Positions 1 to 64,000 of a DNA stretch of 64,000 nt are shown one piece after another. The notes beneath the pieces are model-generated. The model saw only the letters and a program-made list of their open reading frames with translations. It had not been told where the DNA came from and did no database searches. The position numbers and the translations under genes were made by a program. How positions within the stretch are numbered: the first letter of the stretch is position 1; every line of letters begins with the position of its first letter. Source of the DNA: an uncultured Bacilli bacterium (lineage in GTDB: Bacteria > Bacillota_I > Bacilli_A > RFN20 > CAG-826). The stretch covers positions 51,500 to 115,499 of the forward strand of contig CALWDE010000002.1 of assembly GCA_944376605.1 (NCBI GenBank), read 5' to 3'.

Positions 1-886
1 CTAATCTAGGATTATCACCAGGCGTTAAATTTTCTGCATAACTTGCAGCAATAGAAGAAGCAGTTGTGCCGTCTACTGTTTCGGCAGAAAAATGCATCGA
101 ACGATTTACAACGGGGTGATCATTTAAAGCTTCACCTTCATTATTCTTATATAAATAGTAATTAGATCCATCTCCATAAATAGGAGCGTCACTAAGTCTT
201 AATTCTGTTCCGTTTTGAATCCAAGAACCTTTTGTCTCACCAGTGGAAGGATTGGTGAAGGTAACATAAGAATATGTTTTTGCCTCTTCACTATTGCCAA
301 CGATAGTAAAAACAATTTTGGCAATATCTACTTCTTTATCGGTCGAGATGGTGAAAGTTGTGCTAAAAGCGCCTGTCCCGTTATCTAACCCTTCTACGTA
401 ATTGAGTTTTTGGTCAGCACTATCGGAAATATCAGGTTCACCAGTATTCTCGATAACAGTGGTAAGGGGAGAAGCATGAGCAGAAGAAGATAAGGATAAG
501 GTAGCAGGAGCATCATTCACTGTAGCAATTACTCTTGCCCCGCGAATAGCAACTCCGTCTTTAGGAAAAGAGAAGGCAATCGTACCATTTGCTTCTAATC
601 TCAAGGCAGAGTTAGGAACGGCATAAGCAGCAGAGGCAGCAGAAATGCCGGGATTTAATTTTCCAACTCCTCCTTCTACTGTTTCCTTCCAGTCTCCAGT
701 ATTCAGAATGTCATTTCCTTCATATTCTGAAGTGCCAAAAGTCATATCTGCACAATATAAATTGGCAACATCACTAGCGACAGTTGGGGTGAATCTTTGA
801 GTAATTCCAACAACACTTAGAGTCGTAATACCTGCAAGAGCAACCGCTAATGCGCCAACATAAAAACCTATTTTTTTCTTTTTCAT
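1..886 (-). CDS. Secreted/surface protein, 3' end runs off the window (not in ORF track)
   Basis: Read by hand: AGGAGA SD, ATG at 886, MKKKKIGFYVGALAVALAGITTLSVVG... signal-peptide-like N-terminus; frame stays open to position 1. Confidence 0.8.
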   Translation of the reverse strand, partial: MKKKKIGFYVGALAVALAGITTLSVVGITQRFTPTVASDVANLYCADMTFGTSEYEGNDILNTGDWKETVEGGVGKLNPGISAASAAYAVPNSALRLEANGTIAFSFPKDGVAIRGARVIATVNDAPATLSLSSSAHASPLTTVIENTGEPDISDSADQKLNYVEGLDNGTGAFSTTFTISTDKEVDIAKIVFTIVGNSEEAKTYSYVTFTNPSTGETKGSWIQNGTELRLSDAPIYGDGSNYYLYKNNEGEALNDHPVVNRSMHFSAETVDGTTASSIAASYAENLTPGDNPRL

Positions 887-1109
887 AAGGTCTCCTATTT
901 CGTATTAAACGTCTGTAGTAAGTAAAGTAAGGGAAGTCGCAGGGGGATTTCCTCATTATTACCATAAGTATTTCTTTTGCAACAGGATTGCTTATGTATT
1001 TCTTTTTAAGGGAAGATTTGCAGGGATTTTGGTTTAAGAAAAGTGCAAAAATTAAAATTTTAAGACATGTCTTTTTCTCTTTTTCCTATCCGTATTAAAA
1101 TGTGAGAGT

Positions 1110-2561
1110 ATGGAACAGACAGAAAAAAAGATTTCTCATCCGCTCCTTAAGCTTAACTATAAGAGAACTTTTCTTATTGGTTTTGCTTTCTTTGGCATTT
1201 TACTTCTTTGGCAGGTATATGACTCTTGGTGTCCGACCATTTTAACCGAGTTATTTGCCAGAAACATTTTTGGTTTAGCAGGAGGAGAAGCTCTTGATGA
1301 TCAATTGTCTTTAGAAGTTCAGTACTTAGTGGGCATCATGATGGCAATTGATAATTTAGCTGCCTTAATCTTATTACCTATTTTCGGTTCTCTATCGGAT
1401 AAAACGCACACAAAAATTGGTAAGAGAATGCCTTTTATTTTAGTAGGAACTCTTATTGCTGCTTTAGCCTTCCCTTTTATTCCTCTCTTTTTCCATTTTT
1501 TGCCTGATTCGATTGGAGGCTTAATTGGAGTAATCATCATGATGCTTGTGGTGATTATTGCCATGATGATGTACCGTTCTCCGGCTGTATCTTTAATGCC
1601 AGATTTGACGCCAAAACCTCTTAGAAGCAAAGCAAATGGCATTATCAACATCATGGGTTATTTTGGTGGTGCTTGTGCTACTTTCATGGGCTTCGGCTTT
1701 GTTCTTAGCGATTATGTGCGTAACCCTGATTCTTGGTGTTATCAAAACATTTGGGCCATTGAGTTACCTTTCTTAATTGCTAGTGTTTTAATGATTATTT
1801 CTGCGTTTGTTTTATTCTTTAAGGTAAAAGAAAACCGCTTAGCAGAAGAGCTTCGTCCAGAACTGGAAGAAGGGGAACGCTTAGCTGCTCTAGAAGAAAA
1901 GGTAGAAGATGATAAACCAATGCCAAAAAGCAATAAGATTATGTTAATTCTTATTCTTATAGCAGAGGTTTGCTGGTTTATGGCAGATAACGCCGTTAAC
2001 ACCTTCTTCTCTTTGTATGTTCAATACTATTTAAACTGTTCTACTTCCTCCTCTTCCATTCTTACTGTTTTAGGGGGAGTCTTCTCTGTCATTGGCTTTT
2101 GGTTTGGTGGAGTTCTTGCGGATAAGATTGGCCGTAAATGGACCATTTCTATGGGGCTTTTCTTATACATTGTTGGGGCAGTTATGATGTGCTTTGCTTG
2201 GCCTACTCAAAATGCCGAGGGGGTGTATCAACTCCCATGGATTCTCTATGTTGTCTTTATTGTAAAAGGGTTTGGCATTGCTTTAGTTAACACTTGTAGC
2301 TTCCCAATGGTGGTGGAGTTTAGTTCTGCGAAAAAGGTTGGCAGATTTACAAGTTACTATTATGCCGCTAGTATGGGCGCGCAAGCGTTAACTTCGATTG
2401 CCTTAGGTGGACTCTTATATGCTACTAGATCCTATAGCACCTTACCCATCTATGCGACTGTCTTTATGGTAATTGCTTTTACCATTTTCCTTTTCGTGAA
2501 AAACATTAAGTCCAAAGTCGTGAAAACAAAGCGTGGTCTAGAAGCTTTAGACACGGACTAA
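1110..2561 (+). CDS. MFS/GPH-type sugar transporter (maltose/sucrose-like)
   Basis: About 12 hydrophobic segments, motifs GSLSDKTHTKIGKRMPFI and LADKIGRK; malQ and galM nearby. Confidence 0.85.
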   Translation: MEQTEKKISHPLLKLNYKRTFLIGFAFFGILLLWQVYDSWCPTILTELFARNIFGLAGGEALDDQLSLEVQYLVGIMMAIDNLAALILLPIFGSLSDKTHTKIGKRMPFILVGTLIAALAFPFIPLFFHFLPDSIGGLIGVIIMMLVVIIAMMMYRSPAVSLMPDLTPKPLRSKANGIINIMGYFGGACATFMGFGFVLSDYVRNPDSWCYQNIWAIELPFLIASVLMIISAFVLFFKVKENRLAEELRPELEEGERLAALEEKVEDDKPMPKSNKIMLILILIAEVCWFMADNAVNTFFSLYVQYYLNCSTSSSSILTVLGGVFSVIGFWFGGVLADKIGRKWTISMGLFLYIVGAVMMCFAWPTQNAEGVYQLPWILYVVFIVKGFGIALVNTCSFPMVVEFSSAKKVGRFTSYYYAASMGAQALTSIALGGLLYATRSYSTLPIYATVFMVIAFTIFLFVKNIKSKVVKTKRGLEALDTD

Positions 2562-2572
2562 AAGGAGGATTT

Positions 2573-3562
2573 ATGCCTGCTATTATTACGCATTACGCTT
2601 TTGCTCTTGAGGCAATGGAAAGAAAAGATCGCCTTAAGGATGAAAAAGAAGCTTTGCTTATTGGGGCGCAAGGTCCAGATCCCTTCTTTTTCTTTGGGCA
2701 AAAGCCATGGAATCGCCGCCACAGTAGAGAAAGCATTAATTCTTTTGGTCACGAACTACATCATATAGATCCTACTGATTGCTATTACGCTTTAATAGAA
2801 ATTAGTAATTCTGCACCAGACGAAATAAAGGGAGTCTTACAAAGTTATATCGAAGGTGTTTTTCTCCATTACTGCCTCGATAGAAACTGTCATCCTTATA
2901 TTTGGAGCAGATGCGGATATGGGCTCAACGCGGAAGAGAAAAAGGAATGGGGAGCTTCGCATACTTGGCTTGAAACTCTTATTGATTTTGTTTATGGAAG
3001 TGAGAAGAAACTTTTTACACCAAAGGCATATCGTTATTTAGAGATTTCCTACTCTTCTCTTACTGCGATTTCTCATTTATGGATGCTTGCTAATGAAGCT
3101 ACATTAAAAAAAGAACGTTTTGATGAGAACTCTTTTATCTTATCTTTGGTGGACTACCGCTCCATTATGCGTTTGACAAATGTGCCACATGGTTGGAGTC
3201 ATTTTTTGACATCATTTTTGGGAAAAAAGAGTGTCGCGCATAAGATGAATTATCCAAAAAAGATGGATGAGAGCATCTCTTCTTTAGACGTGATGAATGA
3301 TAAACACGCGATGTGGAGAGATCCTGTAAAAGGCTTTCACCGCAGCGAATCTCTTCGTGATTTAATGCATCAAGCAGAAGAAGATTACCGTGCTGTTTTA
3401 CCTATCCTTCGTGCTTCTTTTATGGGGGAAGAAGGAAGCAAAGAAGCTTTACGAAAGTTCTGCCACGAATTAGATCATGACGGTTATCGACCAAGCGAAA
3501 AATTACAATATATGTCACCAATATGGCCAAATAGTAGGGAAAGAGGCCCTAAGAAAGCTTAG
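2573..3562 (+). CDS. Zinc-dependent phospholipase C family protein
   Basis: MPAIITHY start, GAQGPDPFFF, HELH and HYCLDRNCHPYI motifs; AGGAGG SD. Confidence 0.75.
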   Translation: MPAIITHYAFALEAMERKDRLKDEKEALLIGAQGPDPFFFFGQKPWNRRHSRESINSFGHELHHIDPTDCYYALIEISNSAPDEIKGVLQSYIEGVFLHYCLDRNCHPYIWSRCGYGLNAEEKKEWGASHTWLETLIDFVYGSEKKLFTPKAYRYLEISYSSLTAISHLWMLANEATLKKERFDENSFILSLVDYRSIMRLTNVPHGWSHFLTSFLGKKSVAHKMNYPKKMDESISSLDVMNDKHAMWRDPVKGFHRSESLRDLMHQAEEDYRAVLPILRASFMGEEGSKEALRKFCHELDHDGYRPSEKLQYMSPIWPNSRERGPKKA

Positions 3563-3567
3563 AAGAG

Positions 3568-5130
3568 ATGAAATTATTTCGTTCTGGTTTTTGGGCGAAG
3601 GCAGTTATATGTCTGATTATTCTTTTAGAGTTTGCCGGACTAATTGCCTTTTTCTATTTACTAGCGACAGGTCTACTTGCAAGTCAATACGCGATTGTCT
3701 TTCTTATTGTTGTCTTAGTTTTAAATGCGGTAACTGTTTTAGTTATTATTAATTCTGCCGGTCAGACAGATTATAAAGTTTCTTGGCTTGCAGCTTTAGG
3801 CGCAATTCCTGTTTTAGGGTTAGTCTTTTATCTTCTTTTTGCTCATAAATTAACAAGTCCTTGGCAGCGTTCTTATATGAAGAAATATGAAACCACAATG
3901 GAACATATCTCTTCTGATATATCTCCTTTAATCCGATTAGAAAAACAGTCGCCTTCTTCTGCAAAAATTGCGCGTTATATTCAAAACGCGGGTGATTGTC
4001 CTATTTATCGCAACACATCTGTCACATATTTTCCTCTTGGAGATGACGCTTTTCCTGTCATGCTAGAAGAGCTTAAAAAAGCGAAACACTATATCTTTTT
4101 AGAATATTTTATTATTCATCCAGGAAAGTTTTGGAATTCTATTTTGGCGGTGTTAGAAGAAAAAGCGAAAGCTGGTCTTGATATTCGTGTGGTATATGAT
4201 GATGTAGGAAGTTTATCTACTTTACCATCGAATTTCCGCCGCTCATTAGAAGCAAAGGGAATCCGCTGTCGAGTATTTTCTCCTATCTATCCCTTCCTTG
4301 ATATTCGTATGAACAATCGTGACCACCGGAAAATTCTTGTTATTGATGGTCACACCGCTTTTAGTGGCGGGATCAATCTTGCTGATGAATACATTAATGA
4401 AGTAAAGCGGTTTGGGCACTGGAAAGATAATGCTGTCATGCTGAAAGGGAAGGCAGTGGAAAGTCTTACTTTTCTCTTTTTAGCAAATTGGTGCGCAAGT
4501 TTTGATACGAAAAAAGAAATTAATTATGACTATTATCGTCCCGAAACTTTCATCGATGAAATCGGTGGATTTCCTGCATCAGATGGCTACGTTCAGCCTT
4601 ATGGTGATGTGCCTTACGATGAATTTTCTATTGGTGCAGGTGTGTATAGTTCCATCATCACACGTTCTAGAAAGTATCTATATATTTCCACCCCTTACCT
4701 GATTTTAGATAGCCGTTTAAAAGACGAGCTTGTGCAAGCAGCCTTATCAGGAGTTGATGTCCGTATTTTAACGCCTGGAATTCCTGATAAAAAACTCGTC
4801 TTCTCTTTAACGCGGTCCAATTACGGACCACTTCTAAAAGCGGGGGTGAAGATTTATGAATATTCGCCCGGCTTTGTTCATCAAAAGATGTTTGTGTCGG
4901 ATGATGAGGTTGCAACGTGCGGCACAATAAATGTCGATTATCGCGCTTTATATTTGCATATGGAAAATGGAGTATTTCTTGCCCATTCTTCTGTTGTCTC
5001 TTACATGAAAAATGACTTTTTAAGCACTTTAGATGTATCAAAAGAAATCGATTACGCTTCTTGGAAAAAGAAGAAAAGAAAGCTTGGTATATGGTGGGCT
5101 TTATTAAAAGTATTTTGCCCTTTGTTATAA
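3568..5130 (+). CDS. cls: Cardiolipin synthase
   Basis: N-terminal TM helices and two HKD motifs (RDHRKILVID, HQKMFVSD). Confidence 0.92.
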   Translation: MKLFRSGFWAKAVICLIILLEFAGLIAFFYLLATGLLASQYAIVFLIVVLVLNAVTVLVIINSAGQTDYKVSWLAALGAIPVLGLVFYLLFAHKLTSPWQRSYMKKYETTMEHISSDISPLIRLEKQSPSSAKIARYIQNAGDCPIYRNTSVTYFPLGDDAFPVMLEELKKAKHYIFLEYFIIHPGKFWNSILAVLEEKAKAGLDIRVVYDDVGSLSTLPSNFRRSLEAKGIRCRVFSPIYPFLDIRMNNRDHRKILVIDGHTAFSGGINLADEYINEVKRFGHWKDNAVMLKGKAVESLTFLFLANWCASFDTKKEINYDYYRPETFIDEIGGFPASDGYVQPYGDVPYDEFSIGAGVYSSIITRSRKYLYISTPYLILDSRLKDELVQAALSGVDVRILTPGIPDKKLVFSLTRSNYGPLLKAGVKIYEYSPGFVHQKMFVSDDEVATCGTINVDYRALYLHMENGVFLAHSSVVSYMKNDFLSTLDVSKEIDYASWKKKKRKLGIWWALLKVFCPLL

Positions 5131-5158
5131 AAAACACATAAAAGGAGGGAGTTTTGCA

Positions 5159-6136
5159 ATGAAAATGGTATCGCAAATCATTAATGGAAACTGTTTCTAT
5201 TCTTTTACAAACGAAGATGGATTTTCTATTACTTTTTCCGATATTGGTGCCTCTATTTATGATATTCGTTATAAAGATATTCCTTTAATTGTTTCCCCTA
5301 AGCAGCCTAGCCGCTTTTTGGAATCCTATGGTTTTCATGGCAAAAGCATTGGCAGAATTGCAGGAAGAATTAAAAATGCTCATTTGAATTATTTGGGAAA
5401 AGAATATGTTTTAGAGCGAAATAATGGCGCCCATACTTTGCACGGAGGTTATCACTCTTTTGCTTTTCAACGTTTCCATCTTGAACTTGTCAAAAGGGAA
5501 GATGCTTTTGTTTTAACCTTTAGTTATTTGTCAAAAGACGGGGAAGCTGGTTTTCCAGGAGAGATTATGACGCTTATTCGTTACACCATTCCGAAAACTG
5601 GCACTGAATTTTTATATGAAGTAATTGCGGAAGCTGAAGAGGCGACCCCTTTTGGTCCTACCTTACATTTATATTTCAATTTGGGAGGGGAGAAGAATAT
5701 ATATCAACATTCTTTAACCTTAGACTCAGAAAAGGTTATGTGTTATGACGAAAGTTTAATTCCTCTTTCCTTTGTGCCTGCTACTTCTCCTTTTTCTTTT
5801 GAAAACGGGACGCGTTTAGATGAATCGCTTTTATCACATCCTCTTTTAAGCAAGTTAAAAGGAATTGATCACTGCTTTTTGATAAAAGGAGAAAAAGAAG
5901 TACCTATTCTTTTAGAAAACGGAACGAAAAAATTAGAAATCACCACAAATTTTCCTGCTCTTCAAGTCTATACGGATAATAGCCCAGCGCCTTTAGAGCT
6001 TACAAACGGGAATATAGAGATTCCACATTCCGGTGTTGCTTTAGAACCGATGTATGTTGCTACAGAGTTCTTAGAAATGGGACTTACCCCAAAAGTGAGA
6101 AGAAGAAATTGGATTCGTTATCATTTCGTTTTATAA
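5159..6136 (+). CDS. galM: Aldose 1-epimerase (galactose mutarotase family)
   Basis: GRIAGRI, HTLHGG, GFPG, HLYFNLGG, GIDHCF, GVALEP motifs. Confidence 0.85.
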   Translation: MKMVSQIINGNCFYSFTNEDGFSITFSDIGASIYDIRYKDIPLIVSPKQPSRFLESYGFHGKSIGRIAGRIKNAHLNYLGKEYVLERNNGAHTLHGGYHSFAFQRFHLELVKREDAFVLTFSYLSKDGEAGFPGEIMTLIRYTIPKTGTEFLYEVIAEAEEATPFGPTLHLYFNLGGEKNIYQHSLTLDSEKVMCYDESLIPLSFVPATSPFSFENGTRLDESLLSHPLLSKLKGIDHCFLIKGEKEVPILLENGTKKLEITTNFPALQVYTDNSPAPLELTNGNIEIPHSGVALEPMYVATEFLEMGLTPKVRRRNWIRYHFVL

Positions 6137-6163
6137 GCGAGTATCGGCAAAAAGACAAAAATC

Positions 6164-6172
6164 TGCTATACT
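6164..6172 (+). promoter_or_regulatory. Extended -10 promoter element for malQ-rimO
   Basis: TGcTATACT about 20 nt upstream of the AGGAG SD and ATG 6193. Confidence 0.45.
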
Positions 6173-6192
6173 AAACATAGATAGGAGAGTTT

Positions 6193-7674
6193 ATGAATCG
6201 TATTACCGGTATGCTGTGCCCGGTTGCTAGCCTGCCTTCTCGTCATGGCATTGGCGACTTTGGGAAGAAAAGTTATGAGTTTGCGGATTTGCTTAAGGAG
6301 ATGGGTTGCCAGTTATGGCAAGTTCTGCCTTTAAATCCTTTGGGATATGGACATTCTCCTTACCAACCGTTTAGCAGTTTTGCTATCGACGAACTTTATG
6401 TGGATTTAGATGCTTTAAAAGCAGAAGGGCTTATTGAAGGAGATATTCCTGATTTTGCCGCTGATTCTCCCAAAATTCTTTATGAAGAAATTCGCGAATT
6501 TAAACTTCCTTATCTGAGGGAAGCTTTCTTAAAAGCAAAGAGAAAAAGAAACTTTAAAACACTTTGTGAAGCTTTCCAAAAAGAAGAAGAATGGGTGACT
6601 TCTTGGGCGCTTTTTATGATGAATAAGAGAAAAGAAGCGCTTCGCAGTTGGTCACTTTGGGAAAAAAGAAGACAAGAGATGAACGAAGGTGATGTCTATT
6701 TATCGAAAGAGGAAATGGACGATTACTACTTCGAGATTTGGCTTCAAATGACGCTTTATTCTCAGTGGAAAAAACTTCTTTCTTATTGCCATAAACTTGG
6801 TTTAAAACTGGTCGGAGATGTCCCTTTCTATGTTGGCTTTGACTCTGCGGATGTTTGGGCAAATCAAGAGTTCTTCTTAATAGATACAAAAACAAAAGAA
6901 CCTAAGTTTATTGCAGGTGTACCGCCTGATTACTTCTCTGCCACTGGCCAAAGATGGGGCAATCCTATGTATAACTGGGACTATTTAACGCTTAAGAATT
7001 TCTCTTTCTTAACCAAGCGTTTGATTGGTAATGCAAAGTTATACGATGTGATTCGTTTAGATCACTTCCGCGCTTTTGATACATATTGGAAGATACCAGC
7101 TTCTTGTCCAACTGCCGAAATTGGTGTTTGGAACGAAGCGCCTGGTTATGCTTTCTTTGATACTTTATTAAAAGAAGCTCCTAATATGGAGATTATTGCA
7201 GAAGATTTAGGTGATTTGCGTCAAGAAGTACTAACCTTACGCGATCATTATCACTTCCCAGGGATGAACGTTGTTGAATTCACTTTTAAGGACTGCGAAA
7301 TTTTGAAAACAGATAACCGCAATAAAGAGAATATGGTTGTTTATCTTGGCACCCATGATAATTCCCCAATTCGTGGATACTATGATTCCTTAAGCGAAGA
7401 AGAACAGCATTCATGGGATAAAACTTTGGATGAGCTTGGCATGGAAAAGTTACCAATTCATGAACGCTTAATGTCTTATGCGATGTCTTTAAAGGCAAAG
7501 TACGCTATTTTTGCGCTGCAAGATGTGCTTGGTCTTGGAGAAGATACGCGCCTTAATAAGCCTGGCATTGTTGATGATGTCAACTGGACTTGGCGCTTAC
7601 CTGATTTTGCTGCTTTGCGGGAGAAGATTTCTACCTTCCGCGCGATCGCTACTAAGTATGGAAGGGTTTCATGA
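6193..7674 (+). CDS. malQ: 4-alpha-glucanotransferase (amylomaltase, GH77)
   Basis: GVPPDYFSATGQRWGNP, RLDHFR, IIAEDLG and GTHDN motifs. Confidence 0.95.
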   Translation: MNRITGMLCPVASLPSRHGIGDFGKKSYEFADLLKEMGCQLWQVLPLNPLGYGHSPYQPFSSFAIDELYVDLDALKAEGLIEGDIPDFAADSPKILYEEIREFKLPYLREAFLKAKRKRNFKTLCEAFQKEEEWVTSWALFMMNKRKEALRSWSLWEKRRQEMNEGDVYLSKEEMDDYYFEIWLQMTLYSQWKKLLSYCHKLGLKLVGDVPFYVGFDSADVWANQEFFLIDTKTKEPKFIAGVPPDYFSATGQRWGNPMYNWDYLTLKNFSFLTKRLIGNAKLYDVIRLDHFRAFDTYWKIPASCPTAEIGVWNEAPGYAFFDTLLKEAPNMEIIAEDLGDLRQEVLTLRDHYHFPGMNVVEFTFKDCEILKTDNRNKENMVVYLGTHDNSPIRGYYDSLSEEEQHSWDKTLDELGMEKLPIHERLMSYAMSLKAKYAIFALQDVLGLGEDTRLNKPGIVDDVNWTWRLPDFAALREKISTFRAIATKYGRVS

Positions 7675-8969
7675 AAAATATTGTACTAGTTTCTTTAGGT
7701 TGTGCCAAAAACCTCGTGGATAGCGAGATGATTCTTGCTTTGGTAACAAGTGGCGATTTTCAAATTGTTAGTGACTTGAAAGAAGCAGACTGCGTTCTTT
7801 TAAATACATGTGCTTTTATTCTTACTGCTAGGGAAGAAGCGATTCGTGAATGCAAAGCGATTCGCAAAAAGACAAAAGCAAAAATTGTAGTGTTAGGCTG
7901 CTACCCAGAAAGATCTTTAGAGGAAGTTCGTGAAGCGATGCCAGAAGCGGATTTATTTGTTCCAATTCGTGACTATCCCCGTCTTCATTCCATTTTAACT
8001 TCCTTCTTATCTTCGGAAAAACCTCTCTCACCCTTAGATCCTTTAAAAAGAATATTAGCAACTCCTTCCTGGTCTGCTTATTTACGAATTAGTGAAGGCT
8101 GCGATAATTTTTGTGCTTTCTGCGCGATTCCCTATATTAGAGGAAGATTCCGTTCCCGTACTCTTGATAGCTTACTAGAAGAGGCAAAGATGCTAAAAGA
8201 AAAGGGAGTGAAAGAGTTATCGATTGTTTCGCAAGATACCGCGCATTATGGTGTGGATTTAGGAAAAGATGGACCGCGCTTCCTTGATTTACTCAAAGCG
8301 CTCGATGAGATGGGCTTCTATTCCATTCGCCTTTTCTATCTCTATCCCAATGAATTAAATCATGAAATCATTGATTTTATCGCTCAGTCAAAATCCATTG
8401 CTCACTATTTTGATTTACCGATTCAGTGTGCTTCCGACTCACTTTTATTAAAAATGAATCGTCATGACTCAGTAGAGAACATGAGGGAGTTAATTTCCTA
8501 CATTCTAAAAGTGATGCCAGATGCGGTCTTACGTACAACGCTCATTGTGGGCTTCCCCGGCGAAACGGAAGAGGATTTCCATAATACCTTAGACTTTATT
8601 AAAGAGATCCGTTTCCATCATTTAGGCTGCTTCCGTTATAGCAGGGAAGAAGGCACACGCGCCTATGATATGCCTGATCAAATTAGTGAAGATGTCATGC
8701 GCGCAAGAGAACTTGAGATTATGGGTACCCAGCTTCAAATTGCGGCAGAAAGATGCCGTGAAATGGTCGATAAAGAAGTAGAAGGTATTGTGACAGGTTA
8801 TGACAATCATCGCCATCAATACACCTTCCGCTGCTACTGGAATGCTCCTGGAGAGATTGACGCTAATATTTACTTTAGTTCACCTCTCCCGATTGAGATT
8901 GGCTCCATCCATAAACTTAAAATCATCAATGGCTTTGTCCGTGATTTGGCAGGGCAATTAATAGAATAG
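7671..8969 (+). CDS. rimO: Ribosomal protein S12 methylthiotransferase
   Basis: SLGCAKNLVDSE, NTCAF, radical-SAM CDNFCAFC motif, C-terminal TRAM-like region. Confidence 0.93.
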   Translation: MKNIVLVSLGCAKNLVDSEMILALVTSGDFQIVSDLKEADCVLLNTCAFILTAREEAIRECKAIRKKTKAKIVVLGCYPERSLEEVREAMPEADLFVPIRDYPRLHSILTSFLSSEKPLSPLDPLKRILATPSWSAYLRISEGCDNFCAFCAIPYIRGRFRSRTLDSLLEEAKMLKEKGVKELSIVSQDTAHYGVDLGKDGPRFLDLLKALDEMGFYSIRLFYLYPNELNHEIIDFIAQSKSIAHYFDLPIQCASDSLLLKMNRHDSVENMRELISYILKVMPDAVLRTTLIVGFPGETEEDFHNTLDFIKEIRFHHLGCFRYSREEGTRAYDMPDQISEDVMRARELEIMGTQLQIAAERCREMVDKEVEGIVTGYDNHRHQYTFRCYWNAPGEIDANIYFSSPLPIEIGSIHKLKIINGFVRDLAGQLIE

Positions 8970-8992
8970 GACTGGTAAGCCAGTCCTTTTTT
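8968..8992. terminator. Intrinsic terminator between convergent rimO and nucleoside hydrolase
   Basis: AGGACTGG-TAAG-CCAGTCCT followed by a T run. Confidence 0.75.
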
Positions 8993-9839
8993 AAGAGAGA
9001 AGAAAGTTTTTAAAAGAAGATAAAGAAAACTCTTTTAAGTAAGAGAACCGCGAAGATTCTTCTTTAAAAACTCTGCAATTCCCACGTTCTTTTTCGATTT
9101 TCACTTCAACTTTAGCAGGTTGAAAGACTACTTTATCTTCATTTAGAAGGGCATAGACCGCTAAAACATCATGAGGAGTAATCGTCCAGTTTGTAGCATT
9201 TTTAAAGCGCGCAATGCATTTAGTTCGATATTCGCTTAAAGCGTCAAATGCTGTCATCAATATTGTTTCTTCTTTGGCATTTAAAATGGTTTTTTCTGTC
9301 TCTTCTAGCCCAATTGCGAAGGTTTTCATTTTGCTAGAAGCGACTAGAGAAAACGCTTCTACATCACATTCTAAATTCCATTCTGGTCTTTCCTTTTGAT
9401 ATTCTCCTCCCATGAAATAAAGAGAATGATTTTTTAAAATATCTTCTTTATCTTTTAAGATTGCTTTACCGATATTGGTAAGAGGACCAATCGCTAAAAG
9501 AGAAGCGTCTTTATGCTTCTTTAAAGCGTCTAGAATAACTTCTCCAATATCCTTTCTTTCTTCTTTTAAAGAAGTAAGTTCTTCTCCCCACTGATTAAAC
9601 ACTTCATGCGGTCTTTGGGGAGTAAGTCCTTTTAAAGGAAAAGAGGAACCTTCATATACGGGGATATCCTGATCTATTAAAGAGAGAATATAGCGCACCA
9701 TTGCCGCGCGTAAAGGAGTGTTTTTAAATACCGTAGATATTCCAATAATACGGACATCCTCACTTCTTAGAAGGCTTTCTAAAGCGAGATAATCATCGAT
9801 ATCGTCTCCAATATCTGTATCGAGCCAAATTTCTTTCAT
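8991..9839 (-). CDS. Nucleoside hydrolase (IU-NH family)
   Basis: DTDIGDDIDD, AIGPLTN, MGG, EWN and HD motifs; start moved to ATG 9839 (MKEIWLDTD). Confidence 0.88.
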   Translation of the reverse strand: MKEIWLDTDIGDDIDDYLALESLLRSEDVRIIGISTVFKNTPLRAAMVRYILSLIDQDIPVYEGSSFPLKGLTPQRPHEVFNQWGEELTSLKEERKDIGEVILDALKKHKDASLLAIGPLTNIGKAILKDKEDILKNHSLYFMGGEYQKERPEWNLECDVEAFSLVASSKMKTFAIGLEETEKTILNAKEETILMTAFDALSEYRTKCIARFKNATNWTITPHDVLAVYALLNEDKVVFQPAKVEVKIEKERGNCRVFKEESSRFSYLKEFSLSSFKNFLLS

Positions 9840-9914
9840 AAAAAAGAGGATAAGGGTATACGGCATAAAGAAAAAGAAAAATTGCATTTTTTGTGTAAAA
9901 GTAAAGTTATCCTC

Positions 9915-9943
9915 TTGCCTTCTTAGTAACTTTCTACTATTAT
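9915..9943 (+). promoter_or_regulatory. Sigma-70/A promoter for tRNA-Thr
   Basis: TTGCCT-17 nt-TATTAT, 23 nt upstream of the tRNA. Confidence 0.6.
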
Positions 9944-9966
9944 CGCAACCGCTCTAACGAGCAAAA

Positions 9967-10040
9967 GCCCCGCTAGTTAAATGGTATAACGGATCCATGG
10001 TAAGGATCAATCCGTAGTTCGATTCTGCGGCGGGGCACCA
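9967..10040 (+). tRNA. tRNA-Thr(GGT)
   Basis: Acceptor stem GCCCCGC/GCGGGGC, D arm GTTA/TAAC, anticodon arm GATCC-ATGGTAA-GGATC, T loop GTTCGATT, encoded CCA. Confidence 0.95.
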
Positions 10041-10059
10041 TATTGAGAGGCAATGTCTG
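10039..10059 (+). repeat. Left direct repeat (attL-like) CATATTGAGAGGCAATGTCTG
   Basis: Exact match to 19781-19801; overlaps the last 2 nt of the tRNA. Confidence 0.9.
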
Positions 10060-10088
10060 CTGCTCGAAAGAGCAAGCAGACTTTTTTC
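10055..10088 (+). terminator. tRNA terminator
   Basis: GTCTGCT-GCTC-GAAA-GAGC-A-AGCAGAC followed by T7. Confidence 0.8.
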
Positions 10089-10378
10089 TTATAGAATCGG
10101 CACAACCTAAGTCTCCTGTTCTTAAATATTTTAAAAAGCAATGAGTCATGCTTTTTCTAAGTACTATGAATAGTTTGTGTAAGAAGATCCGCGGTTTTTG
10201 ACTTTATCCCGACGTGGCAGGCTCAATATTTTTTAGAAGAAAACTATTAAGGCTATATAATGTGAAAAGTGTCATGTAAACCCCGGATGCAAACTCCGAG
10301 TTGACAAAATACCAATCCTCGGTTGGTAGTCGAAAACTCCCATGAAATCGAGAATATTGGCGGAAAGGAGGAAAGTAG

Positions 10379-11158
10379 ATGAGACTCGCAGAGAAAATCC
10401 GAATCATCCGTAAAGCACGCGGGATGTCACAGGAACAATTGGGCTATGCTTTGTCTGAAAGCGGAATCAGCCGGCAATCAATCTCGAAATGGGAAAATGG
10501 CGACACCGAACCGACATTGGACAACATTCGCACGCTTGCGAAAATCTTCAATGTATCCTTTGACGCCCTTCTAGACGAAGGCCTAGACCTAAATGACTCG
10601 GTGACCTTGGCAGCGATCTTGAATAAAGAAGGTTTTGCGGTTCGCAAGAACATATTTTCCACAACGAAATATCACATTTATCAAAAACTTCTTAAAAAGA
10701 AGGCGATAAAACGCTTCGTCATTAAATCATTGATTGCCCTTGCCGTCGGTGTAGTCGGAGCCGTTATCAGCGTAATATCGCTACCACTCGAGCCACTAGT
10801 AGGTGGAATCATGCTTGGTATAGGTCTCTCATTAAGCGCCGTTGGACTAGCCTTCCTCTTGTCGTGCTTCATAACCGTGTTTTACAACATTTATGAACGA
10901 GTCTATGTTGGCGTTTTGGATGATCGGGCTTTAAGGCTGAACACAGGCAATATTGGCGACGGAACTATTTATATTCCGCTTGAAAAAATCGAAAAAATCG
11001 AAATTACAAATGAGAAGAAAAGCGAAGTTGGTATCTTTGTCTTAGGCAGAGCAAAGCCAATTCGTTGTCCCTACATTGTTCAGCCAGAGAAACTGCTTCA
11101 ATACTGGGCTGGTCTCCGCGATTTCATCGAAAATCCCGATGGAATCAAAATTTTATAG
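10379..11158 (+). CDS. XRE-family HTH regulator with two TM helices and a C-terminal soluble domain
   Basis: MSQEQLG...ISRQSISKWENGDTEP HTH; two hydrophobic segments; AGGAGG SD. Confidence 0.85.
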   Translation: MRLAEKIRIIRKARGMSQEQLGYALSESGISRQSISKWENGDTEPTLDNIRTLAKIFNVSFDALLDEGLDLNDSVTLAAILNKEGFAVRKNIFSTTKYHIYQKLLKKKAIKRFVIKSLIALAVGVVGAVISVISLPLEPLVGGIMLGIGLSLSAVGLAFLLSCFITVFYNIYERVYVGVLDDRALRLNTGNIGDGTIYIPLEKIEKIEITNEKKSEVGIFVLGRAKPIRCPYIVQPEKLLQYWAGLRDFIENPDGIKIL

Positions 11159-11591
11159 AGTGACTTGCAAATGCGGCCATGTTGGCCTCGACAGATTCGT
11201 CCGCATCGATTTCCCAATCATGGCAGAGAACGCCCATGAGGCTACTTTAGCTGCCCGCTGGCTTCCAAGGGTTAAACACCATAAGAAAGATGCCGTTTTG
11301 GAATGCCGTGAAATCGATTTTGAGGAATATCAGATCCTTCAAAAAATCAATAATGAGGATCCTTATCTCAAATGCTCGAGCCGGCAAGAGCAGGATCTTA
11401 GCCCAGAGATCATGGAGAGGACCGAAAAAGAAGACGCCATCTCCGATCAACATATCAAACATTCCAAAAGAGATATCCTTGCCTATCGCTTAAAGAAAGC
11501 CAAAGAGAAGATCGATTCGATTTTGGAGTATGCCAAGGAGGATGCCTCCTACTGGGATCTGAGTTTGGAATCGGAGGTAGGATTGGATTAA
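11139..11591 (+). CDS. Hypothetical 150-aa protein (CKCGHVG...PRVKHHKKDA), possibly nucleic-acid binding
   Basis: ATG 11139 overlaps the end of the XRE gene; island-like codon use; basic N-terminal alpha/beta pattern. Confidence 0.7.
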   Translation: MESKFYRVTCKCGHVGLDRFVRIDFPIMAENAHEATLAARWLPRVKHHKKDAVLECREIDFEEYQILQKINNEDPYLKCSSRQEQDLSPEIMERTEKEDAISDQHIKHSKRDILAYRLKKAKEKIDSILEYAKEDASYWDLSLESEVGLD

Positions 11592-11600
11592 AATAAAAAA

Positions 11601-11740
11601 GTAGATGAAAGCTGAAACGCCTCAGGTAGATTGAATAGATCGCCCAGGCGCCCTCAGGGTTGCTTCCATCTGGTTAGATTGCGAAAGCAGGCGACCAGCG
11701 GAAGAACCCGTCGGTCGCCTTTCTTCTCTTGGGAGAGAAA
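11601..11740 (+). ncRNA. Structured leader RNA with mutually exclusive antiterminator/terminator hairpins (family not recognised)
   Basis: Long GAAA-capped hairpin 11657-11709 competes with terminator stem 11689-11696/11713-11720 plus a pyrimidine run; four TAGAT copies. Confidence 0.55.
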
Positions 11741-11741
11741 T

Positions 11742-14700
11742 ATGAAGAGAGTCATCGCAATAATCGCTACCAGGGATCGCCCTAAGCTATTGGAGAACGC
11801 GGTCCTTTCGGCATTGAGCCAGACTTTGAAGGCGTGCGAAATCATCGTCTCTAGCGATTCAATAGAAGAAAACTTCGAATCGGAAAAGGCATTCCTAAAG
11901 GGGAAAGCTACCCTGATTCGAAACAAATATGCGCACAACTATGGTGGGAACCTGAATACCGCCATCGACTACCTTCTTGAGGAGCATCTCGGGGATAAAA
12001 CGTTTTCCTACGAAGAAACCTATCTTGCCTTCCTTGATGACGACGATGTTTGGCACGTCGACTACTTGGAAAGATGCGTCGCCGAATTGAAGCCAGATGT
12101 CGATATGGTGGTGGGGCTCATCCACTACCTAGCCGATGGTAAAGACTTCATCCTAGACCTGCCCGAGGAACTCAACCAGAAGAGCTTTTTGGCGGTCAAT
12201 CCACACGTTCAAGGATCGAACACCTTCATCCGCTTGAAGACCCTTTTGATGGCTGGCGCTTTCGATGAAGGGATATCCAGCACGACCGACCGCGATTTCT
12301 TTACCCGCGTGATGATGCTCAATCCAAAGGTCGCCTACATTCCCCACCCATTATTGGACGTTGATGCCCACGATGACCGCCCAAGGCTTACCAACAGCTC
12401 ATCCGGAAAGAAAAAGAGCCTGGCATATTTCTATTCTAAGTACGCCGGCATCATGGATGAGAACATCGAGGAAGTTTTCTTCAAGCGGGCTCTCCGTTAC
12501 ACGGATCTCAGCAAAGACGAAGTTGCAAACCGAATCCCGCAATATCAAGGGGAACCATACAAACCATATTCTGATTCACCGTTCGGTGGCCGCCTGGTCA
12601 TCGGGTTCATAACCTCCGATGAGGCCTTGTCTTCCCGTTTGCTGGACGATATTGATAGCCAAAATATCGAAGATTTGAAAGTAGTTGTGTTCTTCAACGG
12701 AGAAAATCCCAGCGCCGAATATCGGAAGCGGGTTGAGCGGCTCGGCCTTCTCTTTTCCTTGAATGAAGCGAAATCAGATCTTGGCAAAATGCCTTACGCC
12801 GACTATATTCGGCCAAGCCTTATTCGCGGGAGCCATATCGAGGATATCGCCTGTTCGCGGATGGTCCTCCATTATTATTTGAAGGAAAACTCAAAGGACG
12901 GGGATGCCATTTGGGTGTTCGATGAAGACATGCGCTTGATGAGCGTCGTCCGAGAAAACGGGGCTTTCAAAACTATTCCGCTGGATATAAAGGTGGTTAC
13001 TTCTCATTTCTTTGGGAAAGCCGATGTGGTGGTAGGTTCCTATTCGGGCGATGCCCCTTTGCCAACCCTATCTGTTTTGCGGACTTCCTTGGTGGATTAC
13101 GTATATGCCGAAAAGCTAAACAAATCCGGCTTATATCAGACTTCCTGCTATGGCAAACGCGACTATTACTATGACCTTTCCGAAGACCACACGGCGTTGG
13201 AATGCCCGTTGCCAATCGGAAAAGGCGAAACTTTAGAGGAAATCCTTTCCGGGAAGGGAGTCTCCCGCAAACTCTTTGTAGGCGAAGAAAGCGTTTTTGA
13301 GCCTTATTCTAGAGGTGGCAATACGCTGATTTTCAATCGCGATGCTTTGGATGTCCCTAATTTGTCTGCCGTTTTCGACAACACCATAGCCAGGAGAAGC
13401 GATTATTTTTGGGTGCAGATGCTCAAGAACCTCGGCTACACAGTGCTGGGCTCGAGCTTCGCCACATTGCACAATCGCCCCATCCAGGAGTTTGACATGA
13501 GACGGGAGACGGAGAAATCCCTAAAGGACCTATTGGGCTCTAGCTTCACCAAGGCAATGGAAAACCCCACGACGAAGAGCAGAGAAGGATATCTAAAGAA
13601 CTTCACGGCCGAATTCAAAAAGAGGTTGGTCAGGCTCATCGATTCGCTTTATCGCGACTTAGGCTTGTTTCAAGTTCTTGGTCGCGCCCAACCCTTTGGC
13701 GAAAGCGACATCAAAAACCTAGTGAGGAAGGCTTTGGCATTTCTAGACGAATCAACGGTCATCGCCTCGTATGAGTTCGTCCGGTCGATGGAAATCAAAT
13801 ATCTGGCATCAAGGAAGTTCCTGAAACTCGCCAAAGACAACGGATTGTCGCTGCCTGCGCTTTTGGGAATGGGAAATGAGGGGGCGGTATTCCGAAAAGG
13901 GAAAGAAGTCATCAAGGTTTTCTACGATGATTTCGATACCTCAATCCTCGAAAAATATGGCCAGGAGTTTGGCAAATCAGACCAGCTGTTCCCGATTAAG
14001 GTCATCAAGGAATATGGCCACACGACGATTACCTATGAGTGTCCGGAGGCGGCCGAGGCATACGAATCGGGCCACGCGATCGAGATTGCTCGGCTGATAC
14101 GATTCCTACGAAAGCGCGGCTTGGTTTTAAAAAACATCAAGCGCGACAACTTCCTTATCGTTAATGGGGCGCTTCGATTTGTAGATTATGGCAAGGATAT
14201 CGTGCCTTTGACGGATGCAAACTACGAAGCCGAGGTCAAGCGGGCATATGAGATGATCCGCTACCCGAACCTCACCGTCCCCGAATACAAGAAAGTGGTG
14301 GCCATGTCGCATGTTGGGGAAGACGGCCCACTTTGCTTTGGCATCGAAAACTTCAAAAAACTAATCGAGGTCCGTTCCAAGGAAAGCATTCATGATGGCT
14401 ATGTGCTTAAGCGGATTGCTGAATACCATCCTGACAGCATCCTCGATTACGGGGCGGGAAAATGCAAAATCATCAATGCCGCCCACGCCAAAACAAAGGC
14501 GGCATTCGATATCGACTCGTCGATTGTGAGATCTAGGGCGAACCATGACGTCAGAATCATAGAAAACATCGACGAGGAGCATGCTATTTACGATTTGATT
14601 ACCTGCAATCTCGTCCTTTGCGCGACGGATTCTGCGTGGGATGAAAAAATCGTCAGGAACATCCACCGCCTCCTGTGCGAAGATGGGCATGCCATCATCA

Positions 14701-17078
14701 GCGTGTGCGATATGTTCTTCGATGACGTCCAGCGCACCGAGACGCGCCAAAGCGGTTATTCTGGCAAATATGAGTCCGAGGCCCTTTATGGCAAGGCAAC
14801 GCCTTTAGGCATCCATAAGGATTATCACAAGAGCTTCGGGTTTTACGAAAACCTCTTCCGCCGAAATGGCTTTGAGATTGTGTCCGTTCAAGAAGACGAT
14901 GGCGTGGATGTTGATAGCCTCAATTCAATTGGTGAACACCTGATATTCGATTTGAAGAAGAAAGAAGCGCACGTGCTTTCGGACTGCTCGCTCCTAATAA
15001 AATGCTGTGCGATGGATCATGGGGTCGTCGATCCTTTTATACGTTCGATGATCCGCAAACTCGAAAACGGAGTCTGCTTCGCCGAGCGAATTGTTGTGGT
15101 GGACGGGAAGAGGACGAATCGCAACCGGGCTTACCAAGAAGATGACGAAGCTGCGCTTAAAAGCCGTTTGGAGTCATTGGGCAAGGAAGGGCTCATCGAT
15201 CGGATTGTATATTGCGATAACGCCAAGGGATTCGAGGCTTACCGCAAATACTTTGGAAAGAGCTGCACGGAAGCCTATGCCGAGAACGGGCAGCAATTGC
15301 TGACCACACTTAAAGGCTTTGACGCGATTAAGACGCGCTACGTCTTCCAAACCGATGTGGATATCGCCTATTTTGGAAACGATCACGATGAATTCTACGA
15401 AGAGTTTGCGCGTTTTAGGAAATCCCAGGCAATCGTCGGAACGCCTAGCGTTCTTCATCTTGATGAAGGCAAAACGGAATTTGGAAAACGGGTTGAGGTG
15501 CGTTCTTGCTTCATAGACATCGAAACTTTGAAAAACCGTCTCCCGATTGAAAACCCAATCAATGATGGAAAGTTTGCCTTGCCATGGCATCGAACTCTGG
15601 ATGCCACTATTGATGCCAATGAAAGCATTCGATTTCATCACAAGGGCTTTGGCTTCATCCATTTCCCAAATGGTACGAAGAAAAACCCGAACTTCATATC
15701 CGCGGTGCTGAACGCAAAGAAGATCCCGGCTGCGCAATATGGCTCGGTGGATGTCGTGGGGGAAGAAAAGGATTGGCTTCCTCAGATCAAAGACGGCCTG
15801 ATTGTTTTCTCTCGCGGCCGGAACGTTGAGCTGGAGAGGTCAAAGCGTCTTCTTGATTCGATTTCAGCCCAAAACGAAGGTTTCCATTTCATTTATTTTG
15901 ATGATTTCTCAGTGAGCAAAAACGCCGAATATCTTCGGATGAAATTGACTTACGACCCAGTGCTCAAAGGAAAGTCTACGCTCGTTTCCAATGCGCGCAG
16001 GGTGTCTTCTTTGGCTAACTTCGAGAGAATGCTTTCGATGGTCATTAATCCCAATGCCATCATCGTGAACGTGGATGGGGATGACGCTTTGATTGGGGAA
16101 AACGCATTGTCCACAATAAGGGATAGCTTTGACGAAGGGGCGGATCTCACCATCGGCAATTGCCTGAGGTTTGATAAGCCTTTGAGGAGATATGCGCTTG
16201 AATCGTTCCGCTCGGCGTGGGATAGGGGCGGAGACAACATCTGGTGCCATCCCAAATGCTTTATGAGATATCTTGCTGGCTATATCGGAAACAACCTAAA
16301 GGATCCGCAAGGCGACTACATTGAAGTGGCCACTGACTATGCGATGATGCTGCCGATGGTTGAGGCGGCCAGGCACCCTGAATTCATTGACGAGGTCATC
16401 TATTTCTTTGACCCGTCCGAGGAAAACAAAACGAGAACTAAACAATATGAAATCAACAAGAAAGGAAAGGTTAAAGCGATGTTTCTAGAAAAAGCGAAGG
16501 CAATGTCAAAGAAACCGATTGTCGCCATCATCGGCGATGCCGGAATAAAGGAAGACGATCCTAGATACAAGATAGCCCGCGAGATGGGCAAGGCTCTGAT
16601 CGAAAACGGGTATCGCCTCCAAAACGGCGGGATGGACGGCGTGATGGAAGCCTCTTCGAAAGGCGCCCATGACGCCAAAGAATACGAGTTTGGGGATACC
16701 ATCTCGATCCTTCCTGGCAGCGATGAAAGCGAAGGGAACATCTATGGCGATCTTAAAGTCGCTACCGGAATGGACCATAAACGAGCGGAGCTTGTCGTGG
16801 ATGCCTCTGCCGTCATCGCCATTGGCGGTGGCAGCGGAACACTGGAGGAAATCGCCGTTGCCTGGGAAACCTACAAGCTCATCATTGCCTTCGAAGGCGT
16901 CAGTGGCTGGAGCGGTAAAGTCGCCAATACGAGAATCGACGACCGCAAACGCTATAAAGACATTCCGGAAGATAAGGTCTTCGGCGCGAGGACGGTCGAC
17001 GAAGCCTTGGCGGTTATCAAAGCATACAGAGAACGCTACACGAAGGAATACCAAGGAATAAAGATGAAAAAGAAATGA
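11742..17078 (+). CDS. Multidomain GT2-GT-kinase-SAM methyltransferase-GT-GT2-SLOG/LOG fusion (~1778 aa)
   Basis: FLDDDD and VFDEDM (GT-A); GMGNEGAV..IKV..NIKRDNF..VDYG (kinase-like); ILDYGAG (MTase); FQTDVD and VDGDD (GT-A); GGMDGVMEA..AIGGGSGTLEE (LOG-like). Start set at ATG 11742 after GGGAGAG. Confidence 0.85.
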   Translation: MKRVIAIIATRDRPKLLENAVLSALSQTLKACEIIVSSDSIEENFESEKAFLKGKATLIRNKYAHNYGGNLNTAIDYLLEEHLGDKTFSYEETYLAFLDDDDVWHVDYLERCVAELKPDVDMVVGLIHYLADGKDFILDLPEELNQKSFLAVNPHVQGSNTFIRLKTLLMAGAFDEGISSTTDRDFFTRVMMLNPKVAYIPHPLLDVDAHDDRPRLTNSSSGKKKSLAYFYSKYAGIMDENIEEVFFKRALRYTDLSKDEVANRIPQYQGEPYKPYSDSPFGGRLVIGFITSDEALSSRLLDDIDSQNIEDLKVVVFFNGENPSAEYRKRVERLGLLFSLNEAKSDLGKMPYADYIRPSLIRGSHIEDIACSRMVLHYYLKENSKDGDAIWVFDEDMRLMSVVRENGAFKTIPLDIKVVTSHFFGKADVVVGSYSGDAPLPTLSVLRTSLVDYVYAEKLNKSGLYQTSCYGKRDYYYDLSEDHTALECPLPIGKGETLEEILSGKGVSRKLFVGEESVFEPYSRGGNTLIFNRDALDVPNLSAVFDNTIARRSDYFWVQMLKNLGYTVLGSSFATLHNRPIQEFDMRRETEKSLKDLLGSSFTKAMENPTTKSREGYLKNFTAEFKKRLVRLIDSLYRDLGLFQVLGRAQPFGESDIKNLVRKALAFLDESTVIASYEFVRSMEIKYLASRKFLKLAKDNGLSLPALLGMGNEGAVFRKGKEVIKVFYDDFDTSILEKYGQEFGKSDQLFPIKVIKEYGHTTITYECPEAAEAYESGHAIEIARLIRFLRKRGLVLKNIKRDNFLIVNGALRFVDYGKDIVPLTDANYEAEVKRAYEMIRYPNLTVPEYKKVVAMSHVGEDGPLCFGIENFKKLIEVRSKESIHDGYVLKRIAEYHPDSILDYGAGKCKIINAAHAKTKAAFDIDSSIVRSRANHDVRIIENIDEEHAIYDLITCNLVLCATDSAWDEKIVRNIHRLLCEDGHAIISVCDMFFDDVQRTETRQSGYSGKYESEALYGKATPLGIHKDYHKSFGFYENLFRRNGFEIVSVQEDDGVDVDSLNSIGEHLIFDLKKKEAHVLSDCSLLIKCCAMDHGVVDPFIRSMIRKLENGVCFAERIVVVDGKRTNRNRAYQEDDEAALKSRLESLGKEGLIDRIVYCDNAKGFEAYRKYFGKSCTEAYAENGQQLLTTLKGFDAIKTRYVFQTDVDIAYFGNDHDEFYEEFARFRKSQAIVGTPSVLHLDEGKTEFGKRVEVRSCFIDIETLKNRLPIENPINDGKFALPWHRTLDATIDANESIRFHHKGFGFIHFPNGTKKNPNFISAVLNAKKIPAAQYGSVDVVGEEKDWLPQIKDGLIVFSRGRNVELERSKRLLDSISAQNEGFHFIYFDDFSVSKNAEYLRMKLTYDPVLKGKSTLVSNARRVSSLANFERMLSMVINPNAIIVNVDGDDALIGENALSTIRDSFDEGADLTIGNCLRFDKPLRRYALESFRSAWDRGGDNIWCHPKCFMRYLAGYIGNNLKDPQGDYIEVATDYAMMLPMVEAARHPEFIDEVIYFFDPSEENKTRTKQYEINKKGKVKAMFLEKAKAMSKKPIVAIIGDAGIKEDDPRYKIAREMGKALIENGYRLQNGGMDGVMEASSKGAHDAKEYEFGDTISILPGSDESEGNIYGDLKVATGMDHKRAELVVDASAVIAIGGGSGTLEEIAVAWETYKLIIAFEGVSGWSGKVANTRIDDRKRYKDIPEDKVFGARTVDEALAVIKAYRERYTKEYQGIKMKKK

Positions 17079-17938
17079 ACATCGATTTACATTGTCATTG
17101 CGCGCCTTACTCGACCTGCGCTACCCAATCCATCGACGAGTTGCTGCTTAGAGCCAAAGAAGGCGGCATCAGAACCCTCTCTATCACGAATCACGACACC
17201 ACAAAAGACGAAGACCTCTTCGAAAAAAAGGCGGTGGCCATGGGCTTTGCTTACATCAAAGGCGCTGAACTTGGAGCGAGTTTGGCGGAAGAGGGGCTTG
17301 GATTTCCCAAAGGCGCGAAGATCCACATCCTGGCTCATGCATATAAAGATGGCGACTTAATCGAATCCGTTATGCAGGATGTCAAAAACGGCTCCGAGAA
17401 CGCCAAAATAAAAAGGGCGAGGGGCGAATATATCGCCAAGCGCTTCAACGACCTCTCACTAAGCGGCCTTACAAAGCAAAGGCTCATTGCTTGCTTGGTT
17501 GAGAAAGGCCATTTCATCGATGTCGGGGCTGCCAAGGAATTCTTCAGGAGCCCCGAGATCAGTGATGGCTTCGCATTGCATTGCCTTGGCCCAAAGGAAA
17601 CAATCGATTTGATACATAAAGCGGGCGGCTTCGCGACTTGGGCTCATCCATTCCGCGGGGAGCATCATTACAAATTCAACGAAGATGACGTGAAAGCAAT
17701 TCTCACAAAACTCATTGCTTATGGTCTTGATGGCCTGGAGTGCTTCCATTCATCCAATTTTGAGGCCGGAGCCGTGGATCTATTGAGGGCATTGGCAAAG
17801 CAGTATGGCCTATTTGAGACGATTGGCAGCGACCGCCATCACAATCGCCCGATGCCTTATTTCTCATTTGAGAAAAGCATGACGGCAAGTTATGAATCAG
17901 AGATTGATATTGGCAAAATCCAAGGAGGCAATTTATGA
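17075..17938 (+). CDS. PHP-domain phosphoesterase
   Basis: IDLHCH, ITNHDT, GAEL, AHP and GSDRH metal-binding motifs; ATGA overlap with the upstream gene. Confidence 0.88.
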   Translation: MNIDLHCHCAPYSTCATQSIDELLLRAKEGGIRTLSITNHDTTKDEDLFEKKAVAMGFAYIKGAELGASLAEEGLGFPKGAKIHILAHAYKDGDLIESVMQDVKNGSENAKIKRARGEYIAKRFNDLSLSGLTKQRLIACLVEKGHFIDVGAAKEFFRSPEISDGFALHCLGPKETIDLIHKAGGFATWAHPFRGEHHYKFNEDDVKAILTKLIAYGLDGLECFHSSNFEAGAVDLLRALAKQYGLFETIGSDRHHNRPMPYFSFEKSMTASYESEIDIGKIQGGNL

Positions 17939-18720
17939 AAATCGGAATTATCGGCGACGGACACGTCGGTGGGGCGATGAAGAATCTATTCAAGTCCGCC
18001 TGTGTTTATGACCCTTACAAGAACGAAGGCACGAAAGAGGAAATCAATCAGTGCGATGTGGCTTTCATTTGCGTGCCAACCCCGATGGCGGAGGATGGCT
18101 CATGCGACGCCTCGGCCGTGGAAGAGGTCATCTCTTGGTGCAAAGCCAGACTGATGGTCATCCGTTCGACAGTATGGGTCGGCTTCACCAAGGCGATGAA
18201 GGATAAATATAACAAAAGAATCGTCTTCCAGCCGGAATATTACGGCGAGACTGTAGCGCACCCATTCGCGGATTTGTCCACAAGGCAATGGCTGTCTTTT
18301 GGAGGCTCGGCCAAAGACGTTGCCTTAGCGGTGCAGGCTTATCAAACCGTCATGACTTCTAATGTTGAAATCCATCAGGTTGGGGAGTCCGAAGCGGAGA
18401 TGGCAAAATACATGGAGAACTCGTTTTTCGCCGCAAAAGTAACCTTTGTGAATGAGATATATGACCTTTGCGAAAAGCTTGGAGTTGATTATGAGCAAGC
18501 AAGGGAAATTTGGGTGGCCGATCCTCGCATAGGCAAGAGCCATACCTTCGTCTATCCCGACAATAGAGGTTATGATGGACATTGTTTGCCAAAGGATATT
18601 TCCGCGTTGCAGAAGCAGTTTGAGGACAATGGCGTTGATTGCATGATGATCAAAGGCATCATGAAGAAAAACGACTACTATAAAAAGCAACATGCTCGAT
18701 TAAACCTTTATTCAAGTTGA
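17935..18720 (+). CDS. UDP-glucose/GDP-mannose dehydrogenase family protein, short form
   Basis: GxGxVG, FICVPTP, IRST, QPE, EMAKYMEN, DPRIG and GHCLPKD motifs; lacks the usual C-terminal domain. Confidence 0.88.
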   Translation: MKIGIIGDGHVGGAMKNLFKSACVYDPYKNEGTKEEINQCDVAFICVPTPMAEDGSCDASAVEEVISWCKARLMVIRSTVWVGFTKAMKDKYNKRIVFQPEYYGETVAHPFADLSTRQWLSFGGSAKDVALAVQAYQTVMTSNVEIHQVGESEAEMAKYMENSFFAAKVTFVNEIYDLCEKLGVDYEQAREIWVADPRIGKSHTFVYPDNRGYDGHCLPKDISALQKQFEDNGVDCMMIKGIMKKNDYYKKQHARLNLYSS

Positions 18721-19084
18721 ATCGTCATATCATGAGCGCCGCCGCTTCGACATCAATTTCGCCATAGCATGCCCTTCCTACTTCGAAGAGGGCACCGTGC
18801 TCAACATCAATATCCATGTCGAGGCCGACTTGGAAGTTTTCAACCTGTTCTTGCCTTACTATGATTCTGACTATGGCTATCTAGAAATCATCAACAACAA
18901 CGATCTCAAGGCAAACCGAGGCTATGCCCCTAAGCGTAACCTTTATATTTCGATATCCGATAATTCGACCAAATACTACTCAGTCGATGGCGAGGTCTAC
19001 GAGAGGCGCAGCGATGGCGAGGACGAAAAGCTGTCCATGAGAAACCCCGAGGTTTACGCGCACGGGAATCTATGGCGGTCTTAA
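18704..19084 (+). pseudogene. Hypothetical gene fragment
   Basis: Frame open from 18704 to 19084 with no ATG+SD at its 5' end (GTG at 18797); island-like codon use. Confidence 0.35.
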
Positions 19085-19267
19085 CTAATTGACTTAAAGA
19101 AACGCGAAAACATTTTTGATGCACTTTAAGCACAAAACGTCTTGCCTCTCTTTTTCGGAATATTTTTTCTGTTCGAACGTGCATGCTGAGAAGACAATCC
19201 AAGTGCTCTTTCAAATTGTTCAATGAAGTCATCGGCAATGTTTATAACCGGTGGATGCAATACATTA

Positions 19268-19701
19268 ATGAACAATAAAATTGGAAAGAAATATGGATAA
19301 TTGACCTTTTCAAGGACACCTGAAGTGAATACCATTCCACCAAGATTTACAAGTGCCGTTGCGTTTTCGGAAAGATAGTAGAGGTAAACATTAACAAGCT
19401 CCATACCGGACACGTCAAATCCTGTGGCTGCAAGAACGATGAGAATAGGGCAAACCTCCAAAACCTTGATAGGGGACTGGTTGATGGTACGATGAAGTGT
19501 GGAATTCAGGCCGACAGGAAGCTCAACAGTAACAACACGTCGGGCGTCAGAGGAGTCTATTTCGATAGGCAGCGAGGACTATGGGTAGCCCAGCTGATGT
19601 TCCAGCGAAAGATGCACTTGCTGGGAAGGTTTAAGACAAAAAGGGAAGCTATCAATGCCAGAAAGGCTGGCGAAGAGAAATACTTCGGAAAATATCGATA
19701 A
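19268..19701 (+). pseudogene. Phage-type AP2-domain DNA-binding protein, disrupted
   Basis: MNNKIGKKYG*LT (TAA at 19298), then a frame change to YKCRCVFG...HVKSCGC...NNTSGVRGVYF..W.A......LGRF. Confidence 0.75.
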
Positions 19702-19780
19702 AATCTGATTATTTAGGCCCTATTTTTACGCTGTGTAAAATCCTTAGGGGGTGCATTGTATCAAAAGCGTAGTTGGGAGG

Positions 19781-19801
19781 CATATTGAGAGGCAATGTCT
19801 G
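19781..19801 (+). repeat. Right direct repeat (attR-like)
   Basis: Exact copy of 10039-10059. Confidence 0.9.
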
Positions 19802-19841
19802 AACATTCACAGCGATTTGTGAATTGTGTCAGACATTTTTT
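19794..19841 (+). terminator. Terminator-like hairpin built on the right repeat
   Basis: AATGTCTGA...ATTCACA-loop-TGTGAAT...TCAGACATT followed by a T run. Confidence 0.6.
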
Positions 19842-20332
19842 GATTTTCAGGGAAACATAGAACTCTTTTAGCATTAATAAGAGTTAAGAAATATGGGACT
19901 CACTCTTTATATTTTAGGAGCGCATCGCTAAGAATTACTTATTTACACAGTTTAATCTCTCAGTTTTGTTTGCGGTTCCTTGCTGTTTGTGGAATTAGCC
20001 TATTCCGAAATAGGCTATTTTGAAATAGGCTAAAAAGGAATAAGTGCCGCTTTTATTTTATGGAATGGTAAATGAAATGACAGGAATTGAAAGGTGCCTC
20101 GCCTTGGAATCATTTTAAGCTGTAATGGAGCATGGCAGGCGGAGAATCAGTATGACAGAACTTGTCTGTAAAAAAGAGAAAAACAGCTAGAAGAATTATT
20201 TAGAATTGATTGCTAGAAAGAAAACTTTGTCTCTCTCAATTTGTCGAATTTAGCAGTATGCATAACAACTTTTCTTTTTAAGAGCTAGATTTTCGGCAAT
20301 GTATTGAGGAATTAGCAAAGTTTTTTACGCTT

Positions 20333-23300
20333 TTAATCAAAAAGTGTTAATTGCTCAAAATTATTATTATTTTTAGCGATTTGAAGAATAACGGTCTTAA
20401 TCTCTTCGTACGCTTTTACAAACGAGTTAGGAATACTGATAAGAGTTAATCCTGCATTTTGACAAAGTTCTCTTTTCCTTTTGTCATATTCTTCTTTTTC
20501 ACTATCTCCAAAATGTTCTCCACCATTAATTTCAATCGCAATAGCAGGGATGTTACGGAAGAGTTTTGTTTTATATAAAACACAGTCAAATTCTTGCTTA
20601 GAATATTTTAGCTTTTCATCATTATCTAGCACTTGTCTTACTGGAACATTTCTTTTGGCTTTAAAATTCCGGTTTACGCTACAAAACTGAGAGATTGTTT
20701 TATAAAACTCGTCCTCATAATAAGAACCGTTACTTTTACCAAATTCCACAAGGGGAGAGGGAGGAATAATAAAAGTACTACTACCCTTCTTTTTTACATA
20801 TTGTACTAAGTAATATAAATCATCATCTTTCTTACTTAACCGTTTTATAGCGTCTTCGTCGCAGGCTAAAATTAGTTTTTGCTTTGCTCTTGTGATTCCT
20901 ACGTTAATAACTTCACTATTATTCTTCAGCCACTCATACGTTTTTTGACTCGTTTTTGGAGAAATTGCCATCGAAAAAATAATAGTGGACTTTTCACTTC
21001 CTTGAAGAGAATGAATCGTGCCGACTGAGACGGAATCACTTAATTGATTCTTGTCCAATAAATCTTGGATTAAGTTTTTTTGATTCGCAAAAGGCGTGAT
21101 AATCATCGTGTCTTTAAGTTCATTTCTTTTAGCGTATTCCACAATTCCTTTCGCTTCTTCATAGCAGGCATTTCTTTCTAAGATATTTGTGTTTTTAGGA
21201 TTAATATAAATTAATTCTCCATCACTATTTACAAAATTAGTGAGAAGAGAAGAATGGTAGTATCGCCGGTTAGAAAAGTTGATAATCTTCCTGCCACATC
21301 GATAGTGATAACGAAGCAAAATATACTTTGATACTTTGTCGTTATTTCTCATACAGTCCAAAATGGAATTTCTGCAGTAATCGTAATAGTCAGAAACATG
21401 AAACTCTTTTTTAAACTGCTCATTTACATCTTTATTAAGAAGAATAACAGGCTTTAATTGATTCGGGTCTCCAACCAGTAGCAAATTTCTCCCACGAGAG
21501 ATAGGAAATAAGGCGGTAGTGATATTACACTGACCACTTTCATCCATAATCACAAGATCAAATAAACTCTTACCCGTTCCTAGACGAGAACTTGATATAT
21601 TAGTATCTAAAATGATAGGGAAGACCTTTAAAAGACGATTTAAGTTTCGATCTTCATTGATGTACTTTTGAAAGTCGCTATAGGCGTCTTGTTCTTCTTG
21701 AAACACAATGGAACGTAATTGGCGAAAAGAAGAGTCATTTAGGGCAGAGAAGCAGGCAAGTCGCTTTTGATAGAAAAACTCTTGTAATTTAGGGGAAGAG
21801 GAAACAGAAGAATATAGATGAGAAATTTCATCATTGCTCATAAGGGGCAAACTGTCTTCTTCCTCTTTATAAGCGCGCGCTTTCTCTTCTAAACGAGAAT
21901 AAGCTAAATTGTGACTTTCCATTCGGTTCAGGATTTTAAAGATGTTTTGATACACTTCACTCAATTGAAGCTTTCGTTCATGCATTTTGATTTTTTCTAA
22001 GAGAGTTTTATTGCTTTCCATCATAGAATCGAAATCAAAACTAGTTTCTTTGGTAATTGATTTTCTGGAATATAAATCAGGTTTTGAATCGATTTCTTCA
22101 AAAATTGCACGAATTTTAGCAATTGCCTTCAAAGTATCTTCATAGTTACCAAGCCGCAAGAAAGGCAAACGATATTTTTTATTTTGATAAGTAAAAGCAA
22201 GCTGACTTGCAATGCTGTCTACAGGTTTATTATTTGAGGAGGACACCAATGCCGTTTTGTCATCTAGTAATAAAGAAAAGAGAACGTTAATGATAGTTTT
22301 TGTTTTCCCTGTTCCAGGAGGACCTTGAACATAGGTAACAGGATACTTTAACGCATTATACAAAACACGCATTTGATCGATGTTTATTCGTCTATCTACA
22401 AGACAAATTTTAGGTTCTTTATGACGAACGTAGGATGAAGCGTTCATCAGTCCAAAAAAGGATTTTAAAGGAGGTGTTAGTTTCCCTTTCTTATAATCTT
22501 CTTCAATTTGATGAAATAAATCTCCAAACTGCAAATAGTAGTGGATTTCTTGTAAGTACATGATTGGTCTAGTGGAGAGCAGTTCTCCTTTAAAAAGTCT
22601 TTCTAGTAGATACTTTTTCGCAGCTTCAAAATCGTTCTTTAGTAAGTCCACAAAATCTTCTACTTTGATGTCTAAATAGTCGTAGATAGAGGATTTTGTA
22701 CCTTCACAAAAGAAAGAATGATTCACACGCAGTTTTGAGTCCAAATATAATTTTTTCGTTGCTGGGTTAAAACGAACATCATAATAGCAAACTACATAAA
22801 CTCGACGATTTTTATCAATTGACAAGGCGGAGATACATAGATTTACATCAAACCCAGATTTAGGTTTTAACTCTTCTTTTTTAATAAGATTAATGATGTA
22901 TTTCTCTTGTTCTTCATTTAAAGAAAAGCTTCTATTTTCTCTTAGTTGCTCTAAATCAATCCCTGGAATCATATCGAGATTTTTTAGGTTGGGGTCATTA
23001 TCACTGATATAACATTTCTTTAAGTAATATAAAGTGTTAACCGAGTACTCGTCGTATTCTAAAAAATCATAGGCAGAAGGATTACTTTCAATCTTCTGTA
23101 TGAGTTTTTCGTTATTTCTTCCACAAGTTAAGTTAATAACTTCTGCATCAAGAATACTGTCAAAATAAATCCACGAGGTAAGTTTTGCATCAAGGGATAT
23201 ATTGTCGTTAAAAAGAGACGTGTATAGTTTTCTCTCCCTTGGATTGATATTCATGATATAAATCCAGTAATAGGTTACTTGATTAGAAGTGTTTCGATAG

Positions 23301-23362
23301 GCAATCTTAAGCCACTTATTTTCTTTAATTGCTTTCGAAATTTCACGGCCAATCTGATTCAT
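20333..23362 (-). CDS. SF1 (UPF1/DNA2-like) helicase with WYL-like N-terminus and C-terminal DUF2726-like nuclease domain
   Basis: QGPPGTGKT, DESGQ, VGDPNQL, HYRC, GTIHSLQGSE, NVGITRAK; C-terminal FDCVL...AIEINGGEH...DKRKRELC. Confidence 0.82.
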   Translation of the reverse strand: MNQIGREISKAIKENKWLKIAYRNTSNQVTYYWIYIMNINPRERKLYTSLFNDNISLDAKLTSWIYFDSILDAEVINLTCGRNNEKLIQKIESNPSAYDFLEYDEYSVNTLYYLKKCYISDNDPNLKNLDMIPGIDLEQLRENRSFSLNEEQEKYIINLIKKEELKPKSGFDVNLCISALSIDKNRRVYVVCYYDVRFNPATKKLYLDSKLRVNHSFFCEGTKSSIYDYLDIKVEDFVDLLKNDFEAAKKYLLERLFKGELLSTRPIMYLQEIHYYLQFGDLFHQIEEDYKKGKLTPPLKSFFGLMNASSYVRHKEPKICLVDRRINIDQMRVLYNALKYPVTYVQGPPGTGKTKTIINVLFSLLLDDKTALVSSSNNKPVDSIASQLAFTYQNKKYRLPFLRLGNYEDTLKAIAKIRAIFEEIDSKPDLYSRKSITKETSFDFDSMMESNKTLLEKIKMHERKLQLSEVYQNIFKILNRMESHNLAYSRLEEKARAYKEEEDSLPLMSNDEISHLYSSVSSSPKLQEFFYQKRLACFSALNDSSFRQLRSIVFQEEQDAYSDFQKYINEDRNLNRLLKVFPIILDTNISSSRLGTGKSLFDLVIMDESGQCNITTALFPISRGRNLLLVGDPNQLKPVILLNKDVNEQFKKEFHVSDYYDYCRNSILDCMRNNDKVSKYILLRYHYRCGRKIINFSNRRYYHSSLLTNFVNSDGELIYINPKNTNILERNACYEEAKGIVEYAKRNELKDTMIITPFANQKNLIQDLLDKNQLSDSVSVGTIHSLQGSEKSTIIFSMAISPKTSQKTYEWLKNNSEVINVGITRAKQKLILACDEDAIKRLSKKDDDLYYLVQYVKKKGSSTFIIPPSPLVEFGKSNGSYYEDEFYKTISQFCSVNRNFKAKRNVPVRQVLDNDEKLKYSKQEFDCVLYKTKLFRNIPAIAIEINGGEHFGDSEKEEYDKRKRELCQNAGLTLISIPNSFVKAYEEIKTVILQIAKNNNNFEQLTLFD

Positions 23363-23575
23363 AGTTACGAATTTCTGTATCTATTTTATGGTATTTTTTG
23401 CCTAAACGGGGCGAATTCTTAAGAACAATAAAATTACGAACAAATAAAGTGATTTTTGCAGGGATTTTAAAAGCAACCCAATAACCAAATATAATTTCGG
23501 TTTCAAAGCACAAAACTTTTTATAGTTTCGTTCTTGTTAGTTACATTTGTATGACGCTGCAAAAGTTGTCAAAAA

Positions 23576-24550
23576 TTGAAAAAGCATTTATTAGATAAAT
23601 CTGATTTATTGGTCTCTAAAGTGTGCCTTGGATGTATGGGGTTTGGAGATGGAAGTGGTCAGCAACCTTACGCTTTAGATTATGAATCTTCGAAGAAAAT
23701 TATTGCCCACGCTTTAGAAAGTGGAATTAATTTCTTTGATACAGCAAACTGTTACGGGAACGGCTCTTCAGAACGTTACTTAGGGAAAGCGATTAAGGAA
23801 CTAACAAGCCGTAATCAAGTTATTATTGCTTCTAAAGTTTATTTCAACGAAGGGAAACTTGGGAAAGAAGCCATTCTTCGTGAAGTGGATAAGTCGCTGG
23901 AACGCCTAGAGACAAGTTATTTAGATTTACTTATTATTCACCGCTTTGATGATGAGCATCCAGTAGAAGAAACGTTAGAAGCTTTGACAGAGGTAGTAAG
24001 GGCAGGAAAAGTACGGTATATCGGTGCTTCTGCAATGTATGCATATCAGTTACAAAAAATGTTAGATGTAGCAGATTATCACCATTATGAGCGTTTTATA
24101 TCAATGCAAGATCATTACAACCTTATCTATAGAGAAGAGGAAAGAGAAATGTTTAAACTTCTGGAAGAGGAAGGGATTGCTTCCACTCCTTATTCTCCTC
24201 TTGCAGGCGGTCGTTTGGCACGGTTATGGGATAGTGATAGTTTAAGAAGCAAAATCGATTCTTTTGGAAAGGGGAAATATGACGCGATGCGAGAGTATGA
24301 CTATCCCATCGTTTTAAGAGTAAAAGAGATTGCAGACAAACACCACGTATCAATGGCAGAAGTATCTTTAGCCTATTTATTCTCTCATCCTGTGATTGGG
24401 TCTGTTCTTGTTGGGGCGAGCAAAGAAAAACATATTGATGATGCAGCGAAAGCATTAGATCTTTCTTTATCCAAAGAAGAAATCACTTATCTAGAAGAAC
24501 TATATATTCCTCATAATGTTGTTGGTGCACTAGACAATCCAAATTGTTAA
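23576..24550 (+). CDS. Aldo/keto reductase
   Basis: CLGCMG, FFDTANCYG, YLDLLIIHRFD, GKVRYIGAS, YSPLAGG; TTG start. Confidence 0.92.
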   Translation: MKKHLLDKSDLLVSKVCLGCMGFGDGSGQQPYALDYESSKKIIAHALESGINFFDTANCYGNGSSERYLGKAIKELTSRNQVIIASKVYFNEGKLGKEAILREVDKSLERLETSYLDLLIIHRFDDEHPVEETLEALTEVVRAGKVRYIGASAMYAYQLQKMLDVADYHHYERFISMQDHYNLIYREEEREMFKLLEEEGIASTPYSPLAGGRLARLWDSDSLRSKIDSFGKGKYDAMREYDYPIVLRVKEIADKHHVSMAEVSLAYLFSHPVIGSVLVGASKEKHIDDAAKALDLSLSKEEITYLEELYIPHNVVGALDNPNC

Positions 24551-24623
24551 ATTTTCTATTAGTAAAAATACAAAATTGAAAAAAATCATCTCATTTTGCA
24601 TGGATATTTATGCAACATCGCTT

Positions 24624-26492
24624 TTAGTTGATGAGCGATTTTATGTACTCTCTTAATGCTGCATCTTCACAGTAGATATAGCATCCTTTTTGGCCTCTAG
24701 TTAATAAGGTTCGATAAGTATTGCGAATTAAAATATCGCAGTCTTTCTCGTGAGAAGGATCTCCTTTGAAGCCATATAAAGAGCGGTCGGTTTTTGCTCT
24801 TGCGTTTTTGTCTGTTAAGACTTTTCCGTCTTTGTAATATAAATCTTTGCCAATAATCACTCCGATATAATCAAATTCAAGGCCTTGGCATGTATGAATA
24901 CAACCTATTTCATCAAAGGAATTTTCCTCTAGAGCCCATAAATAATTGGCATGAGTGCTTTTATTGAGATTCCATTTTGCCGCAAAATTTGGTCCAATCA
25001 CAATATCGTATTGTGTTGGATCATTTTGGCTTTTCCAGTCCCAGCAATAGCCAGCAACCATACGAGATTTATTATTAATTGCATTCTTTTTTCTCAATTC
25101 TTCACGCATAAGAGAGGGATCAGAAAAAACACGGATATCGTATTCTTTTGTATCAATTTTCGTATTGGCAGTTGGACGAATCTGCAAAAGATTATCAATG
25201 AAAGCTAAATAAGCATCGCTTCCATTGCAGCGGAACTGCGATGCTAGTGTCAAGTTATCTCCTTCGTGAATGCAGGCGTTAAAGTATTCTGCCCACTTTT
25301 TGATTTCCTCACTGCTTCCAATGTCTTTAGATGTGACTCTTTGATCTTCATCAATGAAGAAAACACTTACTCTGGAAGCATGAATAATTTCTTTGATTTG
25401 ATTTTCTCCATCCTTGCTATATTGGCTACGAAGAATGAGACGATGTGCCTCATCGCATAAGATACAATCAAATTCGTTACTTTCAGATGAACAAAATGTT
25501 GCGCTTCCTTTAAAAAGATTCTTTAAATAACTCTTTTTATATTTGTCTTTTACGAGTTCTCGGAAATATACGTCACGAGGTTCTTGGTTTTTGGAGGTAT
25601 AGACTACATTCATTCTACGACCTATTAATGTGCTTAATAGCTTTACTGCAATTACAGATTTTCCAGTTCCAGGGCCGCCTTTAATAATCAATGTGTGCTT
25701 TTTCTTGTCGTTAAGACTTTCTTTGATAATCGATAATATTGATTCATAAGCAATTTTTTGTTCATCGAGCAAGCGAAAAGAATCATTACCTTTCATCATT
25801 TTTCGCACTTCAGTTTGTAGAGAAAGAGAGGGGCGAATTTTGCCCTTTTCCATGCAATATAAAACATTGCCAGAATCAGGCTTTGTAACATATTTTTTAA
25901 TGAATGCAGCTAGTTTTGCAGTGTCGGCTTGAAGAAAAACAGGCGCTACTTTGACAATGTCATAGTAACGACGATTTTCAATTAGATTTCTTTTTTGCTC
26001 TGAAAAATTATGAAGATATGCGCAGGGTATTAGATGAATGTTTTCTGTTTCAATTGCTTCATTAAAATTTTCCATTGTTTTGGCATAGGTATAGGCTTGA
26101 TAGGAGGGATGAGGTTCCTCCCGCAAAGCGCCAGCAACCCAAGTCCGTACAATGTCATCTTTATCGGTTAGTTGAATGTCGTCCCATTGTTTTAACTCGA
26201 TAATTACAGCAGATTTTTGATTGTTATCGTTTCTGCCAGAAATAATAAAATCGATTCTTTTCGAGGTTAAAGGAATTTGAAATTCAATGGCCACCCATAG
26301 ATCTTTATTTATGCCAAAAGAAGAATCAAAAACATGATCTAAATAAGTCATTGAATTTTGAAATGCACGATGTTCACGGTCGTTATTGTGAGCAAAACCG
26401 TGACTACGGAATCCTTCCTCTATTTTGTCAGCAATCTGATTAAAGATAACGTCTTGATGAAATCTTTCTATGGTATTGGTATAGGCAATCAT
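24624..26492 (-). CDS. DUF2075 family protein (N-terminal nuclease-like domain plus Schlafen-type helicase/ATPase)
   Basis: IEFQIP..KRID..IIELKQW, HPSYQ, GGPGTGKS, DEAHRL, SQFRC, GCIHTCQGLEFDY, YRTLLTRG. Confidence 0.88.
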   Translation of the reverse strand: MIAYTNTIERFHQDVIFNQIADKIEEGFRSHGFAHNNDREHRAFQNSMTYLDHVFDSSFGINKDLWVAIEFQIPLTSKRIDFIISGRNDNNQKSAVIIELKQWDDIQLTDKDDIVRTWVAGALREEPHPSYQAYTYAKTMENFNEAIETENIHLIPCAYLHNFSEQKRNLIENRRYYDIVKVAPVFLQADTAKLAAFIKKYVTKPDSGNVLYCMEKGKIRPSLSLQTEVRKMMKGNDSFRLLDEQKIAYESILSIIKESLNDKKKHTLIIKGGPGTGKSVIAVKLLSTLIGRRMNVVYTSKNQEPRDVYFRELVKDKYKKSYLKNLFKGSATFCSSESNEFDCILCDEAHRLILRSQYSKDGENQIKEIIHASRVSVFFIDEDQRVTSKDIGSSEEIKKWAEYFNACIHEGDNLTLASQFRCNGSDAYLAFIDNLLQIRPTANTKIDTKEYDIRVFSDPSLMREELRKKNAINNKSRMVAGYCWDWKSQNDPTQYDIVIGPNFAAKWNLNKSTHANYLWALEENSFDEIGCIHTCQGLEFDYIGVIIGKDLYYKDGKVLTDKNARAKTDRSLYGFKGDPSHEKDCDILIRNTYRTLLTRGQKGCYIYCEDAALREYIKSLIN

Positions 26493-26815
26493 AATTTATT
26501 GTACTTTGTGCTTTTAGACTTACATTTCTCAACAGGGTATTTCTTTTTCGTTTTCTCTAATTTTTGCAAAACAATATCAGAAATATTAAGGTGTAAAACA
26601 TCCGCCATCTGGATACAGTAATTAATGACATCTGCAAGTTCTTCTTTTACTGCTTCTATGTCATAGTTTTCTTCATCCCACTGGAAGCATTCAAGGAGTT
26701 CATTCGCTTCAATAGAGATAGATTTTGCCAAATTAGCAGGAGAATGAAATTGCCCTCAATCTCTTTCTTCTACAAACTTTGAAATCTCTTTTTGTAATAA
26801 GTCTAGTTTATCCAT
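26489..26815 (-). pseudogene. MazG-like nucleotide pyrophosphohydrolase with in-frame TGA at codon 20
   Basis: MDKLDLLQKEISKFVEERD*GQFHSPANLAKSISIEANELLE..FQW..EELADV; TGA at 26756-26758. Confidence 0.85.
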
Positions 26816-27039
26816 AAAGTCCCTTTCATTTTAATCCTTCTCTTCATTTTTAACATTATTTTTACATATAGTCATCGCGCTCTGCCGCTGATAAAAGGTG
26901 AACTAAGATACAATTTATCTATCTAAGAAGAAAACATGGAAGAAGAAAAGCGCGCATTAAATGAAAAGCTCTTTTTAACGAGCGATTCTCATTTAAAAGA
27001 AAAGAAAATAAGAAGAATAAGGCGCCTTTTGCAGAGATT

Positions 27040-30000
27040 TTAGGAAAGAATAAAGGCGATATCTTCTTTTGAAAGGCTAGAAACGCCTTCTTCTCCGCTT
27101 TTAATAAAGCGTTCATAAATCTCTTTCTTTTTCTCTTGGAGTAAGACGACTTTTTCTTCTACGCTATCTTCTGTGATTAGTTTATAGATAGTGACAGGAT
27201 GCACTTGACCAATACGGTGAGCGCGGTCACTTGCCTGTTCTTCCGCGGCAAGATTCCACCATGGATCTAGATGAATTACAGTATCGGCGCCTTGTAAATT
27301 CAAACCTGTTCCACCTGCTTTTAATGAAATAAGCATTACTTTAATCTCGTCTTTTTTGTTAAAGTTATCCGCTAATTTGACACGTTCTAATGCACCTGTA
27401 TCGCCAGTAATGGCTGCGTAGGGAATCTCTACCTCTTCTAAAAGAGGTTTTAAGTGATCTAAAACTTTCGTAAAGGAAGAGAATACTAATACTTTATGGC
27501 CAGTAGATACATTATTTTGGATGATAATCATCGCTAGAGATAATTTACTGGAAGGCTCCTCAAACCCTTCTAAAAAAGTAGAGGGATCAATACAGATTTG
27601 TCTTAAACGAGTAAGCATTTGGAGTATGGCAATAGGACCAACTTCTTGCCGCATTTCTCTTGCTTTATATAAATAAGATTCGTAAATCTTTCTTTCTTTT
27701 TCATCTAAATGTACGGGAACTTGCAAAATTGTCTTTGGAGGGAGAGAAGATAAAACGTCTTCTTTTCTTCGTCTTAGAACAAAGGGCCGCACTAAGATTT
27801 CTATCTTTTTGCTAAGAAAAGAGTCTTCATACATTCGCAAGAACTCGTTTTTCGCGCCAAGATATCCTGGCATTAGAAAATCAAATATGGACCATAAATC
27901 AGTTGCGTTATTTTCAATAGGAGTGCCTGTTAAAACAATCCGGTATTCCGCGTTTAAATCTTTGGCAGCTTGTGCTTTTTTGGTGTGATCGTTTTTGATG
28001 GTTTGTCCCTCATCTAGTACGAGAAGTGAGAAATTCTTTTCTTTTAAGAAATCATGATGGATACGAAGAGAATCGTAAGAAAGCAAATAAACAGAGTCAT
28101 CTTCTTTCATTTGGGATAAAAGCTCTTCTCTTACTTGATGCGGGCCATCTACAATTACAACTTTCTTATCCTTATACCAACGTTTGAATTCGTTCGCCCA
28201 GTTATAAACAAGACTCTTGGGGGAGACAATAAGAAGCGGTTTATTCACTTTTAATGTCGAAATAAAAGCAATGGTCTCAAGCGTTTTACCAAGTCCCATA
28301 TCATCGGCAAGAATGGGGCAAAATCCGTAGGAATAACACACGGATAACCACTGAATAGCGGATTTTTGATAATCACGCAAAGCAGAAGATAAAGCAGAAG
28401 ATAAACTAAGAGGATAAGAAGAGAAGGAAGCAACATCTTGCAGGGCTTTTTCTAAGCTTCCATCATCTTCGAAAGTAAATAGATCATTTCCGCGTGTTCT
28501 TAAAGAATAAGCTTCATAAAAGGGAAGAAGAGGGGACTCCTTCTCAAGGAAGCCGTACTCCTCTATTAAGCTGAGGGTAGATTTCACTTTTTCTGTATAG
28601 ATTAAAGCGCGATTCTCTAAAAGAATATATCGCTTGTTTTTATGAAAGCCTTCTAATATTTTATAGAGCTCTTCATAAGTAAAATCGTTTGAATGTAAAG
28701 TTAAACGTAAATAGTGTCCCTCTAAGTGAGAAGTAATCTTAATCGATAAGTCTTTCTTCACGATAAGACGCTTTAAAGAATCATCGATTTCTAGATAGGC
28801 TAAAGAAGCAATGCTCGATAAATCTTGCAGTAAAAAGAGAGAGGGATCTTCAGACACCCCGTCTTCTTTTAGTCCTTTTTCGTTTAAGGCATTTTCAAAT
28901 GCACTTAGCAGAGAAGCGCCAAGGAAAGAGGAAGAGAACTCATCTTTAGAAACCTCTTTTCCCTTTTGGGAATAAATGCTTTTATAAATAATTTCGTCCT
29001 CTTCTTTTTTGTAAATAATTTGATAGGTAATTTTATAAGGACTTTTTTCTTTAAAAGAAGGATGAGTTACCAAATCTTTCCCCGCAAGAGGAATCACATA
29101 TTTCGGGAATAAATCCTGAACATCAAAATAACTATCGAGTCCTTCTTTTAAGAAAAATAGATAGAGTGAAGCGTTATTCTTGCTTGGAAAAGAGAAGAGA
29201 CGTAAATGATGGTTTTCTACCAAAACAACTTTTTCTTTACTTTGATAGATTTGATGAGGGATTTTACTAAAAGAAGCGGGTTCACGGATAAGATTTGCTT
29301 CTTCATCAAATCCAATATAAGCGTTAGCAGCAGGGGGAATTACTTCTTCAATAGGACGGAGATATTCCACCATAACCTTCTTGCCAACAAGTGCGAATAA
29401 AATATCTACAAAACTTTCGCGGTCAATAATTAGGGAAGAGTAGTTATTTACAAAAGGCACTTTACGGGAAAATGCCAACGCTGCTTTAGCAATATCAATG
29501 AGTAAAGCATCATAAGGGGGAAGGAATTCTTCTTTTCGATTAGGTACCTTTTGCCCGCGATAGGTAAATTCCTCCCCTGTGAGAACACTTAAAAAATAAC
29601 TCCGTCCGGCAGTGACTTTAATTTCTTTTTCTCCTTGATGAATCGTAAAAGAAACTTGAAAGCAGTGGGTTTGTTCCAAATTAGCGGGAGCAAAACTAAA
29701 GTCGATTGTTGCAAGAGGTAATTTTTCTTTCTCCTCTTTGATAAGAGAAGGCGGAAGTTCCAAATCTTTTACAAAATGCAGAAAGTGTTCTCGGTGATCT
29801 TCATGCGCTTGAAACTCTTCTAAATCTAAGCAGGAAAGACGCTTTAAGACAGGATAATCCTCACCGTAATATGCCTTTAGTGTCTCTTCAGAAAGTTTCT
29901 TTTCTCCCTCTTCTAAAAACAAAAGCAGAGCATTCACGTGACTTTTGCGGAAATAATAGCCATCACTTAAGTGAATTAGATGCCCGCTTGCATTTAAGGA

Positions 30001-30177
30001 AGCGACAATAAAAGGCGGTAATTCAGACTTCTCTTTCAAATAAGCAAAATAGGTTAAATGTTCTTTTTCTCTTTCATAGCGGTAATAAAGTTCATACTTA
30101 CCTTCTTTTAAAGCGTCATAAACTTCTCTTCCCGCTTTATCTAAGGAATGAGGAAAATTCGCGTGACTAAGAAACAT
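27040..30177 (-). CDS. SNF2-family helicase
   Basis: LADDMGLGKT, LDEGQ, LTGTPIEN, LRRRK, SLKAGGTGLNL, DPWWN, DRAHRIGQ; start set at 30177 after GGAAGGGG. Confidence 0.93.
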   Translation of the reverse strand: MFLSHANFPHSLDKAGREVYDALKEGKYELYYRYEREKEHLTYFAYLKEKSELPPFIVASLNASGHLIHLSDGYYFRKSHVNALLLFLEEGEKKLSEETLKAYYGEDYPVLKRLSCLDLEEFQAHEDHREHFLHFVKDLELPPSLIKEEKEKLPLATIDFSFAPANLEQTHCFQVSFTIHQGEKEIKVTAGRSYFLSVLTGEEFTYRGQKVPNRKEEFLPPYDALLIDIAKAALAFSRKVPFVNNYSSLIIDRESFVDILFALVGKKVMVEYLRPIEEVIPPAANAYIGFDEEANLIREPASFSKIPHQIYQSKEKVVLVENHHLRLFSFPSKNNASLYLFFLKEGLDSYFDVQDLFPKYVIPLAGKDLVTHPSFKEKSPYKITYQIIYKKEEDEIIYKSIYSQKGKEVSKDEFSSSFLGASLLSAFENALNEKGLKEDGVSEDPSLFLLQDLSSIASLAYLEIDDSLKRLIVKKDLSIKITSHLEGHYLRLTLHSNDFTYEELYKILEGFHKNKRYILLENRALIYTEKVKSTLSLIEEYGFLEKESPLLPFYEAYSLRTRGNDLFTFEDDGSLEKALQDVASFSSYPLSLSSALSSALRDYQKSAIQWLSVCYSYGFCPILADDMGLGKTLETIAFISTLKVNKPLLIVSPKSLVYNWANEFKRWYKDKKVVIVDGPHQVREELLSQMKEDDSVYLLSYDSLRIHHDFLKEKNFSLLVLDEGQTIKNDHTKKAQAAKDLNAEYRIVLTGTPIENNATDLWSIFDFLMPGYLGAKNEFLRMYEDSFLSKKIEILVRPFVLRRRKEDVLSSLPPKTILQVPVHLDEKERKIYESYLYKAREMRQEVGPIAILQMLTRLRQICIDPSTFLEGFEEPSSKLSLAMIIIQNNVSTGHKVLVFSSFTKVLDHLKPLLEEVEIPYAAITGDTGALERVKLADNFNKKDEIKVMLISLKAGGTGLNLQGADTVIHLDPWWNLAAEEQASDRAHRIGQVHPVTIYKLITEDSVEEKVVLLQEKKKEIYERFIKSGEEGVSSLSKEDIAFILS

Positions 30178-31591
30178 AATGCCCCCTTCCATAAGCGAAT
30201 ACCCCTTCTTCTTTCGTTCTTTCTCTCTTTATAAAGAAGCGAACTAAAATAGCGTCTAAGTCAGGATATTCCTCTCTTTTCTTCTCTATATCAGGAAGAG
30301 AAATACAATTTTCTAAAAAAGGACTATTTTCTTCTTCAAGTACCAAAAAGATAGGAAGAAAAGCAAAAGAGGTGTCTTCTCCTTCTTTTTGAAAGAGGCT
30401 ATCTAGATAGTTATAAATTGTTTTTTCTGCTTCTTTTAAAGCATCGCCTTCTAAATAAGGAAGCACTCTAGCTAAATCGATATAGGGGAAAGAGGTGAGA
30501 GACACTTCTTTTCCTTTTTCCATAAGTAGTAGCGCTTCTTCATAGTGACATTCTCGCGCGTGAGAGAATATTTCTTCTTCGTGTTCTTGAACTAGCTCCT
30601 TGGAAACAAATTTTCTCGCTTTTAAATAATCTTCAAAACTAGGCGCAAGGGATAAATATCTTAAAGCCAATGCTTCTTTTTCTTCCTTGCTTAAGAAGAT
30701 AGAGAAATAAGAAAAAGCATCTAAATCAAAAAAGTGTTGCTCCTCCATTAAAATGCGGAAGATATCTACACTTTCTTTCTTTAACTTACGCACTCTAGCT
30801 TCATATAAGAATTCTTTTGCGGAGGCACTTTGTCCTTTTGCTAAATAGGGTAAAAGGGGACTAAGAATTCTTCTTGCCTCTTCTTCTTTGATTGTCGTGA
30901 TACCAAATGTTGTGTAATCGTGAAGCAACAAATGATTCATGTGCGGCAAGGCCGCTTCTTGATACGCTTTCCCTAAGGCGATGTTTTTATCTAAGAAAAG
31001 TCTTAAAAGCGGTTGATATTGCACTTCTTTTAAAGTTGCAAGAGCCTTCTCAAGATAAATAGGCCCCACTTCTTCCTCTTTTAATTTGGCCATTTTGTAA
31101 AGAGTCTCTGTATAGATAAAATAATTTTCTAAAGAATGAGAAAAGCGAAGAGTAAGTGCGAGACCTTTTGTAATTACTTCGTCTAGTTCTTCTTTACTTA
31201 AAGGAGAAATTCCTCTTTTCTTTGCTTCGTAAAGAAGGGGAGGCTGCTGCTTTTGGTAAGAATCTTCGTAATAAGCAAGATAGCTAGAGTATAAAGAAGG
31301 GCGATTTTTCTCTTCCTCTTCAATCTCTTCTTTTCTTTTTTGATTGAGAAAATAAAGACAAGAGGTGACATGTTTACATAGCCCAATATTCGAACAAGTA
31401 CAGGAATAGGAGGTTAAAACCATATCCTCCAAATGCATGACAACTTCATAATCCTTACTGCCGTGGACTTTGAATTTTGCTTCTTTTCCCTCTTTTGCGA
31501 GAAGTTCTACTTTTCCTTCTTCAAAGATCGCTTTCCCTATTTGTTTGATTTTCGGGCCTACTGCTAACAGATTTGTAAGAAAACTTGCCAT
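30167..31591 (-). CDS. SWIM zinc-finger protein
   Basis: VHGSKDYEV...CTC....CKH SWIM signature followed by a helical region; overlaps the SNF2 start. Confidence 0.8.
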   Translation of the reverse strand: MASFLTNLLAVGPKIKQIGKAIFEEGKVELLAKEGKEAKFKVHGSKDYEVVMHLEDMVLTSYSCTCSNIGLCKHVTSCLYFLNQKRKEEIEEEEKNRPSLYSSYLAYYEDSYQKQQPPLLYEAKKRGISPLSKEELDEVITKGLALTLRFSHSLENYFIYTETLYKMAKLKEEEVGPIYLEKALATLKEVQYQPLLRLFLDKNIALGKAYQEAALPHMNHLLLHDYTTFGITTIKEEEARRILSPLLPYLAKGQSASAKEFLYEARVRKLKKESVDIFRILMEEQHFFDLDAFSYFSIFLSKEEKEALALRYLSLAPSFEDYLKARKFVSKELVQEHEEEIFSHARECHYEEALLLMEKGKEVSLTSFPYIDLARVLPYLEGDALKEAEKTIYNYLDSLFQKEGEDTSFAFLPIFLVLEEENSPFLENCISLPDIEKKREEYPDLDAILVRFFIKRERTKEEGVFAYGRGHYVS

Positions 31592-31695
31592 TACTATCAT
31601 TGTAGCGAAGGAAACAAAAAGGGTTAAGGATATTTTTAATTTCTTCTCTTCTTTTTTATGATGACTATCTCTCTTTTTTCCTTCCCTTCTTAAGC

Positions 31696-31724
31696 TTGAT
31701 CGCGATCGATGTGACTGTTAATCT
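31696..31724 (+). promoter_or_regulatory. Promoter for a probable leaderless DUF3578 transcript
   Basis: TTGATC-17 nt-TAATCT with TG extension, 6 nt before ATG 31731. Confidence 0.55.
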
Positions 31725-31730
31725 GGTGAC

Positions 31731-32981
31731 ATGCAAGAAAGCTTTCAATTTGTTTTAGATCATTACAAAGAAAAACAGGGGAAGGTCAATCATTTTGACC
31801 CTGTTTATCAAGTGTTATGTGTTGATCTTAAAAAAGAATTAGAAAGTTTATTTCCTTCTTTTACTGATTTGAAAGTGAAAGGCTCTATGGGGAATGGATA
31901 TCTTTCTTCTTGCCCCTGGATTGCTCTTTTAAATCGGCAAATCACCACATCTACAAGACACGGACTTTATGTGGTGTATTTATTTTGCTCTGATATGAGA
32001 GGATTTTACTTATCTTTAAATCAGGGAATTACCTATTTTGCGGACAAATATAAAAGGAAAAAGTATCGCGCGGCAGAAGAAGTTGCTCGTTATTTTCAAA
32101 ACGAACTTCCTGTTAACTCTTTTTCTTCCTCACCTATTTCTCTTCAGGTAAAAAGAGGAGAATTAGGCTACGGCTATGAGAAGACAAATATCCTTTCTCG
32201 TTTTTACCCTTCGCATTCTTTTCAAGAAGAAGAGCTTCTTCATGATTTAAAAGAAATGATGAATCTTTATTCTTATCTACTTTCTCATTTTCCTTCTTTT
32301 TCCTATGAAAAGGTTGTAGAAGATGTTTTAAACTTTGTTTCTTTTTATGAAAACGAAGACGAAAGAAAGAAACGCTTCCTCATCAAAGCGGAGGAGGCGG
32401 AAAAATCTTTAAAAGACGCTTTAGAAAAGTCTTCCCCTTTTGATGACATCGAGGTCAAATTAGAAGAAGTTGAACCAAAAAGAGAAGTGTCAACGCGTTT
32501 AAAGGCTTTTGATGATACACGCACAATTCGTAAGAAAATTGATTATCTTGCTAAGGCCCAAAAAGACGCAGAAGATGGGGCGAAAGGAGAAGAACTCGCG
32601 CTAGGTTTTGAAAGAGAACGTCTCGCTTCTATTGGACTAGGTGACTACATTGATAAGATGAAATGGGTTGCTATTGAGTCGGATTCATTTGGCTATGATA
32701 TTTCTTCTTTTGACATTATTGATGGAAAAATAAAAGAGATTCAAATTGAAGTAAAATCAACTTCTTCTAAAGTGGACCGTGAATTTCCTGTTTCAAAAGG
32801 GGAAGTAGAGGCCTCAAAACGCTATAAAGACACCTATTACATTTACCGCATTTATCACCTTCATAGTGTTCATCCTAAAATTTATCGAGTCAGAGGCGCT
32901 CTAGAAGATAACTTTGAGTTAGATCCTATTTCTTATCTTGCTTATTACCGCGGGAAGATTAGAGAACCAAATAACTTATAA
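31731..32981 (+). CDS. McrB-N-like (DUF3578) plus DUF3883 nuclease; putative modification-dependent restriction enzyme
   Basis: KGSMGNG....PWIA......ST..GLYVVYLF....FYLSLNQG; C-terminal GEE...GYDISS...IEVKST. Confidence 0.8.
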   Translation: MQESFQFVLDHYKEKQGKVNHFDPVYQVLCVDLKKELESLFPSFTDLKVKGSMGNGYLSSCPWIALLNRQITTSTRHGLYVVYLFCSDMRGFYLSLNQGITYFADKYKRKKYRAAEEVARYFQNELPVNSFSSSPISLQVKRGELGYGYEKTNILSRFYPSHSFQEEELLHDLKEMMNLYSYLLSHFPSFSYEKVVEDVLNFVSFYENEDERKKRFLIKAEEAEKSLKDALEKSSPFDDIEVKLEEVEPKREVSTRLKAFDDTRTIRKKIDYLAKAQKDAEDGAKGEELALGFERERLASIGLGDYIDKMKWVAIESDSFGYDISSFDIIDGKIKEIQIEVKSTSSKVDREFPVSKGEVEASKRYKDTYYIYRIYHLHSVHPKIYRVRGALEDNFELDPISYLAYYRGKIREPNNL

Positions 32982-33800
32982 AATGGAATCTTCTTCTTCT
33001 CTTTCTAATGACGAAGGTTTGGCGACAAAATCATAAAAGCCATTTTGAATTCCAAAATAATCAATAAGGAAAAGAATAGAAGTGTTAAGAACAGAAATGG
33101 AATGGTCTTTTTGCAAAAGAAAATGCTGCTGCTTTGCGACAATTCGAGAAAGAGAAGTAGAGGAGTAAACTTTGTAGGGAAGGTAGCCAAACTGTCCTTG
33201 GGAAAGATAATTCCATTTATATAATGAAGTTCTGACAAGAGAAATAATGTTTTCTTTGTCCCAATCTTTTAGGCGTATTTGATGAAGTTTTCTTTTGGCA
33301 ACTATCTGTTTATATCTTGGTAAATCTATAAAGTGACACACGTTGTCTTTAGCGTTCTCATCGTAAAAATCATCCGCATCTAGAAGAGATTCAAACATAG
33401 GGAAATTGATATATAGTTTGCCAATTCCAGGGTCTGTTTCGTTTGTGAAATACTCCGCCATTTCAGATACCTGCTGGCAATTTTGTTTCACCATTTTTAA
33501 GTCAAATACTCCGTTTTTGCAGCAGTTATGACAATCAAAGTCGAAAACTAAATAAATATAAGCAAAAGTTTGGCTAAGTAACTCTCGTTCACTTTCCTTA
33601 ATGCCTTTATGCAATTTCAACACATCAATAATGTTCGCAGAGAAATCATATTCTTTTAACTTTTTATATAAATCATATATGTTCGTAGAATAGGGCACTA
33701 TCTCATAGGAGATATGAAACATCTCGCTCATTTTTTGAAAGAAAGTGACTTCCGTTTTTCTGCCTTCTACTATGAGTAATATCTTGCTCTTTTTAATCAT
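32976..33800 (-). CDS. RloB-like/TOPRIM-type partner of the AAA ATPase
   Basis: LIVEGRKTE..F, LVFDFD, NFPMFE motifs; start overlaps the ATPase stop. Confidence 0.65.
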   Translation of the reverse strand: MIKKSKILLIVEGRKTEVTFFQKMSEMFHISYEIVPYSTNIYDLYKKLKEYDFSANIIDVLKLHKGIKESERELLSQTFAYIYLVFDFDCHNCCKNGVFDLKMVKQNCQQVSEMAEYFTNETDPGIGKLYINFPMFESLLDADDFYDENAKDNVCHFIDLPRYKQIVAKRKLHQIRLKDWDKENIISLVRTSLYKWNYLSQGQFGYLPYKVYSSTSLSRIVAKQQHFLLQKDHSISVLNTSILFLIDYFGIQNGFYDFVAKPSSLEREEEDSIL

Positions 33801-34893
33801 TAAAAACTCCATTGATATAAAGTTTTTCTAGATTATGAGCCTCGCGAATCTCTTTATCTGTGCATGCCGGTAAATTCTTAATCTGATTTCCGTTTATGAT
33901 ATAGCAGCAATCGGGTCGCGTTATTTTGTTGTTCATTAAATATGTATTATGAGTTGTTACAACAGATTGTAAATTCTCGTATTGATTGATAATTTTAATG
34001 AGATATTCTGCCGATTCATAATGTAAAAACGCATCAAATTCATCAATAAACAAGAAAGATAATTGAGGAAAGAAATATCGCCAGTAGAAAAATAGATATA
34101 AACTTGAAGTTCCTGTAGAGCTGATGGATAAAAAGGGTATTTTTCCCTTTGGGAATTTAACCATTAAGGCATGAATATTATTAAAGAGACTGAAGTCTAA
34201 ATCGAAGTCAACTCCATTTTCTTTAAGAAATTTTTGAAGTTCTTCTTTTTGGTTTGTGGAATAAATTGTTTCATCTAAAGAAGCAACGCCGTTAGTAAAA
34301 CCGGCGTAATTGTTGCCTTCGGAAAGACTCCGAAACCAAAGCATTCCGTTAACAAAATTCATTAATTTATTGAGAATACTTTCAGAAGATTGTGGTGTAT
34401 TTCGATAAATATACTTCAAAATAGAAAGCCGATTTCCCGTTAGATGAATTTGCAAATTCCCTGTAAGAGAAGCATCGATTAGCTTTGGAACTGCATTTAG
34501 ATAATGATAATTAAGAAGAGTCTTCCCATTCACTGTTAACTTTTCCGAAACAAGAAAGTCGGGATTGGCCTTATGATATTCATAGACGACTTCATTTTCT
34601 TGAAAGCAAAAGGTGTATTTAAAACGCGCGGTGGTCTTTTTTGAATTAAGGCAAAGATAATTTTGCAAATACACATTATCCATTCTTTTTGCATCGCTTA
34701 AATGACTCACAATGTCGAATAAAGCAATTCCTAAATTCGATTTTCCGCTGCCATTTTTGCCATAAACGAGCGCTTTGCTGACAATGTCATGATGTATCAA
34801 AGATTTATTGAAATCATAACGTGAAGCAGAAAAGTCCATGATAAGTGGTTCAGAAAAACCCTTAAAATTCTCGCATTCAAATTGTTTTAACAT
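33793..34893 (-). CDS. ABC/AAA_21-type ATPase (RloA/AbiEii-like)
   Basis: ENFKGF, YGKNGSGKSN, SSTGT, FIDEFDAFLH, TTHN; start set at 34893. Confidence 0.85.
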   Translation of the reverse strand: MLKQFECENFKGFSEPLIMDFSASRYDFNKSLIHHDIVSKALVYGKNGSGKSNLGIALFDIVSHLSDAKRMDNVYLQNYLCLNSKKTTARFKYTFCFQENEVVYEYHKANPDFLVSEKLTVNGKTLLNYHYLNAVPKLIDASLTGNLQIHLTGNRLSILKYIYRNTPQSSESILNKLMNFVNGMLWFRSLSEGNNYAGFTNGVASLDETIYSTNQKEELQKFLKENGVDFDLDFSLFNNIHALMVKFPKGKIPFLSISSTGTSSLYLFFYWRYFFPQLSFLFIDEFDAFLHYESAEYLIKIINQYENLQSVVTTHNTYLMNNKITRPDCCYIINGNQIKNLPACTDKEIREAHNLEKLYINGVFND

Positions 34894-34948
34894 ATGTATA
34901 TCCCCCATATCAATTATAGAAAAGGGAAGATCATGAATGCAATACAAT

Positions 34949-34984
34949 CCGTAAAAAAACTACGGCACCGAAAAAAGAATACGG
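34949..34984. promoter_or_regulatory. Two tandem 17-bp palindromic boxes upstream of the ATPase operon
   Basis: CCGTA-N7-TACGG (34949-34965) and CCGAA-N7-TACGG (34968-34984). Confidence 0.55.
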
Positions 34985-35202
34985 AAAATATTAATCGAAA
35001 ACTACGTTTAAAAATAAGTTACATCTCTATAAATAGTGTTTAAAAACTTTTTCAATTCCCGCTAAATATAACTTGTTATATTTCTTTTTAATTATCGCTT
35101 GTTTTGAAAGAAAAAAGTGTAAAAAATAACATATTTAGCAATTTTTGGCGTTTACTCTTTATTTTCGGTATTTATATAATCAAAAATTAGGGAGGCACTT
35201 TT

Positions 35203-35841
35203 ATGATAAAAGGAATTATTTTCGATCTTGATGGAGTACTCGTTTTTACTGACGAATACCATTATTTAGCGTGGCAAAAAGTTTTTGATAAATACAACCT
35301 ATTTTTTGACCGCAATATGAATCAGAAATTGAGAGGAGTAAGCAGAAAGGAAAGTTTAGAAATCGTCTTAAGAGAAAACAAAATTTCTATGGATGAGACA
35401 CAAAAAGAGAAACTTCTAAAAGAAAAAAATGATATTTACATTCAATTTTTGGAAGAAAAGTTAACTCCAGAAGTTATTCCTCAGACAACTCGTGAGGTTT
35501 TAAGCAGCCTCCGCGAGAAAGGCTTTAAATTAGCAATTGGTAGTTCTTCCAAAAACACGCCACTAATTTTAAAGAGAACCGAACTATTGCCATATTTTGA
35601 TGCAATTAGTGACGGCAATATGATTCAAAATTCAAAGCCGGATCCAGAAGTATTCTTAAAAGCTGCGAGTCTCTTACATCTTTCTCCGCAAGAATGTGTT
35701 GTTGTGGAAGATGGGGAAGCGGGTATTGTTGCGGCAATACGTGGGGGATTTATGCCTTTTGGCATTGGAAAGGAAATTTCGCCCTCTTTGCCTTATCGAC
35801 CCATTTCTTCTCTTAATGATTTACTTTGCTTTAATTTTTAG
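35203..35841 (+). CDS. pgmB: Beta-phosphoglucomutase
   Basis: FDLDGV, HYLAW, LRGVSR, SSSKN, SKPDPEVFL, VEDG HAD motifs; GH65 in the same locus. Confidence 0.9.
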   Translation: MIKGIIFDLDGVLVFTDEYHYLAWQKVFDKYNLFFDRNMNQKLRGVSRKESLEIVLRENKISMDETQKEKLLKEKNDIYIQFLEEKLTPEVIPQTTREVLSSLREKGFKLAIGSSSKNTPLILKRTELLPYFDAISDGNMIQNSKPDPEVFLKAASLLHLSPQECVVVEDGEAGIVAAIRGGFMPFGIGKEISPSLPYRPISSLNDLLCFNF

Positions 35842-35856
35842 TTCAGTAAGAAAAAG

Positions 35857-35895
35857 TTGCTCAAAGTTGCGCAAGCTTGAGCATCTACTTGCGTA
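35857..35895 (+). promoter_or_regulatory. Four heptamer repeats, candidate DeoR operator
   Basis: TTGCTCA (35857), TTGCGCA (35867), TTGAGCA (35877), TTGCGTA (35889). Confidence 0.45.
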
Positions 35896-35978
35896 AATGT
35901 GTTTGATTTTCAACATTTTTGCCATTTCCCCAAAAGAAAGAAAACCCTTTATAGACTAGAAAACATGGAGGAGATTTC

Positions 35979-38537
35979 ATGAAAAAATCATCTATTGTTT
36001 TACCCGTTTTGCTTGGTGCAATGGTGATGCTTCCTGGTGCTGTTTTAGAAGAAAATCATCCGATTTCTTTTTCACCAGATTTAAGCATTCGCGAACTACC
36101 AGGTGAAACAATCGAGTATCCTGCAGCTGGCGTGATTGATGATGCTAGTTGTATGCGCTCGATTTGGCAGTCTTCTACATTTGGCTTTAAAAGGCTAGAT
36201 GATCAAAGAGTGGCAGTTACTGGTGCTTCGGGATGGGGATTCCGCTGTGACTATGGTCCTACAACTTTCTCTCGTGACCGTTTTGAGGTTTCACTAGACT
36301 TAACCGATTTTACTAGAGGTGACTGTCTTGGTTTATCCTTTGGCCCACAAGGTATTTACCATGGAGAAGCTGCACAAGGTTTATGCATGGACATTGTGAA
36401 GTACTCCTTTGATGAGAGAAACGACTACATGGTGTGCCTTAATCCCGGCTCTGCTAACACTGACCCTAAATATGAACACAATGTGTCCATTGAAGGTTGG
36501 CCAAATTCTGAGGAAGTATGGCTCGATTCTTATAAAGGTGCGGTAGTCACGGCGGAAGATAATGTTCTCAATATTGGCTGGACGGTTACAGGCGAAGAAG
36601 TTGAAATCTATGTGAATGACTATAGCGCTACCTTCCCTGTTGATATCATTTTCGCCAACTTAGCGGATGAATTCTGTGTCAATTTCTGCACTGGCTATCA
36701 AAGCGGTCCTCGTTATTTCATCCTTAATCACTGCATGGACGGGGATGATATGGCTTATTACAACAAGGAAACAGGAACCTACTATGAAGTGAAAAAGCAG
36801 GTAGAAGATTTTGTTTCCTCTGTTAGTAATGTCACTCTCGATACCGTTCAAGATTTCATTGATGCTTATGCCTTAAGCGAAGACGTAAATCTTGATGAAC
36901 TTTATTCTCATGACGAAGTTTATTTAAGAAGAACCTTTGACCCCGCTTTAGAAGGCCTTCAATCTAATGCAGTTGAAAAATTCGGTAATTCCACTTATAT
37001 CGAACTTCTTCGCTACTATGTCAATCAACTTAACACTTTAGCAGAAGATTTAACGACAGAAGAAAACTTACTCGCTGCTTTATCGAAAGTAGACATGATT
37101 AATCTTGTCAACGAAGATATTGCCTCATTATCTCTAACAGAAGAAGAGCAGCAGCAAATTGCAGAAATTCGTTCAACATTTGAGGAAGACTACACTCTTG
37201 TACAAACAGAAGCAGGAAATCGTTATGGCGAAATTGTAAATGCAGTTATTTCTCAAATGAATTCTGCTGCCACTTTAGAAGAAGTCCGCGCGGCAGAAAT
37301 TGCTTATAACTCTATTTCTACTACCTTCCGTGGCTATATGGATGCAGAGGCACTCGCCACACTTGAAGCATCTTTAGAAGCTTCGCGTACTGCCTTTATC
37401 GAAAAATTTAGCAAAGTTTCGGAAGAATCCGGATTTATCAGCGGAAATGATCTCCGTGTTGTGGAAGGGGAATCTTCCATTGGTTTAACTGCTTGGGGAA
37501 GTACTGCCACATCTGATCAAACTGGAAGCGGACTTCTCTATACAAAAGAAGCCTTAGATATTATTGATTTCAGCGCTGATTACACGATTGATCACTTCGG
37601 ACAATATGCTATTTCCATTATGGCTGAGCCTACCTTCTTTAGCGCAGCAGATAATGAAACCATTCAAAACTTCAAAGGATTTGTCTTCCTCGTTCGTGAA
37701 GTAAATGAAACTCAGGCTAGTGTCCAACCCTATCTTATCGATGGCACTTGCAACCGCTTCTTCGATGGTCAATTATCCCAAACTGATTTAATCATTGATA
37801 AAGAAGGTGACATTCATTTCGAACTTGCCGTGCGTCAAGTAAATACAAGTGGAATTATTGAAAATTACTTAGAGTTCTCCTTCAATGGAGTAAAGTATGA
37901 AACTCCTCTTATTCGTGAATTTGAAATTCTTGGTGCCTTTAATAACGCAAAAGGATACTTCGGAATTGGTTCGCAAAACGGAAACGCACGTTCTCCTCTT
38001 ACTCTCACGTTAAATCAAATTAACGGTAACGCTGTTACTTCTTCTTCTCTTGTAAAGAAAGATATTTCTTATGACCCAGTGGCATCTAGCGACAGCTTCA
38101 TCTTTGAACTTGGTGACACCAATAACCTCACCATTGGCGTAGATCCTCGTCTTGAAACTGGATTACGTTTCTACATGGACGGCACGCTTCTAACAAGTGG
38201 AGAAGAGTACACCTATCAAAGAAATACAACTTTAAATTTAAAGGCTGATTATCTCAATACTTTAGCGGCTGGTAACCATACCTTGAAACTTGAAAGCGAT
38301 AAAGGTTCTAGCGAAATCACCATTGTTGTTCAAGAAAAGGAAGCCCCAGTTGATCCGGGCAGTTCTTCTGATGGAACTAGTTCAAGTGAGGGCGGAAATG
38401 AACCAGTTACGCCACCTGCAGAAGGCGGTTTAACTCCTGGCGCGATTGCAGGCATTGTAGTTGGCTCTCTTGCTGGAGTTGCTTTAATTGCAGGTCTACT
38501 TATCTACTTCCTTGTGAAAAAGAGCAAGAAGAAATAA
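35979..38537 (+). CDS. Large secreted membrane-anchored protein (beta-sandwich, helical and X2-like modules)
   Basis: Signal-like N-terminus; LKADYLNTLAAGNHTLKL X2-like motif; P/S/G linker, C-terminal TM helix and KKSKKK tail. Confidence 0.75.
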   Translation: MKKSSIVLPVLLGAMVMLPGAVLEENHPISFSPDLSIRELPGETIEYPAAGVIDDASCMRSIWQSSTFGFKRLDDQRVAVTGASGWGFRCDYGPTTFSRDRFEVSLDLTDFTRGDCLGLSFGPQGIYHGEAAQGLCMDIVKYSFDERNDYMVCLNPGSANTDPKYEHNVSIEGWPNSEEVWLDSYKGAVVTAEDNVLNIGWTVTGEEVEIYVNDYSATFPVDIIFANLADEFCVNFCTGYQSGPRYFILNHCMDGDDMAYYNKETGTYYEVKKQVEDFVSSVSNVTLDTVQDFIDAYALSEDVNLDELYSHDEVYLRRTFDPALEGLQSNAVEKFGNSTYIELLRYYVNQLNTLAEDLTTEENLLAALSKVDMINLVNEDIASLSLTEEEQQQIAEIRSTFEEDYTLVQTEAGNRYGEIVNAVISQMNSAATLEEVRAAEIAYNSISTTFRGYMDAEALATLEASLEASRTAFIEKFSKVSEESGFISGNDLRVVEGESSIGLTAWGSTATSDQTGSGLLYTKEALDIIDFSADYTIDHFGQYAISIMAEPTFFSAADNETIQNFKGFVFLVREVNETQASVQPYLIDGTCNRFFDGQLSQTDLIIDKEGDIHFELAVRQVNTSGIIENYLEFSFNGVKYETPLIREFEILGAFNNAKGYFGIGSQNGNARSPLTLTLNQINGNAVTSSSLVKKDISYDPVASSDSFIFELGDTNNLTIGVDPRLETGLRFYMDGTLLTSGEEYTYQRNTTLNLKADYLNTLAAGNHTLKLESDKGSSEITIVVQEKEAPVDPGSSSDGTSSSEGGNEPVTPPAEGGLTPGAIAGIVVGSLAGVALIAGLLIYFLVKKSKKK

Positions 38538-38553
38538 TTCTTCTCTTCCAAAC

Positions 38554-38583
38554 AAAAAGCCTTGATGAATTCAAGGCTTTTTT
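38554..38583. terminator. Bidirectional intrinsic terminator
   Basis: AAAAAGCCTTGA-loop-TCAAGGCTTTTT. Confidence 0.8.
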
Positions 38584-38619
38584 ATTGGTATCATACGTCA
38601 AGATAGATGGACAAATATC

Positions 38620-39381
38620 TTATTCGTAAACAATTTTGATATCGTTTTGTTCAAAGAAAGAGACGTATTCTTCTTTTGGTTTTTTGTCTGTGATTATGTA
38701 ATCAATCTTTGAAAGGGGGATGGATTTAAAAAGTTTAATGACATCAAACTTGGAATGATCGGCAAGAAGAATGATTTTGGAGGAGTTTTCCGCCATAGCA
38801 ATCTTAACTTCAGATTGATCAATTGTGGTCTCACTTAAACCGAAGTTCACATCGAGTCCGCTGCAGGAAATAATCGAATAATCACAGTGAATTCTCTCTA
38901 ATGTTTTAACAGTTAAATTGCCTAAAATACTATTGGAACGAGAATGAATATAGCCACTAGCTAAGAAAATTTGACAAGAAGTTTGCTCAGAAAGAAGAAG
39001 ACCGATTCGCAAACCGTTTGTCACGATATTAAGATTCTTATAATTTTTGAGGTAGGGAACTAGGTAAGTACAAGTAGAGGAAGAGTCGATAAAAATAGAA
39101 AGGTTGTCTTTTAGTAAACTAGAGGCGAGTTCTGCAATCTTTTTCTTTTCCCGAACATTGCTATTTTCTCGTAAAAGTAAGCTTGTTTCTTCATTAGGAG
39201 ACTCTTGTAAAACTACTCCGCCATAAGTTCTTTTAACGAGTCCTCTTTTTTCCATTTCCGTTAAATCTCGACGGATGGTGCTTTGAGATACGTATAAGAG
39301 CTTGGTTAATTTATCAACGGATATCGATTTCTTTTGTTTTAAGATTTCGTAAATTTCGTTTTGTCTTTCTAAGTCGTACAT
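38620..39381 (-). CDS. DeoR/GlpR-family transcriptional regulator
   Basis: VSQSTIRRDL, RTYGG, FIDSSST, VTNG, LADHSKF motifs. Confidence 0.92.
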   Translation of the reverse strand: MYDLERQNEIYEILKQKKSISVDKLTKLLYVSQSTIRRDLTEMEKRGLVKRTYGGVVLQESPNEETSLLLRENSNVREKKKIAELASSLLKDNLSIFIDSSSTCTYLVPYLKNYKNLNIVTNGLRIGLLLSEQTSCQIFLASGYIHSRSNSILGNLTVKTLERIHCDYSIISCSGLDVNFGLSETTIDQSEVKIAMAENSSKIILLADHSKFDVIKLFKSIPLSKIDYIITDKKPKEEYVSFFEQNDIKIVYE

Positions 39382-39623
39382 GTTTCTTTTATAAAACACA
39401 ACTTTGCTTTTGAAAAGAGATAAAAAATCGAGAAAAAATCACAAATGCTTTACTTTTTTAAAGAAACTTCCAATAAAAGGTCAATTTTCATGACCGAATT
39501 TGCACCTTTCTAATCGACTTGTGCGCAAATTACGATTATTTACCAACTTGCGCTCTATTTTTCTATAGAAAAAAGATTTCTGCATAAAATACTCTTGGTT
39601 ATTACGATTATTGGAGAATTCAT

Positions 39624-40667
39624 ATGAAGAAAACGCTTTCCATGTTGCTGCCAATTTCTCTTCTTGTTTTAGCTTCTTGTTCTGGGGGAAACGTTTCTTC
39701 CTTACCAAGTTCTTCTTCAGAAGAGTCCTCCTCTGTTAGTGAAGATACTTCTTCTTCTACCTCTTCCTCTACCTCTTCCTCTGAGGAAGTGAAAGAAGTA
39801 GAACTTTTTGGAGATCCCGATTTTAAAACTGGTTTTGATTTAAAATCTACTTCCACAAGTGACGCTCATGTTGTAAAGCATTTGGACTATAACGGAGCGG
39901 CAGAAGAATGTGATCCTGCTATTTGGAACATGGCTCAGTGGTGGACTCCATTTGATTTTCAATACGCTCCTTATACATACGAGAATGGTTACCATACTTA
40001 TCAAAATGAATCCCGCACTTTGAAAGTTAACACCGATACTGGTGAGATCGTAATGCAGTTAAATTCTTGGTTAGAGTATCAAGAAAGGTTTGGCGGCTCG
40101 AGAACAGATACCAGTCAAACTTGGTCGCATTTCTTAATTGAACAGACTTTTGAACAAAGCATGACGCTTGCCGAATTAAATTCATTAACGCTCCATTTTG
40201 ATTTCTGCGTGGAAGAGGCAACGTTATTTGATGAAGAACACTACAATCCTGCTTTCCATGCTGCGCAATTTATTATGTATTTCACTATTCGCAATTATGA
40301 TTTTGATAATTTCTTTTGGTTTGGAGTGCCTTTATATGATAACCGTGGGAACGATTCGAATCCCTCTTACAATATTGACCAAGGTTTTGAAGGTGCGACA
40401 AACTCTCTCATCTATAGAATGGGACAAAGAGATTACATTCCTTCTGGTACAAAAATTGGGCAAAAATATACGATTGATATCGATTTAATTCCGTTCTTAC
40501 AGGAAGCGTTAATTACAGGTTCTACTGTAACTTCGAATCCTCCTTTAGCAGGCTGGGATTGGAATAAGTGTTATATCAACTATATGAATGCTGGTTGGGA
40601 GCTTCCTGGTTCCTTTAACATTGTTTCTTCTATGAGCAATTTATCCCTTATTGCGGAGAGAGCCTAA
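39624..40667 (+). CDS. Lipoprotein of unrecognised family (paralogue 1 of 4)
   Basis: Lipobox LVLASC, Ser-rich linker, DPDFKTGF/WSHFLIEQ/FWFGVP/NAGWELPG motifs. Confidence 0.75.
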   Translation: MKKTLSMLLPISLLVLASCSGGNVSSLPSSSSEESSSVSEDTSSSTSSSTSSSEEVKEVELFGDPDFKTGFDLKSTSTSDAHVVKHLDYNGAAEECDPAIWNMAQWWTPFDFQYAPYTYENGYHTYQNESRTLKVNTDTGEIVMQLNSWLEYQERFGGSRTDTSQTWSHFLIEQTFEQSMTLAELNSLTLHFDFCVEEATLFDEEHYNPAFHAAQFIMYFTIRNYDFDNFFWFGVPLYDNRGNDSNPSYNIDQGFEGATNSLIYRMGQRDYIPSGTKIGQKYTIDIDLIPFLQEALITGSTVTSNPPLAGWDWNKCYINYMNAGWELPGSFNIVSSMSNLSLIAERA

Positions 40668-41569
40668 TGTCTTACTTTAAAGATTTACTAAAAGATCCTT
40701 ATTTCAAAACTGGTTTCTTTTTACAGGGTCCAAATCCAGTAAAAGACCAAAGAAAGGTATTTTCTCACCTTGATTATGAAGGGGAAGCAATGAAGGTGAA
40801 TGATGTCCTTTGGATTATGTCTCAGTGGTGGACACCTTATCCTTTTTCTCATCACACTTTCTTAAAAAAAGAAGCAGGGGACTTTGTGTATGAAAATGCA
40901 TCAAGAAAGTGTGAGATTAATACAAATCAGGGGAGTTTCCGTTTCTTTCTTGATTCTTGCAAAGAATATCAAGAACTATACAAAGCGAATCGTTTAGATC
41001 CTCATTTGCCTTGGTCACATTTCCTTTTAGAACAAGATTTTGTGGAAAGTGTGAAGGTAAAAGATTTAGATGCTTTATATGCAAATCTTCACTTCATTAT
41101 TCATTCGGTAGAGAATAAAAATGGTGGTGAGTTTGATGCAGAAAAACATACTGCTCAATTTGTTTGGTATATCACTATTCGTGAAGGAAAAGGAAATAGT
41201 AAAGAGTCTCTTGGCGGGAACTTTATTTGGTTTGGTTTACCAATTTATGATTTCCGTTATCCTTATAATGCAAAACATATCCAATATGATGGGGAATTTG
41301 AAGGTTCTACCAGAACGCTTATTTATAATCTAGATTCTCGGGATTATTTAAAGGATGAGCCTCTAACTTTCGGAAAGGAATACTCCATTTCTATTGATAT
41401 TCTTCCTTATATTCACCGCGCGATTCGTTATGCTTTGAAAGAAAAGATTTTTACAAGCACAAGAAATTTAGTTGTTAATTACATGAACATTGGCTGGGAA
41501 TTACCTGGCGCTTTCACTGTTGATAGTGAAATTTCCCAAATTCAGTTAAAAGGAGTGTTCCATGATTAA
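40667..41569 (+). CDS. Cytoplasmic protein of the same unrecognised family (paralogue 2)
   Basis: No signal peptide; DPYFKTGF/WSHFLLEQ/IWFGLP/NIGWELPG. Confidence 0.75.
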   Translation: MSYFKDLLKDPYFKTGFFLQGPNPVKDQRKVFSHLDYEGEAMKVNDVLWIMSQWWTPYPFSHHTFLKKEAGDFVYENASRKCEINTNQGSFRFFLDSCKEYQELYKANRLDPHLPWSHFLLEQDFVESVKVKDLDALYANLHFIIHSVENKNGGEFDAEKHTAQFVWYITIREGKGNSKESLGGNFIWFGLPIYDFRYPYNAKHIQYDGEFEGSTRTLIYNLDSRDYLKDEPLTFGKEYSISIDILPYIHRAIRYALKEKIFTSTRNLVVNYMNIGWELPGAFTVDSEISQIQLKGVFHD

Positions 41570-42422
41570 TATCATTAAAGATCCATCCTTTTTGCGGGGA
41601 TTTTCTATTTTAAAAAGAAGTTTATTAGAGGATAACGACCACAATTTGCTTTCTCTTCCTTATGGCAATTTAGAGTCACCCTCTTACCGCCTAGCAGAGT
41701 ATTTTACGAATGTTTCTCTTTATGACCATCATGAGGTCATTGTCAAAAACGGAGAATATTGGATTCGAAACGAAAGAAAAGAAATTTATAAAGATAAGCA
41801 AAATCGCCTTACTTTAAGCATTTTTGCAGAAAAAGAATATGAACACGCAAGAAAAGAAGGAGAAGCCTGGCCGCATTTATTGATTGAACAACGTTTTCAA
41901 AAGGAATCAGTTTTCAAAATGCGTCATCTTCTTGTTGACCTTGATACTGATTTTCTTTCTTTAGAATCCTTTATGAACGAAGAAAGAAATGAGCTACATA
42001 CCTTGCAAGTTTCTTTGTATTTTGCAGTTGGAGATGAAAATCCCTCTTCACCTGGCTTTAAGGACTTTTACTGGTTTGGTTTGCCTCTGATTGACGCGCC
42101 AAGATACCCATTCCCAAAAAGCTATTGCTCGAGAGATATAGGGAAAGAAGACGCTACAAGAAAACTTATTTATAGCATTGACCCACATCTATATATGCAA
42201 AAGAGTTTTGGTGTTGGTGATCACCTCTCTTTCACTTATGACTGCGCTTCTTCTATCAAAGAAGGATTTTTCCGCGCGAAAGAGCTCGGTTACTTACCAA
42301 ACTCTAAGTGGGAGGATATGACTTTATTTAGTTTTAATCTTGGTTTTGAAGTAACTGGTACTTTTAATGGCAAAATTCGCATCAACCATTTCAATATTTG
42401 GAAGGAGTCTGAACATGAATAG
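41562..42422 (+). CDS. Cytoplasmic protein of the same unrecognised family (paralogue 3)
   Basis: No signal peptide; DPSFLRGF/WPHLLIEQ/YWFGLP/NLGFEVTG. Confidence 0.75.
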   Translation: MINIIKDPSFLRGFSILKRSLLEDNDHNLLSLPYGNLESPSYRLAEYFTNVSLYDHHEVIVKNGEYWIRNERKEIYKDKQNRLTLSIFAEKEYEHARKEGEAWPHLLIEQRFQKESVFKMRHLLVDLDTDFLSLESFMNEERNELHTLQVSLYFAVGDENPSSPGFKDFYWFGLPLIDAPRYPFPKSYCSRDIGKEDATRKLIYSIDPHLYMQKSFGVGDHLSFTYDCASSIKEGFFRAKELGYLPNSKWEDMTLFSFNLGFEVTGTFNGKIRINHFNIWKESEHE

Positions 42423-43596
42423 TACAAAAAGATTTTTCTTATTGCCTCTTCTTGCCTCTTTAAGTTTATGCGCTTGTAATGGGGAGTCTATTTCTTCGAT
42501 TTCTTCGATATCTTCAAGCACTCAAGAGGAGATTACTTATATGTATGAAGATGAACAAAAGTATCAGAAGTTTTGGGAAGACAAAGTCATTTATAACGAA
42601 ACGGTCTGTCTAGTGGAAGAAGGGGGAGAAATTTTTGGTACCCTTCTTTATGAACCAGTAAAAATTATTTCTGTAAGGGACTACACGACCGAAAAAGAAA
42701 TTGATCCCAGTCAGTACAGGGTAGAAGGGAACAAAATCATCCGCACGGAAGAGTCTACTTTGCCTTATTTTACTGAAGAAAATATGCGGGGAGAAAATCT
42801 TCCAGAAGGGTACGCGATTGACACTTACCAAGGAAAAGAACATCCCATCATGTTCACGGAAGGTTCTGGAATTGTCATGCATCAAATTAACGTGACTTAT
42901 ACTCACGAAGATACTTGGGAAGCTACTAAGCCTGCTTACTTGGGGGACAATTTACCAAATACGATTGAGAAATTAAAAAACAAAGAACACCTTACGATTG
43001 GTTTTTATGGTGACTCTATTATGACAGGATGCAACGCTTCTTCTAAGCTTGTCATTCCTCCTTATCTAGATGACTTTCCTACTGCTACTACCAAAATGCT
43101 AAAGAAAATATACGGATATGAAGATATTGAATTCTTCAATCATTCTAAAGGGGGCACTCTTTCCGACTGGGGTAAGACAAACATTGATGTGAACGTTAAT
43201 GCTTATAATCCTGATTTGGTATTCCTCGGATTTGGAATGAATGATGGAACTTGGCAGATTAAGCCTGAGGATTTTGTCTATAACATCGAGTTTATGATCG
43301 CCAGCATTAAGGCGAGAAACCAAAACGCAGAAGTCATTGTTGTTAGCACGATCTTGGCAAATCCAGATAGCACTCAAGATGCCGGACAAAAAGAATATCT
43401 CGCTCCTTTAAAAGAGATGATTGCGAATTATGAAGGAGTAGCGCTTCTTGATATGACTTCTTACTCGGAATATTTACTGAGTAAAAAGAGAAGTGTCGAT
43501 ATTTTGGCAAATAACATCAACCATCCAAGCGACTTCTTGGTACGCGGTTATACAAGCTGCATTTTAACTGCCTTATGTGAGGACTACACGTTATGA
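42415..43596 (+). CDS. SGNH/GDSL esterase lipoprotein
   Basis: Lipobox LCAC, GDSI, GMND and NHP blocks; start set at 42415 after AAGGAG. Confidence 0.82.
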   Translation: MNSTKRFFLLPLLASLSLCACNGESISSISSISSSTQEEITYMYEDEQKYQKFWEDKVIYNETVCLVEEGGEIFGTLLYEPVKIISVRDYTTEKEIDPSQYRVEGNKIIRTEESTLPYFTEENMRGENLPEGYAIDTYQGKEHPIMFTEGSGIVMHQINVTYTHEDTWEATKPAYLGDNLPNTIEKLKNKEHLTIGFYGDSIMTGCNASSKLVIPPYLDDFPTATTKMLKKIYGYEDIEFFNHSKGGTLSDWGKTNIDVNVNAYNPDLVFLGFGMNDGTWQIKPEDFVYNIEFMIASIKARNQNAEVIVVSTILANPDSTQDAGQKEYLAPLKEMIANYEGVALLDMTSYSEYLLSKKRSVDILANNINHPSDFLVRGYTSCILTALCEDYTL

Positions 43597-45863
43597 TTCG
43601 TTATCTTCAAGACCGCTTTCTCGAAGATGAATACATCATCTCGGATGAAATGAAAAATGCGACTCTTTTTGGTATTGGCAATGGCTATTTTGGCCAAAGA
43701 GGTAGCTTTGAAGAATTTGGAGATGTTTTTATTCAGGGCACTTATGTACGTGGAGTGTTCGACTCTATCGTAGAAATCCCTCGAACGATTTCCGATAACT
43801 CGTACATGAAAAAATACTATTTTGATGAAGAAAAACTCAAAGAATTCGAGAAAGAAGACAGTTGCATTAATATCGGCGACATTTCTTCTATGCGGATTTA
43901 TATCGATTCGGTTCCTTTTCGTTTATGGAATTACAAAATCATTTCTTATGAAAGATATCTTGATTTTTCTAACGGGGGACTTGTTAGAAATGTAGTCACG
44001 GAAGATGAAAAAGGAAATCAGACGATGTTTTCCTTTTATAAAGTTTGCTCTTTTGCTCATGATCATATCTTTCTTCAAACTTTAAAAATAAAGAAATTGA
44101 ACCACAATTTACCTATTTCGTTAAGCAGTGGGATTGATCTGCTATGTAAGACTAACGGACAGCATAAGATTAAAAATGTTTCTTTTTCTTCTCTTAAAAA
44201 TGACGCTTCCATTCATACAATCAAAGCTTCTTATGGCGATAAATATAAAATGAAGGGTTACTACTTCTTTAAAAACGAGACGGAGCACCTGATTCAAGAT
44301 GATAGAGAAGAGTCCACTTTTGGCCTATTTGATACGTATCAACTATTAGAAAAAGAAGGAGAAATACGGAAGATTGTTTCTTTTTATAGCAATATTGATA
44401 AAAGGAATGGAAAAATTCCTTCGCATGTTCATTTAGAAAATACGTATGACTTCTATTGCAAAGAACATTTAAAGAAGTACCAAAAGTGCTTCAAAAAAGT
44501 AGATATTTCCATCAAAGGAAATAAAGAACTTGATACCTTAGTGCGTTATGCAAATTACCAAACTCTTATTGGCTTTAACCGCCATGATGCGTTGCATTCA
44601 TTAAGCGCAAAAAATCTAACCGCAGAAAAATATAACCAGTTTGTGTGGTGGGACTGCGAAATTTATCAAATGCCCTTTTTCCTTCTTACTTTCCCAAAAG
44701 AGAGCAAGAACTTACTTCTTTATCGTTATAACCGCTTGGAAGAGGCAATGAAGAATGCCAAAAAAGATGGTTATCGTGGCGCAAAATTTGCTTTTTGCTC
44801 TAGCGTAAAAGGGGATGAGCAAGTTTGGATTTACGCGAAACATCCTTTCTTACAAATTCACATTAATAGCGATATCGCTTACGCGATTATTCAGTATTAT
44901 ATTCATACTTTAGATAGGGATTTCTTAAAAGAGTATGGACTTGAGATGATGGAACAAATCATTCTTTATTTCTATTCTCGATCAACTTATCAAGACGGAA
45001 AGTATCACTTATGCATGGTGACTGGTACTGATGAACACCATGACTATGTCAATAATGATGCCTATACGAATATCACCTTAAAGTTCGTATTAGATCACTT
45101 CCTTACTTACAAAAAGAAATTTGGTTATCAGTTAAAAGAAATGAAGGAAGAAGAGCTAAACGATTTTGCTTCTAATTTATACCTACCTTCTTTTGAAAAC
45201 GGAATTTTGCCTCAGTTTGATGGCTATTTATCTTTAATGCCAAGTTTACCAGTGGAAGGAAAATCGGACGCGAAAGCATCTTCTTTCCAGATGAAACAAA
45301 GCGGGCTATATCATTTATCACAAATTATTAAGCAGCCTGATGTATTACTTCTTTATTCTTATTTGAATCTTTCTTTTAAAGAGAATTACAAACAAAATTA
45401 TCGTTTCTATCTAGAAAAATGCGAGGCTAGCTCTTCCTTAACTTATGCTGTTCATGCTTTAGCGGCAATCGATAATAACGATGAAAAAACCTTTAAAGAG
45501 AACCTTCTCTCTTCTTTAAAAATTGATATTGATGATATTCAAGGCAACGCCAGTGATGGAGTTCATGCAGGTAGCTTAGCTTCGGGCTTTTATCTTTTTG
45601 TACGGGGAATTTTAGGAATCGCTCCTCAAGAAGATTGCCTTGAGATTTGCCCAAAGAAGATTTCTTTCTTAAAAGAATTCCGGCTTCATTTCACCTATCA
45701 AGATAACGTGATTTATGCCTATTATCGTCCAAATAAGATTTTTCTCTCATCCAAACGTCCTTTTGCTTACCGTTTAAACGGGGGAGAAAAGGAAGAAACG
45801 ACCAAACTTGTTATTCAATATGATTCATTGAATCATTTATATAAAAAGGAGAAAAAAATATGA
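43593..45863 (+). CDS. GH65 alpha-glucoside phosphorylase, possibly glucosyl-L-rhamnose phosphorylase
   Basis: GNGYFGQRG, WDCE, HINSDIAYA, GTDEHH, KQPD and GVHAG motifs; pgmB and rhaBAD context. Confidence 0.87.
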   Translation: MIRYLQDRFLEDEYIISDEMKNATLFGIGNGYFGQRGSFEEFGDVFIQGTYVRGVFDSIVEIPRTISDNSYMKKYYFDEEKLKEFEKEDSCINIGDISSMRIYIDSVPFRLWNYKIISYERYLDFSNGGLVRNVVTEDEKGNQTMFSFYKVCSFAHDHIFLQTLKIKKLNHNLPISLSSGIDLLCKTNGQHKIKNVSFSSLKNDASIHTIKASYGDKYKMKGYYFFKNETEHLIQDDREESTFGLFDTYQLLEKEGEIRKIVSFYSNIDKRNGKIPSHVHLENTYDFYCKEHLKKYQKCFKKVDISIKGNKELDTLVRYANYQTLIGFNRHDALHSLSAKNLTAEKYNQFVWWDCEIYQMPFFLLTFPKESKNLLLYRYNRLEEAMKNAKKDGYRGAKFAFCSSVKGDEQVWIYAKHPFLQIHINSDIAYAIIQYYIHTLDRDFLKEYGLEMMEQIILYFYSRSTYQDGKYHLCMVTGTDEHHDYVNNDAYTNITLKFVLDHFLTYKKKFGYQLKEMKEEELNDFASNLYLPSFENGILPQFDGYLSLMPSLPVEGKSDAKASSFQMKQSGLYHLSQIIKQPDVLLLYSYLNLSFKENYKQNYRFYLEKCEASSSLTYAVHALAAIDNNDEKTFKENLLSSLKIDIDDIQGNASDGVHAGSLASGFYLFVRGILGIAPQEDCLEICPKKISFLKEFRLHFTYQDNVIYAYYRPNKIFLSSKRPFAYRLNGGEKEETTKLVIQYDSLNHLYKKEKKI

Positions 45864-47398
45864 AAAAGAATCCCGTTTTTGCAAGTCTTTTAATGACACT
45901 TGCCTTAACCGCTTGTGGCGGAGGAGGAACTACAAACACCTCAGGAGGAGGCGGTTCTAGTGATGGAGGAGGATACGATGGAGAAAAAATCGTCATCCGT
46001 GTAGATGGTGGAGGGGATGTAGGGAATTTCAACACCACAGCAAGTATGACGGAAAGCCCTCTTAATCCTTATCCTTATAACACGCTAGAAAAATTGATTG
46101 AGGAGTGGGAAGCGGCTCACCCTAAATTTGATGTTCAGTTACTTTCTACCTCTAGTAATGGTGACCGTCAGGTTTTAGTGCCACAGCTAGAAAATAAGAC
46201 TGCTCCGGAGATTACTTATCAAAGTGGAACCGTCATCAATAGTGATTTAGGGAAAAACTACTATGTCAATATGAGCCCATATCTTGAAAAGCCAAACCCT
46301 TATGTGGAAGGCAATACGCGCTGGGCGGACATTTATAACGAAGCAGAACTTGCTACTACAACTGCAAGTGATGGAGATATCTACAGCATTTGCCTCGAAA
46401 GAATCCCTGTTGGGCTTATGGTGAATAAGACTTTACTTGCCAAATATGGAATCACAAGCATGCCTACAACTTATGCGGATTTTGTCGACAATGTTAAGTC
46501 ATTAAATAGTCAATTACCCACAACCCAAGAGGCTTACGCTACTACTTATATGTGGTACTTTATCGCCCTTGAAACAAACATGTTCTCGGATTTACTTGCC
46601 GAAGGCGACGTTTTAAGAGGAAACGGAAAGATTGATACTGAAGAAATCTCGCGCTTATTTGATAAAGGTTTATGGGATCCTACCAAAAATATCAGCGGCG
46701 ATAATCCTTCTTTTGAAGGGAACCGTTATTACGAATACATCAAACTTTGTGCCGATATTGGTGTAGAAAAAGCGCCTCAAAGTTTTGATGCCGTGCAAAA
46801 CTTTATCGGTGGCAATTTAGGTTTCCTGGAAGTTACCGGTTTACAAATTCGGAACATTGTCGCGCAAGACGCCAGAATGCAGTTTGACTGGGAAATCATT
46901 CCATTCCCTGATTTAACAACAGAAACTTATAGTGATATTGGTGCACCTAGTGTACGTGGATCGGCTGGTCTTGCTACATCTTGGTTTGTCACCAATAGTG
47001 CAGTTGCAAAAGGCCAGGAAACAGTTGATGCTTGCGCAGATTTACTCATGTATCTTACCGCTCCAGAGCAAAATAACCGCATGATTGGTGATTTAAAAGG
47101 AGGAATGCCGCTTAATCCAACCGATGATTTTGAACTTGCCGATCACTTAAAACCATTAAATGACATTTACTGGGAAGATATTGCTAAGCTTGAAACGGGA
47201 GAAAGAGTGAACTGGGCTTCCTTCTGCTCGAACGAAGTACTTGGTTACAACTTCAATACGACTTTTATCCGCAACATGGAAGATGTGCAGTGGACTGGTA
47301 AAACACCAGAAACCGCAACAATTACCCTTGCTAACGCCATCAAAAACACCATTAACACTTACATGTATACGGAAGGCTGGGATACCTCGGCGTGGTAA
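45860..47398 (+). CDS. Carbohydrate ABC transporter substrate-binding lipoprotein
   Basis: Lipobox LTAC, Gly-rich linker, directly upstream of two permeases. Confidence 0.85.
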   Translation: MKKNPVFASLLMTLALTACGGGGTTNTSGGGGSSDGGGYDGEKIVIRVDGGGDVGNFNTTASMTESPLNPYPYNTLEKLIEEWEAAHPKFDVQLLSTSSNGDRQVLVPQLENKTAPEITYQSGTVINSDLGKNYYVNMSPYLEKPNPYVEGNTRWADIYNEAELATTTASDGDIYSICLERIPVGLMVNKTLLAKYGITSMPTTYADFVDNVKSLNSQLPTTQEAYATTYMWYFIALETNMFSDLLAEGDVLRGNGKIDTEEISRLFDKGLWDPTKNISGDNPSFEGNRYYEYIKLCADIGVEKAPQSFDAVQNFIGGNLGFLEVTGLQIRNIVAQDARMQFDWEIIPFPDLTTETYSDIGAPSVRGSAGLATSWFVTNSAVAKGQETVDACADLLMYLTAPEQNNRMIGDLKGGMPLNPTDDFELADHLKPLNDIYWEDIAKLETGERVNWASFCSNEVLGYNFNTTFIRNMEDVQWTGKTPETATITLANAIKNTINTYMYTEGWDTSAW

Positions 47399-47401
47399 TT
47401 T

Positions 47402-48331
47402 ATGCGCAAAGATAAGACGGTTGAACAACATATCAAAGCGCGGAGAAGAAAACGTTATAACTACTGGGCTTTCCTTTGGATATTGCCTGTTGTGGTACTT
47501 ATGGCAATCTTCTCCGCCTACCCTCTTATCAATTCCTTCATCTTAGCTTTCACAGATTCAAGTGGTTCTGGATATGGGAATTTTGTAGGGTTTGATAACT
47601 TTATTGAACTTTTTCAAGATGAAGTATTCTGGATTTGTATTAAGAATGTATTGATTTTCACAGTTGTAGGCATGATATGTGGAAACTTCATGACGATTCT
47701 TCTGGCAGAACTTCTCTTCAATGTAAAGTTCAAAAAAACGAGTGCTTTCTTAAGAGTACTCTTCATTCTTCCTGTGCTTGTTCCAAGTGTTGTCGTGCTT
47801 CTAGTTTGGGAAAATATCATTTTCTCTAGTAGTGGACTAGTGAATCAAATGTTCCTTGCTATGGGGAAAGAACCCATTGCTTGGTACTACGAAAACCCCT
47901 ACAACTTCATCGCGATTATCACGACAAATTTCCCCTGGGTTGGCGGAACAAGTTTCTTAATTTATCTTGCTGGTTTACAAAACATTAATAAATCTGTCTT
48001 TGAAGCGGCAAGGCTTGACGGGATTAGCGGATTTCGCCGGGTTGTCAAAATTGACCTTCCTCTCATCAAAGGTCAGCTCAAGTACTTCCTCATTATGGGA
48101 GTGATTGGGGGACTACAAAACTTTGATTTACAGTTAATTATCACGGGAAGCGGCCCTGGGACAAGCAATGGCGTTAATGTTCCAGGCTACTATATTTTCC
48201 AACTTGCTTGGAGTGGTGAGTACGATGTTAGGTACGGCTACGCGAGTGCAATTGGTGTAATCATTTTCTTAATTACCATCGGCTTTTCGATTATGAATTT
48301 CCGTAAGAACAGAAAGGAGGTTATGCAGTGA
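47402..48331 (+). CDS. Carbohydrate ABC transporter permease
   Basis: FVGFDNF and YLAGLQ..EAARLDG EAA loop. Confidence 0.92.
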   Translation: MRKDKTVEQHIKARRRKRYNYWAFLWILPVVVLMAIFSAYPLINSFILAFTDSSGSGYGNFVGFDNFIELFQDEVFWICIKNVLIFTVVGMICGNFMTILLAELLFNVKFKKTSAFLRVLFILPVLVPSVVVLLVWENIIFSSSGLVNQMFLAMGKEPIAWYYENPYNFIAIITTNFPWVGGTSFLIYLAGLQNINKSVFEAARLDGISGFRRVVKIDLPLIKGQLKYFLIMGVIGGLQNFDLQLIITGSGPGTSNGVNVPGYYIFQLAWSGEYDVRYGYASAIGVIIFLITIGFSIMNFRKNRKEVMQ

Positions 48332-49176
48332 AAAGACAAACTCATTTCTTTCAAAGATATTTACCCCAAATTGTCATTATTCTTTGCATCATCATCCTTC
48401 TTGTTATGACTTTATTCCCTTTAGTTCTTCTTGTTTTTAACTCCTTTAAGTTATACACGGATGATCCTTTGCAGTGGCCAAGTGATAGCAATGGCAATAT
48501 GTTCACTACCGAAGGTTATGCTTTAGTGTGGGATTATATTAAAGGAAACTATGTTAACTCATTGGTGATTACTTTTGCGGTCAGTATTGGGACTACTCTA
48601 TTTGGTTCAATGGCGGGATATGCTTTTGCAAAATATGATTTTCCCTTCAAAAACGCTATCTTTATTGCGATTCTCGCATTCATGATGGTACCGGGACTGT
48701 TAACTTTAATTTCTCGTTATTCTCTCATTGTTAACATAGGGCTGAACGACAACATATGGGGGGTTATCTTGCCTCAAATATCTGCTAGCTTGCCCTTTGC
48801 TACATTTTTAACAAGAACTTTCTTTCAAGGTTTACCAAAAGAAATGTTTGAGGCGGCAAGAATGGATGGCATTAGCGAATCAAAGAAGTTTTATTCTTTG
48901 GTTTTACCTCTCTCTAAACCCATCATTATTACTCTTTTAGTGCAAACCTTTGTGAGTCAGTGGAATGACTATTTGTGGAGTCGTCTTGTTTTACAGTCGG
49001 AAGATTTACAAACCTTGCCAGTCGTTTTGGTCAATTTAACCGATACCTTAGGCCCCATCTCTTACTGCATTCCCTTTGCAGGGTATGTGCTAAGTGCAAT
49101 CCCTCTTATCATCATCTTTATCTTTGGCAATAAGAAATTTATCGAAGGTATGACGAGTGGTGCCTTCAAAATGTAG
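48328..49176 (+). CDS. Carbohydrate ABC transporter permease
   Basis: AGYAFAK, EAARMDG, WNDY motifs; GTG start. Confidence 0.92.
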   Translation: MKRQTHFFQRYLPQIVIILCIIILLVMTLFPLVLLVFNSFKLYTDDPLQWPSDSNGNMFTTEGYALVWDYIKGNYVNSLVITFAVSIGTTLFGSMAGYAFAKYDFPFKNAIFIAILAFMMVPGLLTLISRYSLIVNIGLNDNIWGVILPQISASLPFATFLTRTFFQGLPKEMFEAARMDGISESKKFYSLVLPLSKPIIITLLVQTFVSQWNDYLWSRLVLQSEDLQTLPVVLVNLTDTLGPISYCIPFAGYVLSAIPLIIIFIFGNKKFIEGMTSGAFKM

Positions 49177-49187
49177 AAAGGATTCGT

Positions 49188-50195
49188 ATGAAAGTTCAAA
49201 AGATTGTGTTTGCTTCATTATCCATCCTTGCCTTTGCTTCTTGCTCAGGTGGAGGGATTTCATCTACCTCTTCTGTTGTTGATTCGAATCAGTCCTCTTC
49301 TGGCCTCGCGGAGCCAATTGAGCTTTTGCCCGATAATCACTTTGAAAATGGCTTTATAGCCTACCCTGCAACTAGAGCACATTTAGATGGTTCTTACCCA
49401 GAAAATGATTGGAATTCGAATGTCTATCTCAAATATGATGAGAACACTCCAAATCCTTCCTGGCAAGTTCAACAAATTGGCTGCATTCATGATTTAAACG
49501 ACGTTTATAACCCCATGACTGGAGCAATGCCAGCCTATGAAGATCCCTACTATAAATTTGAAGGGGAGAGCAATTACGTTTATGTTGATCCAGAGGGCGG
49601 AGAAATTATCTTAGGCCTTAATGCTTCAAAAGACTACGACGCTCCACGTCAAAGTGGGGACTGGTCTCATCTTCTTTTACAAAACGTGTTGACGAATAGC
49701 GTCAAAGTAAGTGAATTAACAAGTTTACATTTCACCATTGATTTTGAGTTACAAGTGGAAAGAAAGATGACGGATGAGGAATATAATCCTTCCTTACATA
49801 CTGCTCAGTTTTTAGCCTATTTTATTGTTCAATCAAACGCGACGCTTGATGCTGGGGATTATTTCTGGTTTGGCGTTCCTTTCTATGACTATCGTTATCC
49901 CAATATTGATGAAAATGTAATGATTGACGGAAGAAGTCAGATGCCAATCTATCAAATGTCGAATCGAGTGATTGATCCAGATGGCATTAAGCTGAATCAT
50001 AAGTATTCTCTTGATCTTGATTTAATTGATTTATTTGGTGACGCTTTACTTGCCTGCCAACAAAAAGAAAATCGCTTCCTAAATAGTACGATTGATGATT
50101 TTTCTATCACATCGATGAATATTGGTTGGGAAGTGCCTGGAACTTTTGATGTTGCTGCTAAATTTTCGAATTTCTCCCTAAAAGGAATGATGTAA
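49188..50195 (+). CDS. Lipoprotein of the same unrecognised family (paralogue 4)
   Basis: Lipobox FASC; DNHFENGF/WSHLLLQ/HTAQF/FWFGVP/NIGWEVPG. Confidence 0.75.
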   Translation: MKVQKIVFASLSILAFASCSGGGISSTSSVVDSNQSSSGLAEPIELLPDNHFENGFIAYPATRAHLDGSYPENDWNSNVYLKYDENTPNPSWQVQQIGCIHDLNDVYNPMTGAMPAYEDPYYKFEGESNYVYVDPEGGEIILGLNASKDYDAPRQSGDWSHLLLQNVLTNSVKVSELTSLHFTIDFELQVERKMTDEEYNPSLHTAQFLAYFIVQSNATLDAGDYFWFGVPFYDYRYPNIDENVMIDGRSQMPIYQMSNRVIDPDGIKLNHKYSLDLDLIDLFGDALLACQQKENRFLNSTIDDFSITSMNIGWEVPGTFDVAAKFSNFSLKGMM

Positions 50196-50197
50196 AT

Positions 50198-51658
50198 ATG
50201 AAATCAATCGTCATTGATATTGGCGCCTCTTCTTATCGAGTAATGCTAGTTTGCTACCAAAATCACCGCTTCTTTTACGAAGAACTTATGCGGGAAAAAA
50301 CCGAAGCGTTTTATGATGGCATGTATTTGCGGTGGAATCTTACCTCTTTGAAAGATAAGGTTATTGATTGCATCCAAAAAACATTAAAAACTAGCCAAGA
50401 TGTCCAAAGCATTGGAGTTTGTAGCTTTGGTGTGGACTATATCTATCTTGATAAGGAAGGGAAACTTATTGATGAACCGATTTCTTATCGAGACAAACAT
50501 AACGAAGATTATGCTGCTTCTGCCTTAAAAGTATTCTCTCAAGAAGATATTTATGAGGAGACTGGCATTCAGTTTTTACCCTTTAATACGGTTTTCCAGT
50601 TATACCGGGATCAAAAGATTGGGCGAAAGGGTGAGAGTCTCTTAATGATTAGTGATTATCTTTCTTATTGCTTAAGTGGCGAGAAAACAAATGAGATTAC
50701 AGGCCTTTCTACCGGCGCATTAATCGCAGCAAAAACAGGAACTCTTTCTTCTTTTATTTGCCAAAAGTTCTCTATTTCTCCCTCTTTATTTCAAAAAGTT
50801 ATGAAACCTGGCGAACAAATTGGTTATTTAAAAGAGGAATATTTGCCTAAAAAAGGATTAAAAATCCCTGTTATTGCGGTCAATACACATGATACTTCTA
50901 GCGCGGTAACTTCTCTTCCTTTAGCAAAAGAAAGGGAAGAAGCTTTCCTCTCTTGTGGTTCTTGGGCTCTTTTAGGAAAAAAGAAAACAGCGTTCACTTT
51001 GTCTTCTCTAGCACGAGAAAAGAACTTTACGAATGAATGGATGGATGACGGAATTTGTTTTCTTAAGAACGTGAATGGTCTCTACCTCATTAATGAACTT
51101 TATCGCGCCATGAAAAAAGAAGATCCATCTCTCCTTTTTCCATCATCCATGAAGGCTTTTACAAAAGAAGATGAGACTAATTTATTTATAAACGTCAATG
51201 ATCCGCTTTTATCGAGCCCAGAGAATCTACTCTCTCACTGGCAAGAGTACCTATCTCAAACCAAACAAAATTCTTCTTATTCGTTTTCTCAAATTGTTAC
51301 CTCTTTCTACAAATGTTTAGCTTTTGCTTTAAAAGAAGAAGTAACACATTTAGAAACGTTAGAAGGAGAAAAGATTAAGAAGTTATATCTAGTCGGGGGA
51401 GCTGCCGATATTCCCGCTTTTGTTCAGCAGTTTGCTACTTTGCTTGGGGTTCCTATTTGCTGCGGATTTAAGGAAGCTACTGCTTTAGGCAATGCAATGA
51501 TTCAAATTTCCTCTTTAGAAAAGATTCCAATGGAAAAATTAAGAGAGGAGCTATATAGGCAAGAAGAATTAAGTGTTTATTACCCAAGAGAAGAAGATAA
51601 AGAAAAAGTATTTCAAGAATTTCGAAAATACCAGGAGTTTCAAAAGGAGAACCTATGA
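50198..51658 (+). CDS. rhaB: Rhamnulokinase
   Basis: IDIGASSYR, GVDY, TGIQFLPFNT, HDTSSA, SCGSW, NFTNE, EATALGN. Confidence 0.88.
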   Translation: MKSIVIDIGASSYRVMLVCYQNHRFFYEELMREKTEAFYDGMYLRWNLTSLKDKVIDCIQKTLKTSQDVQSIGVCSFGVDYIYLDKEGKLIDEPISYRDKHNEDYAASALKVFSQEDIYEETGIQFLPFNTVFQLYRDQKIGRKGESLLMISDYLSYCLSGEKTNEITGLSTGALIAAKTGTLSSFICQKFSISPSLFQKVMKPGEQIGYLKEEYLPKKGLKIPVIAVNTHDTSSAVTSLPLAKEREEAFLSCGSWALLGKKKTAFTLSSLAREKNFTNEWMDDGICFLKNVNGLYLINELYRAMKKEDPSLLFPSSMKAFTKEDETNLFINVNDPLLSSPENLLSHWQEYLSQTKQNSSYSFSQIVTSFYKCLAFALKEEVTHLETLEGEKIKKLYLVGGAADIPAFVQQFATLLGVPICCGFKEATALGNAMIQISSLEKIPMEKLREELYRQEELSVYYPREEDKEKVFQEFRKYQEFQKENL

Positions 51659-52908
51659 TAAATATTGAAGAAGAATACCGTATTGCAAAAGAGAGATATC
51701 TTAGTTACGGAGTAGACGTAGAGGAGGCTATGGAAAAATTAGCGTCCATCCCTTTGTCTATTCAATGTTGGCAAGGAGATGACGTGGAAGGCTTCCTAGA
51801 TAAGGGAAGTTTAGGAGATGGTTTGCAGGTTACAGGCAACTATCCCTACAAAGCGAGAAATATCGCGGAACTTCAAGAAGATATCGAAGAAGTGCTAAGC
51901 CTTTTACCGGGTACTTTTAAACTGAATCTTCATTCCACTTATTTAGATAGTGAGAAAAGTGTTCGTCTTGATCAGATTGAACCTAAACATTATGAATCAT
52001 GGGTTAAATTCGCAAAAAAGCATCATCTTGGTTTGGACTTTAATCCCACTTTATTTTCCTCCCCAATGGTAAAGGAAGGTTTTACTTTATCTAGTAAGGA
52101 AGAAGGGGTGCGCCGCTTTTGGATTGAACACTGCAAAAGAGCGAGAAAAATAGGGGAATATTTTGGAAAAGAACTTGAGATTCCTTGTGTTACGAATATT
52201 TGGATACCCGATGGCTATAAAGACGAACCATATGACCGCTTAGGGCCAAGAGAACGTTTAAAAGATAGTCTAGATGAGATTTTTGCAGAAAAAATCGATA
52301 AAAAGTACAACATTGATAGTGTGGAGTCGAAGCTTTTCGGAATTGGTTTAGAAGCTTATACAACAGGAAATCATGAATTTTACCTAGGTTATGCAGTGAA
52401 AAACGGTCTTGCATTAACTTTAGACTCTGGTCATTTCCATCCTACTGAATATATTAGTGACAAGATTTCAAGCGTCTTGCTTTTTACGAATGATTTGTTA
52501 CTTCATGTTTCTCGTCCGATGAGATGGGATTCTGATCACGTGGTCATTTTTGATGATGAATTAAACCGTATTGCAGAGAGTCTCGTGCGAGGTAATCTTT
52601 TAGAAAAGACACATATTGGGTTGGACTACTTTGATGGTTCCATTAATCGCATCGCGGCATGGTGCATTGGTCTTAGGGCAACACAAATGGCACTATTAAA
52701 GGCTTTACTAGAGCCATCTGCTTTACTTAAGAAGGCAGAAGACTCTTATGACTTTACTACACGTCTATATCTTCACGAGGAGAGTAAGTATTTACCTTAT
52801 CAAGCCGTGTATCGCTACTTTGCTTATAAAAATAAGAAGAAGATGGGTAAAGAATTCGAAGAAGAACTTCATAACTACGAAACAAATGTATTGAGAAAGA
52901 GGGTTTGA
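51655..52908 (+). CDS. rhaA: L-rhamnose isomerase
   Basis: CWQGDDV, TGNYP, DFNPT, WIPDG, ESKLFGIG, HVSRPMRWDSDHVV. Confidence 0.95.
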   Translation: MINIEEEYRIAKERYLSYGVDVEEAMEKLASIPLSIQCWQGDDVEGFLDKGSLGDGLQVTGNYPYKARNIAELQEDIEEVLSLLPGTFKLNLHSTYLDSEKSVRLDQIEPKHYESWVKFAKKHHLGLDFNPTLFSSPMVKEGFTLSSKEEGVRRFWIEHCKRARKIGEYFGKELEIPCVTNIWIPDGYKDEPYDRLGPRERLKDSLDEIFAEKIDKKYNIDSVESKLFGIGLEAYTTGNHEFYLGYAVKNGLALTLDSGHFHPTEYISDKISSVLLFTNDLLLHVSRPMRWDSDHVVIFDDELNRIAESLVRGNLLEKTHIGLDYFDGSINRIAAWCIGLRATQMALLKALLEPSALLKKAEDSYDFTTRLYLHEESKYLPYQAVYRYFAYKNKKKMGKEFEEELHNYETNVLRKRV

Positions 52909-52910
52909 TT

Positions 52911-53714
52911 ATGAAAAAAATTGAGAAGATGCGTTTTGTCGTGGATGCCATTGATGTCATCGATAAGATGTACATGAATGGATGGGATGAGAGAAATGGA
53001 GGTAATTTTTCTTATCTATTAACAGAGGAGGAGGCAAAAGTATTTCAGAAGAAAAAGCCAAGCCGTGTTTTAGAGCTCTCTTTTGATGCAAGCTATTTAA
53101 AAAATCGATTTGTTCTTGTTACAGCGACGGGTCAATTTTTCCGCAATGTTAAAAAATATCCGGAAGAAGTGCTAGGAATTGCGAAGATTTTGGAAGATGG
53201 TAAGCATATTGGCCTATATTGGGGATTTAAAAATGGTGGTCGTCCTACGAGTGAATTCCCGTCTCACCTTCTTTGCCATATAGCACGTTTAAAAAAGGAT
53301 TCTTCTCAGCGTGTTGTCATTCATACCCACGCTACATACACGTTAGCACTCACCTTTTTACTTCCAGAAGATGAAAGAATTATTACAAGAACGCTATGGA
53401 AAATGTGTACAGAATGTTCCATTGTTTTCCCAGAAGGAATTGGATATTTACCATGGGAGTTATGCGGTACTACAAAAATTGGAGAAGATACCGCGAAGAA
53501 AATGGAAACATTTAAGATCGTGCTTTGGTCTATGCACGGAGTGTATTCCGCTGGAAGCAGTATCAATGAAGCGTTTGGATTAATTGAAACGGTCGAAAAG
53601 GCTGCGAAAATTTATTGTATTACTATGGGAAACCGTCAAAGAGAAATTGATGATGAAAGTATCAAAGAACTTTGTGATTTCTTCCGTGTTGATGTGAATA
53701 AGGCAATGCTATAA
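52911..53714 (+). CDS. rhaD: Rhamnulose-1-phosphate aldolase
   Basis: [28 protein letters not shown] motifs. Confidence 0.95.
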
Positions 53715-53724
53715 AGGAGGCAAT

Positions 53725-55254
53725 ATGGACATTACTCTTTTTATAAAAAAGAAATGGGAAGCGAAAAAGCTTGCTAAGATTCAAGAAAGGAATCGTTACC
53801 TCAATTACAAAAAAGTATTAGAGGAAGAAAAGGCTCGCAAGCAGATAGAACAAGACAATGTTCCTACCTCTTTTATCTCTCTTCGGCACATCAATAAGAT
53901 TTATGATAATTTTGTTCAGGCTGTTTACGATTTTAATCTAGAAATCGAGAAAGGTGAATTTGTCGTTTTTGTTGGTCCTTCGGGGTGTGGAAAATCCACA
54001 ACATTACGTATGATTGCGGGTTTAGAAGACATTACAACAGGCGATTTATACATTGACGGAGTCTATTCTAATCATTTGGAACCAAAAGACCGTGATACAG
54101 CGATGGTATTCCAAAATTACGCTTTATACCCTCATCTTACTGTTTATGAAAACATGGCAATGGGTTTAAGGGCCAAGAAATTTTCCTCAGAAGTAGCAAA
54201 AGAAAGAGAAGCAGAAGGAAAGAAAGGCAGTCATTTAAGCAAAGAGGAAATTGACGAAAGAATTCAGAACGTTGCTGAAATCTTAGAGTTAAAAGACTAC
54301 TTAAAAAGAACTCCGCGTCAATTAAGTGGCGGGCAGTGTCAAAGAGTAGCTTTAGGAAGAGCGATTGTAAAAGATTCCAAAGTATTCTTGATGGATGAAC
54401 CATTAAGTAACTTAGATGCCAAACTTCGTGTTCAAATGCGTTCAGAAATTATTAAGTTACATAAAAGACTTCGCGCAACAACAATCTATGTTACTCACGA
54501 CCAAGTAGAAGCTATGACGATGGCGGACCGCATTGTTGTTATGAACAAAGGTCATATTCAACAAATTGGGAAACCAGAAGAGATTTATGACCATCCTGTG
54601 AATCAGTTTGTCGCGGGCTTTATGGGCAATCCCGCGATGAATTTGCTTGACGCAGTCTATGACAACGGAAAAATTATTCTCGATGAAAATATATCTTTTT
54701 CTCTTAGGGAAGAGGAGATTCAAAAGCACGATGAATTCTACGCAAATCTTCTATCTGAGTATGAAAAAGAATTATTAGCAAATGACAAAGAAAATAGTGA
54801 AAGATCCGCTCTTCTTGCAAAAATAGAGAAAGAAGAGCAGCGTATGAATCAGGGCGATGAAAAGGAAAAAAAGCTTGCTATAAAGGCCAAAAAGAAGGCG
54901 GAATACGAACTCTGTTTGCTTGAAGAAGGGAACACCCGTAAAAAATTCTTAATAGATGCGATTTCTAAAATTCATGCATTGCAAGAAAGTGGTAAACATC
55001 CTCTTACCTTTGGCATTCGTCCAGAGCATATTTCGGTGCGTCCTTTAGAAAACGCTTTAAAAACGCAGGTCTATTTAAATGTTGTGGAGCTTTTAGGTAA
55101 CGAATATTACTTCCACTTTTCTATTAACAAAGCAGAAGTATCTATGAAAACTCCCAAAGAAAAGAGTCAAGTTTCCAATACTTATCTTGATGTTTATTTT
55201 GATTTAAACAAGAAACATCTTTTTGATTCCATCAGTGAACGAAGAATCATCTAA
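53725..55254 (+). CDS. Sugar ABC transporter ATPase (MsmX/MalK-like) with extra charged segments
   Basis: [43 protein letters not shown]. Confidence 0.92.
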
Positions 55255-55450
55255 AAACTATTTGTTTTACGAAAAATTATTGCTAAGTGGCATGTTTGTT
55301 TCGTTTTTAGAATTAAAATTGAAAAGTTAGAGGCTCTTTTAGGGAAGAAAGAAACCTTTTTCTTCTAGAAAAATAAATGTAAATAAAGTTTTTTTGGTAA
55401 AAGTTTTTGCGCATCTTTTACTCTTTTTTCTTTCGTGTAGACTATAGGAG

Positions 55451-55870
55451 ATGAAAGAAAAAGCACCTAATATTCTCTTATTATTGACTCCGAAAAACTT
55501 TGTTGAATATCTCTATTCTGATTTTACGGTAAGACAAGCTGTAGAGAAGATGAAAGAGAAACGCTATAGCATGATCCCTGTGATTGAACGCGAGACCGGG
55601 AAATACTGTTACTCGCTTAGAGAAGGTGATTTTCTTTATTATTTAGCAGAAAATCATTTATCTTTTTCCTCTTTAGAAAAGCATCCTTTATCTTCCATTC
55701 CTCCTTCCAGAGAAATTAAGGCGGTTGGAATTTCTGCGGATATTCATGATTTATACGGAACTATTTTGGACCAAAACTTTGCACCTGTTATTGATGATCA
55801 AGGTGTTTTTATTGGAATTGTTACTCGGAAAAAAGTCATGAACGCTTTAATGAAAGAAGGGGAAAAGTAG
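55451..55870 (+). CDS. CBS-domain protein
   Basis: YSMIPVI and FAPVIDDQGVFIGIVTRK CBS pair. Confidence 0.85.
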   Translation: MKEKAPNILLLLTPKNFVEYLYSDFTVRQAVEKMKEKRYSMIPVIERETGKYCYSLREGDFLYYLAENHLSFSSLEKHPLSSIPPSREIKAVGISADIHDLYGTILDQNFAPVIDDQGVFIGIVTRKKVMNALMKEGEK

Positions 55871-55897
55871 TCTTTCTGTATTTTTAATTAAACTTTT

Positions 55898-57163
55898 ATG
55901 GTTTTAGCTCTGCTCCTTGTTATTTATCTTGTTTTTATCTCTCTTGGTCTTCCTGATACTGTACTTGGCAGCTCGTTTCCTGCCATTAGCGGCGCATTAG
56001 GTTTAGATAGTGATATTGCTGGCTATATTGGGATGGTCGTTAGTGCTTTTACGATTTTATCCTCGCTTCTTTCGTCTTTCATTTTAAAGAAAGTTAAGAC
56101 AGGGCCTTATGTTTTTGTCTCTATTTTGCTTACGGCATTAGGGCTTATTTTGTTCTCTTTCGTGCCGCCTGCTTATGCTTCTTGGGCATTTTATCTCATT
56201 GCTATTTTGCTCGGTCTTGGTGCAGGGGGTATTGATGCTGCCTTAAATAACTATGTTGCCTTGCACTATAAGGCAGTGCATATGAACTGGCTACACTGCA
56301 GCTGGGCAATTGGGGCTTTTACGGGTCCTCTTTTACTTGGGACTTTTATTAATGGCGAAACAAATGAAGGCTGGGACAATGGGGTAAGACTCATTGCGTT
56401 TATTCAGCTTGGGATTGCGCTTCTTGTGTTTCTTACCTTGCCATTGTGGAACAAGGCAGCACTAAAGGAACAAGCAAAAAAAGAAGATCAAGTTGAAAAA
56501 GAAGTAGTGACTCCTAAAGGGGCACATAAAAAATTGTTAATGATGCCTCTATTTATACTTGGGGCAATCGGTTTTTTCTGTTACTGCGGCTTAGAGACAA
56601 CAACAGGATTTTGGGCGCCTAGCTTCTTTCACTATGCAAAGGAGTGTGACACTTCCTTATCCGCAACTCTTGGAAGCTGCTTTTATATTGGTATTGCTTT
56701 AGGACGTTTTATTTCCGGCGTTCTTTCTTACCGCATTTCACCAAAAAACCTCATTCGGATTGGGGAATCGCTCATTTTGATTGGAGCGATTATGGCTCTA
56801 GTTCCTAATGTTTCTTTCTATGTTTCTGCTGCAGGTATTTGCTTAATAGGTCTTGGCTGCGCGCCTATTTATCCTTGCATTATTTTGCTTACACCTTATC
56901 GCTATTCGAAAACTCTTTCACAAGTTGCCATGTCGCTACAAATGGCAGTTGCCTATTTAGGTAATTTATTTGTATCACCTTTATTTGGTCTTATTGCTTC
57001 TTCTTTTGGTAATGCTTATTTCTTACTTCCCTATATTCCTTTCGCGTTTGTGTTACTCATGAGCCTTGTTCATGAGATAGGAAACTATCTAACTAAGCGC
57101 AGAGATTCCTCTTTATCAAAGGAAGAAAAAGAAGAGTATTTTACCGAAGCTGTTCATGAGTAA
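55898..57163 (+). CDS. MFS transporter
   Basis: FISLGLPD and GAGGIDAALNNYVALHY..MNWLH motifs; about 12 TM helices. Confidence 0.88.
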   Translation: MVLALLLVIYLVFISLGLPDTVLGSSFPAISGALGLDSDIAGYIGMVVSAFTILSSLLSSFILKKVKTGPYVFVSILLTALGLILFSFVPPAYASWAFYLIAILLGLGAGGIDAALNNYVALHYKAVHMNWLHCSWAIGAFTGPLLLGTFINGETNEGWDNGVRLIAFIQLGIALLVFLTLPLWNKAALKEQAKKEDQVEKEVVTPKGAHKKLLMMPLFILGAIGFFCYCGLETTTGFWAPSFFHYAKECDTSLSATLGSCFYIGIALGRFISGVLSYRISPKNLIRIGESLILIGAIMALVPNVSFYVSAAGICLIGLGCAPIYPCIILLTPYRYSKTLSQVAMSLQMAVAYLGNLFVSPLFGLIASSFGNAYFLLPYIPFAFVLLMSLVHEIGNYLTKRRDSSLSKEEKEEYFTEAVHE

Positions 57164-57205
57164 AGTTAGTAATAACTTTGCAAAAGCTTGACATTTTCAT
57201 CGTTT

Positions 57206-57871
57206 TTAAAGATTATTTTCCGCTTTTTGCAAAGAGATAATTTCATCTAGGCCCGTTTTTACTTGATTTAAATCTTTTAAAGCATAGATGATGTATGTTT
57301 TTTGATAGGTATGGATTTTTAGTGTTCCTGAATTCCAGTTTCCATGCGTGCGAATTTCAATTAAAGATAGAGAGGAATAAGGCAGTTCTACTCCCTTGCC
57401 TTTTCCTTTGATACGAATTCCATAATCATTATATTCAATCACTACTTTGGAAAAGGGGATAAGAGAGTTAACTAAGAGGCAAAAAACACATAAATCAATG
57501 AATATAAGAAGTACATTATAAAATACTTGTTCCCATAAGGAGGCAGGAGACTCCTGCAAGGCGAGATTGAAGAAAATAATAACAAGCAAGACACAGATAA
57601 AAAGGAAAGCATATAGAAAACTAAAACCAAAGTTTTTATAGCCAATCGGTTTATATTCCTCACTTTTTTCTTTTTGATGGAGATCAAGGAGTTCATTCAT
57701 ACTGATAGAAAACTCTTTCGCAATAAGCCGTAATATATCTAAACTAGGATAACTAAGCCCTCTTTCCCATTTGGAAACAGCTTGTCGAGTAACGCAAAGC
57801 CGTTCTGCTAGTTGTTCCTGGGTGAGATGATGCTCCTCACGTAATGACAATATTTTGTTAGCAAAGTCCAT
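57206..57871 (-). CDS. XRE-family HTH regulator with two TM helices
   Basis: LTQEQLAERL.VTRQAVSKWE; GGAGG SD before ATG 57871. Confidence 0.85.
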   Translation of the reverse strand: MDFANKILSLREEHHLTQEQLAERLCVTRQAVSKWERGLSYPSLDILRLIAKEFSISMNELLDLHQKEKSEEYKPIGYKNFGFSFLYAFLFICVLLVIIFFNLALQESPASLWEQVFYNVLLIFIDLCVFCLLVNSLIPFSKVVIEYNDYGIRIKGKGKGVELPYSSLSLIEIRTHGNWNSGTLKIHTYQKTYIIYALKDLNQVKTGLDEIISLQKAENNL

Positions 57872-57942
57872 AATGCCTCCTTGCAACATCTATTTTAGAA
57901 ACAAGAGGAAGAGAAAAAAGCGACTAACGGTTTCTATATAAG

Positions 57943-57972
57943 AAAAAAGGCTACTAGCATCTGCTAATAGCC
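57943..57972 (-). terminator. Terminator of the small ORF
   Basis: Minus strand GGCTATTAGC-AGAT-GCTAGTAGCC followed by T6. Confidence 0.7.
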
Positions 57973-57999
57973 CATGAATGACTAATCTTTAAGGAAATA

Positions 58000-58143
58000 T
58001 TATTGGAGCTGAGGATCAGGAATGTATTCTTCGTCGTCCGAGAATAGAGGTCCCTTCGCGGCAATTTCCTCAAGCTTGAAGCTGTAGAGGGCGCCTTGCT
58101 CCGCATAACTGACATCAAAGGAATTCATTACTTTATTGTCCAT
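58000..58143 (-). CDS. 47-aa small acidic protein
   Basis: AGGAGG SD, MDNKVMNSFDVSYAEQGALYSFKLEEIAAKGPLFSDDEEYIPDPQLQ, own terminator. Confidence 0.6.
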   Translation of the reverse strand: MDNKVMNSFDVSYAEQGALYSFKLEEIAAKGPLFSDDEEYIPDPQLQ

Positions 58144-58249
58144 AAGAGTCTTTGTCCTCCTTTCCTTCTGATGCTTTTCGTGAGGTTCCTTCTCTTGAAA
58201 AGCAACACCAATATAAAGCGAAAAAAATAGAATGCAATGCCTCTTTCTA

Positions 58250-58344
58250 TGAAAGCCTTTTCTGTAAGCGTTTCCCATTTTTTAATAATTGATAAAACCT
58301 AGATAACATCGAATAAAAACAATTTTTTCATGAATGCGGTTTCA
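58250..58344. promoter_or_regulatory. Three cre/LacI-like operator boxes
   Basis: TGAAAGCCTTTTCT (58250), TGTAAGCGTTTCCC (58263), TGAATGCGGTTTCA (58331). Confidence 0.4.
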
Positions 58345-58445
58345 TAAAGTATTGCCTAAAAAGCGCTCGTTAAAATTAATTATTTTCATTTATTTTCATA
58401 AGAAGATTTCTCGCTTTTTTCTGCCTTTCTTTTTAGAGTAAAAGC

Positions 58446-58997
58446 ATGGATGAGATATGCGCTTGGGCAAGGAAAAGTCCTTTGCTTAGAAAATATCATG
58501 ATGAGCGTTGGGGACGTTTCATCACGGACGATTATGAATTTTTTTCTCTTCTTATTTTAGAAAGCTTTTCAACAGGTTTATCTTGGGAGCTCATCTTGAA
58601 AAAAGAAGAGACAATCTTAAAGGCTACAAGCTCCCTTAATCCTTATACATTAAAAGACTATACAAAAGAGGATGAGGAAATCTTGTTACACACTCCAGGT
58701 TTTCTTCCTCATAAAGGAAAGATTGCTTCCTTAAAAGTCAACGCTATCGCCTATCTAACTTTGCTAAAAGAGTTTGGGCACTTTTCCTCTTATTTAAATC
58801 ATCTTGGTATTGTTCCTGTTGATCACGCTTTAAAAGATGGAGATAACATGCCCAATCAAGACGAGGCCTCCCTTCTTCTTGCTAAAGATATGAAGAAAAG
58901 AGGTTTCCGTTATGTAGGACCTGTAATTCTTTATTCTTTTTTGCAGGCGAGTGGCTACCGAAATGACCATTTGTTAAGTTGCTCTTTTCATGGTTGA
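58446..58997 (+). CDS. tag: DNA-3-methyladenine glycosylase I
   Basis: CAW, YHDERWG, LESF..GLSW, KKRGFRYVGP, NDHLLSC motifs. Confidence 0.92.
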   Translation: MDEICAWARKSPLLRKYHDERWGRFITDDYEFFSLLILESFSTGLSWELILKKEETILKATSSLNPYTLKDYTKEDEEILLHTPGFLPHKGKIASLKVNAIAYLTLLKEFGHFSSYLNHLGIVPVDHALKDGDNMPNQDEASLLLAKDMKKRGFRYVGPVILYSFLQASGYRNDHLLSCSFHG

Positions 58998-59053
58998 AGT
59001 TTCGTAGAGGGATTTTATATAATAGTCAAGAAATGCCGTATTTAGGAGTTTTT

Positions 59054-60919
59054 ATGAAAAAACATATTCTAGTGCTCATTCCTGCTCTAACTCTCGCGCT
59101 GGCTTCTTGTACAGGTGAGGGGTTAAGTAGCAGCCTTTCTGATTCCTCCTCTTCCTCCTCTTCTTCGAGTGGTTCCATTTCTTCCTCTTTGCCAGATTCC
59201 CGTCCTTCTTTTAGCACAGTCACAGATTTAATGACTTATGTAGCAGAAGAAGGAGCTGCTTTAGAGGCACAAAGTGCAACCTCTTATCACCGTGATTCTG
59301 TGAATTACGCTTTAGAAATGTATGGTGAAACCACAACGACTATCACGCAAGAGGGAAAAGCTTATGCGAATCAGTCCATGGAATCGAGAGGTCATCAAAA
59401 AGAAGTTTATATCGATTCCGAATATGAACAGTTTAACAAAACTGAGGAAGTTGATTTTAGTTTTGTTGCCACTGTTTTAGATGAATATTTATACCAAGTA
59501 ATCGATTATAGCGATGGCCAAGAAAACGATGTAGCCCGGAAAGATGCTGTAGCAGATATTTTACCAGGTGCAATTCCTACCATGACTGGCACCAATACTA
59601 TGACTTCTTTACTCAGTTTCTATGAAGTATATCTTGCTCCTAGAACGGTGAGCGGATTTGATGATATTTCTCCTGTTCGTAACGACAAGAATGAAGATGA
59701 ATATTCTCATGCAGTTTCTTGGTTTACAGATGGGTATACCTATAGTGCTGAACTTACTCTTACTCTCGATTCACTAGGCCAAGTAACTTCGTTTGACTGT
59801 GTGTATCTATGCACGTATTTAGATAGTACACAGGGTAAGATTACAGTGGAATCTATTAATGAGAATTTCACCTTAACTTATGGTGAGAAAGTAGCGGCAG
59901 AATCGCTTGTCTTAAACCCCTTAGATTATTTCTTGACCGATTATGAGATTCAGCTTGTTTGGTATGACGGAGTTGACGCTACTCATCACGAAGTAGAAGC
60001 GAATGCTTTCCCTTATCTGCGTTATGTTGGGGTAGTGGTGAAAAACCCAGTTCCTGAAAAAGCGCTTGATACGGATTTAAGAATTACTGCATCTTCTAAT
60101 CAAGAGGTTATTTCTATTGAAGATTATGGAACTTCTTCTGTGATTCAGGCTGTTGGAGAAGGGGACACTACTTTAACGGTAATCTCCGAAACAGGTATTC
60201 AAAAAACAATCGACGTTCATGTCACAGTTCCTGAAGTGGAATCCGTTAGCATTAAGATTCATAGCATCCATAAATATGTGGGTGAAAATGCTTCCGTATA
60301 TGTTGATGCAGAACCTGATAATGCCATTTTTGAATATACACTCTCTTCTTCTAGCAATGTGCGTTTAGAGTCTTCTTATAATGCGGAAGGAGAACTTGAG
60401 TACACAGCCCATTTCTTAGAAGCAGGTGAGGCTTATATTGAAGCGTATCTAAAAGGAAGCGACACTCCAATTTCTCGCTATGAATTTACCATTGAAAATC
60501 GTCTTTCCCGTGAAGAAACCATTGAAAACATCTACGGAACTTGGACAGGTGCTTTACCTTCTGAAAATGATAATTCGGTGGTGGTTGAAAACGCTGTGAC
60601 ATTTAACTTCTTACGTGAAGCAGGAAGCACAGATAATTCCTTCAAAGGTAACTTCACGATTAATAGCGAAGATACAGGATTCACTTTTGAAGTAGGAAAA
60701 GCTTATGAATTTGAATGGACAATTGATCCTGCTGTTGAAAACTATAGTACAGTAAGCATTACCTTATCCACCATTACCTTCTCTACTGATGTGATGGAAT
60801 ATGTCTACGACCACAATTCTGTAACCTTTGAACCAACAGGCTTAACTGCCAGAGCGGATTTACAGTCTAGTACTTCCTTCCTTTTCTGGCTCCAAGCGGA
60901 CTTAACAAAAGTAAGCTAA
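59054..60919 (+). CDS. Surface lipoprotein with Ig-like domain
   Basis: Lipobox LALASC, poly-Ser linker, SSNQEVISI...AVGEGDTTLTV Ig-like signature; start set at 59054 after AGGAG. Confidence 0.8.
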   Translation: MKKHILVLIPALTLALASCTGEGLSSSLSDSSSSSSSSSGSISSSLPDSRPSFSTVTDLMTYVAEEGAALEAQSATSYHRDSVNYALEMYGETTTTITQEGKAYANQSMESRGHQKEVYIDSEYEQFNKTEEVDFSFVATVLDEYLYQVIDYSDGQENDVARKDAVADILPGAIPTMTGTNTMTSLLSFYEVYLAPRTVSGFDDISPVRNDKNEDEYSHAVSWFTDGYTYSAELTLTLDSLGQVTSFDCVYLCTYLDSTQGKITVESINENFTLTYGEKVAAESLVLNPLDYFLTDYEIQLVWYDGVDATHHEVEANAFPYLRYVGVVVKNPVPEKALDTDLRITASSNQEVISIEDYGTSSVIQAVGEGDTTLTVISETGIQKTIDVHVTVPEVESVSIKIHSIHKYVGENASVYVDAEPDNAIFEYTLSSSSNVRLESSYNAEGELEYTAHFLEAGEAYIEAYLKGSDTPISRYEFTIENRLSREETIENIYGTWTGALPSENDNSVVVENAVTFNFLREAGSTDNSFKGNFTINSEDTGFTFEVGKAYEFEWTIDPAVENYSTVSITLSTITFSTDVMEYVYDHNSVTFEPTGLTARADLQSSTSFLFWLQADLTKVS

Positions 60920-60941
60920 AGAAAATTCAAAATACAATTTG

Positions 60942-60968
60942 AGCGGTAAGGAAACTTGCCGCTTTTTT
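60942..60968 (+). terminator. Intrinsic terminator
   Basis: AGCGGTAAG-GAAA-CTTGCCGCT followed by a T run. Confidence 0.8.
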
Positions 60969-61001
60969 GTTGGCAAATGAAAAAGTAACTATAATAACAA
61001 T

Positions 61002-61337
61002 ATGAGCATGCAGCAAATACCATACGCAAAAGGACTATTCACTGCTTCTCTTGTTCTTTTCTTACTATTTCTTGTTCTTGGAATTGGTATTTGCTTAGGG
61101 GGAGGCTTAATTCTTCTTTTTCAAGATAATTGGGCTGGGATATTCATTTCCTCGATAGGTACTCCAATATGCGGAGCGCTTCTCTTGCTTCCTTCGGCAA
61201 TCACGAGTCACGTCTTTCTTCATCATAATTCTACTCTCAAAGGAGCAAGAGTGGTTTTTGCGGAAGGGTTTGTCTACTTTGGTTATGTGGTTGGGATTGC
61301 CTCCCTTATCGTGTCGATTTTTTGGTTATTCGTCTAA
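61002..61337 (+). CDS. Small membrane protein (about 3 TM helices)
   Basis: Hydrophobic ORF; TATAAT 6 nt upstream of the ATG. Confidence 0.65.
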   Translation: MSMQQIPYAKGLFTASLVLFLLFLVLGIGICLGGGLILLFQDNWAGIFISSIGTPICGALLLLPSAITSHVFLHHNSTLKGARVVFAEGFVYFGYVVGIASLIVSIFWLFV

Positions 61338-61341
61338 GAGT

Positions 61342-61659
61342 ATGAAAGATATTATTGAGCAAATTAAAGAGAGAATGACCTCTTTAGAGATGGATCAAAA
61401 AACATTATCCGAAAAGACAAAGATTCCTTTTACCACATTAAATCGTTATTTGTCGCATGGGAGTGAACTTCGCTTATCTGCCTTTTTATCTATAGCGAAA
61501 GCGCTAGGAGTAGATCCTTCTACTTTTTTGTGTGAAGAAAAGACGCCGCTTTCTCCTTTCTTAGCTTTAAAAGAAGAAACAGAACGATATTCTCCTGCTT
61601 TAAATCCGATAGAAAAGGCGGAAATTGCAGGGATTTTATTTCAAAATAAAAAGAAATAA
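61342..61659 (+). CDS. XRE-family HTH protein
   Basis: MDQKTLSEKTKIPFTTLNRYL...IAKALGV; start set at ATG 61342. Confidence 0.78.
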   Translation: MKDIIEQIKERMTSLEMDQKTLSEKTKIPFTTLNRYLSHGSELRLSAFLSIAKALGVDPSTFLCEEKTPLSPFLALKEETERYSPALNPIEKAEIAGILFQNKKK

Positions 61660-61694
61660 AAAGGAAGGCTAGATATTTATCTACCTTCCTTTTT
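61658..61694. terminator. Bidirectional terminator
   Basis: AAAAAGGAAGG-C-TAGATA-TT-TATCTA-CCTTCCTTTTT. Confidence 0.7.
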
Positions 61695-61696
61695 GT

Positions 61697-62518
61697 TTAA
61701 AGATCAAGAATTGCTTTTACAGAGTGATCTAAGTAAGTTCCTTGGTAATCCTCGATTTTTCCTTCGTCTACAAGCTTACGAATCTTCTCATCTATTGGAA
61801 GTTCATCGAGAAGTTCGATTTGATATTTTTTGGCAACGTCTTTTGATTTACCTTCTCCAAAAGGATAGATTTTTTCTTGGCAGTGAGGACAAAGTAGATA
61901 GGACATATTTTCCACAAGACCTAATAAGGGAATATCCATCATTTTTGCCATATTAACTGCTTTTTCTACAATAAGTGAAACAAGATCTTGAGGAGAGGTA
62001 ACCATGATTACTCCATTGACAGGAATTTGCTGGAATATGGTCAAAGGAACATCGCCGGTGCCGGGTGGCATATCAATGAGCAAAACATCGATATCACCAT
62101 AGATGACATCCGTAAATAACTGTCCTACAAAGGAAGAAAGCAAAGAGCCTCTCCAGATGATAGGAGTGGCGGGATCATCCACCAAAAGATTTGCTGACAT
62201 CATCTCAATGCCGCCTTTACTAATAGCAGGGAAAATGCCTTGATCAGACCCTTCTGCAACATAGCTTTTAAAGCCAAAGGCTTGTGGGATCGAGGGCCCA
62301 GTCACATCAGCATCTAAAATAGCAACTTTCTTTCCTTTTTGTTTTAAGCTGACGGCAAGTAAACTGGTAACCATAGACTTGCCAACGCCGCCCTTTCCAG
62401 AACATACAGCAATAATTTTTCCAATTTTTGATAAGGAATGCGGTTTTAATTTTTCAATGCGGGAAGCACAGTTTTCAACTGAGCAGCCTTCGCAGTGGTG
62501 ACTACATTCTTCCGCCAT
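61697..62518 (-). CDS. Mrp/ApbC/NBP35 Fe-S cluster carrier ATPase
   Basis: N-terminal Cys cluster, SGKGGVGKS, DADVTGPS, DMPPGTGD, ENMS..CPHC. Confidence 0.92.
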   Translation of the reverse strand: MAEECSHHCEGCSVENCASRIEKLKPHSLSKIGKIIAVCSGKGGVGKSMVTSLLAVSLKQKGKKVAILDADVTGPSIPQAFGFKSYVAEGSDQGIFPAISKGGIEMMSANLLVDDPATPIIWRGSLLSSFVGQLFTDVIYGDIDVLLIDMPPGTGDVPLTIFQQIPVNGVIMVTSPQDLVSLIVEKAVNMAKMMDIPLLGLVENMSYLLCPHCQEKIYPFGEGKSKDVAKKYQIELLDELPIDEKIRKLVDEGKIEDYQGTYLDHSVKAILDL

Positions 62519-62609
62519 AAATTTCTCCTTCTAATTTGTGCCTGCGAATTATAGACCTCTTCTCTTCTTTTTTCCTTATCTCTTGACGAGCCCATTATGA
62601 TTATAGGGT

Positions 62610-63482
62610 ATGTTAGAAGTATTCTTAGATTCACTGCTTGATGCAAGTAAAGTACTGGGACTTGCCTTTTTAGTGTATTTTTTACTTTCTTTTTTCGAAG
62701 GAAAATTAGCGACTTTATTAGAAAAAAAGAAAAAATGGGCACCAGCAATGGGCTCTTTAGCTGGCGCTATTCCGCAGTGCGGGATCCCTGTTGTTGGAAG
62801 CGATTTATTTGCAAAAGCGCATCTTACTGCAGGTACTTTGCTTGCTATCTTTATTTCCTGCAGTGATGAGGCATTCCCCATTTTACTTGGAAACTTTTCA
62901 GGTGACTGGTGGATGGCTTTTGTTCTTATGGGTATTAAGATTGTTTTTGGCGCAATCTTTGGCTATATCCTTGATTTTCTTTTAAAGAAAAATGATGAAG
63001 AGGTAAGTAAACATTTGGAAACTTGCTCCGGAGAAAGGGGACATCACGTAGGTTGCTGCGGACATGAAATTGAAGGAGAAGAACACCATGGCTTTTTACA
63101 CGAACACCTTATTCATCCTCTTATTCATAGTCTAAAGATTTTTGTATACTGTTTTATCATAACTTTTTTATTTGGCATTTTAGTATTTTATGTAGGGGAA
63201 GAGGCTATTGCTTCCTTTTTGGAGGGACAGCGTTACATCACTCCTTTACTCGCGATTCTTATTGGTATGATTCCTAACTGCGCTTCCTCCGTTTTAATTT
63301 CTACTTTGTATGTGGGAGGCGCTTTGCCTTTTGGAGCTTTGCTTGCTGGATTAGTAATGAATGCAGGGCTTGGACCAGTTTATTTGCTAAAAGACAAGAA
63401 AAACTGGAAAAGAATTGGACTTATTTTTCTTTGTCAACTGCTTGCCGCAATTCTTCTTGGATACGCTTTTATTTGGCTATAA
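62610..63482 (+). CDS. Putative metal (Mn) transporter membrane protein
   Basis: PQCG, SDEA and PNCASS motifs with a His/Cys-rich central loop. Confidence 0.7.
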   Translation: MLEVFLDSLLDASKVLGLAFLVYFLLSFFEGKLATLLEKKKKWAPAMGSLAGAIPQCGIPVVGSDLFAKAHLTAGTLLAIFISCSDEAFPILLGNFSGDWWMAFVLMGIKIVFGAIFGYILDFLLKKNDEEVSKHLETCSGERGHHVGCCGHEIEGEEHHGFLHEHLIHPLIHSLKIFVYCFIITFLFGILVFYVGEEAIASFLEGQRYITPLLAILIGMIPNCASSVLISTLYVGGALPFGALLAGLVMNAGLGPVYLLKDKKNWKRIGLIFLCQLLAAILLGYAFIWL

Positions 63483-63550
63483 AAAGAAAAAGATTTTCTT
63501 AATTATGATAAAATCTTCCTAAAGTTTTTGGTCGAATAAAAGGAGCAAAC

Positions 63551-64000
63551 ATGGAGTACGAGCAGGAAACCTTATTTGGTGATGAAACTGTTATCTCTCC
63601 TCACTGCTCGTGTTGTGGTTATGATTTATCAAAGGAACTTTCTAGCGGATTAGAAAATGCTATTTGCCCGATATGCGGTAAGAAAAATCAAATCCGCGCG
63701 GTTAAACATAACGACTGGGATTCTCGGTTAGAGAACGCCATTAAAAGCAGAAATACTTATGATTTTGCTATTGCAAAACAGGAACTAGATAAAGCTATTA
63801 CAGACGCTAAGTCAATTTTAGAAACATATGAAAACAGCAAAAATAATGCCTTTTTGCAGATTTATTTAGCAAATTTCTATTTTCAAAGGGCTCTTACTCA
63901 TTATGGTGTTTCTTTTGTCAAAGCATCCTCTTTACGCAAGAACACTTTTCACCAGTGGGAAGAAAAGTATTTTGAATTTCATAAAATACCTTTTGTGTGT
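63551..64000 (+). CDS. Partial Zn-ribbon plus TPR-like protein, runs off the window (not in ORF track)
   Basis: AGGAG SD, ATG 63551, CSCCG...CPICG, helical region ending RALTHYGVSFVK; frame open to 64000. Confidence 0.75.
   Translation, partial: MEYEQETLFGDETVISPHCSCCGYDLSKELSSGLENAICPICGKKNQIRAVKHNDWDSRLENAIKSRNTYDFAIAKQELDKAITDAKSILETYENSKNNAFLQIYLANFYFQRALTHYGVSFVKASSLRKNTFHQWEEKYFEFHKIPFVC

Follow-up and report, generated by a model that had tools for sequence, protein, structure and literature searches.

The intergenic region at 11592-11741 of the window, the 64,000-nucleotide stretch of DNA from an uncultured Bacilli bacterium that was analysed here, folds into a conserved three-way junction that is followed by two mutually exclusive hairpins, one of them an antiterminator and the other a terminator. 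We consider it somewhat more probable than any opposite conclusion, at a rough probability of 0.55, that this region specifies a riboswitch-like OFF switch which would act on transcription and translation through a rare and previously undescribed sensor. The region separates two open reading frames of 150 and 1778 amino acids, both on the plus strand (Table 1), and nucleotides 11601-11741 are best explained as the putative 5' leader of the mRNA for a glycosyltransferase-methyltransferase-SLOG operon, the first gene of which is referred to below as the giant gene. The original prediction for this region had been a novel riboswitch or a protein-dependent attenuator. The observation behind it is confirmed and extended here, and its interpretation is supported as far as computation goes, in that a conserved, covarying leader with what appears to be the same terminator/antiterminator logic recurs in related operons.

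According to the mechanism that we propose for the switch in vivo, transcription would start a few bases before helix P1, and the first ~72 nt would then fold into a three-way junction made up of P1, a long P2 and a short P3, which would form the conserved sensor. If the junction is locked by an effector, most likely a small molecule, the terminator (11690-11719 together with its U-rich tail) would form, and those transcripts that escape termination would have their Shine-Dalgarno sequence paired with the tail, so that the operon would be off. If the junction is unlocked, the 3' strands of P3 and P1 would be drawn into a long hairpin, termed hairpin B, with the 5' half and loop of the terminator, and P2 would extend into a further hairpin, hairpin A. 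The terminator would be blocked in this state, and the operon would be transcribed and translated. The OFF polarity of the switch is one that we infer from which strands the sensor, the antiterminator and the terminator share.

Table 1. Coordinates of the leader, its predicted structural elements and the flanking genes in the window.
Feature	Position	Strand	Details
Upstream 150-aa ORF	11139..11591	+	Outside the conserved module
Sigma-70-like promoter	11565..11594	+	TTGGAA, 18-nt spacer, TAAAAT; 9/12 matches
Sensor (aptamer-like) domain, three-way junction P1/P2/P3	11601..11673	+	MFE; model R3 69.5 bits; covariation
P1 5' strand, UAGAUG-A-AAGC	11602..11612	+	GAU invariant in 7/7 leaders
J1/2, UGAAA	11613..11617	+	Two A residues invariant in 7/7 leaders
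P2 long hairpin, base CGCCU/AGGCG, apex GAUU-GAAUA-GAUC	11618..11650	+	MFE
P3 short hairpin, CCC-UCA-GGG	11651..11659	+	MFE, covariation
P1 3' strand, GCUU-C-CAUCUG	11662..11672	+	AUC invariant; strand common to sensor and antiterminator
Antiterminator, long hairpin B	11657..11709	+	P3 and P1 3' strands pair with terminator 5' half and loop
Terminator-like hairpin, GGCGACC-A-GCGG, loop AAGAAC, CCGU-C-GGUCGCC, plus tail UUUCUUCUCUU	11690..11730	+	MFE; hairpin 11690-11719
Hairpin pairing the pyrimidine tail (11720-11727) with the Shine-Dalgarno GGGAGAGA (11731-11738)	11720..11738	+	Full-length MFE; absent from centroid
Regulated gene, 1778-aa multidomain enzyme	11742..17078	+	GT2, methyltransferase, SLOG/LDcluster4 domains
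PHP gene	17075-17938	+	Downstream of the giant gene
Truncated UDP-glucose-dehydrogenase-like gene	17935-18720	+	After the PHP gene

The leader and its three-way junction

Ten distinct types of orthologous giant-gene operon were identified in genomes of uncultured Bacilli and in metagenome contigs, namely that of the window genome (G000, with the near-identical G228/L013), those of G008, G555, G117, G187, G308, G319, G160 and G191, and that of contig L018. The giant proteins of the other types are 37-45% identical to that of the window. Seven of the ten types (G000, G008, G555, G117, G187, G308 and the metagenome contig L018) have the same layout, in which a promoter is followed 6-11 nt downstream by the junction and then by an alternative hairpin, an intrinsic terminator and an RBS. 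The GC content of these seven leaders ranges from 27% in G308 to 53% in the window. In L018 the motif is found at 337-407, before a radical-SAM gene that is in turn followed by the giant gene. A strain ~97% identical to that of the window covers the leader in four chicken-gut runs (contigs, flagged as probably DNA), and differs there by at least one base, with one A fewer at 11595.

Each of the seven leaders has a sigma-70-like promoter (9-12 of 12 matches) whose end is separated by 6-11 nt from the invariant GAU of P1 downstream of it, and the start of the ORF follows the U tract of the terminator within ~25 nt at most. This is the position expected of a 5' leader, downstream of a promoter and ahead of the opening ORF of the operon. 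The promoter of the window overlaps the final codons of the upstream 150-aa ORF, with 9 nt between the end of its -10 box and the conserved GAU. It is the weakest of the seven (9/12 matches) and is weaker still in the near-identical relative G228, where the final T of the -10 box is replaced by C; those of G008, G308 and L018 have 11-12 of 12 matches.

The MFE fold of the window leader contains the junction core at 11602-11672, with P1, a long P2 and a P3 of 3 bp, and places a small GAAA hairpin between the junction and the terminator. Folding of 11592-11750 gave an MFE of -55.2 kcal/mol with a z-score of -3.06 (equalled by 1 of 200 shuffles), and folding of 11601-11744 gave a z-score of -3.19 (equalled by 2 of 200). 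The corresponding z-scores of the other leaders are -4.99 for G008, -6.09 for G187, -3.52 for G308 and -5.43 for L018, and the two weak values are those of G555 (-1.26) and G117 (-2.17). In all seven leaders P1 keeps its GAU and AUC, J1/2 keeps two A residues and P3 keeps one C-G pair, and few invariant bases lie inside the junctions. A stem of the GAUG/CAUC type is repeated in P1 and in the apex of P2 in most of the seven.

The word TAGAT occurs four times on the plus strand within 78 nt (11602, 11627, 11636 and 11675), against an expectation of ~0.1 per 78 nt of one strand from the 167 copies on both strands of the 64-kb window. The original prediction gave these four copies at the right places and took them to be unpaired; three of them are in fact helix strands, one on the 5' side of P1 and two that face each other in the apex of P2. 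The three-way junction itself was missed in that reading, which had instead described hairpin A. The pairings of hairpin A do exist (CTGA..CGCCT at 11612-11622 with AGGCG..TCAG at 11646-11657) and the CGCCU/AGGCG base of P2 is their core, but hairpin A is only the form that P2 takes in the read-through conformer.

The conservation of the junction was followed with covariance models. A plain MAFFT alignment was rejected because it did not align the leaders in structural register, and iterative models were used instead: R1 was built from the window leader alone, and R2 and then R3, the latter from five leaders, were obtained by stepwise rebuilding. R1 matches the G308 leader (28.9 bits, E 2.4e-9) and gives non-significant matches in register to the leaders of G008, G187 and G117 (6.2, 5.8 and 5.4 bits, respectively); the G555 leader was not found in register by R1. 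In a 124-kb search R3 finds two held-out leaders in register, those of G555 (25.8 bits, E 0.0043) and L018 (18.8 bits, E 0.2). The model is also specific. Among 151 genomes of the order it matched only G000 and G117, both of which have the giant gene, and among 151 genomes of the class only G000, so that within both samples the motif is restricted to carriers of the giant gene. A degenerate pattern for the 3' half of the leader, derived from G000 and G008, was tried and rejected, as 20 of its 23 matches in 401 genomes were without the 5' half and were coding-like.

Compensatory changes are present in all three helices. Alignment A12 of the seven leaders was fitted to the structure of the model. 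Its sequences all lie upstream of one gene family and are related, and their kinship makes any comparison with shuffles look more significant than it is. Pairs form in 89.7% of its cells, as compared with 71.3% after shuffling (a level reached by 0 of 500), and both sides have changed in 15 of 25 pairs (reached by 1 of 500 shuffles). The covariation score of A12 is 0.478, as compared with 0.04-0.08 when the partners are slid by 1-3 columns, at which only 28-46% of cells are paired. P2 alone has changed on both sides in 8 of its 12 modelled pairs across the seven leaders. Covariation among homologues, on which the original prediction had made its reading depend, is thus found in P1, P2 and P3, with the motif in seven of the ten operon types.

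None of the 4227 models of Rfam 15 matches the window leader at or above its gathering threshold. The best overlapping match is to ctRNA_pGA1 (18.7 bits against a gathering threshold of 45, E 1.3), nothing relevant was found by Rfam for G008, and the matches to the six leaders taken together all had E values of at least 0.42 and were below gathering. This agrees with the earlier failure to place the leader in a known riboswitch family, and those parts of the literature that were consulted describe neither this leader nor a nucleotide-sugar riboswitch. A repeat element was likewise rejected, since the leader is present as a single copy in its own genome, an assembly of 1.18 Mb that is 96.6% complete; a known repeat had been another way in which the original reading might have failed. 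When the 150-nt leader served as a DNA query against 40 relatives, only chance matches of 15-24 nt were returned. Hammerhead-like and K-turn readings of the words CUGA/GAUGA, made by eye, were discarded, the words being unconserved and without an Rfam match.

Predicted competition between antiterminator and terminator

The hairpins described for the 3' half of the leader are all present in the window. Hairpin B pairs GGGTT/AACCC, CTTCC/GGAAG and CTGGT/ACCAG around TGC-GAAA-GCA, and the terminator, termed C, pairs AGGCGACC at 11689-11696 with GGTCGCCT at 11713-11720 and continues into TTCTTCTCTT. As had been claimed, B and C exclude each other, because both use nucleotides 11689-11709. The pairing of the pyrimidine tail with the RBS, GGGAGAGAAA, which stands just before the ATG at 11742, was also recovered.

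Where the earlier reading needs correction is in the standing of hairpins A and B, which are not the thermodynamically best fold of the leader. When the transcript is folded as a growing chain, the junction is present at 70-100 nt, hairpins A and B together form the MFE structure only at lengths of ~106-112 nt, and the junction then returns together with the terminator. This order of folding suggests that A with B, and the junction with C, would be two states of a single switch, in which the 3' strands of P3 and P1 pass from the junction to B. At the point of changeover, nucleotides 1-112 fold with hairpin B at an energy 4.8 kcal/mol below that of their best structure containing P1, and the duplex of hairpin B has an energy of -20.0 kcal/mol that is matched by 6 of 500 shuffles.

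The same competition was computed for the other leaders. For a transcript ending just before the 3' strand of the terminator, the MFE structure is without P1 in six of the seven, and in these the P1-less alternative is 3.6-12.6 kcal/mol better than the best fold in which P1 is forced. The alternative helix engages the 5' strand and loop of the terminator in each leader. The terminator and the alternative that uses sensor strands were therefore found to exclude each other, with two qualifications, that G008 flips slightly later, at 100-106 nt, and that in L018 P1 and the antiterminator are able to coexist. Tested for direct duplex formation with the terminator's 5' half, the 3' strand of P3/P1 clearly outdoes shuffled sequences in only four of the seven leaders (G000, 6/500; G555, 1/500; G117, 7/500; G187, 4/500), and does not in G308 (68/500), G008 (236/500) or L018 (169/500). 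In G008 and L018 much of the antiterminator pairing is supplied by bases of the linker, and a stretch complementary to the terminator loop lies in the 5' strand of P1 in G117 and L018.

The complete terminator is part of the full-length MFE structure of five of the seven leaders, and in G000, G008 and G187 it stands alongside P1. A simple terminator scan made no call for the window terminator, owing to the internal mismatch of its stem and to its C-interrupted tail; the U tracts of G008, G308 and L018 are canonical, and the promoter and terminator of the window are together the least canonical of the seven. The RBS can be masked by a route that varies between leaders and is seen in MFE folds only. 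Besides the pairing with the tail in the window, the RBS of G117 is itself the 3' strand of the terminator, and in G008 and G187 it is covered by a helix that encloses the terminator.

Distribution of the module, its effector and alternative explanations

The giant gene is rare. A query with its N-terminal part matched 3 of 41 close relatives, one of them weakly and through GT2 only, leaving two true carriers including G000. Sampling of the order gave 9 carriers among 401 genomes, five of them with the motif. Sampling of the class gave 3 among 400, the same 3 of 400 recurred in the phylum sample, and a phylum-wide protein search gave zero new orthologues. A metagenome scan added four more full-length loci, three of them with a leader identical to that of G008. 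The giant protein has no relative in the viral contigs searched, in which the motif pattern also had 0 matches, and plasmids gave matches to the GT2 domain only. Model R3 detects nothing convincing in G319, G160 or G191 (the G191 contig starts only 198 nt before the gene), which implies that the giant gene can do without the leader. Given that this class of leader is so rare in the order and the class, its general importance is limited unless its ligand proves to be new.

The module sits in differing neighbourhoods in three families. In other genomes the neighbours of the giant gene include DUF4238, AAA_13 ATPase, GIY-YIG, RNase_T exonuclease and RHS-repeat genes. The dehydrogenase-like gene is the sole partner that is conserved beside the giant gene, and its product is the better conserved of the two (59-63% against 37-45% identity). 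The original prediction had suggested the product of the upstream 150-aa ORF as a partner of the leader, which now appears unlikely: no homologue of it was found in the DNA available around the nine other orthologous operons, four of which have 1.3-9 kb of upstream DNA, and searches with Pfam and PADLOC gave no match to it. An XRE-type HTH gene also lies upstream of the leader, is matched in PADLOC through generic HTH models only, and is likewise absent beside the other loci.

The occurrence of the module in different neighbourhoods in three families implies that the effector is either ubiquitous or encoded by the module. A small molecule is favoured because the cassette is found in three bacterial families in unrelated surroundings, because CAT_RBD, HutP and TRAP proteins were not found in the genome and because the other loci lack the 150-aa candidate. 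Tentatively, the junction might represent a new class of riboswitch aptamer, one that recognises a ligand for which no riboswitch is known, and switch and module might spread together from family to family as one cassette that brings its own regulation. Candidate ligands for such a class would be a nucleotide sugar or a capped glycan precursor made by the giant enzyme; an alternative candidate would be a nucleotide-derived signal whose loss, for example under phage attack, switches on a mobile module that lies among defence-type genes. What would be new is the sensor fold and its signal; devices that couple an aptamer to rival antiterminator and terminator hairpins are textbook. If the junction does bind a metabolite it would define a new riboswitch class and, if this is true, the ligand would be the first functional clue to a multidomain enzyme of ~1,800 residues that moves between uncultured gut Bacilli near defence-type genes.

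The same switch could instead be locked by a protein or another macromolecule, an alternative that we regard as rather doubtful and yet as the most serious one. The candidates would be the truncated dehydrogenase-like protein, the giant enzyme itself through autoregulation, or an RNA-binding protein of the host. Protein-dependent attenuators typically contain repeated short words, and the invariant GAU/AUC of P1 together with the GAUG/CAUC-type stem recurring in the P2 apex is unusual for the P1 of a riboswitch and could be a protein-binding word. The paucity of invariant bases in the junctions, and the status of the dehydrogenase-like gene as the only conserved partner, point in the same direction. 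However, the repeated words are base-paired rather than single-stranded, the module has no RNA-binding domain that Pfam could identify, and the 150-aa ORF and the HTH gene are absent at the other loci. Known effectors of this kind were also not found in the 96.6%-complete G000 genome, in searches for CAT_RBD (PF03123; control positive in 4 of 14 known genomes), TRAP (PF02081) and HutP (PF09021; controls for both positive in B. subtilis). A search for ANTAR (PF03861) likewise gave no match, but as its control was positive in 0 of 14 known genomes it does not bear on the question.

It is less likely again that the leader is a constitutive structured 5' UTR, which would act in stability or processing or would hold expression low as a fixed partial terminator, with the alternative hairpin as a by-product of helices that share sequence. 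Such an element would account for the full terminator in the MFE structures of five leaders, in three of them with P1, for the significance of the duplex test in only four and for the three orthologous operons that lack the motif. It would leave a strong terminator between a consensus promoter and its only ORF, which makes little sense without a means of override, and the promoters and U tracts of G008, G308 and L018 are of just this strong kind. Moreover, the alternative that disrupts P1 recurs across independently diverged sequences.

We consider it very improbable that the element is a small RNA gene, a minus-strand antisense transcript or the terminator of the upstream 150-aa gene. The minus strand folds well too (z -3.93), and the gene upstream of the leader in the window runs in the same direction and lacks another terminator, yet the promoters, the U tracts and the position 5' of an ORF indicate the plus strand in all seven leaders. 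Nor can the terminator serve an upstream gene in general, since the adjoining upstream ORF of G008 is on the opposite strand, the nearest upstream ORFs of G117 are on the strand opposite the giant gene and the motif of L018 is preceded by a consensus promoter. Leader-peptide attenuation, in which translation of a short ORF beginning at the AUG of the conserved GAUG would select the hairpin, is scarcely credible: an AUG does stand at the start of P1 in five of the seven leaders and, by reading, opens short ORFs of 5 to ~43 codons in G000, G008, G555 and G117, but the mechanism is contradicted by the GAUA of G308 and L018, which removes the start codon, the AUG has no Shine-Dalgarno sequence and is not at the very 5' end, and neither the length nor the sequence of the ORF is conserved.

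Relation to known leader-based switches

The closest structural parallel to the riboswitch-like switch that we favour is the guanine/purine riboswitch (RF00167) of Bacillota, a terminating OFF switch with a three-way-junction aptamer. As in that type, the leader begins at the promoter with a junction of ~70 nt, the 3' strand of P1 is common to the antiterminator, a terminator follows, and by the logic of the shared strands the effector-bound state would be OFF. In contrast to it, the window leader has no sequence or structure match to RF00167 or to any other Rfam model, its P1 carries the invariant GAU/AUC, and it is found solely before one giant-enzyme gene. Its P3 has only 3-4 bp and a variable loop, which makes the P2-P3 loop-loop contact of the purine type impossible.

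Dual-acting riboswitches combine a terminator with sequestration of the Shine-Dalgarno sequence, and the leader resembles them in that its RBS is paired in the predicted OFF conformer of the window, G117, G008 and G187. It differs from them in that the mask is not the same from one leader to the next, and in the window leader it is missing from the centroid structure.

With the RAT (BglG/LicT/SacY), TRAP, HutP and PyrR systems the leader has in common a terminator, an RNA element overlapping the 5' strand of that terminator and repeated short words. The window hairpin at 11672-11696 is one that we take to be loosely RAT-like; judged by eye it is not conserved in the other six leaders, and this, together with the lack of a CAT_RBD gene in the search described above, argues against antitermination of the BglG/LicT kind. 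The operon belongs to none of the PTS, his and trp types, and the TAGAT words are irregularly spaced and mostly base-paired, unlike the regularly spaced, single-stranded (G/U)AG triplets of the TRAP and HutP systems, so that attenuation by TRAP or HutP does not fit either.

Rfam 15 probably holds many orphan riboswitch motifs. The leader differs from orphan candidates in having no matching Rfam 15 family. In being rare, conserved and structured, with a putative expression platform, it nevertheless resembles the orphan riboswitch candidates that comparative genomics in the Breaker and Weinberg laboratories has yielded, to the extent that these are described in the portions of the reports consulted (PMC8632094, PMC11109978, PMC5737381).

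Leader sequence in close and distant relatives

Comparison of the leader with that of a near-identical relative (genome G228) showed that only 3 of the 221 aligned bases differ (11540-11760), and that every helix position is the same in both. The three substitutions fall in the upstream ORF, at the final base of the -10 box and in an unpaired bulge of helix P2 (see table). A strain from chicken gut lacks one A at 11595.

The original prediction drew attention to four copies of TAGAT along the leader. In most of the seven aligned leaders a GAUG/CAUC-type stem is found in both P1 and the apex of P2 (11602-11640), and it is the recurrence of this stem that accounts for the repeats.

Further away, in genome G160 (locus L110), the leader, taken as the approximately 130 nt ahead of the giant gene, retains a 3' end resembling that of the G117 leader (…GAGGUUUUAUUAUG along with the word ACUUAUCAA). 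A search of the G160 leader with the covariance model built from five leaders found no junction, and this leader could be a copy of the switch that has since decayed.

The giant enzyme and its partner

The sole constant partner of the giant gene is a truncated UDP-glucose/GDP-mannose-dehydrogenase-like gene, which at 59-63% identity is far better conserved than the giant enzyme itself (37-45%). The PHP gene is restricted to the version of the module found in the window. On a metagenome contig (L018, 1251-8644) the giant enzyme is divided between three ORFs of 1637, 642 and 191 aa, the third of these being a stand-alone SLOG/LDcluster4 protein, and a radical-SAM gene separates the leader from the first piece.

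Genes surrounding the module

Two genes lie just 5' of the leader, an XRE-type HTH gene of 259 aa, with generic HTH matches to the PADLOC models RmrA, capH and control-protein, and a 150-aa ORF belonging to no family. The DNA available around nine further orthologous operons, which in four cases reaches 1.3-9 kb upstream, contains no homologue of either, and both genes are therefore placed outside the conserved module. A simple scan also identified a terminator-like hairpin at the overlap of the HTH ORF's 3' end with the 5' end of the 150-aa ORF (11120-11146).

In other genomes the neighbours of the module include DUF4238, an AAA_13/SMC-like ATPase, a GIY-YIG protein, an RNase_T exonuclease and an RHS-repeat protein. 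The surroundings there are a mobile or defence-type neighbourhood.

Coordinates of features in the window and at other loci
Feature	Location	Remark
G228 (locus L013) difference 1	window 11578	upstream ORF
G228 (locus L013) difference 2	window 11594	T to C
G228 (locus L013) difference 3	window 11623	C to G
HTH gene and 150-aa ORF	window 10379-11591	
Dehydrogenase-like gene	window 17935-18720	after giant gene
Dehydrogenase-like gene	L012 9923-10696	
Dehydrogenase-like gene	L097 3443-4198	(-)
Dehydrogenase-like gene	L098 3520-4293	(-)
Dehydrogenase-like gene	L018 8641-9411	
Module neighbours	L097 96-3097, 9749-10582	
Module neighbours	L098 2087-3508	
Module neighbours	L018 10494-11951
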